Source: Blastocladiella emersonii ATCC 22665 (lineage: Eukaryota; Fungi; Blastocladiomycota). From it: 64,000 nt of DNA. A program made the translations under genes and the position numbers. The stretch covers positions 868,001-932,000 of the forward strand of contig JANHCV010000009.1 of the NCBI GenBank assembly GCA_025594325.1. Direction: 5' to 3'. The notes under the pieces were generated by a model. The model made no database searches, had not been told where the DNA came from, and saw only the letters and a list, made by a program, of their open reading frames with translations. Shown in pieces: positions 1 through 64,000 of the stretch. Within the stretch, counting starts at the first letter, position 1. The number at the start of each line of letters is the position of its first letter.

Positions 1-1389
1 GCTCGGTAGCACACTCGAGGTGTGTTTTGCTTAGGGAGAGTAACGGCTATCAAAACTCGCGAGTCGGTGCGGACGGCCGCACGGAGCCTCGCGAGCCAGG
101 CGTTTCACGCGTTCTAACTTACACGGGCTGACCAACCCCGCGTGATTTACTCAGTTCATCAACTTAGATCAATTCGCTCCAACGTGTTGCAGTCGTTGCT
201 GCTTCGGAGAGACGCGTCGCGAGGCAGTCCAGCAACTGAAACGCGTCGACGCGACCAATCATGTGAGCACGCGCGACGCGTCGCGCATCCCAGCGTGGGC
301 CGCCAGCAACTCTTCCTTGACGGATATCGATATATTTAATGAGCAGCCACTTGGTGCAAACTCAGATGGACTAAGGGTCCCACGCTACCAACTTGCTGAA
401 GCTTGTTCACGATTCGTTGCCTAGAGCGCAACCTACGGCGAGTACGAGGAAGTTTGACTTGGCTTCCCCTAAGCTTCAAGCAACTCAGATTCCCGGCCAC
501 ATGCTCGGCCTAGTTTGCTCGAACTTGGACCCAGTGAGGGTGAAGTCAGCTCAAGCTCAGCCTCACCTTGGACCGCACCAGCCTCAAGCTTGAGCGAGCT
601 AACGAAAATTCGATGACGTCTCAGCCCTAGCTTGTTCATTCTCGGCCGAACTCCAGCCACTTTTCCAGCTTTCCCAACTGCTGCGAGATCGAGGGGCTGG
701 CTGGGATGGCAATGAATTCGTTGCTCATCAAGGTCTCGCCAGTTTAAGTCATGTTTTCGTTTATTATTTTCAAAAGTCCCTCGTGAACATGTTCCTCATG
801 GTCCTGAACACTGACTGAAACGAGATTTGGAGCGACACATGCGGGCGTCCTTCAACGTGTGAAGCCGAGAATGGCGCGCAGGACCTCAGGCTAGCAACGT
901 CAGTTTGCCGCAGGCCTGTTCGCTTGATCGCAGGACGTCCTGTGGGATTTTCTCCCCCGCTTGATGCCATAAAGTTGAGTAGACCCACGAAAGAAACGAT
1001 GTGTACGCTAAAACTCGACTCGATGCTACCGAGCTGCCGCGGCACCGCCTCGGGCGTCTGATCCAGCTCACACATGGTGCCGCTCAACCCCTTCCACGGC
1101 ATTCCCTCACGCGACGTTTTTCGCAATCATGACGGGACATTCACCTCGACGCCGCGCCGCGCTCTGTGGGTTCTACGTCCTGCGCGCCGTTGCTTGAACG
1201 ATTGCCGATACTCGGCGCAGGGATTTGGTCGCCACCATGAGCTACTTGCTCATTTATGTCCGCCCCAGAGTCGTTCCTTGATATGTTTGTTCATGTGGGC
1301 CCGGATTGTTGCGTCTAATCTTGCGTGAAGAGTAAGCGTTAAGTGGTGGGATGGAGGGATATCTGGTCTTCAGCCCCCCGTGAGACAGT

Positions 1390-2539
1390 TTGAGACGCGT
1401 TGCGATATCATGTGAGCGTCTCGTGGCGTGGCTGAGCACCTTTTCGCCCGCGCTCTCGCCGACCTCGAGCGACGCCGTCCCGTCCCGAGTTCCCTCCTCC
1501 CCCACTCAACCGACGCACCGCCGTCGCAACGTAAAATCCATGCAAAAGCTCGAGACGCTCAACATCCCCAAGGTGATCCACCGTGTTTTATGTTATGCCG
1601 TGGACTTGCACGACGACCCGGACGACTTGACCGGCCTGCTGGCCTGCTGCAGTACTCGAGCGTGATGCTGCAGCGGCTAATCCCGGGCGTGCAGCGCGCT
1701 ATTGTTCGGCGCTGCCCTCAACTCTCCTTGTTCGAGGCGACCGTGCAGGGCGACATCCTCCTTTCCTAGTCGTCTTGGTACCCTCCATCTGAACTCGAAT
1801 TCCATCAACTCGTCCGTCCTTGCTCGCATTTCTGTGCAGCTTCCTCCAGCTCTCGGACACCTCTACATTGAGCGCAACGCATTTGCTGCGGCCATAGAGG
1901 ACCAGCAGTACTGGGTGCTCCCTCACGAGCTGCAGAGCCTTATTCTGGCCCACGAAAAACTTTGGCTTCGCAGCACCAGATCGCTGGCTGCGGCGCTCGT
2001 TGACTCGAAGATCAGGGTGCTTTACTTGATTGATGTCAACATGACAGCACACGAAACCTGTCAAGTGTTAGACTGGCTGCCCAGGTCCCTGGTGACGCTC
2101 CGCTTCGGCCGCTGCCAACTCGTTTCCGAGGTCATCCAAGCGCTCTCGAGAGCACTCTGCCGTGGCTTGCGGGGGCTTGAACTCGTTCAAGTGGAGTTTC
2201 CGCCAGGTTGCCTCGCAGAGTTATTCGGGCTTCTGCCTTCAACTCTCGAAGTGCTGTACCTCTTCAACGTACAAATGACTATGGACGCCATCGAAGTGCT
2301 GGCCAGGAATATGCCATCAAGTCTGCAAACTCTTTGGATCGAGGGAACGCCGGCGCTCAACAATGCCCTTGTGGCGGCCCGCTTGCGGCACTTGCCCCCA
2401 ACAAACCACTTTTCGGACGTTGCCGTCCACGGTCTAATCATGAGCATCCCCCCGAACCTCAAGGACCTGAACCTTCGAGGAAATCGGATCAGCGCTGCTG
2501 GCAAGAGTGCCGTGCGCGCCGCTGCGTCGCGGCTCCGCA
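1390..2539 (+). pseudogene. RNI-like leucine-rich-repeat protein gene, frameshifted and interrupted at its 3' end by two Helitron-like insertions
   Basis: ORF 1702-2811 shows LRR periodicity (LGTLHLNSNSI, LPHELQSLILAH, LPRSLVTLRFGRCQL, LPSTLEVLYLFNVQM, IPPNLKDLNLRGNRI). Upstream coding-like sequence lies in two other frames (1390-1665, 1428-1769), implying frameshifts. Native sequence stops at A2539; the rest of the listed ORF is read-through into element A. The true C-terminus is at 7487-7498 and 13350-13354. The 5' start is uncertain. Confidence 0.75.
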
Positions 2540-2803
2540 TCAAATCGAGGGCTAAAGCCCTCTATTTTTGCCTAGCCGACGCGCGCCCTTGGGATCTGAC
2601 GTGTCTCCCTGGCCCACGTGCGTCACGCACGTGTTTCACGCGTTTCACGGGATATAACCAACGCGTCCGAGTCTCCCACCACCAAGCTCTCTCGCCTGCA
2701 GTCAATCGTGATAGTAACAAAAAAAAATCAAGTATTGTGAATGAGAGGACAGCAACAACAAAGGAGGGAAACGGAGGAAGTGGAGAGAGGAACACGACGT
2801 CGT

Positions 2804-3748
2804 TCAGTTAACTGAACGGCGGCCACCGCCACGGCCGCGGCGACGCTTGGGCATCGCCTCGAACTCGTCCTCGTTGCAGCCGCCCTCTTCGGCGGCCATG
2901 GCGGCCGTGCGCTTGGGCGCGTCAGCAGGAACGGCCGTGGCCGACGCGACCTCGCGATCCGTCGTGCCCGCCTCCTCGATGATGGGCGCCGCGAGCGCGA
3001 CTGTCGCACTTGAAGTCGACGACGACAACGACGCGGCCGACGAGCCGACCGGCGGCCCGGCGGGCTGTACGGCGGTCGAGAGCGTCGAGGTCGACAACGA
3101 CGAGGCGACGGTCGCGTCGACCTGCGAAACGGCGGGCTGCACGGCGGTCGAGGACGACGACGACGCGTTGGTGATCTGCGGTGCGGCGGTCTGCACGGCC
3201 GTCGTCGAGGAGGACGACGAGGCGACGCCATCATTGAGCTCGCGCAGGATCCCCGCCATGCGCGTTGTGAACTCCGGGTCCGAGTCGCCCTCCTCGTCGG
3301 ACACGTCAAACACGAACCGCGGCTGGCGCACGGGCGAGGACAGCGTCAGCCCCAACAGCTGCGTGGCTGGGGTCGGCGGGATGCACTCCTGCGGGCGGGC
3401 GCCGTACGGGTTGCTGCGGCCCGCGGGACCGCCGTGATGGTGCGCCGGCGGCGGCAGAGCGGGCGCCGACGACGAGCCCGCGGGACCACCGTGATGGTGA
3501 TGGTGGGCCGGCGGCGAGACGGCAGGCGCAGACAACGAACAGGGGGTCGACGGTGGGTTGAAGGACGAGGCCGTCGACGGCTGCTGCGGCGGGACGGCGA
3601 GCGTCGACGACGAGGCGGGCGCCGACGACGAGGAAGAGGGGGTGGAGGGCGGGTTGAAGTACGAGGCCGGCGGGGGCATGGCGGGCGCCGTGGGCGCCGA
3701 AGGCGGCGGCGCCGGCGTGATGATCTGCTGCTGCTGCTGCGGCTGCAC
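2804..3748 (-). CDS. Low-complexity Pro/Ser/Ala/His-rich ORF inside element A (possible captured terminal exon)
   Basis: 314-codon ORF starting at GTG directly after a possible acceptor (TTCATTGCGCAG|GTG). Internal duplications (FNPPSTP x2, PPAHHH(HH)GGPAG x2) and a basic C-terminal KRRRGRGGGRR. No recognisable domain. Confidence 0.35.
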   Translation of the reverse strand: MQPQQQQQIITPAPPPSAPTAPAMPPPASYFNPPSTPSSSSSAPASSSTLAVPPQQPSTASSFNPPSTPCSLSAPAVSPPAHHHHHGGPAGSSSAPALPPPAHHHGGPAGRSNPYGARPQECIPPTPATQLLGLTLSSPVRQPRFVFDVSDEEGDSDPEFTTRMAGILRELNDGVASSSSSTTAVQTAAPQITNASSSSSTAVQPAVSQVDATVASSLSTSTLSTAVQPAGPPVGSSAASLSSSTSSATVALAAPIIEEAGTTDREVASATAVPADAPKRTAAMAAEEGGCNEDEFEAMPKRRRGRGGGRRSVN

Positions 3749-3780
3749 CTGCGCAATGAAGTCACACGGCGGCCGCCGGG

Positions 3781-6700
3781 ATCTTCTCGCACAAGTTCGC
3801 GCCGCTGCTGCTGTACCAGGCGATGCGGTGGCTCGACCTCGCGGGCGTCGCTGCTGGCGAGGTGACCGAGCAGGATGTCGAGTGCATTGCGAGCACCATC
3901 AGCGTCGACGGCAAGCCGATGCTCAACGTCGCGCTGCACGACTATGTGTTCCGCCCGCCCGAGCTCGAGAACCTGTCGTGGTACGAGTTCATCTCCTCGT
4001 GGTCGCGCGTCAACATGCCGCCGAAAATGCGCGAGGTCCTTGCCAACGGCGGGCGCGTCGTGCCCGTGCAAGCAGAACTCGGACCAGCTGCCGACATGCC
4101 GCCCGGCACGAGGCTGTCCTTCATGGCCGACCACCCGCTGTCCAAGACGCACGAGCTGCGCAAGAACATCGTCGAGGTCGTGCCCAAAATCGCCGGCCCG
4201 CACATGCCCGACCCGCGCAAGTTTTGGGGACGCGCCCGGGTCCGAGGAAAAGTACTCGCGCATGGCGCTGCTGCTGCTCCGCCATTTCCGCGTCTCGAGT
4301 GGCATTCTCGACGAGAACGGCTCGGCGATCGCCAAGTTCAAGGCGTTCAAGGAGGGCCTCCAACCCGGCGACCCTGCGCTCAACCACCTCGAGTACGCCC
4401 AGGCGTACTACTTCAGTCTCGACGGTGCGCGCGCGTACCGTGAGTGCCGCGATCGCGAGAACGCCGAGCTCTCGGCCAGGCTGTCGCAGGAGGAGCGCGG
4501 CGAGCTGTTCGTTCCATCTCGCGACGGCGACCGCAACGCGTCAAGCTCGCGCGCCAAGGCGAGCGCCAACAAGGACCCGACTGCAGAATGGACCATGTTC
4601 ACTCAGTCGCAGCAGGACATTGCACTCGATCCGGTCATTGCCGACAACGCCATGAACGGTGCTGGCGCCGAGGTCGCGCCCACCGTTAGCGAGCAGAACT
4701 TCAAGCTGGTGATCGACGCGCTGGTCCCTGGTGCTGCTGCAGACCTGGTCGACCACCTGCGCCTCCCTCCAGTGCGCCCGTTCGACGTCAAGGCGGCCGT
4801 TCCACCGACGACGCTCAAGGAGCCCATCTCGGCGAACACGCTGAAAAAATTCCTGGCGCAGCACCGCAGCGCCGTATCTGCAGCGCCGGCCGCTGCTGGA
4901 ACCGCTCCTGTCGCTCCGCAAGGCGGGCAGTCGCCGCTCATTGGCGCGTCAACCACGGCAGACGCTGCTGCCGAGTCGCAGATCGGCGTCGATCCCGAAA
5001 ACGTCATTGAGGACGGTCCAGAAGCTCCAGAAGTACCCGCCGACGACGTTTGGCGCGGTACCTTCGCCGCGAGATTAACGGAATCTGCAGCGAAGCGCAA
5101 GCGGTTCCTCGTCATGAAGGCTGCGGACTTGCTCAACAACTTTGACCACGCGACTTGCGGCAAGGAGTGGACGGAGGCGGAGCAGCGCACCAAGCACACG
5201 CCCGCGTACGCGAGCCTCGCGCAGGTTTCGCTCAAGTTCAACCTCAACGAAGAGCAGCACCGCGCGTTCGTGCTCTTCCTCATGACGCTCATCGACACCT
5301 TCATCGGCGGCAACGCGGGTATCGCAGACGCTGCGGCCTCGGCCGAGCAGAACGTGATCCTGTTGGGCCGCGACGACGTCCTACATGTCGTCGGCACCGC
5401 GGCCCTCCCGCCCATGAGCAAGGACCGGACGCCGGTCATCCTCACTGGCTCGGGCGGCACGGGCAAGTCGCGCGTCGTCGATGCGATCCGATACTTTCTC
5501 GCGTCCTGGAACCGGGAAAAGTGCCTCATGGTCATGGCCATGACGGGCATCGCTGCCGCCAACATTGGCGGTACCACCATCCACGCCACGTTCCAGCTCT
5601 CGCTCAAGGGGGAGAGTCTCAGCCCCGACATCAAGCGCATCCGCACCGACTCTGCTGTCGCCAGCGCGTGGCAAGGACGTCACGCCGTGATCATCGACGA
5701 GTTCTCCATGTGCGACGCGCAGGTGCTCGGACGGGTCGACGCGAGCCTTCGCGACCTGCGTCGGTGCGACGAGCCGTTTGGCGGCTGCATCGTCATGCTC
5801 GCCGGCAACCATTTGCAGCTTCCACCAGTGAACGGCACGGCGCTGTTCCAGCTACCCGAGGTGCTCGACGATGCGCCAGACTCGTTCTTCGAGCGGCTGC
5901 TCGCGTACGACACCACGGGCGCGAAAAAAAAGCACTCAGGCCAGCTCGCGTACTGGCGCGCCCGACGTGTCGTTCGACTCGTGCGCAGCAACCGGTTCGT
6001 CAACGACCCATCATGGGGCAGGTGTCTCAACGCGTTCCGCCTCGACAAGGCCCCCGACGAGTTGCGCCGCCTGCTCGACTCGCGCACGACCGCTCGCCTG
6101 CGCCAGCTGAGCGACGACCAAGGCAACAACGAGCTCAAGAAGATCCTCCAGACGCGCGGGCTCACAGTCCTTGCGCCCGACAACTACACGCGTCACACCT
6201 TCAACCTGCTGTACACGCGGCTCGCCGCTGCGGACCCAGAACGCGTCGTGTTTCAGATCAAAGCCAGCATCACGCGCAAGAAGGAGCGAAACGGCGCAAC
6301 CGTCCGCCCCCCGATTGGCGAAAGGGACCTGTTCCGTCTCGCCGAGGAGCCCGACTCGATCACTCGTTTGCCAACCATCCTCGAGGTCTTTGTCGGCATG
6401 GAAGTGCGCGTCAAGGTCAACCAGTGCGTCGAGAAGGGGTGCGCGAATGGCGCTATCGGCGTCGTGCACCACATCGACTGGTTCCCGGGCACGACGTTTA
6501 CTGAGACCGGCTCGCGCATGTACCGCCCATCGCGGGAGCCACATACTGTGTGGATCGACCTGCCCGACGCGCCGCCTGGCCCTCGGTTTTCTGCCATGCC
6601 GGCCGATTGGCCAGACACGGTCATCCCGCTCGCCATGCACTCGGACGACTTTCTCTACAAGGAGGGCGGTATGACGTCGCGCGAGCGAACCGAACCCAAG

Positions 6701-7255
6701 AAACCCGAGTCCAGCGCACTGTGCGCCAAGATGGTCAAGAACTTCGATACTCACGAGCAGTACAAGGACCACGAGAAGGTCAAGATCAAGCAGTTCCCGA
6801 TCGTGCCTGCCTTTGCAATGACGGTGCACGGGGTCCAAGGCGTGACCAAGAACGCCATCATCTTGACGGATCCGTGCCCAGCTGGCTCGTCTGGATCGAT
6901 CAACGGGTCGTCGCTGTACGTTGCGCTCTCGCGGCTCCGCCAGAGCGCGTTTCTGTGGGTCCTCCATCCGATCCCGGACGGCGTGTACGACGTCATGGTC
7001 CCTGATCCGCGGGCCGTGGCCGAAGACTTGCGGCTCCAGGCGCTAGACGTGTTGACTGAGGGCGCGTTCGCTCACGGACAAACCTTTACGCAAACCCACC
7101 CACGAGTCGCAGAGCTCTTCTGTCACGCGATGCAAGAGCATCGCCAGATCAAGAGCGACAAGGAGGAGGAGCAGAAGGCCCGCGACCGAGAGTACTCAAG
7201 GCGGTATCGCGAGCGTAAGCGCGAGCAGAAGCGCGCTCCAGAATTGCATGAGTAG
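3781..7255 (+). pseudogene. Helitron-type PIF1 (SF1B) helicase, 5'-truncated, one frameshift
   Basis: Motifs: Walker A GSGGTGKS, AMTGIAAANIGGTTIH, Walker B IIDEFSM, GNHLQLPPV, QFPIVPAFAMTVHGVQG, YVALSRLR. The upstream linker (FSHKF, DYVFRPPELENLSWYEF, HPLSKTH, PKIAGP) is in frame 3823 and switches +1 to frame 3875 at AAG TTT T GGG GAC (~4222-4225), continuing EEKYSRMALLLLRHFR. Confidence 0.88.
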
Positions 7256-7486
7256 CGGCGGAGCAAGAGGCTTCGCGAGATTTAGTGTAAGATTTCATTT
7301 GTAGTGTTATAAAGTATACTTGGCTGCTTTCAATTACTTTGGTGTGTGATGGGAACAGAGATGCGACTCCATAATGACGCGCGACTGTCAGCGGTACAAA
7401 ACCTCCCGCGTGTGCCGTGCTCCAACGTGGCGGAGGGCTTTAGCCCTCGATTGAAGACCAGACGCGAAGCGTCTAGGTGGTTCAAG

Positions 7487-7498
7487 TAAAATTGACGA
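7487..7498 (+). other. 12-bp remnant of the LRR gene stranded between elements A and B
   Basis: Sequence TAAAATTGACGA. Joining A2539 + 7487-7498 + 13350-13354 gives CGC ATA AAA TTG ACG ATA TAA (R-I-K-L-T-I-stop) in the LRR frame, followed by AT-rich 3'UTR-like sequence. Confidence 0.8.
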
Positions 7499-7880
7499 TC
7501 TAGTCGAGGGCTAAAGCCCTCTTTCTAGACCGGGTCGCTGCCGGATAGGGTGCCGACGCTCACGTGAGCGCCATGCACGTGAGCGACCCGAAAACGCGTG
7601 ACAGACGCGTCGTTTCTCATGTGACTGCTGTGGCGCAACGCGTCCTGGCCTTGCACGTGATCGGCCTCGGCCCAACCCCCGGAAGCGCGTCGCTTGACGC
7701 TGTTCCGCTCGGCCATCGCGGAACGTTTAACGCTTTGCACCGACCCTCGACCAGGCCCGCGAGACTCCGAGCACATGAGAGCGTGAGAGATGCAGAAGCG
7801 CGGTAAGCTGCTAATGGAGCCCGTGCTTGGCGTGCGTGTTGGAAAACGGACATCACCAAACCGCGCTTGCCGAGGCCCCA

Positions 7881-8096
7881 TGGATCCAGGGTGGATCCAC
7901 CTCGAGCCTTCCAGCGCTGGATCCAGCATTAATCTAACGCTGGATCCAGATTTCGCAGACTGGATCCACCATCATGGAAGGTGGAACCAGCCTTGACTGA
8001 GATGAGCTGGAATGACCTTGGCGGCGACCTGGATCGAGACGTTCATCCACTTTCAAAAGTGTGGACCCACACCTTGATCCATACGCCCTGGATCAA
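7881..8096. repeat. Left subterminal cluster of the palindrome TGGATCCA
   Basis: Exact copies at 7881, 7892, 7918, 7941 and 7961, plus several one-mismatch variants to ~8096. Confidence 0.85.
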
Positions 8097-8263
8097 CATG
8101 TTGTAAATGTAGTTCTAGGCGTCGATCTACGTCTATATCCAACTCTTGCTCAGGCAGAACCAGGAACTGATCGACGGTGAACATGGTGGTGAAGGAACTC
8201 GTGCGAAAATGCATCGAAATGGTCGCAACGACCCAGCAAACCATGCGAGGAAGCCGAACGCAA

Positions 8264-8704
8264 CTAGACGTGTTCGTGCTGCTGCAGGATGAGCTCGAGC
8301 CCGTCGCCAAACGTCGTGTTTGCGCCGCCAGGATCACGGCGGTCCACAAAGTCGAGCGAGTTGGCGATCTGCGGCATCATGAGCTGCGTGAGGGTCGCAG
8401 CGTCGTCGTACACGTTGATGAGGTACTCGGTGTACCCGCCCTGGTGCGCCGACGATGGCCGGTTCCCGTTCGGCGCGACGTGAAGGAAGGCCGAGATGGC
8501 CGACAGCGGCACGATGTGGAACTCGCACGTGGCGGGTTGCGTGGGACGGAGAGCAACCGTCTGCCCGGCGTTAAGGCCTGGCGGAACGACGTGCGGCACC
8601 GACTGGTAGAGGTGGAACCGCTCGACGAGCGTGATCTCAAGTTCAATGTCGTCCAACTTCAGGTCAGAGGGCCAGGTGCGCGGATACCGCTTGGCGACGC
8701 GCAT
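8264..8704 (-). pseudogene. Fragment resembling the C-terminal domain of fungal Plavaka/CMC-type transposon proteins
   Basis: Pattern TLVERFHLY...PGL...FHIVPLSAISAFLHVAP...YLINVYDD recalls the AYVEWF...IIPL..I...HLIP...YVN.F.D pattern remembered for that family. No catalytic core seen. Recognition by eye only. Confidence 0.45.
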
Positions 8705-9188
8705 CCGAGGCCATCAGCAAGCTCGAAGTCTTAACTGAGACTCATAAAGCTTCAAGATGCGAGAGCTCTCACGACCGCCGTTACGACTCTTCACGCGAGG
8801 GAACGCTGCGGCGCGGCTTGCTCGCCGACCAGGTCCGTCTCGGTCCACTTCCAAAGCTCACGGCACGGCCACACGCTTGCAGCGAGTGATTCATGGATCA
8901 TTCATAGAGTGCGACGTCGCGGTACCGTCGCCGGGAGAAGAGAGCGCGGCGCTGCAGCGAAGCGCGAGCCGCAAAACGCGTCGAAGCCAACGTCACGTGA
9001 GCGCGTCGATCGTTTCAGCCGCGTTCGCTTTTCGCGGACTTCGCGCCGCGGCGGCTCGCACTCTCCCGCCCCACCACCAACAGCGCATCCGCCCAGCGCC
9101 GCCACGCGTCCGCGGCACGGTGACCCCACGGTACGCGTCTCTCCCCTTCTCCGAGGTCTCTCGCTCCTCGCGACGTGCATCCACAGCC

Positions 9189-11088
9189 ATGCCTCGAGAC
9201 CCGCGATACGCCCTGCACGCTTCGGCGGGTCTTGCGCCTGCTGCGCTTGATGCTCGCGCCGCGTTCCCACGCCCTCCGCGCCGGCTGTCCGTTCGCTCGC
9301 TGACGCGTCACACGGTCACCTTGCTTTCTTTCGTAGCCTTCGAGATGTACATCAAGCTGCAGCGGCGCTCGTGGGGGCCGTCGTGACGCACCCGCGTCGA
9401 TCTTGACCATGGTCGCGACTAGGTGCGCCGTGTGCGGCTCGGTCTCCTGCTCCCACGGGCCGAGACTCACATGTTCGCGAACTCCATCGGTAGGGCGCCA
9501 AGTACGCCAAGCGGCTACGACAAGCGCCGCGCCTTCGCCCGCCAGGCCAACTCGTGTGCGACGCGCTCAAGGCTACACGGTACGGGCCTTCTCCTTCGCG
9601 TTCTCGGCGTGATTCGCGCTGATCGTGGGCACGGACAGGCTCCGAGCTCCCGAGCGACATCGCTCGTGTCGTCGGCCCAGATCCTGGCGACGCGGCCCGT
9701 CCGTTCGCGCCATGTGTATACTTCGCCCGATCCCTTGCTCACTTGTCTCCGCCACGTCACCCATAGCCTCGGTCAACCACGACAAGCCTCAACGGTGCTC
9801 CAGAACACGCGGCGAGGTCTCGCTGCTCGGGTCGTCGCTGGCCTCAAGCACGCGCCTGGCTGCACGTGCGAGTCCGAGTTCGAGGTACGTGACTCGGTCA
9901 ACACGCGCCCATGGACCGAAGCTGACACGGCCGATTTGAGTAGTTCATCCAGTACGTCAAGCTGCAGCGGCAAGGGTCGCCTCGTCGTCCGCCCTTGTGG
10001 CGCGCGCGAGGTCGTGCGGCGTCGATCTCATACACCCGCATCAAGGACTGGAACCTCAAGTACAAGCTCGGCATCAAGGATATCGAGGCGTTTGACAAGG
10101 AGGTACGCGGACGCGGTGTGGGTCGCCGCGGTGGCAGGTGCTGATGCCGCTTCTGTGTAGGTCACCAAGGCCCTGCAGACGATCCGCAAGCCGTTCAAGG
10201 AGAACTCGAAGTGGGTCGACCTCGTGCAGGCGGCCGCCGACAACTCGTGCATCATCACCAACAAGGTCGGCGAAAAGAAGTCGCTCACCAAGCAGTGGCT
10301 GGTCGGCGAGGCGCCCGAGGAGCTCCACCGCGCCACGCTGGCCATGGTCGACGAGTACGACGACGCCGAGCTCGACATGGATTTCGCCGACACCGACCTC
10401 GATGCGGGGATGTCGGTCCGCGCGTGCCGTGGTGCTCACCCGCTGTACGTGTCCTTCCTCGACCGACTTCTCTTTGGGCAGGCGAACGACATGGCCAACG
10501 CTCGAGGCTCGAACCAGTCGTCGCACGGTACGGCTTTGCTCACCAAGTCGCACTCAATCCCGTCGCTCACGTTCCGCACTGTAGCCAAGCGCATGGCCGG
10601 CTACGCGATTGTCAGCGACCTCAAGCTGCTCGACATCAACAAGCCCCTCCCGATCGACGGGTCAAGTCCGGTGTGGCGCATCATGGCCGCGGTCGCTGTC
10701 CTTGTACGTTTTGCTCTTGCAATCTGCCGGGTTCCTCCGTTCGCCTTCGCCCTCTCTGACTTCACCGCGATGCACGCTCGCCGCTTTCTAGTGCGCATGG
10801 CGCATCACTGGGAGCGCGTACCGACAAGATATCATCGTCGGCCTGACCAAGGAGGACGCCAAGGTGACGCTCGCCGACTACTACGACGCCTTCCTCGTCT
10901 CGAGCACGGGTTCGGTTTCCGTCGCCAAGCGCATCTACCTGGCCTCGCAGCTCCGCTCGCTGTTCAAGCGTGGGATCCTCAACGTCAGCCTCGCCGAGAT
11001 CGCCCAGCAGAACACGGGCGTCGAGACGACCAAGACCCAGGCGGCTATGACCGTCGACATTGCAAACGACATCTGCCCCGACGAGTAG
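9189..11088 (+). pseudogene. Multi-intron gene of unknown function inside the nested element, probably decayed
   Basis: A series of short GT(ACG/GCG)...AG introns separates coding-like exons (FEMYIKLQRR, FIQYVKLQRQG, RIKDWNLKYKLGIKDIEAFDKE, VTKALQTIRKPFKENSKW, TLADYYDAFLVSS...ICPDE-stop). Apparent frameshift near 9370-9376. Confidence 0.5.
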
Positions 11089-11245
11089 CTGCGCCATACC
11101 ACATCTCGGGTGGCGGGATGTGCAGCGGGCGGTGCTCAAGGGCAGGTTCCCTTCCTTCATCTCGACCTCTCTGCCCTCTCCATGGTCATCGTTGTGGGGC
11201 GTACGCGTGTGTATATATTGAACCGTTCGACCCTTGATTTGCTCG

Positions 11246-11590
11246 TGGATCTCGAGTGCGCGTGCGTGGATTGCGACGTGGATCAGCGCCTCGACTCAGG
11301 CTATAACCAAATGGATCCACGCCAAGGTCGAGTTGATCGTCAAACTGATCGACGCAAGGATCCATGTTTATCGTGGCCTAGTTCCGTGCCTGGATTGCTA
11401 TATTACTTTTCTGGATCAAGCGTGGATCAAGCTTGGGCGAGCTGGATCCACCCGCAAACCGTGCGGACCTCTTAGATGGATCCAGCTTTTGGTCAAGGTG
11501 GATCGCGAGCTGGATCCAGGAAAGTAATATAGCAATCCACATTCCCCCGAGGTCCATCCAGTCCACGGCTGGATCCAGGGCGGATCCACT
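11246..11590. repeat. Right subterminal cluster of TGGATCCA with an internal 26-bp inverted repeat
   Basis: Exact copies at 11312, 11443, 11477, 11511 and 11570, plus variants. 11392-11417 is inverted at 11513-11538 (25/26 match). Confidence 0.85.
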
Positions 11591-11896
11591 TCAAATTGCT
11601 GGGGCACGGTTTGGTGATGGAGCCCGTGTTCAGTGCACATCCTTAAACGACGCGGTTCACCTGGGAGTCGCTAGCGCAGGCTCGTTGAAGTGGGCGCGAG
11701 TTCAACGGTTGCACCGAGAACGACTTGCGAGGTCCCATGAACGTGAGTTCGAGTGAGGACTGCGAGGTCGAGAGATCCGCTCTTTGAGTTGCGGTCCGTT
11801 ACACGGACGGGTCGCTCCGTGGCTTGGGTTTGCCAGACGTTGCAGCGGGCGCAGACGTCTTCGTGAGCGGATCGCTGGAACTCGCTGTTCGCGTGG

Positions 11897-12640
11897 GTGC
11901 GGGTCCGCGCAACGTGCTCGTTCGAGTGGGCCGTGCTCCGCTGGATCATCGCGGCCCGCGAGCTCCAGGTCGAGTGGGTCCGTGGCCACGCCGTCAACTT
12001 GGAGAATGAGGAGGCCGACGCGCTCGCCAACAAGGGCTGCCGCGCAACTCCCGTTGTGAATCGCCGCCGCCGTCCGCGCGGACCTCGATGCGCCCTTCAC
12101 GGCGCGCAGGCGCGGCTGCGACTTCAACTCAGTCCCGCGACGCGCTCTCCGCCGCCTGCACGACGCGCGACACGACCCGCTGCTCGCTCTGACCGCGTCC
12201 GCTGGCATCACGTCCTCCCCCATCGATGTCCCTGCCCTTGTCACTGCGCTTCGGGGCAGCACGCGCCGCATCCACCCGAGCGAGTCCCTCACCGCGAACT
12301 CGCTCCCGTGCTTCCAGCTCCGCGCGCTCGCAGGCCAGCTGCCGACCCGCAGCTGTTTGCACCAGCTCTGGCCGCACCGCTACGAGTCCCCCAACTGCGC
12401 CGAATGCCCAAAAACTGGCGGCAAGGTCGCCGACACTCAAGCGTACGCGTTTGAGTGCACACTCTTCGCGCTCAATCGTCTCCGCGGCACTGGACGACGT
12501 CCGCATCGTAAACGCCCTCGCGGCGGTCGACAAGGGCTAGATCGGGGGCGGGCTCCGCACCAGCGTCACCGGATCGCTCGCCGAGCGCCTTCTCAACCCA
12601 AAACACATGAAGCACCGTGGCCGCCATCGTGGACGCACCA
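11897..12640 (+). mobile_element. Non-LTR retrotransposon (LINE) relic: RNase H C-terminus plus C-terminal Cys knuckle
   Basis: WAVLRWIIAARELQVEWVRGHAVNLENEEADALANKG matches the RNase HI WVKGH...NE.AD.LA..G motif. Downstream, in another frame, LHQLWPHRYESPNCAECP...DTQAYAFEC resembles the LINE C-terminal zinc-binding motif. Multiple frameshifts. Confidence 0.7.
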
Positions 12641-12872
12641 CTCGTCGCGTGGTTCAAACAGCTTTACTGAGACGAACTCATCGATCCACGCCTCGCGCTC
12701 CTGCCGCGACGGCCATCGCCTCGAGCGCCATGCAGGAGCTTGCTTGGCGCCCTCGCTGCAGCGCGATTGCTGATGCCGCGCCGGTGACACATGACGGTGC
12801 CCTGCCGCCACTCAACGCGAGCGACCAACCGCACCATCCTTTGTTGAAGCGCGCGCATCGCGCAGCAGGGGA

Positions 12873-13256
12873 ACGCGCTGTGCTGTGACGCGCTGTGCTG
12901 TGACGCGCTGTGCTGTGACGCGCTGTGCTGTGACGCGCTGTGCTGTGACGCGCAAAGCTGCGACGCGCAAAGCTGCGACGCGCAAAGCTGCGACGCGCAA
13001 AGCTGCGACGCGCAAAGCTGCGACGCGCAAAGCTGCGACGCGCAAAGCTGCGACGCGCAAAGCTGCCACGCGCAAAGCTGCGACGCGCAAAGCTGCGACG
13101 CGCAAAGCTGCGACGCGCAAAGCTGCGACGCGCAAAGCTGCCACGCGCAAAGCTGCCACGCGCGAAGCTGCCACGCGCGAAGCTGCCACGCGCGAAGCTG
13201 CCACGCGCGAAGCTGCCACGCGCGAAGCTGCCACGCGCGAAGCTGCCACGCGCAAA
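12873..13256. repeat. 15-bp minisatellite, 25 units plus a partial unit
   Basis: 5x ACGCGCTGTGCTGTG, then 14x ACGCGCAAAGCTGC(G/C), then 6x ACGCGCGAAGCTGCC. Ends ~40 bp before the 3' inverted repeat of element B. Confidence 0.97.
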
Positions 13257-13865
13257 ACGGCGCAAGCGCAAAACGGCGCAAGCGCCCAACGTGGCGCGGG
13301 CTTTAGCCCTCGATTGAAAACCAGACGCGAAGCGTCTAGGTGCCTCAAGTATAATGTGTTAGATTGGTTCGGTAGTTTTCGATACATTCATTTACTTGTG
13401 TGTTCCCCTGCTTGAGACTTGGGATGAACGAACGACCGAAACGCGTCCAGACGCGTCGCTTCGGTGTGGCGCAGCGCGTCTCAGATGATCATGTGACCGT
13501 GCTCGAACTTCAAATCATCGGCCACAACTAGTCAGCGAAGGGTTTTGCGACTTTTCACTTGGCGCAATAGGTTTGATGGGCAACAAACTTTCGAAGTCGA
13601 GGCGTCGGGGCGACCAGCGGTCGACTTTGTTGATCAACGGGTTTGTTTGTCAACCTACAGCGTCCGCACAGCTGGCGCCGCGGCGTGTGTGCCACCCACC
13701 GTCTATCCATGCTACCGTCGCAATTTCGCTCGGCTCGTCGCTCATCGCAACCACAGCGACGATCGTTGTTCGTGCTTAGTCCGCGGTGAGTGGTCGACCA
13801 TGCTCAAGGACTTCCCACAAGTATCATCACCACGATGCAAGAACAGCTAGTTACTGTATCAATAC

Positions 13866-16397
13866 TCATACATGGTGAAGCAACGGCGACGTCTCACCCA
13901 CGCCCTCCCCCTCCCCCCGCTGCGCCACACTCCACTGCACCTCGCGCACCACATCCACCCCAAGCGGCACCAAGCTCGCCGCGAGACACACGATCCACCC
14001 CTCGCGTGCGATCGGCACGAGCCCGGCGGGTCCCGCCACGAGCGCAAACATCCCCGCGACAACAACCACAGCGACCGCGAGCCAAATCCCCGCGACGCGG
14101 GACGTGAACCCGTGCGCGCGGAGCGGTGCCGCGGGCGACCGCATTGCGTACGCGAGGACGATATGCGCGAGCATCCAGGTGACGAACGCCATACTGCGCG
14201 CCTGGTCGAGCGACGCGCCGACGACGAAGGCGCGGCCGAGCGCGAACGCTGCCAGGACCGCGGCGAGGAGCGGAGTTGCGGCGCCGGCGATCCAGCGCGC
14301 CAGGGAGGCGCCGAACATGGTGTCAGGCGACCCCGCGGCGGTGCGGTCGACACTGCAAAGGGGCATGGGCTCGCGCGCGAACAGCGTGGTGGCGCCGAGA
14401 TCCATGGACATTTCGAGGACGAGGAGCTGGACGGCTGAGAACGGGAACGCGCCGAACACGGCAACACAAACCACCGTCAGCGCGACGAGCGCGAGCTTGC
14501 ACGCGAGGTAGAAGGCGACGGCCTGGCGCACGCGGACCGTGGCCCAGTGCGCGACACGCACCGCTTCCGCAATCCCATCGAGCCCGCGGCCCAGGAGCAC
14601 CACGTCCGCGGCATCCAGCGCCGCGTCCGCGCGGCCCGGACTCGCGGCAACGACGGCCGCGACGGCCGCCGCGCGCATCGCGGCCGAATCGTTCGCCCCG
14701 TCGCCGACAAACAGGACGCGGTGGCCCGCGTCCGCGAGCTGGCGGACGAGCTGCACCTTGGCCTCGGGGCTGCACCGCGCGTGGACCTCGTCGACTCCGC
14801 CGACGGCGCGCGCGACCGCGTGCGCGGTGCCTGGGTGGTCACCCGTCGCGAGCACGATCCAGGTCCCCGCCGCGCGGCACGCGGCGAGCCACTCGGGCGC
14901 GTGCAAGCGGACCGGGTCGGTGAAGGCCAGCGCGCCGAGGTAGGTCAGGCCCGACTCGGACGACTGGGTTGCGATCCCGATCAGGCGGTACCCCTGCGCG
15001 GCCCAGTGCGCGAAGCGGGCGGATTCGGCGGATTTGAGGGTGGCGGAGAGCGGGCCCGCAGCGGTGGTACGGGACGCGAGCGCGAGCAGGGTCTCGGGTG
15101 CGCCGCGTAGGACGGTGCCCGAGGCGCGGACGACGCGGCGGAGCATGGTGTCCGGGTCGACCGACTGCTCGATGACGGGGCCCGCAGCGGCGGCGGCCGC
15201 GAGCACTTGGTCCGCAGCGTCGCCCCACCTGGCCTTGACGGCGGCGTCGTGCGGGTCGGTCCACGCGACGGCCGACGCGGCCCACGCCGCGAGGAGGTCA
15301 TCGGTCGGCTCCGCGCCGTCCGCCGCGCCGGGGACAAGGCGCGCGGCGAGGGCCATCTTGTTCTCAGTGAGCGTGCCGGTCTTATCGGTGACGAGCGCCG
15401 TGACGCCCGCGAGCTGCTCGAGGGCGCGCAGCCTGCGCACCACGACGTTGGAGTCCGTCAGATCGTGTGCGGCGGCGGCGAGGACGACCTTGACCATGAG
15501 CGGGAGCTCCTCGGGGATGGTGGCGAAGGCGAGGGTGAGGCCGAGGAGAAGTGTCTCGCGCCAGGGCAGGTGCAGGGCGAGGGTGCCGTAGGCGACGATC
15601 GAGGCGACGACAGCGGCGGCGAGGAGCGTGGTGAAGTAGGCGAGCCGCTTCATGAGCTTGGCGAGGTGCGTCTTGGGCTGCTTGGGCGGCTTCAGGCCGC
15701 CGAGCTGCGCGAGGCGTGTCGCGGGGCCGGTCGCGGTGACGATGAAGGTGCCTAGGGTCGGTCGTTAGTCGTTGCAGGCGGAGAAGCTGATGGGTGTGCG
15801 CGTACCGCGACCAGCAACGACAACGGATCCAGTCAAGACGACGTTCCGCGGGATGTCGCCCTCAGTGGTCCCCGCCAACGCCGCGGCGGAAGTCTTCTGC
15901 ACGGGCTCGTTCTCGCCCGAGTACGTCGCCTCGTTGACGAGCAGCGCGCCCTCGTCCGCGACGACCCGCAGATCCGCGGGCGCGGCCTGCCCGCGGTCCA
16001 GCAAAACGATATCGCCAGGCACGAGCTCGACGGACGACACGACCTCGACCCGTCCACCATCCCGCCGCACCGTGACTATCGACGCGGCGGGCGCGCTCAT
16101 GTTCTTGACCGCGACCTTGGCGCGGTGCTCCGTGACCATCTCGATAGCGACCATAGCGAGGACCGCGAGCGTAACGACCACGGCTTCGGCGAGCTCGCCG
16201 AGGACCAGGTACCCGGCGGCAACGGCAAACAGGAGCAGCATCATGGGCTCCTGCGCCTCGCTGAGCAGGACGCGCAGCAGGGGTTTCCCGGGCCGCAGCG
16301 GCGGCGGCGAGTTGGGCCCGAACGTCGCAGCGCGCCGCGCGACCTCGGCGGGCGGCAGGCCCAGGGACGGGTCCGTCGGCGGTTGATCGGGTTCCAT
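13866..16397 (-). CDS. P-type cation-transporting ATPase (P2-like, atypical PEEL motif), ~825 aa, one intron
   Basis: Motifs DKTGTLT, ATGDH, GDGAND, RGAPE, DIVLLDRGQAAPAD, TYSGEN and TM4 IPEELP. Intron 15752-15805 (GTACGC...GACTAAC...TAG) joins GRG|TFIVTATG in frame. Confidence 0.93.
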
Positions 16398-16637
16398 GAG
16401 TCTAGCGTTGCGTGGGTTGGAGGGGAGAGGGGACCGAATTCGGTCGGCTGCCGGTTGAGGCTTCGCTGATCCACGCGATCGGGTATCCGATCAAGCTTCG
16501 GCCCGTGCACGTGCTGCCGCGCGAGACGCGCGAGACACGCGCGCCGCTGCCGCTGCGCTGTGGGAGACACTTTTCGCGTTCGTTCGTTAAACGCGCCGTC
16601 CTCGTCGCCGATGACCTCCGCTCCCCTACCACGCAAG

Positions 16638-17339
16638 ATGCCACCGACACCCAAGCAGAAGAAGCCCGCTACGAGCGCCGCCAAGAAGAAGGCCTCGTCG
16701 GCACCGGCGGCCGTGAAGCCCTCGCTACGCCGGCCCGCCTCGCTGCCTACTGCCGGCTCGGCCTCGGCCGCAGGCGACGCGGGCAAGCTGACCAACTTCT
16801 TTGGCGCGTCCAAGCCTGCCACCGCCAAGGGCAACAAGCCGGGCGCGCTGCGCATCGCGTCCTCCTCGCCGACCGCGGCCGCGTCGCACCTCGCGTCACC
16901 GCCCGCCTCGTCGACGTCGCCGACCCGCGCGCCCGCCGTCGCGTCGTCGTCGCCGAAACGTGTGCTCTCGTCACCGCCGCCTGCGGCGCATCAGCTGCCG
17001 ACACCCACATCGCCCACCGCGGCCGCCGCCGACCCGACCACGAGCGACGCGCGCCTGCCGTCGTCCGTGGCGTACCTGGCCTCGCACTTCCGCAGCGAGT
17101 CCGACCGCGCGTCCGCGGTGGCGCAGCTTCGCGCGTTCGATCTAGACCTGCGGTACGGTCCCGCGGTCGGCGTCCCACGTCTCGCGCGGTGGCAGCGCGC
17201 GGCGGGGCGCGGGCTCGCGCCGCCGGCGGACGTCGGTCGGCTGCTGAGCGCGCTCGACGCGGTCGGGCAGGTGGACCCCGTGCCGGCGTACACGGCGCAG
17301 CTCGGGTGTGTGTACGACGGGTACGCGGCGGTGATTTGA
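16638..17339 (+). CDS. POLD4: DNA polymerase delta subunit 4 (p12/Cdm1 family)
   Basis: C-terminal LRAFDLDLRYGPAVGVPRLARWQRAAGRGLAPP matches the family signature LR.FDL...YGP..G..RL.RW.RA..GL.PP. PIP-box-like KLTNFF lies upstream. ATG at 16638. Confidence 0.88.
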   Translation: MPPTPKQKKPATSAAKKKASSAPAAVKPSLRRPASLPTAGSASAAGDAGKLTNFFGASKPATAKGNKPGALRIASSSPTAAASHLASPPASSTSPTRAPAVASSSPKRVLSSPPPAAHQLPTPTSPTAAAADPTTSDARLPSSVAYLASHFRSESDRASAVAQLRAFDLDLRYGPAVGVPRLARWQRAAGRGLAPPADVGRLLSALDAVGQVDPVPAYTAQLGCVYDGYAAVI

Positions 17340-17403
17340 TTTTAGCTGAAAGATTCCTATTGCCTATATACCTATCGATCGATGAAAGAGTACACGAGCA
17401 AGC

Positions 17404-18474
17404 TCACGACTGCGCCTTGGCCTGATCGGCGCGCCACTTCATGAAATCGTCGAACAGCGATGGCCACGCGGACGCCTCGAAATCGTATCCCGCGGGATCG
17501 CGCGCGGCGCCGTCGCGGGCCCAGAACTCGGGCAGGTTGGTCCACTGGTCGCGCGTGATGACCTTGGCGTTGGTCTGGTGGTCGAGGAACTCGACGAACC
17601 GCGCGCGGACCCCGCCGAGCGCGTGCGCGTCCGGGAACACGACCGAGAGCATGGCCATGGCCGAAGCGAGGTCCACCGACTTCTGGCCCTCGGCGCGGCT
17701 AAAGTCGTACGCGTACCGGTACAGGCAGCGGAAGTCGGTGCCCGACGGGTCCGCGAGCATCGCGTTTGCGGTCGACGTCAGGTACGTCTTGAGCTTGGTG
17801 CAGTTGTCGAGTCTACGACACGGGGGTGAGTGGTCGGGTGAGGGCGGGGATGCGAGTGAGACGACGCGGGTGTGCGTACTCGAGACGCGCCATGGCGATG
17901 CTCCACTCGGTGCGCGAAAAGTAGCCCATCTGCTTGGCGCCGAGCGTGTACGCGAGCACGAGCACCTCAAACTACATCCGCCAAAAGTCAGGGTCCGACG
18001 TGAAAGACACACGTCTGGGACGTACGCTCGACGGATCGAGGTCGAGGTCGCCGCACAGCTTCTCGATGCCCTCGGGCCCGATCTGGTCCTGGTTATCCGC
18101 ATCTGCACGGGAGGTGGTGAGTCGCAGCGCGCCGGCGATCGGGCGACAGAGCGAGCGGCGCGTACCCTTGTACCGGTTGAACCACTTGGTGCACACGGAC
18201 GCCGAGAAGGCCGTCTGTCGTCACAGCAACGCGTCGGTCAGTCAGTTCATTCATCTCGCCCCAGATCCACTGTTGACTCACCTTCCTACACACACGCACG
18301 AATCGTCACGCGTCAGTCAAGCCAGTGTGCGACAGCAACGAGGTGCACACACCTCGTCGACGCGCGCGACGTGGCGGCGCGCTTGGTCCGCGCGGGCGTC
18401 ACGGGTCCTGCTGCGTCGGCGGCCGGCTCGGTCGCGGTCGCGGGGGCAGTCTTGGCCTTGCGTTTTGGTGGCAT
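17404..18474 (-). CDS. DCN1: DCN1-like cullin neddylation factor (PONY domain, no UBA; DCUN1D4/5-like), multi-exon
   Basis: IGPEGIEKLCGDLDLDPSS, FRCLYRYAYDFSRAEGQKSVDL, FVEFL, ITRDQWTNLPEF and AWPSLFDDF. Basic N-terminus MPPKRK. Exon boundaries approximate. Confidence 0.88.
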
Positions 18475-18708
18475 GGTTGGCGCGGGGGCAGTTGCATAGA
18501 GTAGTGGGCCGTGCTGCTGCTTTCGGGGGAGGAGGGAGGGAGGGAGAGAGAGAGTTGGCCGCGAGCCGCGGGCGCGAGGAGGGAGTCCCACCTTTTTCTG
18601 TCTCGCTCCCGGCCCGCGTGCCCACGCGGCGTCCGCCGCCGCCGTCGTCGACGACGCCCATCGCCCCGCGCCACCGACCCGACTTGCAACTCTCATAGCA
18701 ACAACACC

Positions 18709-20078
18709 ATGGAGCAGATGCAACCACCCGCCGCACCCGTCGCGTCATCGGCGCTGTCGCCCGCGGCCGCCGCGGCACAGGTCCCGCTGCCCATGTCGCC
18801 GGCGTTCGCGCCCGCCCCGCCGCCGTTCCCCTCCAGCGACCGCGAGGCCGCGCTCGACGCCGAACTCGCCTCGCTCCGCGCCCAACTCGCCGCGCGGACG
18901 CAGGAGCTCGACGACTTCAAACTCGCGACGGCGACGCGCGCCGCGGCGCAGCTCGAGGACCGGCTCCTCAAAGTCGTCTCGCTGCTCACCCGCTTCGCGT
19001 CGAACCCCGCCGAGCCCGTGCCGCCCAAGACCCCCGACTTCCTGCGCGTCGCCATCGACACGCTGCGCGGCGTCGTAGACCGCGCCGCGTCGCCCGCGCG
19101 CTTGGAAGCCGACCGGCTGCGGCTCGAGAACGCGACGCTCGTCGAGCGCCTGCAATCCGCGGCGCCCGCGCTCGACGAGCTCGCGGGGTTGCGCGACGCG
19201 CACGCCGCGGCCCTCGCCGACGCCGAGTCGCTGCGCGGGCAGCTCGATGAGCTCGATGCGGCGCTGCACGAGGCCGAAGAGCGGGCGGACCGTGCGGCGG
19301 CGGATGCGGCGCAGGCGGACGCGGAGCGGGAGGCGGCCGGCGACGAGATGGCGCACTGGCAGCGCGAGGCGCAGCGGATGGCGGACGAGGCGGCGAACCT
19401 CCAGGCGGCGCTCGACGCGGTCCAGGCGACGGCGCGCGCGGACGCAGAGTACCGCCAGGCGCAGCATGCGCGGAAGGTCGAGGCGGTGCAGGCGGCGCTC
19501 GAGGCGGCCGAGGCGAGGGAGAAGGAAGGGAGGGAGCGGGTCGCGGAGCTCGAGGCGGATCTCGACGGGAAGAATGCGGCGATTCGTGAGTTGCAGGCCG
19601 AGGGTACTTGGTTTCGCTCTTGCCCCGCTTCGGTCACGGCTAACTCGTACCCGTAGTCCACTCGCTCACGCACCACATCCAGCACAAGCTCGCCGACCTG
19701 GCGTCGCACAACGAGGTGGACCGCGCGCTCGTCGCCAACCTGGTCATCCAGTTCGTGACCCAGCCGCCCGTGCGCCGGTGGGAGATCCTGACCCCGCTCG
19801 CCGCCATGCTGTGCTTCACGCCCGAGCAGCGCGTCGCCGTCGGCCTCGACAAGCCGCCGACCGCTGGCAGTACGCCCGCGGGGACCGCGCCCGCGTCGGC
19901 TGCGGGGAGTCGCCGTGTCTCGTCGGCCAATGTCGTGGAAGACGGCACGGCCGACCCGATCAAGTCGCCGACGTCCGCGACGGCCGCGCGGTTCGAGCAG
20001 AGCCTCAGCGAAAAGTTCATCTCGTTCCTGCTCCGCGAGGTGTCGACGTCCGCCGACGAGCCACCAGCGAATGTCTAA
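18709..20078 (+). CDS. RUD3: Coiled-coil golgin with GRAB domain (Rud3/GMAP-210-like)
   Basis: Long heptad coiled coil, then VDRALVANLVIQFV...WEILTPLAAMLCFTPEQRVAVGL (GRAB) and terminal SLSEKFISFLLRE. Intron 19604-19656 (GTACTT...GCTAAC...TAG) restores the frame. Confidence 0.78.
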
Positions 20079-20110
20079 AATGCATCTATCTAACTGCTCT
20101 GCTGCTCCAC

Positions 20111-21023
20111 TCAAACTCCTGCTGGCGCCCTGAGCCCCGCCGCGTGCCCGCTGCACACCCACGACGCGGGCACCCCTTCCCCCGCCTCGCCGACCGTCGT
20201 CCACGCGCACTGGCAACACGCCGCCGTCACCCCCGGCCTCGCCGCGAGCCCGCCGCTGAGCGCGGCGCGGTCGGGCATCCGGTTGCGGAACCACAGGTAG
20301 TCCAGCGCGTCGGCCTCCGTCCACGCGGATCCCGCAAACGACTCGACCGCGAAATCGCACCCCGTGCACCGTAGCCGCGGGCACTGCGCGCGTTGTGCGC
20401 CGGCGCATTTGACGGTGAGGCCGGCGGAGGAAGAGGAGAGGGAGAGCGAGGCCGAGGGGCGGGAGACGGCGTGGAGCGCGTCAGCCGACGCCGCGGGGCG
20501 GGAAGTGGTGGTGGTCGTTGAGTGTAGGTCAGCGAGCAGGCTGTCGAGGTCGTCGTCGGACGCCTCCTTGTGCTTGGCAGCGTGGGTCCCGCTGCGCGGG
20601 CTCGACTTGCGCTGCGGCGCCGCGGCGGCGAGCGTGCCTGAGCCGGCGCGTGGCGCGGACCCGATCGCGGTGCTGCTGCGCGACAGCGGGGTGCTGGTTT
20701 CGGTCACGGTGCGGACGAGCGGCGTTCTACTCTCCCCCAAAGTGTCAAGATACGCCGGGTGTGGGCGACAGTGCGACGCACCCAGGCCGACCAAGCCGGC
20801 TGATCGCGCCGCTCGACGACGAGAGTTCGGCGTCGGCCGCGTGTTTCTGCTGCCGTGACACGGGGCGCGAGGACGCTGACCACAGCGGGGTTGCTGGTGC
20901 GGCACGCGAGACCGGCCGCGCCGCGGTGGAGGCGGCGAGTGTGCCCGTCGACGAGGGCGCGGGGAGGTCGGTCGCGGCCCACAGCGACTCGACGTTGTCG
21001 AGGAGTTCATCGACGTCTGCCAT
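20111..21023 (-). CDS. CFAP418: Cilia- and flagella-associated protein 418 (C8orf37/RMP family)
   Basis: N-terminal MADVDELLDNVE, DDLDSLLADL, and C-terminal CPRLRCTGCDFAVESF...W...DYLWFRNRMPD...ACCQCAW. One intron at about 20730-20780 is needed to join the two frames. Confidence 0.85.
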
Positions 21024-21367
21024 CGTTGTTGCTGGTTGCGATGCGTTGCGAAGGGTGCGTTGCGATTTGGAAGGGAGTGAATGCGGGAAGGAAGAAACGC
21101 GTGGCGGAAAATGTCTCGCGCGTCTCGTCTCGCGATGCGACGCGTGGCGCGAGCGTGACCGCGCGCTGATCATTTGCCCGCCGAATTCGCCGCACCGCTG
21201 GTGATGCGAAAGACCATGTGATTCAGTCAGGCCAGCTCCGCGTTGAAAACGGGCACGCGAGCGCCCCAGCGCCCACCTCACGGTCGCCGACTATAAAGAG
21301 GGCAGCGACCCCGCGCTAACTCCCGCTCCCGCAAAGCACTCCCGCCCTTTGCCACGTAATCAACACC

Positions 21368-21748
21368 ATGTCTTCGTTCAAGTCCACGGCCGTCCTGCAG
21401 GGCATCAAGTCGACGCTCGAGTCGGCGCCGGCCGCCGAGAAGCAGGCGACGATGAAGAAGGCCAACGCCGTGTTCCAGTTCGACCTCAAGAACGCGGCGG
21501 GCGAGGAGACGTCGTGGGTGCTGGACCTCAAGAAGAACGGCACCGTGACCCAGGGCAAGCCCGCCGCCGGCACCAAGGCCGACATCGTCATCATCACGTC
21601 GGACGACGTGTTCGTCGACCTCGCCTCGGGCAAGCTCAACGGCCAGAAGGCCTTCATGTCGGGCAAGCTCAAGATCCGCGGCAACATGATGCTCGCCACC
21701 AAGCTCGACGCGGTCCTCAAGACCGCGCCCAAGAAGGCTAAGCTCTAA
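21368..21748 (+). CDS. SCP2: Stand-alone SCP2 sterol/fatty-acid carrier protein, peroxisomal
   Basis: 126 aa with VFQFDLK, WVLDLKK, KADIVIITSDDVFVDLASGKLNGQKAFMSGKLKIRGNMMLATKL. C-terminal AKL is a PTS1 signal. TATAAA at ~21292. Confidence 0.95.
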   Translation: MSSFKSTAVLQGIKSTLESAPAAEKQATMKKANAVFQFDLKNAAGEETSWVLDLKKNGTVTQGKPAAGTKADIVIITSDDVFVDLASGKLNGQKAFMSGKLKIRGNMMLATKLDAVLKTAPKKAKL

Positions 21749-22028
21749 GCGGCGTCGCCGGCTTCGCGTCGTCGTGCGCGCGAGTGTGTCGCGCGATCCG
21801 TGTGTCCGTGGGAGCGGCTCACCCGCGCTCCCTGTCCCCGAGTCAATACAGTCCCCCGATGTCTAGCTCCGCTCTTGTTGCTGTTGCGTGTGGGCCGATG
21901 GAGCCGCACTCGATCGAGGTGAGGTTCAGTCGCGGGCGCGACGCGTCACGCTCGCGGATCGGATTCAGCTGCACGCACACCAGAGCAGGACGCAAAGCAA
22001 CGATCTAGTATACACGACAGCACACCAT

Positions 22029-23857
22029 TCACGACTTGCACGAGTCACACACCGCCGCCGCCGCCGCGCGCCCATCCACAACATGCACGCCCAGCACCAA
22101 CCCCTTCCCGCCGCGGCGACACCCCGCACACCGCTTCTTGCCCTTCCACGCCCCGCGCCCGAGCCGCTTCACCGCCTCCGCCACCACCTCGTGCCCCTGC
22201 TTCGCAACCGCAACGCGATCCGGCTGCATCCCCTCGAGCTGCGCCCGAAAGTACCGCGCGGCGCCGAAATACGTCGGGACCAGGCTCCCCGTGAGCCCCG
22301 CGATCCCCTCGTGCTGCGGGCGCAGCGCCTCGCCGCCCTTGTCCATGCCCGCGAACGCCAGCTTGAGCGAGTTCACGAGCGTCGCGGCCTGCGCGACCTG
22401 CGCGCGCGAGTACGGGAGCGGGCAGTCCGGGAGGTCGGCGAGGAGGGTGGTGGTGGTGGTGGGGAGGAGTGAGACTTGCTGCGTGTGCGCGCGGATCCAG
22501 CGTGCACCGAGGTGTAGGAACAGGTTCGGCGTGGTGCGCAGTGTGGCGCAGTAGATGCAGGGACCGGTTGTGCCGCGGTACCTACGGTGGGAGCGGTGAG
22601 TGCGAGGTCGTGGCAAGTGAGCGGTCGTGAACGTACTCGACAGGAACCGCCTCAAGCTGCGGGTTCGCGAGGATACACCGCGCCGGGACCAAGCGCGACC
22701 CCTCACCCCCCCCCTCTCCTCCGAAAGCGGGCCGTCCGCGCGGTACAGCCCGCACCAGTCGTAGTACCCGTCGGGCTCACGGTCCTTGAACACGGCCCCG
22801 AACACCTCCGGCCCCACCACCGCGCCCACCACCGCCGACGGCCGTGGGAACAGCGGCACGTACCCGCCGGGGAACCGCACCTTGTCCTGCACCGTGTCGC
22901 GCATCGCGACGTTGTGCGTGTGAGGCGCGTCCTCCTCGTACGGCGAGTAGACCAGCGTGACCAGGGTCCCCGTCAGCTTGTGCTCGAGCTTGGTCACCTC
23001 GCGCGAGTAGTCCGAGACCGTGCGCAGCATCAGCGCCATGGCCTCGTACAGGCGCATCTGCGCGCGCGCGAGCAGCCGCGGGAGCTCGCCGACGGTTGAG
23101 CGCACGTGGTCCGCGATCTGCAGGAGCTCGGTCCCGAAGCGCGTCAGAAGGACCAGGTAGTACATGACGTCGCGCAGCGACGCGGTGAATGGGCGGCGCG
23201 CGCGGACGTTGGCGCTACGGTGGGTGAGTGAGTAGGGAAGGTGCGGGTGGGTGAAAACACACGCGGTGTGTACAGTTGGCGCTGGTACCAGCCGGTCGCC
23301 TCGGCGGCGAGCGAGATGACGAGCGCAAAGGTGGACGTCTGCGGGTACATGCGCTCGCGCGCGCCGCGGTGGGCGTCCTTGACGAGGTCGAGGCACGGTT
23401 CGGAGAGCGACGAGCACACGGGGCACGGCTCGCTGTTGAGGCCGCTCGTTTGGTTGTACACAACCTGTTGTAAGCGTCACCGGCGCACCGCGGACTTGGC
23501 TGAAAGGCGCACCTTGTTGATACAAAAGCAGTGCTTCCCCGAGCGCACATTGACACCCGGATGGTCCGCGAGCGCCGAACACTCGCACTTATCCGCCACT
23601 TTGCACCAGAGGCAGTACGGGTGCAGTTTGCCGTCGGTTTGGTACTCAAAAGCGCGCGACCCGTTCTCGACGACGATAATATCGCCTCGCGCGAGCAGCT
23701 TCTGCCCCGGATCGCCGACAACGACATTGAAGACCTCCTTGCTCGTGACAAAGCGGAGCCGCGAGGCGACGTCGTGCAGCTCAAACTCCTCCAACAGGTC
23801 GACGGGCACCAAGCGCGACACTCAGTCCGCCGGCTTGGGAAGCGGGTGCAGATGCAT
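22029..23857 (-). pseudogene. Cys-rich orphan protein, paralog 1 (in-frame TGA at codon 12; shorter than paralog 2)
   Basis: Exon-by-exon similarity to 24148-26521 (LARGDIIVVENGSRAFEYQ, HPYCLWCK, SLRDVMYYL, FPGGYVPLFPRPSAVVGA, GYYDWCG, HLGARWIRAHTQQV, terminal CxxC...CxxC). TGA at 23822-23824. Confidence 0.7.
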
Positions 23858-24147
23858 GTTCAGAAAGAGGTTTCAGCAAGTTACATGAAGGTGAGCAGGG
23901 TTAGAGAGGGGAGAGAGCGAGGAGACCCACAGCTTGGAGCCACGCTCGGAGGCTTCAACTTCAAGCGCCACCCGCGTGATAGATCGGCCCGCGCTGCGCC
24001 ACACAACCGAGGCTCGCAAGGCCGCGCCAATAGTCGAGCTGGAGGCTCTGTAGCGATGCAGAGACATGAATGATGATATAGAAAGACAGATGTTACACTG
24101 ATCCGAGCCTCGGCGGCGCGCGCGAGCCGCTGCGCGCCCGCGGCCGA

Positions 24148-26521
24148 CTACTTCTTGCCCTTCGGCTTCCGCGTCACGCGACGCTTACCCGCAGTCTTCG
24201 GCGCCGCCTTGCGCTCGGATGCAGTGACGGCAGGAGCGACGACAGGAACAGGGTTCGGGCTCGAGTCCGAGGGCGGCAGCGCGACGCACGCGTCACACAG
24301 GACCGCGCCCAGCCGCCGCACCGCGCCAACCGCTAAGGCGCCGCACCGGAGACACTTGGCGTCGCGGCCGTACGCGCTGTCGCCCTTGGCCGCCAAGCGA
24401 GCGTCGAACCGAGCCCCGCCCTTCACGACCACCGCGCGCGCGTCGGGGCTGCACGCAGCGACGCAAGCCATGGCCTTGCGAGCCGCGCCAGTAAAAGCGG
24501 GGAGAACGGAGAGCGCCAGTGGCTGGATTTCGCTGTTCGGCGGGTACGGGGCTTGGATGCAGAAGAACGAGCGGAACGCGTCGCGAGCGCAATTGAGCGC
24601 AGGACAGGCGTATGTGTCGCCAGTTTTGATCTGGTCAAAGAGCGCCGTTGCGTACTCGAGCGCGGCGACCTGGCGCGTGTGCGCGCGAATCCAGCGAGCG
24701 CCGAGGGCGAGGTGCAGCTCGGTCGTGCCCGCGAGCGCCTTGCACTGCACGCAGCTACATTTGGAGGGGAAAATTGTGTCAGCGACTTGGGGAACGAGTC
24801 GAAGCAGGTGCGTGACGTACAGCTTCGAGGGACGCGCGTGGTCGATGACGCAGTGCATCGAGTTGCTGATGGCACTGGGTGAGATCGACTTCTCCTGGCA
24901 AGCCCTGGTCGCGTCCGAGCGCGGCATGCCCGACCAGTCGGTGCAGTACCCGTAATAAGCAGCGCTCCAAGTCGGGCCGAGCCCGGGAACTATGGCCGCT
25001 GCAACCTCGCCGTACGCGAGGTCCGTCGGAAGCGGGAAGCTCGGGGTGATTGTCCCAGGGAAACGGACCGTTTCGAGCGGATCGTTGCCCGCGAGAGTGT
25101 CGTGGTGCCGCTGAGCGTACCCGCTCGGCCCTGGCCTCTGGTAATTGCAGTCGACCTTGAGCACGTTGCGGTCGGGAAGCTTGGCGGCCACGAGCCCGTG
25201 GTCGGCGAGGGCGGTTAGCGAGTGAGTGCTGGGTCGCGCACGTGTCGATGCGAGCGAGCGAACGCACGGCATCATCAGCACCCCTGGCATCAACGAGTCC
25301 AACTCCGGATTTTGCATGATGCACCGCGACGGGATTAAGATCGGGTGCACCGCTCGCCTCAGCGACGTGAGGTGAGCTCCGTCGGTCTGGAACAACCCGC
25401 ACCAGTCGTAGTACCCGTTGAGTTCGCGGTCCTTGAACACGGCCTTGAACACGGCAGGCCCGACAGCCGCGCCGACCACCGCAGATGGGCGCGGGAACAG
25501 CGGCACGTACCCGCCGGGGAACCGGAGCTTGTCGGCCGACGCGCTGAACAGCATCTCCTCGTGCTGCCCCGGGTGCGGCCTAAGGCTGAAATGGTAGCGA
25601 ATGAAGGTGCCAGTCATTTGGTGCTCGAGGTTGGTCACCTCGCGCGAATGGTCCGAGATGGCGCGCAGCATCAGCGCCATGGACTCGTACAGGCGCATTT
25701 GCGCGCGAGCAAGCAGTCGAGGGTGCTCGCCGATCGTTGAGTGGACATGGTCGGCGATCAGAAGCAGCTCCGTCTCGAAGCGCGTGAGCAGGAGCAAGTA
25801 GTACATGATGTCGCGGAGCGACGTCTCGAATGGTCGGCCAGTGCGGACATTGGCGCTACGCGATAGTCGTGTGTCAGTGAGATGGAGGACCCTTGCGTGG
25901 AAATGAAAGAAACGAACCACTGGCGCTTGTACCAGTCCGTGACCTCGGCGGCGAGGGTCATAACGAGCGCCAAAGTAGCTGACTGCAGGTACACTCGCTC
26001 GCGCGCGCCGTGGTGAGACTCCTTGATGAGATCAAGGCATTTGTCGGACAAGGATGAGCAGACGGGGCAAAGCTCGCCGCTGAGTCCGCGCGTGCGACTC
26101 TAAAAGAGCATACGCGCCCGATACGTCAGCTCCTGGCGATCCGCTTTGGAGCTAGCGGCAGGCGATGGACCTTGTTGATGCAGAAACAGTCCTTTCCCGA
26201 GCGCAAAGTCACAGCGGAATGGTCCGCGAGCGCGGAACAGGCGCAAGCGTCGGCCGTCTTGCACCAGAGGCAGTACGGGTGTAGCCCGCCGTCCGCTTGG
26301 TATTCCAAGGCGCGCGAGCCGTTCTCCACGATGATGATGTCGCCGCGCGCCAGCGCCGACTGCCCTCGCTCGCCCAAGATAGCCCCGAGCACTTCCTTAG
26401 TCGCGACAAAGCAGACGCGCGCCAAAACGTCGGGGTGCTCGCTTAGCTCAAACTCGTCCAAGAGGTCGACGGGAACCGCGCGCGACACGCAGGCGGCGGG
26501 GTGGGGAGACGGTTGCAGCAT
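24148..26521 (-). CDS. Cys-rich orphan protein, paralog 2 (multi-exon, internal repeat, putative zinc fingers)
   Basis: Conserved with paralog 1 with mostly conservative substitutions. Internal repeat FPGGYVPLFPRP...YYDWCG / FPGTITPSFPLP...YCTDWSG. Basic C-terminal tail. No known family recognised. Confidence 0.7.
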
Positions 26522-26895
26522 GTTAAGCAAGAAATCAAGCAAGATGCATGGGGTGGTGAGCGCTGTGCAGGGAGAGAAAGCGGCAAGCAGCCAAACTTCG
26601 CTTCGTCTCAAACGGTAAGCTGAGGGAAAGCGCCATCCGAGTCGTTACCAACGCGGCTGCGCGTTGTGCCACAGATCATCCACCGCCTCATTCGAGGTTC
26701 CTCGCCCTCAATAAATCGTAGTTGTTGACCGCGTATTCGGCTGGAGACAGTCATGGCGCGACGCGACGCGTTTCAAGTACACGTGAGTGGAGCATGAGCC
26801 AGCGTCGATCGGCGGGCTTCCCATGCGCTTTCGCGGTCTCTCGTGGGCGCTGTCGACAATCTGCTGCACCAGAAACCACTTAATGCATCTTGACC

Positions 26896-28053
26896 ATGTT
26901 GACTGCAGGCACTCTCGGCACTCGCGGCCCGCCCGGCGTCGCCCCGGCCTCCCGTGGACCGCGCGGACGGCGCGCTGGTCCTAAGAAACCACGCGTCAAG
27001 AAGGAGACTGTGTCGAACACACCGCAGGAGCAATCTGCCTCGCTCCGGTATGTTCTAATGCGTTTATGCGCAAGGTCGGCCAACTGACCTTTGTGTTGTG
27101 CGTGGTCGACTAGTTCGGGCAGCACTCTCAAACATGAACCGAAGCAGCAGCTTGAACCCCTCATGAGCGGTCTGGATCTCGACGATGAAGATGAAGAAGA
27201 TGAAAGTGGAGACAGGAGCGACGGCGAGGATGAAGATGATGCCGATGAGAACCCTTCGCCGCCCCTGCAGCAGCGCTCGCACCTGACGCCTTTCTTCCAC
27301 GAGCCCGACCCGGGCGCCCCGAAGCGGATGCGCCGCCTGAGGCGTATCTTCACGGCCATCAAGTCCAAGACGGCGTCTTCGAACGACGCGGCGACTGAGC
27401 CCGGCAATGACTCGAACCCATCGGCGACGCTCACGTATGACTTCCCCGTTGGCTTCTCCAACATCCATCTCGATCTTGCTGTCGCGGCCGTCGGCGGGAC
27501 TGGGACCCTCGCCACGCCCAAGGCCTCGGTCAGCATCGCTATCAGCGAGATCGATGTCGCGTCAGATGCCTCGAGTGGCACCGCGTCCATGGGCAGCGAC
27601 ATGACTTCTTTTGTCGAGATCAACGGCGGCGACCCGGAAGACGACGAGCCGCCCGGCGCCAAGCGCCGCGCCGTCGTCGTCTTCACGATGTGGTGCCACG
27701 CGACGCGGATCGCCGAGCACGAGGAGGACCCCCAGCGCACGCGTGCTGCTGGCCGCCCGCGCATCCATGTCAAGCACATCCGGGACGAGGCCATCAAGAT
27801 GCATCGCCACAATGCCAAGCTGCTCCGCGCCGCGGCCAAGAAGCGCTGCGCCGTCACCTACTACGACGAGGCTGACGCTGCCCAGACCCTCATGAACATG
27901 GCCCCCCTGCGAAGAGCTCAATCTCGGTGGATCGGACGGCGGCGAGTCGAGCGAAGACGAGGTCGAGCAGCTGCAGTAGGCAGGATGGTTGAGGGGAGCG
28001 GGCTCTTTTCATCCGGCCCCGGCTCGAGTTCCATAATCACAAACCGTGATTGA
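26896..28053 (+). CDS. Hypothetical protein (acidic and basic low-complexity N-half)
   Basis: Exon 26896-27048, intron with GTATGT...CTGAC...TAG ending ~27112, then ORF 27091-28053. The 3' structure is uncertain; more short exons may lie at 28.13-28.48 kb. Confidence 0.45.
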
Positions 28054-30049
28054 TCATTACGCATGACCATTTCTTGCTGGCCTCAGACTTATCGTTGCGG
28101 CGCGGACGAATCTCTCGCTTACAGAGCTCGCGCGCACTCGCCTTTGAGACCAAGCGATTCATCCCCACGGTCACGCACACGGCGCTGATCAAGGCAAATG
28201 CCGCCTTCGAGCAAGTGGCGTGCCGGCGGCTCTAGGCGGGTGTCTCGCCTGTGGTCATGAGCAAGTTCGACAGCAAGTTCGTCAACAATATCCGCACCGG
28301 CGTACGCGTCGCGGCCAATCCGCAGGTGCGAACTGAGCCCGACTAATTGTATGACGCACTAGTCCCGAAGCCGCGCTTCGTGATCGAGCCGTAGGTCCAG
28401 ATCAAGTACATCCGTACCCCGGCCCTCAAGTCGGAGGCGTTCACGCGGTGTTGGCCATAAAGAGCTGCAAGACGGACTCAAAGGCGATCGGTAACTCAAA
28501 CTGTCGCTCGCGGATGCGCAGGAGCCGGCCAGCGCGGTGCGCGGTGCGCGGTGTGATTCGCCTCGTGAAGCTCGGGCGCGGCGCGGATAACACCTGAACC
28601 TGCCGGTTCGCGGCGACCAGGGCGTGATGTGGGACCGGAGGACATAATGCAGCAAGTGAAAGGTGCTTTCCATTCGATGCGTTTGCGCCAGAGCGATGCA
28701 AGTGGAGGACAAAAGCGGGTGACTCGGCGCGACGTTCATGCCGACGCCCGGTTCACCAACGCCTCACCGCAGAGGCCGCGGCCAGCGCTTCGAACAGGCA
28801 AAGTCGGGCACAGTTGATGAATGTGTAAGACGGAGAAGCGTCGAGATTGCGTGAGCCGACGCGGCGGTCTGCGTTCGCACGGAGACGCGTGGACGCGCGG
28901 CAACGGGGCAACGGCGTGCGCGTTGCGTCGGAACGCGTCCTTTGACATCGAGAGGTCCTCGCCGGGTGCAAGCCCTCATTCTCGATCTCATGTAGCAAAA
29001 TGAAAGTTGGGCCTTGACGGACCCGCTGGCGCCGCGGGGGCCGCGGTGGGGTCGCGACGCGAGCGGCCCGCGTCAGGCCGAGACGGACGGGAAGCCACGG
29101 CATGGATCTCGCGGTCGGAGGAGATGGAGCGCATGAGATCTGGATGCGAGTGGTTCCGCGATGCGGGTGTAGAGAGTGGTGGCGATCGAGCGCGTCGGCC
29201 GTGTCGAAGCGAGTCCGCGGCGTCGTCTCGAAGCCGGATCCTCTCCCACATGGCTGACTCAGCGAGTAGTAGTCGACGTCTCGGAGACCATACGGTGTCG
29301 ATCAGGTGCGCTGTAGCCGCCCGAGCCGGCAACGGGGGCCCCGAACGCGCCGAGGCGGCAGCCTCTCGGGGCAGCCGCGTGAGCGACGTTGCGGGAAGTC
29401 GCACGGTTCATGGTGCCTCAAGACGCCTGTGAACGCGCCGGCGAGGGGAGAGATGGAGGGAGCGCGGGCCGCCGTTGAAGGCGAGTGTGGGAGTCCGCTC
29501 CGCCACGCCGAAAGCAGTGACGCCTCCCGCGCGAGTGTGGCGCAACGGGGGATCAGGCGCGTGCGCGAAAAAATGTCTCGCAGCGGCTGGAGACGCGTGT
29601 CTGCATCCAGAAACGCGTCGCTTCGACGCGTCAACCATCGCTCCCTTGACACAATACTCGACTCCTTGCGATGCCATCGACTTGACCCTCCCGCCGCGTG
29701 CCGCTTCGACACCACCCGCAACTGCTCGACGTGATCGCGGCCTGTACCCAGGTACACGCGTACCGACGCGCGGGCGGACTGCGCGCTCATCGCCGCGGGG
29801 CGCGGTGCCGGGTTCCGTGGAGCGCGACTGCTCATCGCACGACAAGCCGCGCGACAAGACACCCTAGCCGCCGCGATGCCGAACACGTCGTGGCTGCGGA
29901 TCGCCAGCGGTTCATTAAGTGCCGGTATGCAGCCTCTCGCGCGGGCCGCTCGTCGTGAACGCTAACGCGCGCGTCCGCTCGCGCGAGCAAGCACTCAAGC
30001 ACACGCTCGCCAAACTCGGGATCTTTTGGCCAACTCGTCAAGCTCGTCA

Positions 30050-33000
30050 AGTAAACCGTGTGCCGAGATGCAGGTCAAACTCGAAATGGGTCGCGTTCCA
30101 GCGGTAGCTGCGGCTCGAATTTGGTACGACCGTTTACGGTATCCCTTGCCCGTTTCGCTCTGACCTGGCTCAGCTGTGTGTAGGGACGACCTCGAGCTTC
30201 CTCTCGGCCGTGCTGACGGCGACTGCTCCGCGACCATGACCTGCTTGCTGCTCCTCGTGCCCGGCCACTTCTCGCAGCATGCTCCCTTCTTTCCGGCATT
30301 TGCCTCAAGCACGGAAGCGGTACGTGTCCATGGTCTCGTCCTGGCAGCCCTCGCATCCGTCGCTCACTCGCGGCGTACGACCGTGTAGAAGACGTTGCGC
30401 GGCTACGCGTACGCGTGCAAGTTCAAGGTCCCCTCGCCCGAGTCGCTCGACTACCGCAACACGCTGCTCCGACACGTCAAGTCGACCACGCTCACGCTCA
30501 CGATCAGCGTGCGGCGTGTCGCTCGACCCCTACGTCGCAAGTCCAAGACGGAGACGTACAGTATCTGGTGCGGGACGTGTCGTTCTTGCCTCAACGGGAC
30601 CCCACCGATGATCACTCACATCTTGCTGCTGCTGCTCGCCAGATCCTCGCCGTGTCTCTCGATTCCAACAACTGGCGTTCCACGGTAACACGCGACGGCC
30701 GAGAAACAGCACGCACGCGTTCAAGGGCGGTTGCATCGGCCGTGGGCCAGCTCGCGCCTCTCGTCAAGAAGCTCGACACACACACTCGTTCGAGGACTGG
30801 CTGCTCGCTGATCGAGATCCAGGGCGCAGCCATGGTCATGGCCAGCACGTCGCCCGGGCCGCGGGTCGTTCAGCAAGGAGCGGCAGCAGTCCAAGCCGAC
30901 GACCATCCACATCCATCCCCGAGCTCACGCGCGCCGAGTCTACGGCGAGCGAGCGAATGGCATCAAGGTACGAGTAAGCGCCCGCCGCCATCCACAGAAT
31001 CGTGACGCGTCTCTCAATACTAGGACGAGTACCCCGCGTGCCACCAACCTCACGCTCTCGTCGTCGCCGAAGCTCAACTTCCTCTGCTTCGACTACTTCA
31101 AGCTGCTGCGGGCGCCTCGAGGTCGCTCGCTCCAGGACTGCAACGGCCGCTGCCACCATCTCGATCCTCGACCGCGGTCCATGGCCAAGCTCACGCTCAA
31201 CATGGTGCTATCAACAACTGCAGCTCGGCTTCTGCGACTCAACTTCCGTGACAACGCCACGCGCGCGCGGTGGTCTTCCCTGTCAGTCGACAACCACCAA
31301 GCACCGGCCAGCCACGGCACGACGCGCCGCGCCGCGACGCGACGCGAACGACCAGCTCAAGTCAGCGTCACGCGCCACGCGGCGGGGTCGGAGGTCAACA
31401 TCAACCTGGGACGTGTCGCACTGGATCTCTCACTCGTGCAAACATGGCCGATCGCTCAAGACTTGCTCGCCCTGCGCTCTGCGCTAGAAACCCATCGTGT
31501 GTGTGTGTGGCTCGACCAGGTACTCGCGCGACGGTCTGACCGACCACTCTCTCGCAGCGAACGATTTCGTTGCCGCCATGTCCATGGCCCATCGCGTGCG
31601 TCCGCGTCGTCGTGATCCCGCCTCGCGCCGTCAGCGCTCCAAGTCGATCCAGGTCAACGTCATCCGCGCCCTGCCGACATTGCCGTGTTCGCGTCGGTCG
31701 CCGCCGCCGCGCCAGTGGGCGGTGGTACTACCACTCCGAAGGTACGCTACCGATCTCCTGCCGCCGCGTCGTCGCGGGAATATGACTCGTCGGTCCAGTC
31801 CAGAAGACTGGAATCCCCCGAACGGAACACGGCCGGCCGAGGTCCGTCGGAGCGCGACAGCAGCAGCTACGACTCCGACTGCTACAGCATGCACTCGGCG
31901 CGCATCTCGGGTACGAGATCGAGATCGAGATTCGCAACTCGTCGCTGTCAGCAACCTCGGCTTCGTGCAGCAGCGGCGATGGCCACGAACTACACTACAC
32001 GATCGAGATGAACGACGGGATCGACTGCGAGCTCATCACGATCAACGAGAGTCGACGACGACTTACGGCACCAACGAGTCGACCGACACTCAGCAGCACT
32101 CGAGCAGCAGACCTGGAGCGTGTCGCATTCTTCTTTCCCTCCACCACACCCGTGCGCGCGAGTCCGGGATCGCTGACATGTGTTTTCCGCAATTGGTAGA
32201 TGGCAGCCGCGCGACTTGTCCTCGCTCACATCATCGACCCGACTCGTGTTCGCGCACCGTACCGCGTCCGACGACAAAGTGTCGCGTCGTCACTCGCTCG
32301 CGGCCAGCTGCTCTGCTCGCCTCGTACTCGTACACGGACGGCCTCGGCTGCATCTCCACCACCGCTCCGAGTCATCCACGCGTTGACCGAGACAAGGTCA
32401 AGCTCAAGGAGAACCGCGGCCGCATCGGATCACACGACAGCTAGATGATGTCGGTACGCGTGGCCGAGACGAGACGAGATCATCCGCATGACGGCTCATA
32501 CTGACCGAGCCGCGCGACTGCATCCACCGTGTAGCCGACTCGACCGGCTTCGAGTCCTTCTTCCTCCGCGCGCCCGTACTCGCCTCCATCTTCGACTCTG
32601 CCGCCGCGACCAGCGGTGCTGCGCGACAATCACGACTTGCTTCTGTGACTGTGCACTCCATCACTTCTGCGCGTAGTGGAAGCGAATACGGCAGACTGAC
32701 GCGTGCGAACTTGGTTCCTCCGAGTAGGCGCTGCACGCTCAACAAGGGCTGTCGATCGATCGTATCGCCACCGTCGCTCCTCCTCTCTTCCTCAAGCGTG
32801 TCCGGATCATCTTCCTCATGGTCGCCCATCTGCTGCTTCGGCAACCTCGACGCCCTCGCCACGCATTCGCGTTCGCCATCGTCCAGCCCAGCAGCACGTG
32901 TCCGTGGCCTCGCGCCGTGGCCATGGCCGCGGAGGGCATCGACTATGGCTCATGACCCGCGCGCGACATGATCGGGCTCGGAGCGCGCGACACGAACCAA

Positions 33001-36000
33001 CGACTCTCATCCTCGAGCTACGCACCCGCACGCTCGAGTCCAAGTCGTTGTCGTGGTCGTGTCGGCGGCGGCGCAGCAGGTCGTCGTCCATCATGGAACG
33101 TGTTTTCCTGGGCCGCCGCAACTCCCGCTCATTAGCCGATGATCGATCACTCACGCCTCGCTCGCCCGCTGCGCTGCACTAGTAGAGCTGACTCCTGGTC
33201 CATCGTGCTTCGAGTCGAAACGGCGGCAATCCGGCGACGACGACTGCCCGCTTCGCGAGCAGCATCAACGACGCCGTGGTCAACAAGGCTGCGATGCGCG
33301 CGTCAAGCTCTTCTTCCTCCACACGTCGGCCTGCCTCCGCTACTCGATAGCAAGCTTGCCGCGCAGCACGGCGACCAAGGCTCAGGTGGCGAGCGATACT
33401 TTGGTGGGAGGGTACGCGACAAGCCGCTCCCTCGCTCGATGACTTGCCACGGATGCTGACAGCTCGCCCGAGTCTAGTGTGATTCGACGACATGAGACCG
33501 CGGCACGCGACGACCGGCCGACGCGCGCTTCGTTCTGCGGCCGCGAGCGACGTTGGCGGCTACGTCTTCTTCTTCCGCTCCGAGCTGGGCTCGGCGGCGC
33601 GTCGCGGTTCGGCGGGTCAAGGTCAAGGGGTCTCGCTCTCCTCCTGGGCGACCTCGACTTTGCTGTGGCCAAGAACTCGATTGTGGCGGTGGTGCGGAAC
33701 GGGTGCTTCTACGACGCGCCGCGCGAAACGATCAACCTCCTGCTCACGTTCTTTGAGTTCCACGAGCCCGCAGCATCAGCACCGGTGGCTCGTGACGCGC
33801 GTGTCGAGTACCCGGTATGCAGGGCGACTGGGATCCACGCGGTACGTCGATGGCCATTGATCGCCGCCCACTCGCCCACGAGATGACTGACTTCAATGCG
33901 CGCCTGAACGTAGTCCCGAGTCAGCAACAGTAGCAACTGCGGCGTTGACGGAACGCGACTCAACCATCCGCGCGACTCATCTCGCTCCTCGCGTCCTCGA
34001 TCATGTTCGGCGGCGCTTTTGCTACATCTGGTACGAAAAGGGCACGCTCCGCGACGTCTTCTGACGCGACGCACGTCGTTCCAGGCAGGCATCCACGCCC
34101 CTCCTCCTCAACGTCCGGCTGGTACGTGCTCCGATTCGTGGCGCTTTCATCGAAACGCGTCGCCGTCGGTGATCGATGCGTCAAGCTGCAGGTCAAGTTC
34201 GACTTGGATCGCGTGGATCCCGATGCGGCAGCAACGACTCGGTGACGGTACGCACGTTTTGACGGCAGCCATCGCTCGGCTTGTCACTGACCTGGGTCGG
34301 CGGCTTCCGCGTAGCAGCGACAACTTCAAGCTCGCACTCGGGCGTACTGGCTGCGGCCGTGACGGGCTGTCGCGCGGCCATGTGCCGTTCCTCGTGTTTC
34401 TCGCCCAGTTCTCGCAGCAAGGCCGCTTCCTCTCGACGTTTGCCTCTCAAGCAGAGCGACGGTACGAGTTTTCATAGTCTCGTAGTGACCGCCACGCACT
34501 CGTCGCTTACCCACGTCCGATCCTGTAGCAACCGTTGCGCGGCTGCCCGCGGCGGGGGTTGTGCGCGCAAGTTCGAGGAACCGAGTCGCTCGACTACTAC
34601 GGCAGCACGCGACAACGACGCCTCAAGTCGGCCGCGCTCGACGCTCACGTTCAACATACGGCATGACGCTCGACGCTCGACGCCCTACCGACCGCGCGGC
34701 GGTGCGGCGCGAGTCCAAGTCGGCGGGCGGGCGGCGTACATCGCCCTGCATGGATGGTACGCGTGTCGATTCGCGTCGGTCGCCACGTAAGTATGAACGA
34801 TGATCACTCACCTCATTCTGTTGCTGTATTTCTCCAGATCCTCGCCGTGTTCCGCGATCGAGGCGCTGGCGCTCCTCGGCGACAACACACCACGACCGGG
34901 AACCAGCACGTGCGCGTTCAAGGGCGGCGGCAGCATTGGGCGTGGGCCAGCTCTCGCTCATCTTCAAGAAGCTCGCGCTCACCGAGAAGCTCGACGCAAA
35001 CCCGCTCGAGAGCTCACTCGCTGTTCGAGATCGAGCGCGCGGCCATGGCCATGGTCGTGGTCATGAAGACTCGCTTGGGCCGCGGGTCGTCCAGCAAGGA
35101 GCAGCAGTCCAAGATGGCCATCGTCGTCGTCCATCCCCGAGACCACGCGCACCGAGTTCAAGCCGAGTCGAGGGGTAGCGTATGGTACGCGCAAGGCGCT
35201 TGCTGCCACCCACAGAATCGTGACTGACGCGTCGCTCATGGCTAGGGCGAGTACGACGCTACGACTTCTCGACCGACCGATACTACGCGCGGCGCCGGGT
35301 CGAGCCGGGTCGAGCCGGGCTATACCTCACGTACTCGTCGCCGTCGTCGAAGCTCAACTTCCCCCTCTGCGACGACTTCAAGCGGCAGGGCGCCTCGGCG
35401 TCGGTCGTTCCGGAACTGCAACGGCCGCCGCCATCTCGGTCGTCGGCAGCGGTCCTCGGCCCAGCTGACTCAACACGGTACTCTCAACAACTGCGACTCG
35501 GCTTCTGCGAGTCGACTTCATCGACTTCATCGACTTCCGCGACAACACACCACGCGCGCGTCGACCTCCAAGCTCCGGCCAGCCACGACACAACGCGCCG
35601 CGACACGGACGACCAGCTCAAGTCGGCGGCGAGCGTCACACAGCGGGGTCGCAGGTCAACGTCAACCTGGGACATGTCGCACTGGATCTCTCACTCGTGC
35701 GAATATGGCCGATCACTCACGCACTGCTCGCTCGCCCTGCGCTCTGCGCTAGAAGCCCATTGTGTGAGCCTCGACCAAGTACTCGCGCGTCTCTCTCTCG
35801 CGAGCGCTTCCGCTGCCGTCATGTCCATGGCCATTGCGTGTGCGCGCATCATCGTGATTCCGCCTCGCGCTAGCGCGTCAAGTCGATCCAGGTCAGCATC
35901 ATCGCGCACCGCCGACGTTGCCGTGTGCGCGTCCGCCGCCGCTGCACCAGTGGACAGTGCTACCGCTACTACTGCGGAGGCACGCTCCGGATCCTTTGCC

Positions 36001-37560
36001 ACCGCGTTGTTGCCGGAAACTGACGCGTCGTTCGAATGTAGAGGACTGAAATCTCCCGAACGGAACACGGCCAGACGAGGTCCGTTGGAGCGTGACAACA
36101 GCAGCGACGACTACTCCAACGAGTACTACGGCACGCACCCGAGCGAGCATCCCGCCTGCGAGCTCAAGAGCTACTATTCGCGGCCTTCGACAACCTCGGC
36201 TTCGCTTCGCGCAGCGGCGACGGCCAAGAACTGCAAGATCGAGATCAGCGTGAACGACGACGGGCTGCACGGCGAGTTCACAATCCATGAGCCGACGACC
36301 CAAGGCACCAACGAGTCGACCAACACTCAGCAACAGCACTCGAGCAGCAGACCTGGAACGTGTCGCATTCCTCTTTCCCTCCACCACACCCGTGCGCGCG
36401 AGTCCGTGACGCTGACATCTGTTCTCCGCGACCAGTAGTTGATGGAAGCCGCGCTACTTCTCCTCCTCGCTCGCATCGGCCCGATTCGTGTTTACGCGCG
36501 CGCTGTGCCGCGTAACAACGAGCTACCGCGTCGTTGATCTCTCGCTCGCGGCCAGCTGCTCGCCTCGTACTCGTACACGGACGGCCTCGGCTGCATCTCC
36601 ACCACCGCTCCGAGTCATCCACGCGTTGACCGAGACAAGGTCAAGCTCAAGGAGAACCGCGGCCGCATCGGATCACACGACAGCTAGATGATGTCGGTAC
36701 GCGTGGCCGAGACGAGACGAGATCATCCGCATGACGGCTCATACTGACCGAGCCGCGCGACTGCATCCACCGTGTAGCCGACTCGACCGGCTTCGAGTCC
36801 TTCTTCCTCCGCGCGCCCGTACTCGCCTCCATCTTCGACTCTGCCGCCGCGACCAGCGGTGCTGCGCGACAATCACGACTTGCTTCTGTGACTGTGCACT
36901 CCATCACTTCTGCGCGTAGTGGAAGCGAATACGGCAGACTGACGCGTGCGAACTTGGTTCCTCCGAGTAGGCGCTGCACGCTCAACAAGGGCTGTCGATC
37001 GATCGTATCGCCACCGTCGCTCCTCCTCTCTTCCTCAAGCGTGTCCGGATCATCTTCCTCGTGGTCGCCCATTTGCTTCGGCGATCTCGTCCTGCTTTGC
37101 TTTCGCCATCGTCCAGCTTGATAAGTGTCCGTGGTCCCGCGCTGTGGACTCGCGCCGTGACCATGGGCCGCACCGATTGCTCATCACTCACATCGTGCCC
37201 TCAGTTTTGCGGCAGCCTGATCAAACCTACCTCGATCACCTCCAAGGTGTACACGCGCGCGCTATCTCTACGACTGATACGTCGTGCCTGCAGAGTTAGG
37301 CTTGACGTGCAGGACTTGGCACGGTGCTCTCAACGGTCTCGCTTCTGCATCGACTCAGCTTCCTACGTGTATTTTGTCGCCCGTGGATGAACCGCCTGTG
37401 TGCCGCCTCATGCTGACGGCGAGCGGCGCGAGCGGAGACGCAAGTCTCGTCAACCTGGGACGTGTCCACGTACTGGCTACGCTACCTCTCCTGCGCGAAC
37501 ACGGCCGATCACTCACTCACGCTTCGCTTGCCACTGACGCGGTAGAAATCCTTTTCGTAT
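30050..37560 (+). repeat. Decayed tandem segmental duplication (~4.1-4.25 kb period) of an intron-containing pseudogene, with a third partial copy
   Basis: Collinear matches: 30071/34190 (GCAGGTCAA), 30611/34803 (ATCACTCAC...AGATCCTCGCCGTGT), 31400/35665/37450 (CAACCTGGGAC(G/A)TGTC), 32315-32817/36558-37060. Coding-like fragments switch frames repeatedly. Confidence 0.8.
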
Positions 37561-38213
37561 GCTCCTCGATCAAGTGCTCCCAACGGCCACTTTGGGCGGT
37601 GTGAGCGCATTGTCACTCCGGCATCGACCCTGCTCCGATTGCCTGTGCTGAGTCGCCGTGGCATCAATCGAGTTTGAGAGCATCGGCGCGGCGGCGTGCA
37701 GGTCCAAACTGGAGCTTCTGCCCTTCGCCGCGTCCAGCTGTACAAGGGCTGGACCAGCGAGCCGACTTGCTTTGCAATCGTTCTTTCCAAGTGGATCGCC
37801 CGCGCCGCTCGTGCTAGCGGAGCTCCCGTCTTGAGCTCCCGTCTTGAGCTCCCGACTGCTAGTCTATGCCCAAGATCGCCCCAACGACTCACTTGCTCGC
37901 GTTGGGGCCGATGCGCGAGAGGCCCTCGGGACGTTCGCGCAACTCGTGCTCGTCAAGGACATCAATGACACCTCGCCCAACACGAGGGCGCTCTGATCAA
38001 GAGCAGTTTGCATCAAGTTACGTAGAGCTATTTCGCTCTCCATTGGTTTTCGTGGAAGGATGGTGAGAGCGTGAAGCGAGCACGAACCTTGCTCGTCTTG
38101 CCACCTGTTTGCCCCCTCACGGAACGGGCTTACAAAGGAAGCGAAGGAGAGCGCCATCGAATACTAGAGGAGAAGCTAATATATGTTACAGATGTGTACA
38201 GAGTGGGTAAGAT

Positions 38214-38766
38214 CTACTCGTCGTCGCTACTGTCCGAGTCGTCAGACGAATCTTCTGCCCGATGCCCCCGGTTCGGGTTGTGGAACAGCTCGTCATCGTC
38301 ATCGCTGTCACTCTCGCTCTCCTCGTTGGCGGTGGCCGCTGGCGCGTCCTTGGCGGCCTCGGCCTCTTCGGCCTGCTCCTTCGCCGCCCACTCGGCGGGC
38401 CACTCGCCGCGCTTCTTCATGGCCGAGACGTGGTCGGGGAAGAGTACGTGCGCGATCTCACCCCACACCTTGCCAACGTCTCCCGGGTACGGCTGAAGCA
38501 CCGCGTAAGACCCTAACCATCGACCAAGTCAGCAAACCCTGATCAGCGATGGCTCAGCCGCTGCAGCGAAACTTACCGCGCTTGACCCAGATCACATTGC
38601 GGAACCGAGCGGGCAGCTCGGCCAGCGTCATGGACCCATCGGCCAGCTCAACCTCGTGCAGGTTGTTGCCGCGCGGCGAGTGCACGCGCGCGATGACCTG
38701 GTTCCCGGTCGGCGTCGGGTCCTCGTTCAGAAAAGCCTGGATCAGATGCTTGTTGCGGCGTGACAT
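38214..38766 (-). CDS. EIF1AD: eIF1A-domain (S1-like) RNA-binding protein
   Basis: VIARVHSPRGNNLHEV...LAELPARFRNVIWVKRG|SYAVLQP...GKVWGEIAHVL...WP...NPNR with an acidic tail. Intron 38513-38576 (GTAAGT...TAG). Confidence 0.92.
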
Positions 38767-39792
38767 TTTCGTTGATTCGTTGCGGTTAAGGTGTCTAGTT
38801 AGCGTCACCCGAGGCGATGGCCGCGGAGTCGGCGGTGGAGGAAGTGTGGCGCAGGCGCCGTTGATCAACGTCAGGTGATCTCTTGTGACCCGTCGGCAGG
38901 CGAAACGCGTACCTGAAACGCGACGCGTCGCACTTTCGAAAGCACGCACAACCTCCTTCGCGGCGATTGGGGGCCGATCATACATGCAGTTGATGTTTCA
39001 ACCGCCTTTCAGCGATGCCACAGCGCGACGACGATGGCTGGAATCGTGACAGACACCCACGGTCCGCCGCGTGCCAAAGCAGCCAGCACCGCTCTGTGGA
39101 CGATTCAATCTTACGTCTCATGGCTGTTGCTCTCGATGGCAGCTCAAGACGCCCATCCCGCTCGTCCAGTGGCTCAGTGGCAAGAGGAAATGCGACCCCT
39201 ATCTCTTTGGGCGTGAGCTCGGATCGCAGTCCGCAGCCTATCGATCCAGGGGAGGAAGTTGGTTCGCTCTTTCCACCGTGAACACTAAAGAAATTCCCAC
39301 GATGAGCTTGCCACAAACGTGACCGGCGGGGCTCATGTGCGTTCCGAAAGGCCGATCGTGTCGCCTGCATGAACCCGGCTAATACAAATTGTCCGACAAC
39401 GCCGAGCCGGATCGCAGCGAGTCGCCGTGCTCGAGATCACGCATCCCATCACGCAGGGGCCGAGCGACTGACCAGTTTTGATCCTCAATCCCAGCCCCAC
39501 GCTTTCGCTATTCACAGGTGCTTCAATTTCTGCGGACATTGATGTCAATGCTCTCGAGCGCACCAGCCTTCCGATCATTATGGGCCTCGACCGAAGCTCG
39601 GCCCTCGTTCGCTGATCGGGGGACCCTGAAACATATCGTGCATCGGGTGAACACGGGCGCCCTCGTCCCTTGCGAAGCTTCTTCTCGCTTCCGCCATCGA
39701 AGTGACGCGGTTTTGCCTCGTTAGTGCGTCGCACTTCACGAGAACAACGTTGCTCGTGTGCCTATCTCTATATTATGCTATAATAAAACCGA

Positions 39793-39983
39793 ACATGCCG
39801 TGGCCGCGGGACACGCTTCACAACGTTGGGCGTACGCTCGTGCTCGCACAACGCTTGTCTCACTTCGCAGCCAACGGGCCGCCTGCGGCGGCCGGCTGCT
39901 CGTGCGACGACGATTCGCAGCTCGCGCCATGCCGGGTGGGCGTCGCCACCTGCGCGCGCGTGTGTCCCGCGGCCACGGCATGT
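39793..39983. mobile_element. Candidate MITE (191 bp)
   Basis: Perfect 22-bp inverted repeat ACATGCCGTGGCCGCGGGACAC (39793-39814 / 39962-39983), flanked on both sides by CGA (possible 3-bp TSD). Non-coding interior. Confidence 0.55.
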
Positions 39984-40195
39984 CGAGGGCAGCGTCGAGC
40001 TTGGGTACGAGCTCCTCACGCCTTGCGACCCTGGATGGATGCAACGACTTTGGAGGGTGATGGAAGGATGCAGAATGTTCCGACAGCGACCGACCACGGC
40101 CAGCTGGAGTCGACGTCCTCTCGCGGCGGAGTTCGCGAGCGATGCCCATAAAGCACTCGGTCAGATCAACCACTTGTACCGACACCATTTCCACC

Positions 40196-41515
40196 ATGGT
40201 TCACGCTGATCTCGCCGCCATCGCGCCGCTCATCCCGATCGAGGACTTCTTCACCAACCCGGACCGCACGGCGCCGAGCCTATCGCCCGACTACACCAAG
40301 CGCTCGTGGCTCGCGCCCGGCGCCAACTCGAACCTACAGGTGTGGGTTCAGCCGCTCGCGGCATGGCGCCAGGGCACCGCCGACGGCCGCGTCCAGGTCA
40401 CCAACCACTCGACGCACGACACCCGCTCGTACAAGTGGACGCGCGACGGCACGGGCATCTTCTTCCTGCAGGACAATAACGGCGATGAGGTGTTCCACCT
40501 GTTCGACGTCGACCTCGAGACGCGCGTCGAGCGCGATCTGACGCCCGTGGACGGCGTGACCATCAAGCGCGGCTTCGTCAACTGCGACTGGCTCGCCGAG
40601 TCGCTGCTCGAGCCGGGCAAGATTGCCGTCGCGCTCAACCTCGACGGACGCCGCCAGCACGACGTGTACAAGATCGACGTGGCGTCGGGCGAGCTCACGC
40701 TGCACACCAAGGTGCGTACCGGCGTCGAGGCCGTGCTGCTCGACGACCACCTCGTTCTGCGCACCGCCACGGCGACGGAAAAGGACGGCAGCTCGACGGT
40801 GCTCGGGTACAACCCCGCGGGCGAGGACGAGGCCGCCATGTGGCCCGTGCTCCACGCGTCGACCCCGATCGACACCGTGTACGCGGTGCACGCGCACCTC
40901 GACGGGCGCATCCTGCTCCTGTCGTCGGTCGGCCGCGAGACGCGCGTCCTGATCGACTTTGACCCGGCGACGGGCGAGCAGACGGTGCTGGCCGAGGGTC
41001 CCGTCGACGTGGCCGTCGAGAAGGTGCACCCGGCGACACACGCGCTGCAGTTTGTCGCGTATAACCCGGGCCGGTACCAGTGGGCGGTCGTCGACGAGTC
41101 GCTGCGCGAGCACTTTGACCGTGTCCAGGCCTACGCTGCTGAGCACGACGCCGACTTCTCGTTCATTCCGCTCGCCGGCGCCGACGACGCAGTGTGGATG
41201 CTCTCTCTCACATACAGCAACGCGCCCGCCGCGTTCGCGCTGTACCACAAGGACCCTGCCGTGACGGGCGCCAACGCCGAGGAGCACTTCGAGTTTCTCT
41301 TCACCAGCAACTCCAAGCTCGCGGGCCTCACGCTCGGCCGGTGCGAGTCGGTCAACTACGCGGCGCGCGACGCGCTGCCGCTGCAGGGCTACTTCACGTA
41401 CCCGCCAGGCTATGACGCGGCCAGTGGCGCCACGTACCCGCTGGTGCTCGTGATTCACGGCGGTCCGTGGGCGCTCGACTCGTTCGGGTACTCGTCGCTC
41501 GCGCAGTGGCTCGCG

Positions 41516-41546
<31 letters not shown>

Positions 41547-42191
41547 ACCGCGGGTCCATCGGGTTCAACCGCACGCACTTGTCGGCGGGGTTCAAACAGT
41601 GGGGCCGCGCCATGCACACGGACCTGCTTGACTCGGTTGACATGGCCGTGGCGCGCGGGATCGCCGACCGTGACCGCGTGGCGATTCTCGGCGGCAGCTA
41701 CGGCGGATACACGGCGTTGGCCGGCGTCGCACTGACGCCTGACTTTTTCACGTGCGCCGTCGACATTGTCGGCCCATCTAACCTCAAGACTTTCCTGGCG
41801 TCGGTCCCGCCGTACTGGGAGGCGTTCCGCTCGCTCCTGTACACGCGCGTCGGTCATCCCGAGCACGACTCGGAGCTGCTCGACGAGGTCTCGCCCGTGC
41901 ACCACGCGCACAAGATCGTGCGCCCGCTGCTCATCGCACAGGGCAAGAATGACCCGCGAGTCAAGGAGGCAGGCCATCGCCAAAAACGGCGGCAACGTCG
42001 TCTACGCGCTGTACCCAGACGAGGGCCACGGCTTCTCCAAGCCCGTCAACCGCGTCGACTTCTTCGGCAAGGCCGAGGTCTTCCTCGCGCGATACATGGG
42101 CGACAAGGTCCGCGTCCAGGACGGACTCGATTTTCACGTCAACAAGGACGGCGCATCGGCTCAGTTGCGCTTCGTTGGCGATGCTTTCTAG
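40196..42191 (+). pseudogene. S9 family (prolyl oligopeptidase clan) dipeptidyl/acylaminoacyl peptidase, intronless, frameshifted near the C-terminus
   Basis: LIPIEDFFTNP, IHGGPW, LANRGYAVLQPNYRGS, nucleophile GGSYGG, DIVGPSNL and NDPRV are in frame 40142. The His motif YPDEGHGF is only in frame 41766-42191. Shift at ~41970. Confidence 0.88.
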
Positions 42192-42708
42192 TGGGAAATG
42201 GGAATGAGTTGTGTTCTTTCAATTTCGAAAGGTTAAACATAGTTTAGCTTACGTTCTTAACCGATGACTTTGGCCGAACTCGCTCAGTATACTCGCTTGA
42301 TGCCATGTCATGCGAGGCTCATTCGTGTGGCGCAACGCGTTCAACTTGTCATCACGTGGCTCGAACTCAAGGAGTGCATCTGTTGCTTAGCCTGCCGAGC
42401 AGCAGGTGTGGCGCAACGCGTCCCCAGCTGCCCTCACGTGACCCGTTGGCAGGTGCTCCCATTTGCTCGGATCAGTTCAACCCCTTCGTTTCCGCCACCC
42501 CCTAGAAGACAACGCTGCTGCCATGAATCGGAAGGAGACTCGATGCAAAATGGTCGACTAGTTGCGGGGACTCTCTGCAAATGTCTCGCCCGCATCTCCT
42601 GCGAAGACCTCGGAGCGAGCGGGCGGGTGGCGTGCGGCCCTTGCGCGCGCGCGTGAACCCGACCTCCCGACCCGCTCCGAGACCATATCCCACGAATGAT
42701 ATCGCACA

Positions 42709-44329
42709 ATGCAAGGTCGCCCAACCAACTTTCGCCCGACGCGCCGCTGGTCGCGTGCCGTTCCGACGGCCGAGGGCGCGGCGCTGACGCTCCACCTCGT
42801 CGCGAAACCCGCTGCCTCCGCCACCGCTACGGCTGACGGGCCGGGCGCGTCCAGCCAGCTCGCCGCGTCGTTCCTGCTCACGCCGCCCGCCTCCCAGGCA
42901 CACCATGCGGCTGCCGTCCAGCGGTGCACGGTGCGGTGCGAGACCCGCATGGACGATCGCCGGATGCTGCTCGCGTCGCCGTCGCCCGCGGGGCTCTCGC
43001 TCGCCGAGTGGAAAGAGCTCGTCGACGTCGTGTTCGCGGCCGAGGTCACGATCTCGGTTCGCCTTTGCGTCGACGAGTACGAGGACATTGAGTCGATTCT
43101 GGCGACGGCGGTGGCGGGTGTCGTCGCGCTCAGCGACGCGGAACGCGCGCACGTCAAGGTCGAGCCGTTCCAGTTCACGCGCGCGGTCGGGTTTGAGCCC
43201 GTCTACGAGGGTACACCCCTCGCTTTCCCGCACCCGCGCTCTCCCCGCTGACTTCCGCTCCCTGCGCCCAGGAACGACCGTGGTCCGGTTCGCCGACACG
43301 ATGCACCTGGACGCGTACGCGTCGCATCACCAGTGGATCGACCCGGGCCGCGTTGCGACGCTCGACCGGGTTCAAATAGACCTGCCCACCGTGTCGACCG
43401 ACCCCGCCGCCGTGGCCGTGCTTCTCGCGGCAGCGCGCAACCAGCTGCGGCGCATGTTCCCGCGTGTCTTCTCGCCCGAGTACGTGAGCGACGTGCGCCG
43501 CAACGCTCGGTACATCCCGAGCCTCGCGCAGTCGCTGTCGACGATCCTCGGCGGCTCCGCGGCCGACTATGCCGACCCTGACACGGTCGCGCAGATCTTC
43601 TACCGGCTCGTGCGCGGCGCCGCGCTGCAGTGGCACCGCGCGCGGTGTAATGCGGCGGCCGAGGATGCGGTGGTCGTTTCGGCGGCGCAACCCGTTGAGC
43701 AGCTGCCGCTGGCGACTCCGCCATGGCCGACGTCGTTGCAGCCCGTGCCGGTGTCGCCGTCTTCGACACAGGCCTCGATTCCGTGGCCGACGTCAGCGCA
43801 GCCCGCGTCGGCGTCGTCGTTCTCGGCGCAGTTTTCGCTTTCGTTGCCGCCCTCGACCCAGCTCACCTCGTGGTCGTCATCGGCGTTACTTACGCAAGAG
43901 CCGGTCGACGACGCGGTCGAGGACATTGACCTCTTTGCGCTCGTCGCCGCACTTGAGGACGAGGCCATCGATCTGCACCAGGTCGGCGGTGCTCGTCTCG
44001 CGCACCCGGAACCCGCCTTCTGCCTGTTCGATGTGGCCGCGGCGCTCGTCGAGCACTCGCAGGCCGCCGGCACGCTCTCACTCGCTCCTTCGCCCACCGC
44101 CGACGAGGTCGACAAAGACGACATCGAGGGCTCGCGGTGGTGGTCGCTCGTGTCGAGCCAGAGCCAGGAGGTCTTCGACGAGGAAAAGTTCATTGCGCCG
44201 TGCATCCGTACCTCGCCGCGCGCGGACTCGTCGCCTCCCCCCGCCGCGGACGCCATCGACGCGCTGCTCGCGAGCGCGCTGGCGGCGGCCGAGCGGCGGC
44301 GTGCGCTGGTGGCGAAAGCACAAATATAA
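42709..44329 (+). CDS. Hypothetical protein, one intron
   Basis: ORF 42709-43251 joins ORF 42905-44329 through intron ~43211-43271 (GTACAC...CTGAC...CAG), giving FEPVYE|GTTVVRFADT. No family recognised; start uncertain. Confidence 0.55.
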
Positions 44330-44781
44330 TTCTCCTTCATACCTGATGGTCGCAGTGATCGAGGCCGGAGATCGAGGGGGCTGGGCCGGCCGGCCGCGAA
44401 CACGCACGGGAGCGATCCTTGCAGGAGCCGCGCCGCTCCGACTCCTCTCTCTCCTCTCCTCCCATCACATTCGCACATCACTGCAACGAATTCACTTGCC
44501 CGCCGAGCTCCTGCAGTCTCGCCGGTGCCGCGCGCTCTGCCGGACCCGCGCTCTTGCCAGTTATTGCACCAAGTCGGCGTTCGCGGACGTCTCTGAGGTG
44601 CGGCCAGGTGTATGCGCTACACCGATGGAGCCCCTGACGGCCTGAAAATCGTGGCTCGATGCATGTAGCCGACGACGACCTCGGCGTCCACGACTCCGTG
44701 TGTCCCCACGGCCAGCGCCGTCGACTCATTACTCGTCTCTCAGCTCGTCTCCCGTCCCGCCGCGCCTCCTCGCGCACCTGC

Positions 44782-47700
44782 ATGGACCATCACCACGCCG
44801 CCGCCGCCGCGGACGGGTTTCTTCCGCCGCACCACCACCAGCAACCGACCATGCTACCGACGACCACGCCGTGGCGGACCTCGGCGCCCGCCTCGGCGGC
44901 GAGCAGCGCCGCGTCGTCGCCATCGACCAGCTCGTTCCCACCACATCCACCACCGCTTCCGCCACCACGGCCGCAGCCCGTGACCTCGTTTGCCCTCGCC
45001 ACGGGCGACCGGCTCCCACACGGCGACCTGTCGGACGCGCAGCTCGCGTCGCTGCTCGGTCGCCGGCTCGATGCGCTGGCCGAGCTGCACGCGCCCGCGG
45101 ACCTCGACCTCGACGACTCGGCCTCCACCACCCTCACACCCCTCAATGCCTCGCTGACATGCCAATCGGGCTGCTGGCACGCGTGGTCGCGGCAGACCTC
45201 TCCCACCACTGCCGCCACCGACCTCGCCGCGTGGCGGTCGCGGTGGGGCGTCGCGACGGCCGTGGCGCACACGCCCGTCGTCGCGCAGAAATCGTACCGC
45301 CACGAGAAGCGGTTCCTGTGCCCGCCGCCCACCATCGAGCTGACCGGGTGCCCGTGGTTCCCGACGCACCCGCTCGCAACGCCTGGCGCGCTGGGGGAGG
45401 CGGTTGCGGGTGTTCCGTCGTGGCTTCCGCCGGCAAGGACGCGCGACCTGCCCGGCGTCTCCGTCAGCATGCGCAACTCGTCCGACGTCCAGGACGACCC
45501 GCTCGCCGCGCTGTCAGTCGAGCAGCAGGCGAGAGACGGCGGCGTGTTCAGCCAGGACCTGTCGTCACAGCCGCTGCCGCTCGAGCCCGCGCTACCCGCA
45601 CCGACAGACGCAGCCGACGTCGTCCGCGGCGAGTGCGTGCACATCGGGACCCTCGGCTGGCTCGGCGCGACGCCCGCGCCCGACGCCGTCCTACCCCCGC
45701 CGCCTACTGACCCGGTGCCCTCTGCTGAGCCCGCACGCGCCGTGCCTGCTGTTGCTCCCGCACCACCACCGCCGCAGCAGCAGCTGCAGCCGCCGATGCC
45801 GGTTCTCACGTCCCTCCCGCCGTCGGCGCTCACGCGGACGACGCGCGCGGCACGGCAGGCGCGCGCCATTCCCGCTGCGGTAGCAGCAAAAGCTGCGGCT
45901 GCGGCTGCCGCCGCGAGGTCGGGCCCGCGCGTCCGCGGATCGCGCAAGGCGTGGGCCGAGGCTCCGGCCGCCGCGTCCTCCTCGACGTCGGCCGACGAGA
46001 ACGGCGAGCCGCCAGTGCGCGACCGCGACCGGCCGTTCGGCCCCGGCGCGAAGCGCACCAACGCCGCCGCGACCGCCCCACCCGCGCCGCCAGCCCCGCC
46101 GCAGCGGATCGCCAAGTACACGGGCCATCACCCGTGCGGCGACGTGCCCTCGGAAGCGTGGGCCGTGCGCCAGCTGTGGGTGAGCGACGTTGAGCAGAAG
46201 AAATCGTTCCGGTGCGTCTTCACCGTGCACCCGCCCGGCCCCTCCCAGGGCGCTGTCTACGCCGAGATCGCATCCCCGCCGATCCGCGTCATCACGAAAC
46301 CCAACAAGCGGCGGATCGCCATGGCGGGTCCCGCGCCGGGTCCCGCTGTCGGCGCGGTGATCGCCGGGTCGACGGTCGCCCTGTTCATGCGCATCCGCGC
46401 ACAGTGCGTCGCCACCAAGTACCTCGCCGTCGGCCACGCGCGCGCTGTGCCGGGCGCGGCTGTTGCCGCCGTCGTGGAACGCGTGCATGCCGATATGCCG
46501 GCGCCCGTCGTCCTGCAGCTTCCGAATACGACGGACGTCGCCGCGGTGACGGCCGTCAGCTACGCGTCCCCTGGCCCACCGCTCGCTTCCGCGCTGGTGC
46601 ACGCCGCGGAGCAGGAAGTAGGCGGCGGGCCGACCGTCAACCTGGGCGGCGGCGGGTCGTTCGACCCCGACCCGTCCCGCGTCGCGGCCAACTTCCACAC
46701 GGTGCGGCACGTGTTCCCGGGGGCGACCGAGCCCGCGGCCGTCGAGTTCCTCGCGTCGCCCGCGGCGTGGGCCGCGTTCCGGATCGAGGTCGTCGATGCG
46801 GTCGAGCGGAAGTCCAAGTTCATGCACCTCTCGCGGTGCGCGGACTGCGCGTGTCCCGCGGCCGCCGCCGCGGCGCCGGGGAGCGTCGTGCAGTACGGGA
46901 TGACGGTCGTCCTCGTCGACCCCGTCACGGGGCTCAAGTCGCGCGAGCTCGTGGTGCGGCGCGTGGATCGTGGTGCCGTCGCGGTTGTCGCGGAGGGATT
47001 GCTTCTCGAGGACTCGGTGCGCGGCGACGGGGTTGCGGGGGCCATGACGGCGACGGCGACGGTCGCGGGGACAACGACACCGGTCACCGGGTGGCCCGAC
47101 ATCCTGGCTGCCGCGACGACAGCGGCCGTCACCGCCGCGAGCTCGCGCACGTCGCGCGGGTCGTCGGGCAGCAGCAACCGCGCGCCGTCGGCGTCGCCCG
47201 GCCCGCTCGCGAGCGACACGGCGTCGACTGGATCCAGCACCTCAACCACGACAACGACGCGCTCCCGCGCCCCCGCAGCCGACCCCTTCACGCTACACCT
47301 GCACAGCGACCGGTGCACGCTGCACCCGTTCCCGAACCACCCGTGGGAGGTGCACGTCGCGCAACACCACGGTCCGGGTGGGGAACCGAGCGACATTCTG
47401 CCCAAAATCGACCCGGTGTCACAGCTGCACAAGATGGCCCTGCAGCTCAAGGACGACCCGGCGTACCCGGGCGCGTTCCTCGCGCTCGCCGACGGCCGCA
47501 TCGGGATCTACCGCCCGCCGCCGGCCGCCGTCGCGTTCTCGGCGCTCGAGGCGTCGGACGTCGTGTACACGGCCGCGGCCGCGGGGGCTGCCGCCTCAGG
47601 CGCGGAGCCGGGCACGAGTTTGGCGTCTCGGGGTGGGGCGCGGAAACGCCGGTCCCGCGCGAGCGGCGGGTCTACGACTTCCTCGCACTCGTCGTCCGGT

Positions 47701-48996
47701 TCCTCCTCAACGCGCGACGAGACCCCGGCCCCCGAAACCCCGGTCGACCCGTTCCCAACCGTCGCGGTCCCGACCCTCGGCGGCGCGCCGCGCGCGGCCC
47801 CGCAGGGCCAGCTGCTCGTCGACGTCACGGACGCGTGCGTGTGGACGCTCGTCGGCGTGCAGCGGAGCGAGGTGCAGCTTTACGTTCCGCCGCCGCGCGC
47901 GGCGAGAACGCAGTGGATCAGCGTGCCGAGAGCCGGCGCTGCGGGACACGGCGAGGTGTCGCAGCACGCCGCGCGCGTCCGCGCCGGTGCCGGCGAATTC
48001 CCGAAAATTCCGGCGGGGGTGGATGCCGCGGGGATGCCGGTCCGCACGCGCCGGCACTCGATCAGAGAGCCCGAACTCGTCGGTCGCGCGGGGGCGAGCG
48101 AACGGCTCGTGCCCGCGCCGCCGCTCGAGGTCCCCGTGTGCGTCCCGCAGCTCGCGCGGATGCCGGTCGTCGACGCGGTGCACGTCGCGCCGGGGTCGAC
48201 CGCCGATTTCACGGATTTGCGGGCGCTGCGCACCCTGGTCCTCACGGGCCGCGGGTTCACCTCGGGGTTCCGCGCCGCAGTCGCGGATATCGTGCTGGAC
48301 CTCGCCGTCGCCTCACCCACCCACGCGACCATCGTGGTTCCGCCGTTCGCTGACCTCCTCGCGCGCATGTGGCAGCCGCTCGCCGAGGGTTCTGGGGATG
48401 GCGTCCAGCTCGCGCCGCGGTACGCCGCCCTCGCGGCCTCGCCCGCCCACGTGCACCGGCTCCTCGACGACGAGCGGACGGCGCTGATCGCGTCGTCGGC
48501 CGCGCGCAACGTCGCGGTCGTCGGCGTGCCGGGCGCGGGTGGCGCGGGCGCAGAGACGGCGCGCGCGTCGCAGCGGCTCGTCGGGCTCGAGGTCAAGCTG
48601 CCGCGGGTGCCCGGCCAGCTGGTGGGTGGGGAGGAGGGGCCGAGGGAGCGGCGGAGTAAGCGCGCGCAGCGGCCGGGCGCGGACGCGGCGGTCGTGCAGC
48701 ACTGGGCGTTGGCGAGCTCGCCTTCTTCAAGTTCACGGTCGATCGTTAGCGCGCCGTCGTCCGACTCGGCCATCGGGTCGAGCCAGGCCACGGTCCTGTC
48801 GCAGCCGCACCCGACAGCGCTCGATTTTGCGCCGTCGCGCGGAGCCGCAGACGTGACGCGTCCGGTCCTCCTCCTGCCCTTGACGCTAGTGCGTCGCGAC
48901 GGCGTGGTCGTCGAGACGGGCCGGCGTCTCGTGGTCCCGCTCGCGCCGCCGGAGTTGGAAGCGGCGGGGCGGGTAGTGCATCATGTGGAATTATAG
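44782..48996 (+). CDS. CSL: CSL (CBF1/Su(H)/LAG-1) family transcription factor, fungal type
   Basis: LAG1-DNA-binding motifs VAQKSYRHEKRFLCPPP and SPPIRVITKPNKRR. Beta-trefoil motifs GSTVALFMRIRAQCVATKYL, YGMTVVLVDPVTG...VVRRVD, DPVSQLHKMAL and WTLVG. C-terminal IPT-like LTGRGF...PLTLVRRDGVV. Long low-complexity inserts; apparently intronless. Confidence 0.93.
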   Translation: MDHHHAAAAADGFLPPHHHQQPTMLPTTTPWRTSAPASAASSAASSPSTSSFPPHPPPLPPPRPQPVTSFALATGDRLPHGDLSDAQLASLLGRRLDALAELHAPADLDLDDSASTTLTPLNASLTCQSGCWHAWSRQTSPTTAATDLAAWRSRWGVATAVAHTPVVAQKSYRHEKRFLCPPPTIELTGCPWFPTHPLATPGALGEAVAGVPSWLPPARTRDLPGVSVSMRNSSDVQDDPLAALSVEQQARDGGVFSQDLSSQPLPLEPALPAPTDAADVVRGECVHIGTLGWLGATPAPDAVLPPPPTDPVPSAEPARAVPAVAPAPPPPQQQLQPPMPVLTSLPPSALTRTTRAARQARAIPAAVAAKAAAAAAAARSGPRVRGSRKAWAEAPAAASSSTSADENGEPPVRDRDRPFGPGAKRTNAAATAPPAPPAPPQRIAKYTGHHPCGDVPSEAWAVRQLWVSDVEQKKSFRCVFTVHPPGPSQGAVYAEIASPPIRVITKPNKRRIAMAGPAPGPAVGAVIAGSTVALFMRIRAQCVATKYLAVGHARAVPGAAVAAVVERVHADMPAPVVLQLPNTTDVAAVTAVSYASPGPPLASALVHAAEQEVGGGPTVNLGGGGSFDPDPSRVAANFHTVRHVFPGATEPAAVEFLASPAAWAAFRIEVVDAVERKSKFMHLSRCADCACPAAAAAAPGSVVQYGMTVVLVDPVTGLKSRELVVRRVDRGAVAVVAEGLLLEDSVRGDGVAGAMTATATVAGTTTPVTGWPDILAAATTAAVTAASSRTSRGSSGSSNRAPSASPGPLASDTASTGSSTSTTTTTRSRAPAADPFTLHLHSDRCTLHPFPNHPWEVHVAQHHGPGGEPSDILPKIDPVSQLHKMALQLKDDPAYPGAFLALADGRIGIYRPPPAAVAFSALEASDVVYTAAAAGAAASGAEPGTSLASRGGARKRRSRASGGSTTSSHSSSGSSSTRDETPAPETPVDPFPTVAVPTLGGAPRAAPQGQLLVDVTDACVWTLVGVQRSEVQLYVPPPRAARTQWISVPRAGAAGHGEVSQHAARVRAGAGEFPKIPAGVDAAGMPVRTRRHSIREPELVGRAGASERLVPAPPLEVPVCVPQLARMPVVDAVHVAPGSTADFTDLRALRTLVLTGRGFTSGFRAAVADIVLDLAVASPTHATIVVPPFADLLARMWQPLAEGSGDGVQLAPRYAALAASPAHVHRLLDDERTALIASSAARNVAVVGVPGAGGAGAETARASQRLVGLEVKLPRVPGQLVGGEEGPRERRSKRAQRPGADAAVVQHWALASSPSSSSRSIVSAPSSDSAIGSSQATVLSQPHPTALDFAPSRGAADVTRPVLLLPLTLVRRDGVVVETGRRLVVPLAPPELEAAGRVVHHVEL

Positions 48997-49042
48997 ATAG
49001 AACGAACGGGTTGGTTGGTCTTTGGCATTCATTTACATCACA

Positions 49043-51156
49043 TCAATCGTCAGCATCGCGGCTTGCGACCTGCGCCACGGCCCCGCGGAGCAGCGACGCG
49101 AGCCCGTGCAGCGCGGCGCTGGTGGCCGCGTAGTCGTTGGCGTCGAGGTGCGGCATCGGCCCTTGGTCGACGACGGTCTCGACCTCGCCGTCGTGCTCGT
49201 CGGGCGGCAGGAACCGCACGGGCGCGCCGAACCCGTTGGGCGCGGTCGCCGGGGTGAACACGCCGAGGTGCTCCTGCACGTCGAACAGCGTGGTCATGGC
49301 CGAGTCGAGCGTGAAGGTCATCGGGGCGAGGAGCGGGCCGGCGGAACTGGGTTCGGACCACGATGGTGCCGCCGGCTCGTACGCCGCAGCAGCAGCGTCC
49401 GCCGCCGCAGACCAGGCAGCAGTTGCCGCAGCCGCGGCCGCCGACGACGCGAGCGCGGCCCAGTCGTACGACCAGTCGGTGATCGAGTACGGGTACCGCG
49501 CCTCGTTCTGCGGCGGCGACACGTCGAGGTACAGGTTGAGCGGGAGTGCGGGAGAAGGCGGGGGAGGCGGCGACGCGACGGCCGCGGCTACGGCGCGCAC
49601 CGAGTGCGCCAGGTTCTGGATGTGCGACGCGGCCGACGTCGGGACGCTGGTCGTCGAGGGGAACGGCGACGACAGGGTCGGGACGAGCGCCGGCGGGTGC
49701 TGGTGAAGGTGGTGCGGGTGGTGGTGCAGGTTCTGGTGCAGCGCGATCGGCGACAGGAGCAGGCGGCCGGACCGCGTGCGCTTGCACGGGGCGAAATGGC
49801 CGCTGCCGCCTCCGACCGCGAGTCCGTGCCCGTGGTGGTGAGGGCGGGGAACGGGCGCCGAGTGGTACCCGCGATCCGGTTCTTGGGGCGGTGGGGGCGG
49901 GGGCGGAGGTACGAGCTCCTCGGTGCCCGGCGGGACCAGGTCGAACGGCGACGACGGCGCCGTGACGGGCGTCGGCAGCTGCGGGTCGATGATGGACGTG
50001 GACGTGGTGGTGGTCACCGAGAGCGCCGCGGGCCGACGCCGGCGCGGCGGTTGCGCAGCCGCCAGAGCCGTAGCGGCCGACGCGGACGCGGACGCAGACG
50101 TGGTGCGGCGGCGCGAGCGCGACTTGGCCTGCGTCTGCGGTGGTTGCGGCGGGCTCGGTGCCGCCGCGACCACCGACGAAGGAGCCGGCGACGTCGCCGG
50201 CACCACGGGCGCGGGCGCCGCGGGCGGCGGGTCGAACGGCGACGAAGGCCGTATACGCGCGACGAGCAGTCGGATCTCGGGGTCGGTCAGCGGCGGCAGG
50301 TTGCGCTCGGCGCGGATGGCGTGGATGTTGGCGTAGGTGGCGTCGACGACGACCGCGTCCGTGTCCACGTCGTGCGGGGCGGCGAGCAGCTCGAGGCCGT
50401 GCTTGACGCGCAGGGCCTCCTTCTGGCGCATGTTCTGGAACCAGATGCGCACGCTGCGCTCGGGCCAGCCGAGGGTCTACGGGGTCGCGCGTTAGGGGTG
50501 GGTCGTGGAGAGGGGTAGAGGGAGGGTGCGTGCCTCGGCAATCACCTCGCGCGCCTCGCTGTCGGGCCGCTTGGCCTTGCTGAAGATGGTCGCGAGGTAC
50601 TAGCCCGAGCCACAGCGTCAGCGCGCGTGTGATCACTCGCCCGATCACACGACCGTACCCGTCGCTGCGCATCGCCCGTACGCTCGCGCATGCGGTTCCC
50701 CTTGGCCGTCCGGCCGACGCGCACGAGGGCGCCGGTCCCTGCGGTGCCGCCGGCGGTCGTACCCGAGGTGGCGGTCGACGACGAGTCGCCGCTGCCGCTC
50801 GACGACGCGGTCGTGGTGCGGGTACGCGTCCGCGGGCGCGCGCGCGTCGCCGGTTCGGGATCGCCGTCTCCATCTTCGAGGAACACGGCGGCGGCGGCAA
50901 TAGCATCGGCCGCGGCGGCCGGGTCCTCGGCCGCGCTGGCGGCGGTGGTGGAACGACGCGTCACGCGGCGCGCGGGTTCGGGCGAATCGTCGCCGCCCGC
51001 GAGGTCGTCGTGGCCGCCGAACAGGTGGAACAGGTCGTCGTCGTCAGGGTGCGGGAGGTGCGTGTCGGCGGCGCGCGTCTCGCTTGGCGCGGGCGGGGGC
51101 GGCGCGTCGGCGGTCGTTGCGCGAGACCGCGTTGACGCGCGGCGCTTCGACTTCAT
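49043..51156 (-). CDS. Homeodomain transcription factor, two introns inside the homeobox
   Basis: Spliced RMRERTGDAQRR|YLATIFSKAKRPDSEAREVIAE|TLGWPERSVRIWFQNMRQKE has exact homeodomain spacing. Introns 50600-50658 (GT-AG) and 50477-50533 (GC-AG). The start may extend upstream. Confidence 0.88.
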
Positions 51157-51885
51157 GGTGGTGGCGGTGGTGATGGCGAGCGTGATGAAGGTGGGGGTGG
51201 AGGAGAGAGAGCGCAGCGGCCGGGGGCAGATGGCGGCGAGTCGACCGCGTCAGGTGCACGCGCGCGTGGGTGAGGAACAAGTTCGGGCAGGTGCAGATGC
51301 GGGAAAGACCGGGAGCCGGCGCGCCGGCGTGGAGCGGGAAGGGCGGGGCGGGTGATCGGGGCCGTCGACGCGGTCGCACACACGGTGGAACATTCGAGCG
51401 AGCGAGGGCGGGCGGGGAGAGAGAGCGCCGCGGACACGGGGGCGGGTCCCCGCGAACAACCAGCACCCGGGTCTCTTGCCCATCCGGTCGGCCCCGGTGT
51501 CAGACATGCCCGGTGAGACGGTGATCGGTTGCCAGTGGCGAGTGCGCGAGTCTTGAGACCGAGATCGCGCACACGCGGGGGCCGTGGTCGTGGTCGGCGG
51601 CGGTGGTCTCGGTGCTGCGCCACACACTGTCGCTGCCCGCGGGCCGCCCGTGTCTCGGTTGCTCCATGTGCCGGGCGGTGTGGGCGCCGCGAGAACTCTC
51701 CCGCGGGGGAAACCGCCGAACGCGACGCAGCTGCACCACGACGCGTCTGTCAGGTGAGCCGGGTGCCACTCGTGTCGCACAGCCGGCTCCGTCTCCTGAG
51801 CCACTTTGCTCTCCGCGATCACCTCTCCCTGCCCCACCACTGAATGCATCGCTGACCCACGACGTAACCGACTCGACGCATCGGC

Positions 51886-54093
51886 ATGGAGGAGGAGCTC
51901 TCGACGCCCATGCGCACGCTGGCCGAGAGCCGCGCGCTCAAGTTCGTGTCGCCGCACTGGACCAACGTCGGCCCGCGCAAGCAGGACCTGCAGCTGCAGC
52001 GCGACGTCTTTGCCACGGGCCTCGCCCTCGCCGACGGCAAGCGCAGCAGCTTCGGCGCGTCCACCTCCTCGAATGCTCCGCCTGCTGCCGGCGAGAGACT
52101 CCCGCTGCGCCCCATCGGCGTGCAGGGCAACCGCACCGCTTCAGCTGCGGCCGCCGGTGCTGCAGCACCGAGCGCGCTCGAGGGCGCTCGCACAAGCGGC
52201 AGCAGCAAGTTCGCGTCCTCGACCGCCGCATCGCTCACCGCCCTCGCGGCCCAGCGCAACCGCGCTACCAACTTCCCGCCGCCCGTCTCGGGCATCGACC
52301 TGCACGCCCGCCCGCCACCGCCATCCTCCTCCTCCGCGGCGGCCCTGAGCGCCTCGCACCCGCCACCCAAGTCGGCGCCCGCCGCGCACGGGTTCAGCTG
52401 GGGCCCGCGCGACGACTATGACCCGCCCGCCGCCCCCTCCGCCGCCGCTGCGCCCCGCCACGAGCGGCAACCGAGCTTTCCGCCCGACACTGCCGCCGAC
52501 CGCATGGACCGCTCCGTGAACACGGACGAGCAGATGCTCTTGCGCTCGGGCAAAAAGTACGGGTACCGGAGCAGCAGCGCCACCAGCGTCTTCTCCGCCA
52601 CCGCCGGCAGCTCCGCCGGCGCCTACAACCAGCCGACCCCGCGGCCCGTCCCGACCGCCGCGCCGCACCCGTACCGCCACCCGCCACCACCCGCGCCGCC
52701 GCGCCCGACGTTGGGGGCGGTGCTCGCGCCCGTTGCCGCCCAAGTCTACGACGCGGCGCGCGCAGCTGTGCTCGGGGTGCGGTTCGCCGTGACCGTCGTG
52801 TACCTCGCGGTCCTGCTGATCCTCGACACGGCCGTCACCCGGCCCACCGCGTTCCTCCGCGCGCAACTCGGTGTCGCACTCGCGCGGTCGGTGTGGGCCG
52901 CGCTCGCGTTTTTCCTCCTCGCCATGTGGATGTACGACCCAAGCCTCGTCGACCAGCCGCCGAAACCCGCGGCGGCGTGGTCGCCCGACCAGCTCGCGCG
53001 CCTCGACGTCGCCGCCGAGAACGTGCACGCGTTCGCCCGCGAACTCGACCTGCTCGCGGCCGACCTCGTCGAGCGCGGCGCGCGGGCTAAGGTCAGTCTC
53101 GCCCTCGACACGCAGCCGCGGCTACGCGTGCCGGTCATCCCGACCCCGGTGTTTGTGGGGGATGAGGGGGGGAAGCGCGACCCCGTGCAGGACGCGCAGG
53201 ACCAGATCGAGCGGCTCCTGGCGTCGATGCTCGGCGAGTCGGCCGCGCAGCTCGAGCAGTCGATCCAGGCCGCCGAGGCCGCCGTCGTCCCGCCCGCTGT
53301 TGCGCGGATCGAGAGCGAGGTCAAGCAGTCGATCGCGTTCGTTCAGACGGCGGTCGAGGAGCTCGACGCCGCGGTGCTCCCGCTCGCCGCCGAGAACGCG
53401 CAGGCGCCCGAACCTGAACCCGCCATCCCCGCCACGGACGACGTCCCGCCCCCGCCGCCAATACCGCTCGCCAACTACGCCGCGACGACGTACGGCGCGC
53501 GGCCCGTCGCCTCTGCCACCTCGCCGACGTACCGCTTCCCCGTCACTCCGCGCTGGTACCTCCCTGCGTTTCTCGGGGTCACGGCGCGCGCACACCCGCC
53601 CGCCACCGCCCTCGCCACGTCGGCGGATGCTACGCTCGACCCGCTCGTCCCTGGCCGGTGCTGGGCCACCCCCGCCAACGCCGGCGACGCGCGGCTGACC
53701 GTGCACCTCGCGCGGCCCGCAAGGCCCGTCGCGATTGCGATCGCGCACCTCACGCGCGACAACGCGCCGCGCGGGGATGTCTCCTCGGCGCCGCGCGCGT
53801 TCCGCGTTCTCGGCCGGGTCCATCACCCGCACGGGCAGCGTGGTGGGGGGTATGCGGCGGAAGACTGGCGCGTCCTGGTGCGCGGCGAGTACGTCGCGGG
53901 CGACGTGGAACGGCAAGAGTGGCCCGTCGATATGCGGCGCGTGGTCGCGGACGAGAGCGCGAAGCTTGACCAGGTCCGGCTCGTGGTCGAGGAGAACCAC
54001 GGGAATACCGCGTTCACGTGTGTGTACCGCGTCGAGGTGCTCGCGCCCGCGGATGCGAGGGGGGATGGCGAGGAGGGGGAGGGGGTGGAGTGA
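51886..54093 (+). CDS. SAD1: SUN-domain nuclear envelope protein (Sad1/UNC-84 family)
   Basis: Disordered N-terminus, two hydrophobic segments and a coiled coil, then PGRCWA...LTVHLARP...IAHL...SSAPRAFRVLG...NHGNTAFTCVYRVEV (SUN domain). Confidence 0.92.
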   Translation: MEEELSTPMRTLAESRALKFVSPHWTNVGPRKQDLQLQRDVFATGLALADGKRSSFGASTSSNAPPAAGERLPLRPIGVQGNRTASAAAAGAAAPSALEGARTSGSSKFASSTAASLTALAAQRNRATNFPPPVSGIDLHARPPPPSSSSAAALSASHPPPKSAPAAHGFSWGPRDDYDPPAAPSAAAAPRHERQPSFPPDTAADRMDRSVNTDEQMLLRSGKKYGYRSSSATSVFSATAGSSAGAYNQPTPRPVPTAAPHPYRHPPPPAPPRPTLGAVLAPVAAQVYDAARAAVLGVRFAVTVVYLAVLLILDTAVTRPTAFLRAQLGVALARSVWAALAFFLLAMWMYDPSLVDQPPKPAAAWSPDQLARLDVAAENVHAFARELDLLAADLVERGARAKVSLALDTQPRLRVPVIPTPVFVGDEGGKRDPVQDAQDQIERLLASMLGESAAQLEQSIQAAEAAVVPPAVARIESEVKQSIAFVQTAVEELDAAVLPLAAENAQAPEPEPAIPATDDVPPPPPIPLANYAATTYGARPVASATSPTYRFPVTPRWYLPAFLGVTARAHPPATALATSADATLDPLVPGRCWATPANAGDARLTVHLARPARPVAIAIAHLTRDNAPRGDVSSAPRAFRVLGRVHHPHGQRGGGYAAEDWRVLVRGEYVAGDVERQEWPVDMRRVVADESAKLDQVRLVVEENHGNTAFTCVYRVEVLAPADARGDGEEGEGVE

Positions 54094-54226
54094 GTGTGAG
54101 GATTGGTATATATATGAACTTACACTTGCAGGACTGTGGCGATGGTGAGACAGGACGGGAAGGGATCCGCGGCGGCTCGCGCGCCAGCCGAAGGAAGGAG
54201 GCGTGAGCGCGAGATCACAGCACAGA

Positions 54227-54837
54227 TCACGGCCCGCTTGGGTCGGGCAGGTTGGCCAACGAAACAATGAGCTCCACCTCAATACTCTCAGCCGACGCGA
54301 TCGCAGGTTCCGCGACGAGAACGCTCGACATGAGGCAGTGCTCGTCCGCCACGCCGGGCTGGTCCATGGAGAGAAACATGACGCGCTTCTCAATGACCTG
54401 CTGATCCTCACGGCGAACCAGCTGGATCTCGCACTTGAGCGCGGACCGGGACAGCGCGCACGTCTCGAGAAACACGCTGAGCTCCCACGCGCCAAAGTTC
54501 GGGAACCGCGACGGCCGCATGAAGCCCTGGATGAACCCGCTGCCGAACCGCGTCGGGAGCCATTCGTCCTCGGTCAAGAACCCGTCTCGCCACAGAGAAA
54601 CGGCCGTGGCGGTGGGGAGGAAGTTGAATCGCAAGCGGCCGCCGGGGAGGATGGTGCGGCCTGCTGGGTCGCACACGAACAGGGTCTACGATGCGGCGAG
54701 TTGAGTTGCGCGGCATGCATGAGCTGGCATCGTGAATGTACGTTGAGTTGCGTCATCCCGTTGAACTCGGAGGAGAAGGCGTTTGAAGTTGCGGTTCAGG
54801 GCGAGTTGCTGCCCAGACGCATCATGGACACGATCAT
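54227..54837 (-). pseudogene. Single MATH-like domain gene, copy B (TGA at codon 14)
   Basis: Paralog of 54939-55525 with the same phase-0 intron before TLF...DPAGRT. TGA at 54796-54798 aligns with Trp in copy A. The MATH assignment is by eye and tentative. Confidence 0.6.
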
Positions 54838-54938
54838 GCTTGACGTTGAGAGGCAGGTGGAGTGAGGGGTGAGGTATGTACAGGAGGTTTATTGCGTATG
54901 ACAGACTCGGATCACATCGCGCATCACAGAGCAACGCA

Positions 54939-55525
54939 TCAGGCGAGCGAAACAACGAGCTCGACCTCGACGTTCTTGTGTGCGATCGCGGGTTCCTTGA
55001 CGACCACGCTCGACATGAGGCAGAACTCATCGATCATGCCCGGCTGGTCCATCGAGAGGAACACGACGCGCTTCTCGATCGGCTGTTGATCTTCCTTGTT
55101 CACCAGCTGGATCTCGAACTTGAGCACCGACGGCGTGTAGTCGCACGTCTCCAGGAACACGCCAAACTCCCACGCGCCAAAGTTCGGGAACCGCGACGGC
55201 CGCATGAAGACTTGGATGAAGCCGCCCCCGAGTCGTGTCGGCAGCCACTCGTCGTCGGTGATGAAGCCGTCTCGCCACAGGCTGTGCGACCCGGGGCCGG
55301 GGAGGAACTTGAAGCGGATGCTGCCGTTGGGAAGCGTGGTGCGGCCAGCGGGGTCGCGCTTGAACAGGGTCTATGGCAAGGGCTGAGGTGAGCTAATCGA
55401 TGTTCATGGGATTTCGTAGAGAGGCATACTTTGATTTCAGTCATGCCGTTCGCTGCAGTGAGGGAGGAGACGTCCATGGTCTCGTTCCAGGGCGACTTAC
55501 CGAGACACCGGTTGGACACGATCAT
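54939..55525 (-). CDS. Single MATH-like domain gene, copy A
   Basis: Exon 1 MIVSNRCLGKSPW...GMTEIK, intron ~55371-55429, exon 2 TLFKRDPAGRTTLPNG...WLPTRLGGGFIQVFMRPSRFPNFGAWEFGVFLE...VEVELVVSLA-stop. Confidence 0.65.
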
Positions 55526-55907
55526 GCTTTCCATCACGAAGCGAGAATCGCGAAAACTCATGTAATCTCGAAGAAAAATGACAAATCAGACTCAGGATCG
55601 AGACAAACTCAGTCCTCGTCATTTCGTACGCTGCTGTTACGTAGCCAGCAGCGTGGACGGAGCGCGATGGGGAAGCAGCGACGAGATACGACTACTGGGC
55701 ATCAACAACCGACAACCCTCGGATTTAATTACGGGAACCTAAATACTTCGCGTGTTTGAGGACGCGTTGTTCATATCTGCGTGATCACGGGTGCGGGGAT
55801 GAAGCGCGTTACTTTTCAGTCACCTTTTCTCAAGCTTACAAACGCAACTGCATTACAAAAATGTCCAAAACGTGCGCCTCACATTCAGCGCGAAAGCTGG
55901 TGATCGA

Positions 55908-56923
55908 TCAAGGTCTCTTGATCATCTTGGTCCGCTCTTCAAGCACTACAATGATCGCGTCCTTGCACGCGAGCGCGAGCTTTGAGCAGCGGAAAACCTC
56001 GGCAAGCTCGAGCGTGTCCAGAAGTACGTCGGCGTACTCGAGAACGTCAAGCGGAACCTTGAGCTTGTAAAAGGCTCTGTCGAGGAGGAACACACGGGAT
56101 AAGCAGGCGTCCAGCCCGAGTACAAATGGATCAGGGCAATGGCGAACGCGTCACGGCTCCAAGATTCAAACGTGACGGTGTTGTTAGACTCGGCCGGCAG
56201 TCCGGCAAGGAAGTCTGCGAAGTACGGAGAGCGCGAGGCGAGAAATTGGCGCGACGCGAGGATTGGTTCCGCTCCTTCGCTCACAATAATTTGCGTGTCA
56301 CAGCTCTCGTAATCATTGATACTCCAGAGTTCAGAACGGTTGAGTTCGGGGGAAGACACATGCGGCAAAGTAAGAGGTACGAATGGTACGGGCGGAAGAT
56401 CAAAGTTTGTCGCGGCCGACAAAGTCACCTTGATGTCGAAGTTGCCCCAGCCGGTGAAATCAGGGGGAGGAAACAAACGAGTTGCAAGAATGGCCGAGTC
56501 AGACATTTGGTTTCGCTTAATAAAGACGGTGCGGGACACGAAGACGCACCAGTCCTCTTTGAAAGCGTCGAGCAGGGTGATCTCGCATTTGATGTCGACG
56601 AGAAGCTCATCAACCAGTCCGACGTAAATACCAATCTCCCAGTCGCTCGTGCAGCATCCGTCATGAAAGGGCCGTATGAAGGCGTGGTACGTGCCCGAGC
56701 CAAGCTGAACAGGGAGGTACTCGTGTTCGGTTCTTGCTCCGAGGGACGTGACCATTTCGTCCAGGGTTCCGCCAAGGAACCGGTGCACCCAAGGGGAAGA
56801 AGATTCGCCGTCGACTGGGTTCGTGTAAACCGCGTGAAAAGCTTGCTGTGCAGGAGGGGAAACATGCAGGGATTTAGACCAAAATTGCAAGAGTACCCCG
56901 CTGACACGGACCTCGAGCTTCAT
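55908..56923 (-). pseudogene. MATH-like + BTB/POZ protein (SPOP-like architecture), frameshifted
   Basis: N-half aligns with copies A/B (EYLPVQLGSG...FIRP...WEIGIY...IKCEITL...DIKVTLS). BTB core DTQIIV...ILASRQFLASRSPYF...FAIALIHLYSG. The BTB tail LELAEVFRCSKLALACKDAI is in another frame (55908-56093) with no intron of normal size to explain the shift. Confidence 0.75.
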
Positions 56924-57611
56924 TTCATTTGATTATCGTGGTTCGACCGGGAGGAGCAGGAGCCAGCTTGGGACAAACAAGTTGTCGACTCGTTTGCTTC
57001 CGCTCGAGTTGCGGACGACAGAAGCGGACAGGCTCGCGCGACCGTCTGGAGAGGGCGCCCTTGAATGCAACCTGGAAGCACGATGCGTTTGGCACTCGCT
57101 CAGTTGAGCCGTAGTCGTCATCGTCGTCTAGTGTTCATGGCGATGACGTACTTGGAGTTTCTGTGTCGTCTGAGTTCAGCTTCCATGATTTTTCATTGAC
57201 GTATCGCGCAAGAGAAAGAGTTCCGCAAGCGCTTGCAGCAAGGTTGAGCGGTCGAGACACACTCTGGACACGGTCACGAGGGCTCCCGACGCGGCGATCG
57301 AACGCGGCGCGACGCGTCGTTCACATCGGCGTGACATCCGCGTGGGCGGCTGCAGGGCTGGCGGATGGCCGTTTCAGCCCATGTCGGGTCGGGTCCGACC
57401 GCGCCCCGGACCGCACGCATGTATCGAGCCCCCTGGGCAGCCCCTGACGCTCCAACCTGCTGCAACCGGCGCACGAGTCATCGCCTGTGACGCACTGCCG
57501 CCGCCCGCCCGCCCGCCCGATCCTTGCGAGCCGGCCGCCGAAGCTTCGACGCGCTCGCCGCCGACGCGCTACAACCACCACTCGCAAACCGCTCTCGCTG
57601 CACCCGATCGC

Positions 57612-60600
57612 ATGCAGCGGAGAGACATTTTCGCTCGCGCGCGTCCGCCCCGCGCCGACGAGGCCGCCGCGCAGGTCGTCACGCCCGCCACTACCCATGC
57701 GCCGACAGCAACCAACCCGTCCGCCCGGCCGCACCCGGCCTCGTCGCCGCTGCCGCTCCTCTCCGTCTTCCTCGGCATCGCGCTCGCCCAGGAGAACTCG
57801 CCCACCATGGACTTTGGCGCCGCCACCGACAGCGCCGACCGCTCCACGTCCACGATCCGCACGCATCCCGGCGACTCGACCGTATCCACGGCCGGGTCGC
57901 GCGGTGCGTCGCTGGCGACTGACGACGACCGCACCCTCAACACGCAGGAGTGCGCCGTGATCCTCGAGGCCGCGGCTGCCGCGCGCATACGCGATGCAGC
58001 AGCCGACACAGCCGCTTCCCGCATCGACCCGTCGCCCGTCTTCGACCTGAACCTGTCACGGCCCGACCCGACGCAGCGCCGCGGCGGCATCCGCTCGTTG
58101 GACCCGCCGGGCCTGATCGCTCCCTCGCTCGGCGGCACCCCAGGCGCCTACTCGCAGGACACGACCGGTATCGTCTCGCAGTCGTTTGCCATGGACGTGG
58201 TCCCGACCCAGCACTTTCCGCCCGCGACCAACGACATTTGGCCGCCGCCCACCCCGGCGTCGGTCCCCGTTTCTGCTGCTCCGCGCTTCGCGCCCGCTCT
58301 CGGAGCGTGTCCCGAGGAGCCCTCGTCGCTGACGCCGCCGCCCGAGGAGGTGCTCGACGAGCGCGCCGCGGCTGCTTCGCGGGGCCCGGCGCAACCACCA
58401 CTCGGTCCGCCGCCGCTCCACCAACCCGCCGTATCGTCTCGCGTCGGCGTCGGCGGCCGTCCACCAGCTCGCGGACCGCCGCAGCCGATTCCGGCCGACA
58501 TCCACGATGGCGCGACGCAGGTGCTCCCGCCGCCGCAGGGGCCCGAGTACCAAGCTCGCCCCGCCGGTGTGGCGGCGGCAGCGGTCGCGCCCGATCTCCC
58601 GCCCGACATCCATGATGGGCCGACGCAGGTCCTCCCTTCGTCGCAGTCGCAGCAGCAGCAGCAGCCGGCGTACCCGCCGCCGCACTCGCACGCCACCATC
58701 ACTTCTCGCGTCGGCGTTGCTGGTCGCCCTGCCGCTCGAGCGCCGCCAAAACCGATCCCCGAGGGCATCCACGACGGCCCGACGCAGGTGCTGCCGACGT
58801 CGCAGGAGCCCGAGCTCGATATTCCCCTCGGCGGCGCGGCGTCGGCCGCGGGCACGATCTACTCGCCGCCGCTGCCCGGGATTCATGACGGACCGACGCA
58901 GGTGCTCCCGTCGTCTCAGTCGCAGCAGCCGTACCCGCCGCCACACCCACACGCCACCATCACCTCGCGCGTCGGCGTCGCTGGCCGGCCTCGCGCTCAA
59001 GCGCCGCCGCGACCGATTCCCGAGGGCATCCACGACGGTCCAACGCAGGTCCTCCCGTCGTCGCAGTCGCAGCTCCCCGAACTCGACATCCCCGCTGGCG
59101 GCGCGGCGGCATCGGCCATGTACAGCCCGCTACCACCACCCGGCATCCACGACGGGCCGACGCAGGTGCTCCCGCCGAGCCAGACGCAGCACTCTGCGCC
59201 GGGGTACGGCTCGTTCCTCGCCGCCGCCGCTGCGCGCACGCCCGACGACGTCCCCCTGTCCATGCCCGTGTTCGACGACCCCTCGCAGTCGCAGCTCGCC
59301 TCGCAGCAGACCCAGACGCAGACGCAGCTGCAGCCGCCGATCCCGAGCCCGTCGCAGCTCATGGTCACCGACGAGCCGCCGCCGTCGTGGCTCCTCCCGG
59401 CCGATTTCGTCAGTGGAGGCAGCGCCAACATGCACTCGAGCGGGCCCGGCAGCTCCAACGGCTCGGCCACGCAGTTCCAGGAGTACGCCCGCATGCGCCA
59501 CGTCGTCATCGAGGCCGCGCCGTCGCTCGACCGCGTCGCGTCCAGCGAGCGCATGCCGCCGCCGCCCCCGCCCCGCCCGCGGCGACCCGCCGAGGTTGTC
59601 GAGGTCCCGCCGACCCCGCTCGATGCGGCCAATGACGACGAGGACGACGACGGCGGTGTCGCGGATGGCGCACCAGCGCGAGTTCCGCCGCGGTCGCCGC
59701 ACCCGCAGGATACGACCGAGCCCGACATGTTCAAGGACCTCGTCGGGATCTCGACCATCCTCGACGACGGAGCGGCCGGGAACAGCGTCGTCGACGACAG
59801 CGAGCACTCGACCATGATCTTCGCGGGCCACACGCCTGCCGCCGAGCACGACGACGACAGCCAGCTCGGGTTCGCCGCCGTTTTCCCGCAGCCTGCTCCG
59901 CCCGCGCCACCGGTGCCCGCTGCACCGCCCGTGGTCGCTCCTCCACCCGTCCCAGCTCCAGCGACGGTCGCGACCCCTGCTCCTGCTGCCATCTCCCAGC
60001 CGCCGAGCCTGCCCCGCTCGCAGTCGCTGCCGCTTCCGCCCGCGCTCGTGCCGCCAAGCATTCGCTCGCTGCGCGCACCGACGCACCCGCACTCTGGCCC
60101 GCCGTCATCGTGCAGCCCGACGCTCACGTCGACCCCGCCGTTCTCGTCGCTCCCCTCGTCCGCGTCGAAACCGACTCCGCCTGCGCTCCATGCGCTGCCG
60201 CCCGCCCGTTCTCCTGCACCGCCGGCTCCTACTGCGTCACCACCACCACCCGCCGCGCCGGCCGTTCCCGCGGCTCCGTCCGCGCACGGCGAGTCGCAGC
60301 CGCGCGAACTGGCTCTCGACGATGGCGGTGCGGACGACGCCATGGACGTGGACGCGCGCGTCGAACCCGAGGCGCTGCCCGCCGACGTCGATCCCGATAC
60401 GCGCAGCGGCGGCGGGGATACGTCGTTCGTCCAGCTCGGCGACTCGTTCCTCGGCGGCTCGCCGCTCGCGCCCGCCGATACCTCGTTCCCGAGCACGCCC
60501 AAGCAGGGGTCGCCTGTGCTTCGGACTCAACGAGGTATGTATCGTTCACCGAACCGACCAGATGATCGCGATGCTAACCACCACGTTCGCAACTCTAGAC

Positions 60601-63600
60601 TACCTCCACACGCGCATGCGCGACCTGCCCGAACCCCACGCCGTCCCGCCCGAGCTCCCCTCCTCGCGGCGCCGCATTTCGCCTTCGCCGATCCGCGGCA
60701 CGCGCCACTCCCACTCGCACCACCCCGCGTCGGGCCCGCGCGGTTTCGCCGGCCTCGCCATGTCGCCCATCCTCAACGCCGACCGCACCATCGACTCGGA
60801 GCCCGCCGCCGTCGGCGACGTGTCGGCCACCCACGACGCCACCGACTCGATGCTCCTCGACGCCCTCGACCAGTCCGAGTCGCAGCAGCTCGACGCCGAG
60901 CTCGGCGCCGCCGAGGTCAACACGCAGCACGCGATCGTGCTCCGCCTCGAGCTCTCGCCCGCGCGGCCGACGGCACCTGCGCCTGTTGTCACCGCGCCAG
61001 CGCCTGCGGCGGCAGAGGTCGACGGCTGCGATCTCTCGGACGAAATCGCGCCGCCGCTCCCGTTCTCGAAGCGGCTGCAGCCGCAGGGCACCGATGCGCG
61101 AGTCGAGGGCCCGTCCAAGCGCCGGCGCAAGGTCATAGACTCGCCGCCGTCGCCCGCGTCGGATGCCGAGGGCGAGGCGCCCGCCGCGGCGGTGGCCCAC
61201 CCGCTCTCGGTCGCCGAGGCCGGCGCCGCCGACACGTCGCTCGCGTCGGTGTCAAGCCTGTCGAACCTCTCAGACACGCAGGACGCCGGTGCCGCCGCGC
61301 TGTCTCGGCTGCCGGTGCCGCCATCGCGGAAACGCGGTGCGAAACCGGCACGCAGCGCGGCTGCTGGCGGCGATGACGACGATTCCGAGGACGAGCTGAT
61401 CCAGACCGCCGTCAAGCGCCGCGCCACGGGTCCGGCGAGCAAGCACGCGACGACAACGAAGCGGCGCGGCGGCGCCATTGTCCCGCTCGCGCAAGCTGCG
61501 CCTGAGCCCGAGCCCGAACCTCCCGTCGTTGCGACCGCACCACCCGCCGCGCCGCGTGCTCCCCGTCCCCGCACCCGCGTCGCGAGCGCACCCATTGTCC
61601 CCGCCTCGGCGCCGACGCTCCCCGTCCCGCCGTCCCGCCCGCGCGCCAAGACCGATGAGACGGTTCCGACCGTCCGCAAGCTGAGCTCGCGCGTCCCGCC
61701 ACGCCGCTCGCGGCCGACCTCGTTCCGCGACCCGAACGACTCGGACTCGTCGGAATCCGACGAAGCCGACGACCCGAACGACCCCGACTACGCCACGCAG
61801 TCGGTCCCGGACGTCTTCGAGCGCACGCCGTCGCCCTCGCCGCCGCCGTCTGACCACGAGAGGGCTGCGACACCGCCCCGCGCGCTGTCGCCGTCGCCGC
61901 AGCGGCCCGCGCCTCGACGCCGCACAGGCTCCGAAATCGTGGTCGTCGTCGAGACGCGTGCACCGCTGCCGCGCCCGACCGCCGCGCCGCCCGCCGAGGA
62001 CGGGTCGCCAACTGAGTCCCGCCGCCTCAAGCGCGGCGCGCGCGAGCGCCGGGCGACCGACGCGGGCGAGCCGAGCGAGGAGTCGCCTGCGAAGCGCGCC
62101 AAGCGCGATACGCCGGCGACCACTCCTGCCCCGACCAAGACGGCGGCGACGACGACGGCCTCGCGCCGCGGTACTCGGCGAAACACGGCGACGGCGCCAT
62201 CGACGCCGACCAAGTCGCGCTCGCCGGCCCGCGACGCCAACGACGTGCCGACGCCCGTCGCGAGCCGCCTGCGCCGCAAGTCGTCGGCGCACCCGGGCTC
62301 GGACGCCGGCGGAGCGCCCGCGGCCGCTGGTGCGCTCGACCGGCTCGACTCGATCGCGTCCGCGGGCTCGACGACGCGCGCGATCCCGCGCGGCGCGCCG
62401 GCCATCCCGGGCGCGTACGCCGTGGGCGACCTGGTGTGGGCGCGGTGGACCGACAGCGAGCACTACTACCCGGCGCGCGTGCAGCAGCGGCGCGCCGCGA
62501 CCTCGTCATCGAGCTCTGCGTGGTACTACGTGCTGTTCTTCGACGGCGACAAGCTGCGGTGCCCGCACACTGACCTGCGGCCGTACGGGACCCTGCGCAA
62601 GGGCCAGAAGGTGTGGACGTACAACGGCGACGAGCTCATTGAAGCGCACGTTGCCGACGTGCCCGACGACGAGGACGACGAGTACGTGCTCGACGTCCAT
62701 GGCGGGTCCAGGCCGCGGCATGTCGGCATCGATTCGGTGCTCCTCACCGCGCAGCTCATGAAGGAGATCGATCGCGGGCGGCGGACCGCGTCTACGTCGT
62801 CGTCAGCGGCGAGCTCGGCGCGCAAGAACTCGGCCCGCACACCCGCCGCGCAGCAGCGGCAGCAGCAGCACGTCGAGGCCATGGACGTGGACGCCGACGG
62901 CGACACCCAGCCGCTCTCGCCGTCCGAGAAGATGGACTCGGACGACGACGACGCGGGGCCCGCGTCGGTCCCCGCGATCCGCCGGCGCCCGACCACGGAG
63001 CTGTTCACGCCCGCGCCGACGCGACACGCGGATACGGGCGACGTCGATGTACCGATCCCGACGCTCGCGTCGCCCACGCCGGCCGAAAACCATGCGCTGA
63101 CGTCCGCGCGGCCCACGCCCGTCCGCACCTCGCCGCGCAAGGCGATGCTCCCGTTCCAGTCGCCCATGGTCGGCAGTACCAGCGCATCCGCGGCGGGGCT
63201 GTTCGCGGGCATGTCGTTTGTCGTGACGCTGATCCACGCGGATGAGGGCGACGAGCCCGCGCCGGATTCGCTGGACCCGGACGAGATCCCGCTGCCGCCC
63301 AAGAGTACGTGTTTGCGGTCGTGAAGCGCGGCGACATTCAACTGACTCTGACGCGTCGACGTGTGTAGCCTCGCAGAACAACCCGCACTTTGACCGCGGG
63401 ATCATCTCGGCGCTCATCGTGCAGAACGGCGGCCGCGTGCTCGACTCGTTCCGCGGCGTCGAGCCCGCCACCGACATGGTCAAGTCGACCGTCTTCTGCA
63501 TCGCGTCGGGCCCGAAGCGCAGCATCAAGTACCTCATGGCGCTCGCGCTCGGCGTGCCGCGCATCTCGTGCCAGTGGGTCCTCGATTGCGTCTCGCAGGT

Positions 63601-64000
63601 GCGTTGCTCACTTTCGGGACGTGCTCGTCAACAACTGACTCTTTGTTTGTATCGTAGCGGTCCGCCATCTCGCCCTTCCGCTACGGCCTCCCGAACGGCT
63701 TCTCGCTTGAGCTCCAGTGCCAGCTCTCGACAGTGTACTGCCCGCGCTTTTTCGCGGGACGCACGTTCCAGGTCCAGGGCGACGCCGACTACCGGCAGGG
63801 GTGGACTGGCACGCTGCAAGCGTACGTTTTCTCTTGCTCTTCCATGGCGCAACTGCTCGCTCACACATATCGAGCTCTCTAGCGCCGGCGCCAACGTCGT
63901 TTCGAGCAAGGCCAAGTGCGACTACATTCTGTGCATGAACGCGCGGTCCTCGGCGGCGCGCAAGACGAGCGGCGCGGGGACCAGCGGGTCAGCGAACGGA
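57612..64000 (+). CDS. RAD9: 53BP1/Rad9/Crb2-like checkpoint mediator (SQ/TQ cluster, tandem Tudor, tandem BRCT), 3'-incomplete
   Basis: Tudor VGDLVWARWTDSEHYYPARV...YYVLFFDGD. BRCT LFAGMSFVVT, LIVQNGGRVL, KRSIKYLMALALGVPRISCQWVLDC, YGLPNGFS. Introns 60535-60598, 63305-63368 and 63599-63657 keep the frame. Confidence 0.85.
58497..59175 (+). repeat. Six coding repeats (D/G)IHDG(P/A)TQVLP in the Rad9-like protein
   Basis: Six copies read directly in ORF 57342-61376. Two larger units share P(HS/HP)HATITSRVGVAGRP...P(K/R)PIPEGIHDG...ELDIP. Confidence 0.95.

What the first reader, a model, noticed from the sequence alone, without database searches (positions are those of the whole stretch)
2536..13354. 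Two sister Helitron-like elements inserted 12 bp apart, splitting the last six codons of an LRR gene
Seen: identical terminal architecture at 2540-7486 and 7499-13349, each at an A^T junction with no TSD and separated by only TAAAATTGACGA. Excising both gives CGC ATA AAA TTG ACG ATA TAA (RIKLTI-stop) in the LRR frame, then AT-rich UTR-like DNA, which independently fixes all four junctions to the base. Inference: two separate same-orientation insertions with unrelated interiors point to a strong local target preference, for example homing next to a resident 3' end, rather than tandem rolling-circle amplification.
Basis: partly seen in the sequence, partly recalled or inferred. Interest (0 to 1): 0.85.

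Follow-up and report, generated by a model that had tools for sequence, protein, structure and literature searches.

The report
Two Helitron2-like transposons 12 bp apart
Two unrelated cargo-carrying rolling-circle transposons with the same ends landed 12 bases apart at the very end of a decaying F-box/leucine-rich-repeat gene of the water fungus Blastocladiella emersonii.

Summary
The architecture is real. Two same-orientation elements share an 18-25 nt 5' end and a ~70 nt 3' end, and their interiors are unrelated. The ends are of the Helitron2 type. The 5' end is a palindromic asymmetric terminal inverted repeat (ATIR) that forms a hairpin. Its reverse complement sits subterminally at the 3' end, followed by a long stem-loop and a short AT-rich tail.

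All copies continue past CAAG into TAAAA. The 5 nt before TCGAGGG differ between otherwise identical copies. In one aberrant copy a 42-bp duplication of host PFK coding DNA starts directly after TAAAA.

Refined coordinates are E1 = 2545-7491, E2 = 7504-13354 and spacer = TTGACGATCTAG (7492-7503, still 12 bp). The peptide therefore does not fix the junctions. It is the same length as the paralog C-termini (TELLV*, TELHL*), which supports a native spacer and two separate insertions.

The LRR gene is a degenerate paralog. E1 encodes only a PIF1 helicase and no Rep. Homing to a resident end is untested. This is a new member of a known kind, of moderate-to-low interest.

The parts
1540..2544 (+). 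Degenerate F-box/LRR paralog up to codon AAA (K). It has an 8-bp tandem duplication (GGCCTGCT x2, 1633-1648) that shifts the frame. It lacks the equivalent of paralog residues ~73-278 and has a stop at 1766-1768 in the shifted frame.
   Evidence: tblastn with B. emersonii paralogs P0125/P0200. Three-frame translation against the paralog N-termini. Sub-threshold Pfam LRR_4 hit. 75 homologs in the representative library, the best ones all from B. emersonii.
2545..7491 (+). E1: a 4947-bp Helitron2-like element that encodes a helicase but no Rep. It starts TCGAGGGCTAAAGCCCTC and ends TTCAAGTAAAA. It is inserted at AAA^TTG.
   Evidence: Boundaries come from comparison with L001-L004 and from the 42-bp host duplication in L002.
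2545..2562 (+). E1 5' ATIR, which is also the 5' hairpin (GAGGGC-TAAA-GCCCTC).
   Evidence: 100% complementary to 7433-7450. DNA fold.
3875..7255 (+). Intact 1126-codon ORF. It has a PIF1-like helicase domain at about residues 517-660 and no Rep/HUH domain.
   Evidence: Pfam PF05970 at 5.4e-26. Nothing else in other frames or in the N-terminal half. tblastn with RepHel proteins matches only their helicase part.
7433..7450 (+). E1 3' subterminal ATIR, the reverse complement of the 5' end. It is itself a hairpin.
7451..7485 (+). E1 3' stem-loop: TTGAA..ACC-AGACGC-GAA-GCGTCT-GGT..TTCAA. It is followed by the 6-nt tail GTAAAA (7486-7491).
   Evidence: DNA fold -16.2 kcal/mol, z = -4.4. Conserved in all six copies.
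7492..7503 (+). 12-bp host spacer TTGACGATCTAG. It holds the last three codons (L T I) and the stop codon of the F-box/LRR reading frame.
   Evidence: Reconstructed site translates ...AAASRLRIKLTI*. This is the same length as P0200 ...AAAPWTLTELLV* and P0125 ...AAPPSLTELHL*.
7504..13354 (+). E2: a 5851-bp non-autonomous Helitron2-like element with no Rep and no helicase. It has the same terminal architecture and ends TCAAGTATAA. It is inserted at TAG^TGT, directly after the stop codon.
   Evidence: The first 66 nt of E2 (7504-7569) are shared with many other genomic copies, which then diverge with a common consensus (loose ends behind 7569).
7504..7521 (+). E2 5' ATIR and 5' hairpin.
12882..13272 (+). 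15-bp minisatellite (26 copies) just upstream of the E2 3' ATIR.
   Evidence: TRF, the repeat finder D1.
13296..13313 (+). E2 3' subterminal ATIR, with 1 mismatch to the motif.
13314..13354 (+). E2 3' stem-loop plus the tail GTATAA.
13355..13865 (.). Host 3' flank. It is a relatively AT-rich intergenic or UTR stretch shared with the convergent P-type ATPase gene (13866-16397, minus strand).

Best explanation
E1 (2545-7491) and E2 (7504-13354) are two different non-autonomous members of one Helitron2-like family group of Blastocladiella emersonii.

Shared ends. Each element has the same cis-acting ends:
- The 5' end starts with TC, and the 5' ATIR begins at base 1 and folds into a hairpin.
- A subterminal 3' ATIR is followed by a long GC-rich stem-loop.
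- The 3' tail is 6 nt long, GTA(A/T)AA.

Insertion. They inserted independently, in the same orientation and without target duplication, into the last codons of a degenerate F-box/LRR paralog. E1 sits between AAA and TTG, three codons before the stop. E2 sits immediately after the stop codon TAG. The 12 bp between them (TTGACGATCTAG) is native gene sequence.

Mobilisation. Neither element encodes a Rep nuclease. E1 carries only a PIF1-type helicase ORF. E2 carries a nested TIR element, an orphan gene and a minisatellite. Mobilisation must therefore have been in trans, by a RepHel element that recognises these ends.

Shown versus inferred. The shared ends, the refined junctions, the unrelated interiors, the absence of TSD and of Rep, and the native reading of the spacer are shown. 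The rolling-circle mechanism, the trans-mobilisation, and the idea that the closeness reflects a local or sequence preference (A^T, a 5' flank resembling the element's own tail) rather than chance are inferred.
For: - Termini and their chance expectation.
- Folds of both ends.
- The organism and four more copies were obtained through P0121-P0124.
- All six 3' ends read ...GGTG(GT/CC)TCAAGTA(A/T)A(A) and are followed by unrelated DNA that always starts with T.
- The four 5' ends share sequence only from TCGAGGG onward. One further contig copy also aligns from exactly 2545 (record 21).
- In L002 the host PFK coding sequence is duplicated over 42 bp (7706-7747 = 10911-10952). The 3' copy begins directly after TAAAA. 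The host base before the 5' copy is G, and the PFK frame reads through on both sides.
- Bao and Jurka 2013 (PMC3627910) define Helitron2 by a 5' ATIR 0-2 bp from the end, a 5' hairpin, a subterminal 3' ATIR upstream of a hairpin and a T start. They also describe one-ended copies with variable TSDs.
- The reconstructed site gives RIKLTI-stop, the same length as the paralogs. By my own estimate, the chance that a random 12-mer reads L-x-(I/L/V/F/M)-stop is about 1e-3.
- The interiors are unrelated.
- There is no Rep.
Against: - No true empty allele or paralogous empty site was available. Only one isolate's reads exist.
- The 5' boundary rests on four copies. Three of the four 5' flanks read TC at -5/-4 (about 1e-3 by chance), so a TC start followed by 3 variable nt is not fully excluded.
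- Because the element ends in A, starts with T and is followed by T, each junction has an uncertainty of +/-1 nt.
- L002 is an aberrant, rearranged copy, so its junction may not represent normal transposition.
- Rep-dependent mobilisation is inferred. No autonomous partner with these ends was seen in the DNA I could read.
Confidence: 0.72

Rival explanations
1. The elements run TC...CAAG (2540-7486 and 7499-13349). TAAAAT and TATAAT are host DNA, so the family would insert specifically at A^TA(A/T)AAT.
For: - It gives the same paralog-length tail RIKLTI-stop (finding).
- Three of the four 5' ends would then start with the canonical TC.
- A conserved 3' flank can in principle be a strict target site.
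Against: - In L002 the host PFK sequence at the junction is ...CCAG|TTGAGC..., with no TAAAA.
- Positions 3-5 of the supposed 5' end differ (AAA, GTA, CAA) between copies that are identical over the next 57 nt.
- The ATIR would lie 3-5 nt from the end. Helitron2 elements have it 0-2 nt from the end.
Confidence: 0.12
2. A single composite event. Rolling-circle replication read through E1's 3' end and stopped at E2's. E1, the spacer and E2 then arrived together, and the 12 bp come from a donor locus.
For: - End-bypass and chimeric Helitrons are well known (background in PMC5148889).
- The two elements have the same orientation and compatible ends.
Against: - The spacer continues the F-box/LRR frame with L-T-I-stop, the same length as the paralogs.
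- Other copies of the E1 3' end diverge right after position 7493, with disagreeing flanks.
Confidence: 0.08
3. Two independent insertions that are close only by coincidence within a small permissive target space (a gene-end AT-rich patch where insertions are tolerated). No homing or sequence preference would be involved.
For: - The site is the first relatively AT-rich stretch after a GC-rich ORF.
- The gene was probably already dead, so selection would not remove insertions there.
Against: - With tens of copies in a genome of a few tens of Mb, a same-orientation pair within 12 bp is expected about 1e-3 times under uniform insertion. This is my rough estimate depths, which the tool warns are not copy numbers.
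- The other insertion sites are not particularly AT-rich (35-65% AT within +/-10 nt).
Confidence: 0.3

Closest known systems
Helitron2 group (Bao and Jurka 2013, Mob DNA 4:12; PMC3627910)
   Same: - The 5' ATIR sits at the very 5' end and forms a hairpin.
- The 3' ATIR is subterminal and lies upstream of a hairpin.
- The element starts with T, and full-length copies have no TSD.
- The 5'-less copy L002, flanked by a variable-length duplication, resembles their one-ended transposition.
   Different: - No RepHel protein is encoded in either element here, so phylogenetic membership cannot be tested.
- The target is not TTTT^T/C but mostly A^T.
- The 3' ATIR lies about 40 nt from the end, against 20-30 nt.
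- The L002 duplication is 42 bp, against 7-19 bp.
FoHeli1/FoHeli2 of Fusarium oxysporum (Chellapan et al. 2016, Mob DNA 7:27; PMC5148889)
   Same: - These are fungal Helitron2-type elements of 5-6 kb.
- They start with TC directly followed by a hairpin with a GAA or AAA loop.
[quoted passage not shown]
- They have a loose target motif and no TSD.
- One FoHeli4 lies 2 bp from another, so near-adjacent insertions have a precedent.
   Different: - FoHelis encode RepHel.
- The terminal sequences are unrelated.
- Their target is TNAT^A/T.
- The host here is a blastoclad, not an ascomycete.
Canonical Helitron1 (5'-TC ... hairpin ... CTRR-3', A^T target)
   Same: The element starts with TC, three of four sites are A^T, there is a 3' hairpin, and there is no TSD.
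   Different: It ends GTAAAA, not CTRR. It has a 5' hairpin and ATIRs, which Helitron1 lacks.
HINE/DINE-1 non-autonomous Helentron derivatives (Thomas et al. 2014, PMC4067079)
   Same: E2 has a tandem-repeat block immediately upstream of the 3' subterminal inverted repeat and stem-loop. From my own knowledge, not checked by reading the paper here, this is like the microsatellite region of HINEs.
   Different: Helentrons insert in a TT dinucleotide, and their autonomous partners carry an endonuclease. Neither was seen here.
Clustering of Helitrons (Yang and Bennetzen 2009, cited in PMC12477314)
   Same: [quoted passage not shown]
   Different: That was shown statistically in maize at a larger scale. 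Here there is a single 12-bp pair in a fungus.

Membership tests
Helitron2 | 5' ATIR 0-2 bp from the 5' end | tested here: met
   With the refined boundary the ATIR (TCGAGGGCTAAAGCCCTC) starts at base 1 of E1, E2, L001 and L003.
Helitron2 | 5'-terminal hairpin involving the ATIR | tested here: met
   GAGGGC-TAAA-GCCCTC folds at -5.6 kcal/mol in both elements. The z-scores against shuffles are weak (-1.6 and -1.1).
Helitron2 | 3' ATIR subterminal, immediately upstream of a 3' hairpin | tested here: met
   ATIR 7433-7450 is followed by stem-loop 7451-7485. The E2 equivalents are 13296-13313 and 13314-13348.
Helitron2 | No target-site duplication on complete copies | tested here: met
   The flanks of E1, E2, L001 and L003 show no repeat.
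Helitron2 | RepHel (HUH Y2 nuclease plus Pif1 helicase) clustering in the Helitron2 clade | tested here: not met
   E1 has a PIF1 helicase only, and E2 has neither domain. This is expected for non-autonomous members. No autonomous partner was available to test.
Helitron1 (canonical) | 3' terminus CTRR | tested here: not met
All six copies end GTA(A/T)A(A).
Helitron1 (canonical) | Insertion between A and T | tested here: inconclusive
   The 5' flank ends in A in three of four copies and in G for E2. The 3' flank starts with T in six of six.
Helentron | TT target and an endonuclease-bearing RepHel | tested here: not met
   No 5' flank ends in T, and no endonuclease or Rep ORF is present.
F-box/LRR gene family of B. 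emersonii | Collinear homology to annotated paralogs, including the C-terminus | tested here: met
   P0125 and P0200 align over the F-box region (53-64% identity) and the LRR half (32-37%). The tail matches in length after removal of E1. The copy is frameshifted and internally deleted.

The most novel reading that the evidence does not exclude
The family's nuclease may choose targets that mimic the element's own 3' tail. The 5' flanks read T-C-N-N-A^T and the tail reads T-A-A-A-A^T. IS91 does the equivalent with its terminal tetranucleotide. Alternatively, a resident element's terminal hairpins may attract new insertions. Either would make head-to-tail arrays of unrelated Helitron2 elements a programmed outcome rather than an accident.
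Probability: 0.2. Interest if true: 0.6.

Novelty: new member of a known kind. Interest (0 to 1): 0.35.

Why it matters
- It gives base-level termini for a Helitron2-like family group in an early-diverging fungus (Blastocladiomycota). These are TCGAGGGCTAAAGCCCTC...stem-loop...GTAAAA, with a mostly A^T target. Such termini are needed to annotate the tens of copies in this genome and to find the autonomous RepHel partner.
- It is a cautionary case. An in-frame 'restored' peptide did not fix the junctions, because two junction sets 5 nt apart give the same peptide.
- The 12-bp pair, the 42-bp-duplication copy in a PFK gene and the Rep-less element that keeps an intact helicase ORF are useful material for studying target choice and one-ended transposition in Helitron2 elements. 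None of them lies outside what is already described for this group.

Tried and rejected
- Homologs of the full helicase ORF. The word-index search found only hits at <=40% local identity, the longest alignments at about 25%, and none from this genome. A short C-terminal query was needed to reach B. emersonii proteins.
- Homologs of the LRR ORF in the word-index search. None were found. The exhaustive HMMER search found the paralog family.
- Similarity between the window's 3' flank and the paralogs' 3' UTRs, which looked suggestive by eye. It is not significant against shuffles, so it was dropped as evidence.
- A resident Helitron 3' end just upstream of the L001 and L003 copies, as a test of homing. 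The L001 flank has a hairpin plus a TCAAGGTGG string, but the alignment to the E1 3' end is not significant (79 of 1000 shuffles score as well). No ATIR partner was found.
- A general association of this family with F-box/LRR genes. Only the window and L004 have it, out of six LRR loci.
- Cluster look-up of antisense ORFs in L001 and L004. It failed because I trimmed the stop codon from the wrong end of minus-strand genes.
- Mixed junction models, such as a 5' end at 2540 with a 3' end at 7491, or a 3' end at 7492. They give tails of 23, 2 or 1 residues that do not match the paralogs in length, so they were rejected.
- Tandem rolling-circle amplification. It is rejected because the interiors share nothing.
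Full report
**1. The observation**

Reading the three junction regions shows two elements on the + strand with the same terminal architecture. The motif TCGAGGGCTAAAGCCCTC occurs on the + strand at 2545 and 7504. It occurs on the - strand at 7433-7450 and, with one mismatch, at 13296-13313. Shuffles give 0.08 matches. The hairpin-containing 22-mer CCAGACGCGAAGCGTCTAGGTG occurs only at 7458 and 13321. Alignments and a self-BLAST show that the two elements share 25 nt at the 5' side, starting at 2539 and 7498. They share 71 nt at the 3' side (7422-7492 vs 13286-13355, 91.5% identity), and nothing in between.

The architecture, the shared orientation, the unrelated interiors and the 12-bp gap are therefore real. 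The 3' similarity does not stop at CAAG but continues through TAAAAT/TATAAT.

**2. Organism and further copies**

I confirmed this. A short query from the C-terminus of the E1 ORF hit KAI9183224.1 of B. emersonii ATCC 22665 at 92% identity. Its 90% cluster has four members. Fetching their loci gave four more copies of the E1 family from GCA_025594325.1:
- L003 is full length, 4969 bp and about 93% identical.
- L001 has an internal deletion.
- L004 is 5'-truncated and carries the same deletion.
- L002 is rearranged and lacks a 5' end.

Contigs of the only available sequencing sample show that the family is highly repeated. The 3' end and the first part of E2 are 5-10 times deeper than the E1 body. 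Several contigs run through ...CAAGTAAAATT (7493) and then diverge with disagreeing sequence.

**3. Where the ends really are**

*The 3' end.* All six 3' ends read ...CTAGGTG(GT/CC)TCAAGTA(A/T)A(A). They are then followed by unrelated DNA that always begins with T: TTGACG, TGTGTT, TGAGAG, TTGAGC, TTTGAC and TCGCGA.

*The 5' end.* The four 5' ends share sequence only from TCGAGGG onward. The five preceding bases are TCAAA (E1), TCTAG (E2), TCGTA (L003) and ACCAA (L001). Yet E1, L001 and L003 are 100% identical over the next 57 nt. One further contig copy also aligns from exactly 2545 (record 21).

*L002.* This is the strongest piece of evidence. The insert interrupts a phosphofructokinase gene and is flanked by a perfect 42-bp direct duplication of host coding DNA (7706-7747 = 10911-10952). 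On the minus strand the PFK frame reads ...APGLVRGDMAPITRRMVL across the right copy and ...RRMVLNWTARGGSELGT across the left copy. The duplicated block is therefore host sequence. Upstream of the left copy the host reads CCAG. Upstream of the right copy the sequence reads CAAGTAAAA. TAAAA therefore belongs to the element.

*Literature.* Bao and Jurka place the 5' ATIR of Helitron2 elements 0-2 bp from the end. They also describe one-ended, 5'-truncated copies with variable TSDs (PMC3627910). Both points fit these boundaries.

*Refined coordinates.*
- E1 = 2545-7491.
- E2 = 7504-13354.
- Spacer = 7492-7503 (TTGACGATCTAG).

Each junction has an uncertainty of +/-1 nt, because the element ends in A, starts with T and is followed by T.

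**4. The reading frame**

The 279-codon ORF at 1702-2538 has only sub-threshold LRR Pfam hits and no hit in the word-index search. The exhaustive search found 75 homologs. The best six are all B. emersonii proteins and form an F-box/LRR family with tandem clusters (L006). The closest paralogs end ...AAAPWTLTELLV* (P0200) and ...AAPPSLTELHL* (P0125).

With the refined junctions the empty site is ...CGC ATC AAA^TTG ACG ATC TAG^TGTGTT, which translates as ...AAASRLRIKLTI*. This is exactly the paralogs' length, with L and a hydrophobic last residue in the same positions. This happens because TCAAA resembles TAAAA and TCTAG resembles TATAA.

The peptide therefore cannot fix the junctions. It does argue, at roughly 1e-3 by my own estimate, that the 12 bp are native gene sequence and not cargo. 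Mixed models, with only one junction of a pair shifted, give tails that do not match the paralogs in length. The 3' evidence above thus pulls the 5' boundary with it.

The gene itself is degenerate:
- An 8-bp tandem duplication (GGCCTGCT x2, 1633-1648) shifts the frame within the F-box region.
- The equivalent of paralog residues ~73-278 is missing.
- A stop follows at 1766-1768.

No annotated protein corresponds to it.

**5. What the elements are**

Both ends fold as expected. There is a 6-bp 5' hairpin within the ATIR. At the 3' end there is the ATIR hairpin, a long stem-loop (7451-7485; -16.2 kcal/mol, z = -4.4) and a 6-nt tail.

E1 carries an intact 1126-codon ORF with a PIF1 helicase domain (PF05970, 5.4e-26). 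No Rep/HUH domain is present in any frame. The L003 copy of the ORF is broken by frameshifts.

E2 has neither domain. It carries:
- a nested element with TGGATCCA arrays and CATCACCAAACCG inverted ends;
- an RNase H-like fragment;
- a 26-copy 15-bp minisatellite just before the 3' ATIR.

These are non-autonomous Helitron2-like elements. Their closest described relatives in structure are the fungal FoHeli1/2 elements (PMC5148889). Those start with TC directly followed by a hairpin and have an inverted repeat and hairpin 35-51 bp from an AT-rich tail. They show a loose target motif and no TSD. That paper also records one element 2 bp from another.

**6. Why so close**

Tandem rolling-circle copying is excluded by the unrelated interiors. 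A composite moved as one unit is unlikely, because the spacer completes the host frame. Two independent insertions remain.

Under uniform insertion a same-orientation pair within 12 bp is very unlikely. My rough estimate is about 1e-3, using copy numbers guessed, which the tool warns are not copy numbers. Some preference is therefore plausible. The data in hand show the following:
- A^T at three of four sites, and T as the first 3' flank base at six of six.
- TC at -5/-4 in three of four 5' flanks.
- TGA(C/G) within 1-3 nt after the site in four of six.

This pattern is compatible with a nick-site preference that resembles the element's own tail, as in IS91. I make that comparison from my own knowledge, and it is a lead only.

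I tested the homing idea on L001 and L003 and found no significant resident end upstream. The family is not generally tied to F-box/LRR genes, because only two of six such loci carry it. In maize, Helitrons are reported to insert near other Helitrons (Yang and Bennetzen 2009, as cited in PMC12477314).

**7. Verdict**

The architecture is right, but all four junctions are 5 nt off.
Two separate insertions hold, and homing is unproven.
- This is a new member of a known kind.
- The scan had already noted this family elsewhere in the same genome (for example s1-283618, s1-289865 and s1-269512). Those notes use the same TC...CAAG reading that the present comparison corrects.

Noticed in passing
L002:7706-10952: A rearranged E1-family copy without a 5' end, containing inverted internal segments, interrupts a phosphofructokinase coding sequence. 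It is flanked by a perfect 42-bp duplication of host DNA. This looks like the one-ended Helitron2 transposition with a TSD described in Chlamydomonas, but the duplication is much longer.
   Followed up: partly
window 1633-1648 and 1763-1768: An 8-bp tandem duplication (GGCCTGCT x2) shifts the frame in the F-box region of the LRR paralog. About 200 codons present in paralogs are missing, and a stop follows. A GT..AG interval at 1667-1768 would restore the frame if it were spliced.
   Followed up: partly
window 3875-7255: E1 keeps an intact 1126-codon helicase-only ORF. The N-terminal ~500 residues have no recognisable domain and no Rep. The full-length sister copy L003 has the ORF broken by frameshifts.
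   Followed up: partly
L004:11651-13457: Another E1-family copy ends about 214 nt upstream of, and in the same orientation as, a further F-box/LRR paralog. It is a second case of this family next to this gene family. Four other LRR loci have none.
   Followed up: partly
L006:195-11737: A tandem cluster of five F-box/LRR paralogs. The family appears specific to B. emersonii among the best hits.
   Followed up: no
window 7850-11618: A nested element inside E2 has inverted ends CATCACCAAACCG... and dense arrays of the palindrome TGGATCCA at both ends. GGAGCCCGTG occurs at both outer sides.
   Followed up: no
window 12882-13272: A 15-bp minisatellite (GCTGCGACGCGCAAA, 26 copies with stratified variants) abuts the E2 3' ATIR. 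This resembles the microsatellite block of HINE/DINE-1 elements.
   Followed up: no
window 200-290, 1381-1440, 2580-2660, 7590-7660, 13440-13510; L001, L003 and L004 3' flanks: Clusters of ACGCGT-containing motifs (GACGCGTCGCGAAAT-like) occur with CATGTGA. They appear in the 5' regions of both elements and in host DNA near the insertion sites. They are possibly promoter boxes that the elements carry or land next to.
   Followed up: no
L003:5914-5928: The 5' flank of L003 reads TCAATCG-TA directly before TCGAGGG. This looks like a partial duplicate of the extended 5' inverted repeat (TTCAATCGAGGG).
   Followed up: no
window 11897-12454: An ORF in E2 has a near-threshold RNase H match (PF00075, 2e-5, 25.2 bits against a cut-off of 25.8). 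It is probably a retroelement fragment.
   Followed up: no
window 13866-16397 (-): A P-type cation ATPase gene convergent with the LRR paralog. Its 3' end shares the intergenic stretch downstream of E2.
   Followed up: no

Follow-up and report, generated by a model that had tools for sequence, protein, structure and literature searches.

In Helitron2 elements, as defined by Bao and Jurka (2013, PMC3627910), each end bears a hairpin, a 5′ repeat lies 0–2 bp from the end, and the 3′ hairpin is immediately preceded by a subterminal 3′ repeat. Helentrons and HINEs carry palindromic subterminal repeats 2–4 nt from the 5′ end and 38–60 nt from the 3′ end, together with a 3′ palindrome (Thomas et al. 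2014, PMC4067079). In Fusarium, FoHeli1/2 begin with 'TCAG...' and a hairpin, and their repeat is found in a hairpin 38–51 bp before the 3′ end, ATATTTT (Chellapan et al. 2016, PMC5148889). Neighbouring FoHeli1/2 copies can be separated by 2 bp, and PCR products in which the two ends are joined point to a circular intermediate (PMC5148889). At the protein level DUF6570 is, according to HELIANO, specific to the HLE2 clade (PMC11417382).

Here we analyse a 64,000-nt stretch of the genome of Blastocladiella emersonii ATCC 22665 (contig JANHCV010000009.1, positions 868,001 to 932,000; hereafter the window, to which all positions refer unless a locus is named). A preliminary description of positions 7422–7521 had read them as the terminus of a hybrid Helitron, combining the TC start and A^T target of canonical Helitrons with asymmetric inverted repeats and a CAAG end, and possibly representing an undescribed intermediate lineage. 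As first claimed, this would have been a missing link between two Helitron groups, and the evidence given below removes that claim. What that evidence does support is the more general part of the description, namely a Helitron-like rolling-circle element with a 5′ hairpin and an asymmetric subterminal inverse copy of it. In our judgement it is highly probable that the locus holds two non-autonomous copies of one Helitron2/HLE2-type rolling-circle family of B. emersonii, the two following one another head to tail across an 11-nt gap, where the stop codon of an LRR gene lies. A full-text literature search found no paper describing Helitrons in B. emersonii. Judged by the searched literature the family is new for this fungus, yet of a known kind, and it is probably absent from curated collections. 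With its termini now fixed precisely, this abundant family of Helitron2 type, from an early-diverging fungus, allows clean annotation of the Helitrons of this genome.

Layout and termini of the two elements

The interval 7422–7521 is the final 71 nt of a first element (E1), an 11-nt host spacer and the opening 18 nt of a second (E2). Read in order it consists of CCAACGTGGCG-GAGGGCTTTAGCCCTC-GA, a stem-loop and GTAAAAT, followed by TGACGATCTAG and then TCGAGGGCTAAAGCCCTC. End alignments place E1, a Rep-less, helicase-bearing Helitron2-type element of 4948 bp, at 2545–7492 on the plus strand, and the copy at locus L001 matches window 2545–7493 at 93%. The spacer TGACGATCTAG occupies 7493–7503, as defined by the flank positions in the end alignments. 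E2 (7504–13355, plus strand, 5852 bp) is a short non-coding member of the family, in which no transposase was found, and which is collinear with L009:4950–6758 except for a nested insert. All that E1 and E2 have in common is their terminal stretches, of ∼25 nt (5′) and 71 nt (3′). The insert in E2 is an unrelated TIR transposon of 3.77 kb (7851–11618; ends CATCACCAAACCG... and ...CGGTTTGGTGATG); a 2-bp duplication of GA is apparent. Its nesting is proven by the paralogous copy in L009, which is uninterrupted (empty site near 5303), and once it is subtracted the length of E2 is ∼2.08 kb. E2 also carries a 15-bp minisatellite (12798–13290) of more than 20 units; since the L009 paralogue has about four (L009:6558–6623), the array expanded after insertion.

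Further copies came from an exhaustive protein search with the E1 helicase, which returned fragments at 50–93% identity, recorded at NCBI as hypothetical proteins of B. emersonii ATCC 22665 (GCA_025594325.1). The loci of these fragments make up ten distinct regions with further copies. From the window and the assembly of this strain we were able to align 12 5′ ends and 14 3′ ends, and it is on these alignments that the boundaries given here are based.

Among the 12 5′ ends, conservation begins at the T of TCGAGGG (window 2545 and 7504), with no conserved column earlier, and the family starts with TCGAGGGCTAAAGCCCTC. TCGAGGG opens ten of the 12, the variants being TCAAGGG and TTGAGGG. The six bases upstream are, copy by copy, ATCAAA, ATCTAG, TACTTG, GCCAAG, TCTTTA, GACCAT, AGTGAG, GAAGAA, GCTTCA, CTTGAG, TTGTTA and GTATAA. 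The start proposed previously, TC(A/T)A(A/G), thus lay 5 nt too far out: its pentamers, TCAAA and TCTAG, are host flank. Corrected, the 5′ tip is TC followed by a 16-nt perfect palindrome (repeat 16–18 nt), and in all 12 copies there are 2 nt between the 5′ terminus and the start of the repeat GAGGGCTAAAGCCCTC. Motif search, folding and the 12-copy alignment agree on the tips of E1 (2545–2562) and E2 (7504–7521), both on the plus strand. The 5′ hairpin reported earlier, GAGGGCT-AA-AGCCCTC, is real. The window contains four occurrences of the 18-mer TCGAGGGCTAAAGCCCTC, at 2545 (+), 7504 (+), 7433 (–) and 13296 (–, one mismatch), where chance predicts none, and as single-stranded DNA it is predicted to fold into a hairpin with a GAGGGC/GCCCTC stem at each left end. 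Outer pairings of AAAT with ATTT in E1 and of TCTAG with CTAGA in E2 were considered as covariation reaching the TC of the preliminary description, and were rejected because the bases concerned are flank in the further copies.

The 14 3′ ends remain conserved as far as ...TC[A/G]AG[T/G]A[A/T]AAT (window 7492 and 13355), with no conservation beyond. All 14 copies terminate in ...AG[T/G]A[A/T]AAT, that is TCAAGTAWAAT, and not in CTRR. The CAAG formerly taken for the end stops at 7486 and 13349, six bases inside the element, while conservation continues to GTAWAAT, so that this boundary was misplaced by 6 nt. Public contigs of other copies likewise stay aligned to 7492/7493 before they diverge, and do not part at 7486. 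The other copies therefore end at positions different from those first proposed for the family.

Inside this terminus lie an inverse copy of the 5′ repeat and a second hairpin. In E1 the inverse repeat, GAGGGCT-TT-AGCCCTC-GA, occupies 7433–7450 (+) and stops 42 nt short of the 3′ end; in E2 its counterpart GCGGGCTTTAGCCCTCGA, with one stem mismatch, occupies 13296–13313 (+). The earlier report of such a copy stands for both elements, and it is the distance that changes: once the end is corrected, the inverted copy of the opening 18 nt spans 42–59 nt from the 3′ terminus. An inverse repeat of 18–20 nt is present in every copy. The stems of the 5′ and 3′ hairpins are identical, and the loop alone differs (AA versus TT). 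The second hairpin, CAGACGC-GAA-GCGTCTG with an outer TTGAA/TTCAA stem, was also correctly recognised at the outset, and its core occurs twice in the window, at 7458 and 13321. Within E1 it forms the stem-loop TTGAA..ACC-AGACGC-GAA-GCGTCT-GGT..TTCAA (7451–7485, +), followed by the tail GTAAAAT (7486–7492, +), which the 14-copy alignment and the loose contig ends at 7492/7493 identify as the true 3′ terminus. The stem-loop and tail of E2, ...CCTCAAGTATAAT, lie at 13314–13355 (+), as judged from folding and the same alignment. The right ends of E1 and E2 are each predicted to fold as a GAGGGC/GCCCTC hairpin plus a longer stem-loop, with z = –4.2 for 7422–7493.

Both the inverse repeat and the 3′ stem-loop are conserved in 14 of 14 copies. 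The stem-loop has up to 14 pairs and ends 7 nt from the terminus, leaving the 7-nt A/T tail GTAWAAT. In 11 copies 95.5% of its cells are paired, and three related copies among these share one compensatory pair, G-C to A-T. The pairing evidence is modest but consistent, and indicates that the structure matters. Two arrangements of 3′ ends in other copies may be recorded here. At L003:11406–11751 an insertion of ∼340 bp lies in the loop of another copy's 3′ subterminal palindrome, with CTTCAG on both sides, and at L008:13239–13584 two family 3′ ends stand tail to tail, 204 bp apart (ends 13309 and 13514).

Read depth from four sequencing runs, all of one sample, gives a measure of abundance. In run X1 depth is 36 in the host flank, 150–1270 within the element and 2572 over the termini, and run X2 gives the same ratio, with 146 in the flank versus 11006 over the termini. 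Given that terminal depth is ∼70 times flank depth, the termini should be present roughly 70 times per genome. Neither an empty site nor a circle junction was found in the four runs. In contigs of three of the four, position 7486 abuts 7625, and the shorter side of the join has 21 letters. The join may come from a rearranged copy elsewhere in the genome, and we do not take it as support for a CAAG end, since the 14 genomic copies contradict such an end.

Set against the described systems, the family matches the Helitron2 descriptions feature by feature, in its 5′ tip repeat, subterminal inverse copy, 3′ stem-loop and lack of a target-site duplication (TSD). Its architecture is that of Helitron2/HLE2, and is nearly point for point that of FoHeli1/2 of Fusarium oxysporum, a member of the Helitron2 group. 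Both start with TC and a short hairpin, both carry an inverted repeat in a hairpin close to the 3′ end (38–51 bp there, 42 nt here), and both have a second 3′ hairpin and close with A/T-rich sequence whose last base is T (ATATTTT in FoHeli, GTAWAAT in the present family). The two also lack a TSD, measure ∼5–6 kb and include copies inserted a few bp apart. The terminal sequences are nevertheless unrelated, FoHeli inserts after TNAT whereas the flank here is W-R, the FoHeli elements encode a complete RepHel whereas no copy here has Rep, and the hosts are an ascomycete and a blastoclad.

The other comparisons are looser. Like the family described here, the Helentrons and HINEs of mite and Culex have palindromic subTIRs (12–15 bp) and a 3′ palindrome 8–35 bp from the end, and in some copies there are microsatellites or repeats in tandem, as E2 contains its minisatellite (PMC4067079). 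Helentrons differ in their TT insertion, in runs of T at both boundaries and in an AP-endonuclease within the transposase, neither such a domain nor a TT rule being seen here. The Helitron2 elements of Chlamydomonas and others (PMC3627910) share the end hairpins, the 5′ repeat 0–2 bp in, the 3′ repeat upstream of a hairpin and the 5′ T; their 3′ repeat, however, lies ∼20–30 bp from the end rather than 42 nt, and measures 8–15 bp rather than the 16–18 nt, fully palindromic, found here. Finally, HLE1 elements such as Helraiser (PDB 7LCC) resemble the family in that they begin with TC, form a 3′ hairpin within a few nt of the terminus, lack a TSD and carry a PIF1-type helicase downstream of Rep, the latter missing here. 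Of the four marks of HLE1 the family has the 5′ TC, but departs in the other three, which are the CTRR end, the A^T insertion and the absence of inverted repeats.

Flanks, head-to-tail pairs and the LRR gene

We looked for a target rule in the bases that flank the corrected ends. The base at –1 is A in six copies, G in five and T in one, hence a purine in 11 of 12 (p = 0.003); position –2 holds A or T in 11 copies out of 12 (p = 5e-5); and the base at +1 is T in 6 of 14. With A at –1 in only 6/12 and T at +1 in only 6/14, there is no A^T rule, and the left flank is merely A/T-rich and purine-ended. The A^T target of the preliminary description arose because the two copies compared share ATC upstream, and because the element's own TAWAAT tail was taken for flank. 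A comparison of two copies can thus set Helitron ends several bases off and give rise to spurious target rules. Nor did we find a TSD, there being no duplicated bases shared by the flanks of the 12 5′ ends and 14 3′ ends.

The 5′ flank is a purine in 11/12, so the T^T target usual for HLE2 is not evident. The first and last bases of the element are both T, and the target could nonetheless be a T^T of which both Ts have been counted as element. Given that the element starts and ends with T, and that no empty site for this Helitron family was found, the terminal T at either junction could be a target base. Either assignment is compatible with the L009 junction TATAA-T-TGAGGG, where two copies meet directly head to tail.

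Three of the 12 5′ ends sit 0, 6 or 11 nt behind the 3′ end of another copy in the same orientation (L009:4950, L011:11871–11876 and window 7493–7503, respectively). These pairs join different subfamilies, and their spacers are none (0 nt), TTGTTA (6 nt) and TGACGATCTAG (11 nt). The arrangement suggests that new copies home in on the 3′ ends of resident ones, or on the A/T tail there.

The position of E1 relative to the host gene is exact. The frame of the LRR gene (1702–2544) has AAA at 2542–2544 as its last sense codon, and by frame arithmetic from the ORF beginning at 1702 the first host bases past E1 (7493–7495, in the spacer) are TGA, which would end that frame. Given the corrected ends, E1 therefore starts precisely where the LRR gene's last sense codon stops, and is followed at once by a TGA stop supplied by the spacer. 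The sequence before insertion is predicted to have been ...CGCATCAAA-TGACGATCTAG-GTGTTAG..., plus or minus one T at each junction. In its present form the LRR ORF runs 89 codons into the transposon.

Coding region and the absence of Rep

The coding region of E1 is a truncated RepHel gene (3787–7255, plus strand), recognised by Pfam and tblastn, and made up of a post-Rep linker and a PIF1-family helicase. The helicase lies in an ORF of 1126 codons (3875–7255; Pfam E = 5e-26). The linker, of RepHel type, is in another frame (3787–4224), the change of frame falling near 4215–4232. When DUF6570-Rep-PIF1 proteins are compared with the locus by tblastn, the alignment starts only at their post-Rep region; what E1 carries is thus collinear with a Helitron RepHel from the post-Rep linker through the helicase, and is not a helicase core alone. 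An AP-endonuclease domain is absent, since Pfam gives only PIF1/AAA families in the 1126-aa ORF, which reaches its stop codon.

We searched for the missing nuclease in several ways. Neither Rep/HUH nor DUF6570 was detected by a Rep/DUF6570 profile in six-frame translations of the window and all loci. Pfam found no Rep in any of the larger ORFs of E1 and E2, and none was found by tblastn of six DUF6570-Rep-PIF1 proteins against the window and the 10 loci. A search of the protein database with the Rep piece and the Rep profile yielded no Rep protein of B. emersonii, only oomycete and metagenomic proteins. With Rep absent from every copy examined, we regard the copies as non-autonomous. An antisense ORF of 249 codons was considered as a split-off Rep and rejected, being of low complexity, with no HUH motif and no Pfam match. 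This ORF is carried by one subfamily and recurs nearly identically on the minus strand at L008:9021–9770 and L009:662–1411, placed inside the 5′ end and ahead of the helicase gene.

By protein comparison the helicase is nearest to proteins with the HLE2 marker. The full-length helicase relatives scanned with an intact N-terminus, P0088, P0091, P0106, P0098, P0114, P0120 and P0145, all combine DUF6570, Helitron_like_N and PIF1, and in the top 150 hits the majority of the long ones align to the DUF6570-Rep profile from its first positions. The E1 helicase scores 52 bits against Helraiser (HLE1, 7LCC) and 128–133 bits against HLE2-type proteins, these being pairwise scores.

The Rep-less set comprises the window and, in the public assembly, 11 copies or fragments spread over nine contigs; at least three helicase subfamilies are represented, with dS up to ∼0.6. 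The Rep-less copies that bear a helicase are window 3787–7255 and those at L001, L003, L005, L006 and L008–L012. The helicase genes of the E1 type and of the L008/L009 type start at the same post-Rep position, which corresponds to residue 1039 of P0106; this comparison covers just the two subfamilies with a readable N-terminus, which are separated by a dS of ∼0.6. In the helicase frame dN/dS is 0.41–0.50, versus 0.8–1.5 in two out-of-frame controls, and the contrast persists among Rep-less copies that are 93% identical. Judged from these sequence comparisons, there are hints that a Rep-less, helicase-bearing master may have stayed under selection.

One could go further and propose that the family is a long-lived 'helicase-only' Helitron lineage, a tentative reading that we consider possible but improbable. 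Were it true, a Rep-less element would have kept a functional helicase under selection during amplification, and possession of its own helicase might favour mobilisation by Rep from elsewhere. It would be a lineage that also seems to aim its insertions 0–11 nt behind resident 3′ ends. Both the Rep-less copies with their constrained helicase and the repeated insertion behind resident 3′ ends are worth following.

Mobilisation and alternative readings

How such copies might move can be proposed by analogy with Helraiser biochemistry and with the Helitron2 model of Bao and Jurka. We suppose mobilisation in trans, given that no Rep-bearing copy with these termini was found. A RepHel so supplied would nick the top strand immediately before the T that opens TCGAGGG, and its helicase would peel the strand off 5′ to 3′. 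The same hairpin stem at both ends would mark the element. The second 3′ hairpin, perhaps together with pairing of the 5′ and 3′ repeats, would direct the Rep cut 7 nt downstream and so act as terminator. Once circularised, the single strand would enter A/T-rich DNA following a purine, in many cases immediately past the 3′ end of a copy already in place.

The reading from which this analysis started, that of a hybrid or intermediate lineage in which the TC start, A^T target and CTRR-like CAAG end of canonical Helitrons occur with Helitron2-type asymmetric repeats, is in our view very unlikely. It is easy to see how it arose: both copies in the window have A^TC upstream and CAAG^TA downstream, the element does begin with TC, and A precedes it in 6/12 copies. 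An A-T-inserting 'proto-Helentron' intermediate has moreover been proposed in Phytophthora (PMC4067079), and the nearest named relatives of the helicase outside Blastocladiella are oomycete. With 12 and 14 copies aligned, however, the boundaries shift by 5 nt and 6 nt, the base at –1 is G or T in 6/12, the base at +1 is not T in 8/14, and the 3′ end is ...GTAWAAT instead of CAAG or CTRR. A start of TC and a hairpin is already known in Helitron2, in FoHeli1/2 (PMC5148889), and the proto-Helentron, when re-examined by HELIANO, was found to have HLE2 repeats. Even less credit is due to a DNA transposon of cut-and-paste or fold-back type, with inverted repeats in subterminal position and a captured fragment of a PIF1 helicase, which we think hardly plausible. 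Such a transposon would account for the lack of Rep/HUH in any copy and for the presence of inverted repeats. It is contradicted by the lack of a TSD in 12 insertions, by the asymmetry of the ends (the repeat is terminal at 5′ and 42 nt internal at 3′, and only the 3′ end has an extra stem-loop), by a coding region that is collinear with RepHel from the post-Rep linker through the helicase, and by an architecture identical to that of verified Helitron2 families.

A third alternative bears only on the origin of the pair and not on the identity of the elements. E1 and E2, like the pairs in L009 and L011, might be composite units rather than independent insertions, produced by end-bypass in which the transposase ran past one 3′ end and halted at the following one, and their junction would then be internal to a single longer mobile unit. 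End-bypass is established for Helitrons according to work cited in PMC5148889, and the frequency with which a 5′ end follows a 3′ end (3/12, at 0, 6 or 11 nt and in the same orientation) speaks for it. We nevertheless hold it to be unlikely. The three spacers differ (none, TTGTTA and TGACGATCTAG), as do the partner subfamilies, so that the loci seen include no composite that was itself copied; in addition, the spacer in the window carries the host LRR frame on to a stop codon. We therefore retain two neighbouring insertions of a Helitron2/HLE2-type family as the preferred reading of the locus.

As to the affinity of the helicase, its closest named relatives outside Blastocladiella are oomycete proteins, from Nothophytophthora (41% identity) and then from Aphanomyces, together with relatives of Phytophthora proteins (P0080, P0085 and P0091). 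This oomycete affinity is either a sampling effect or the result of an old horizontal transfer.
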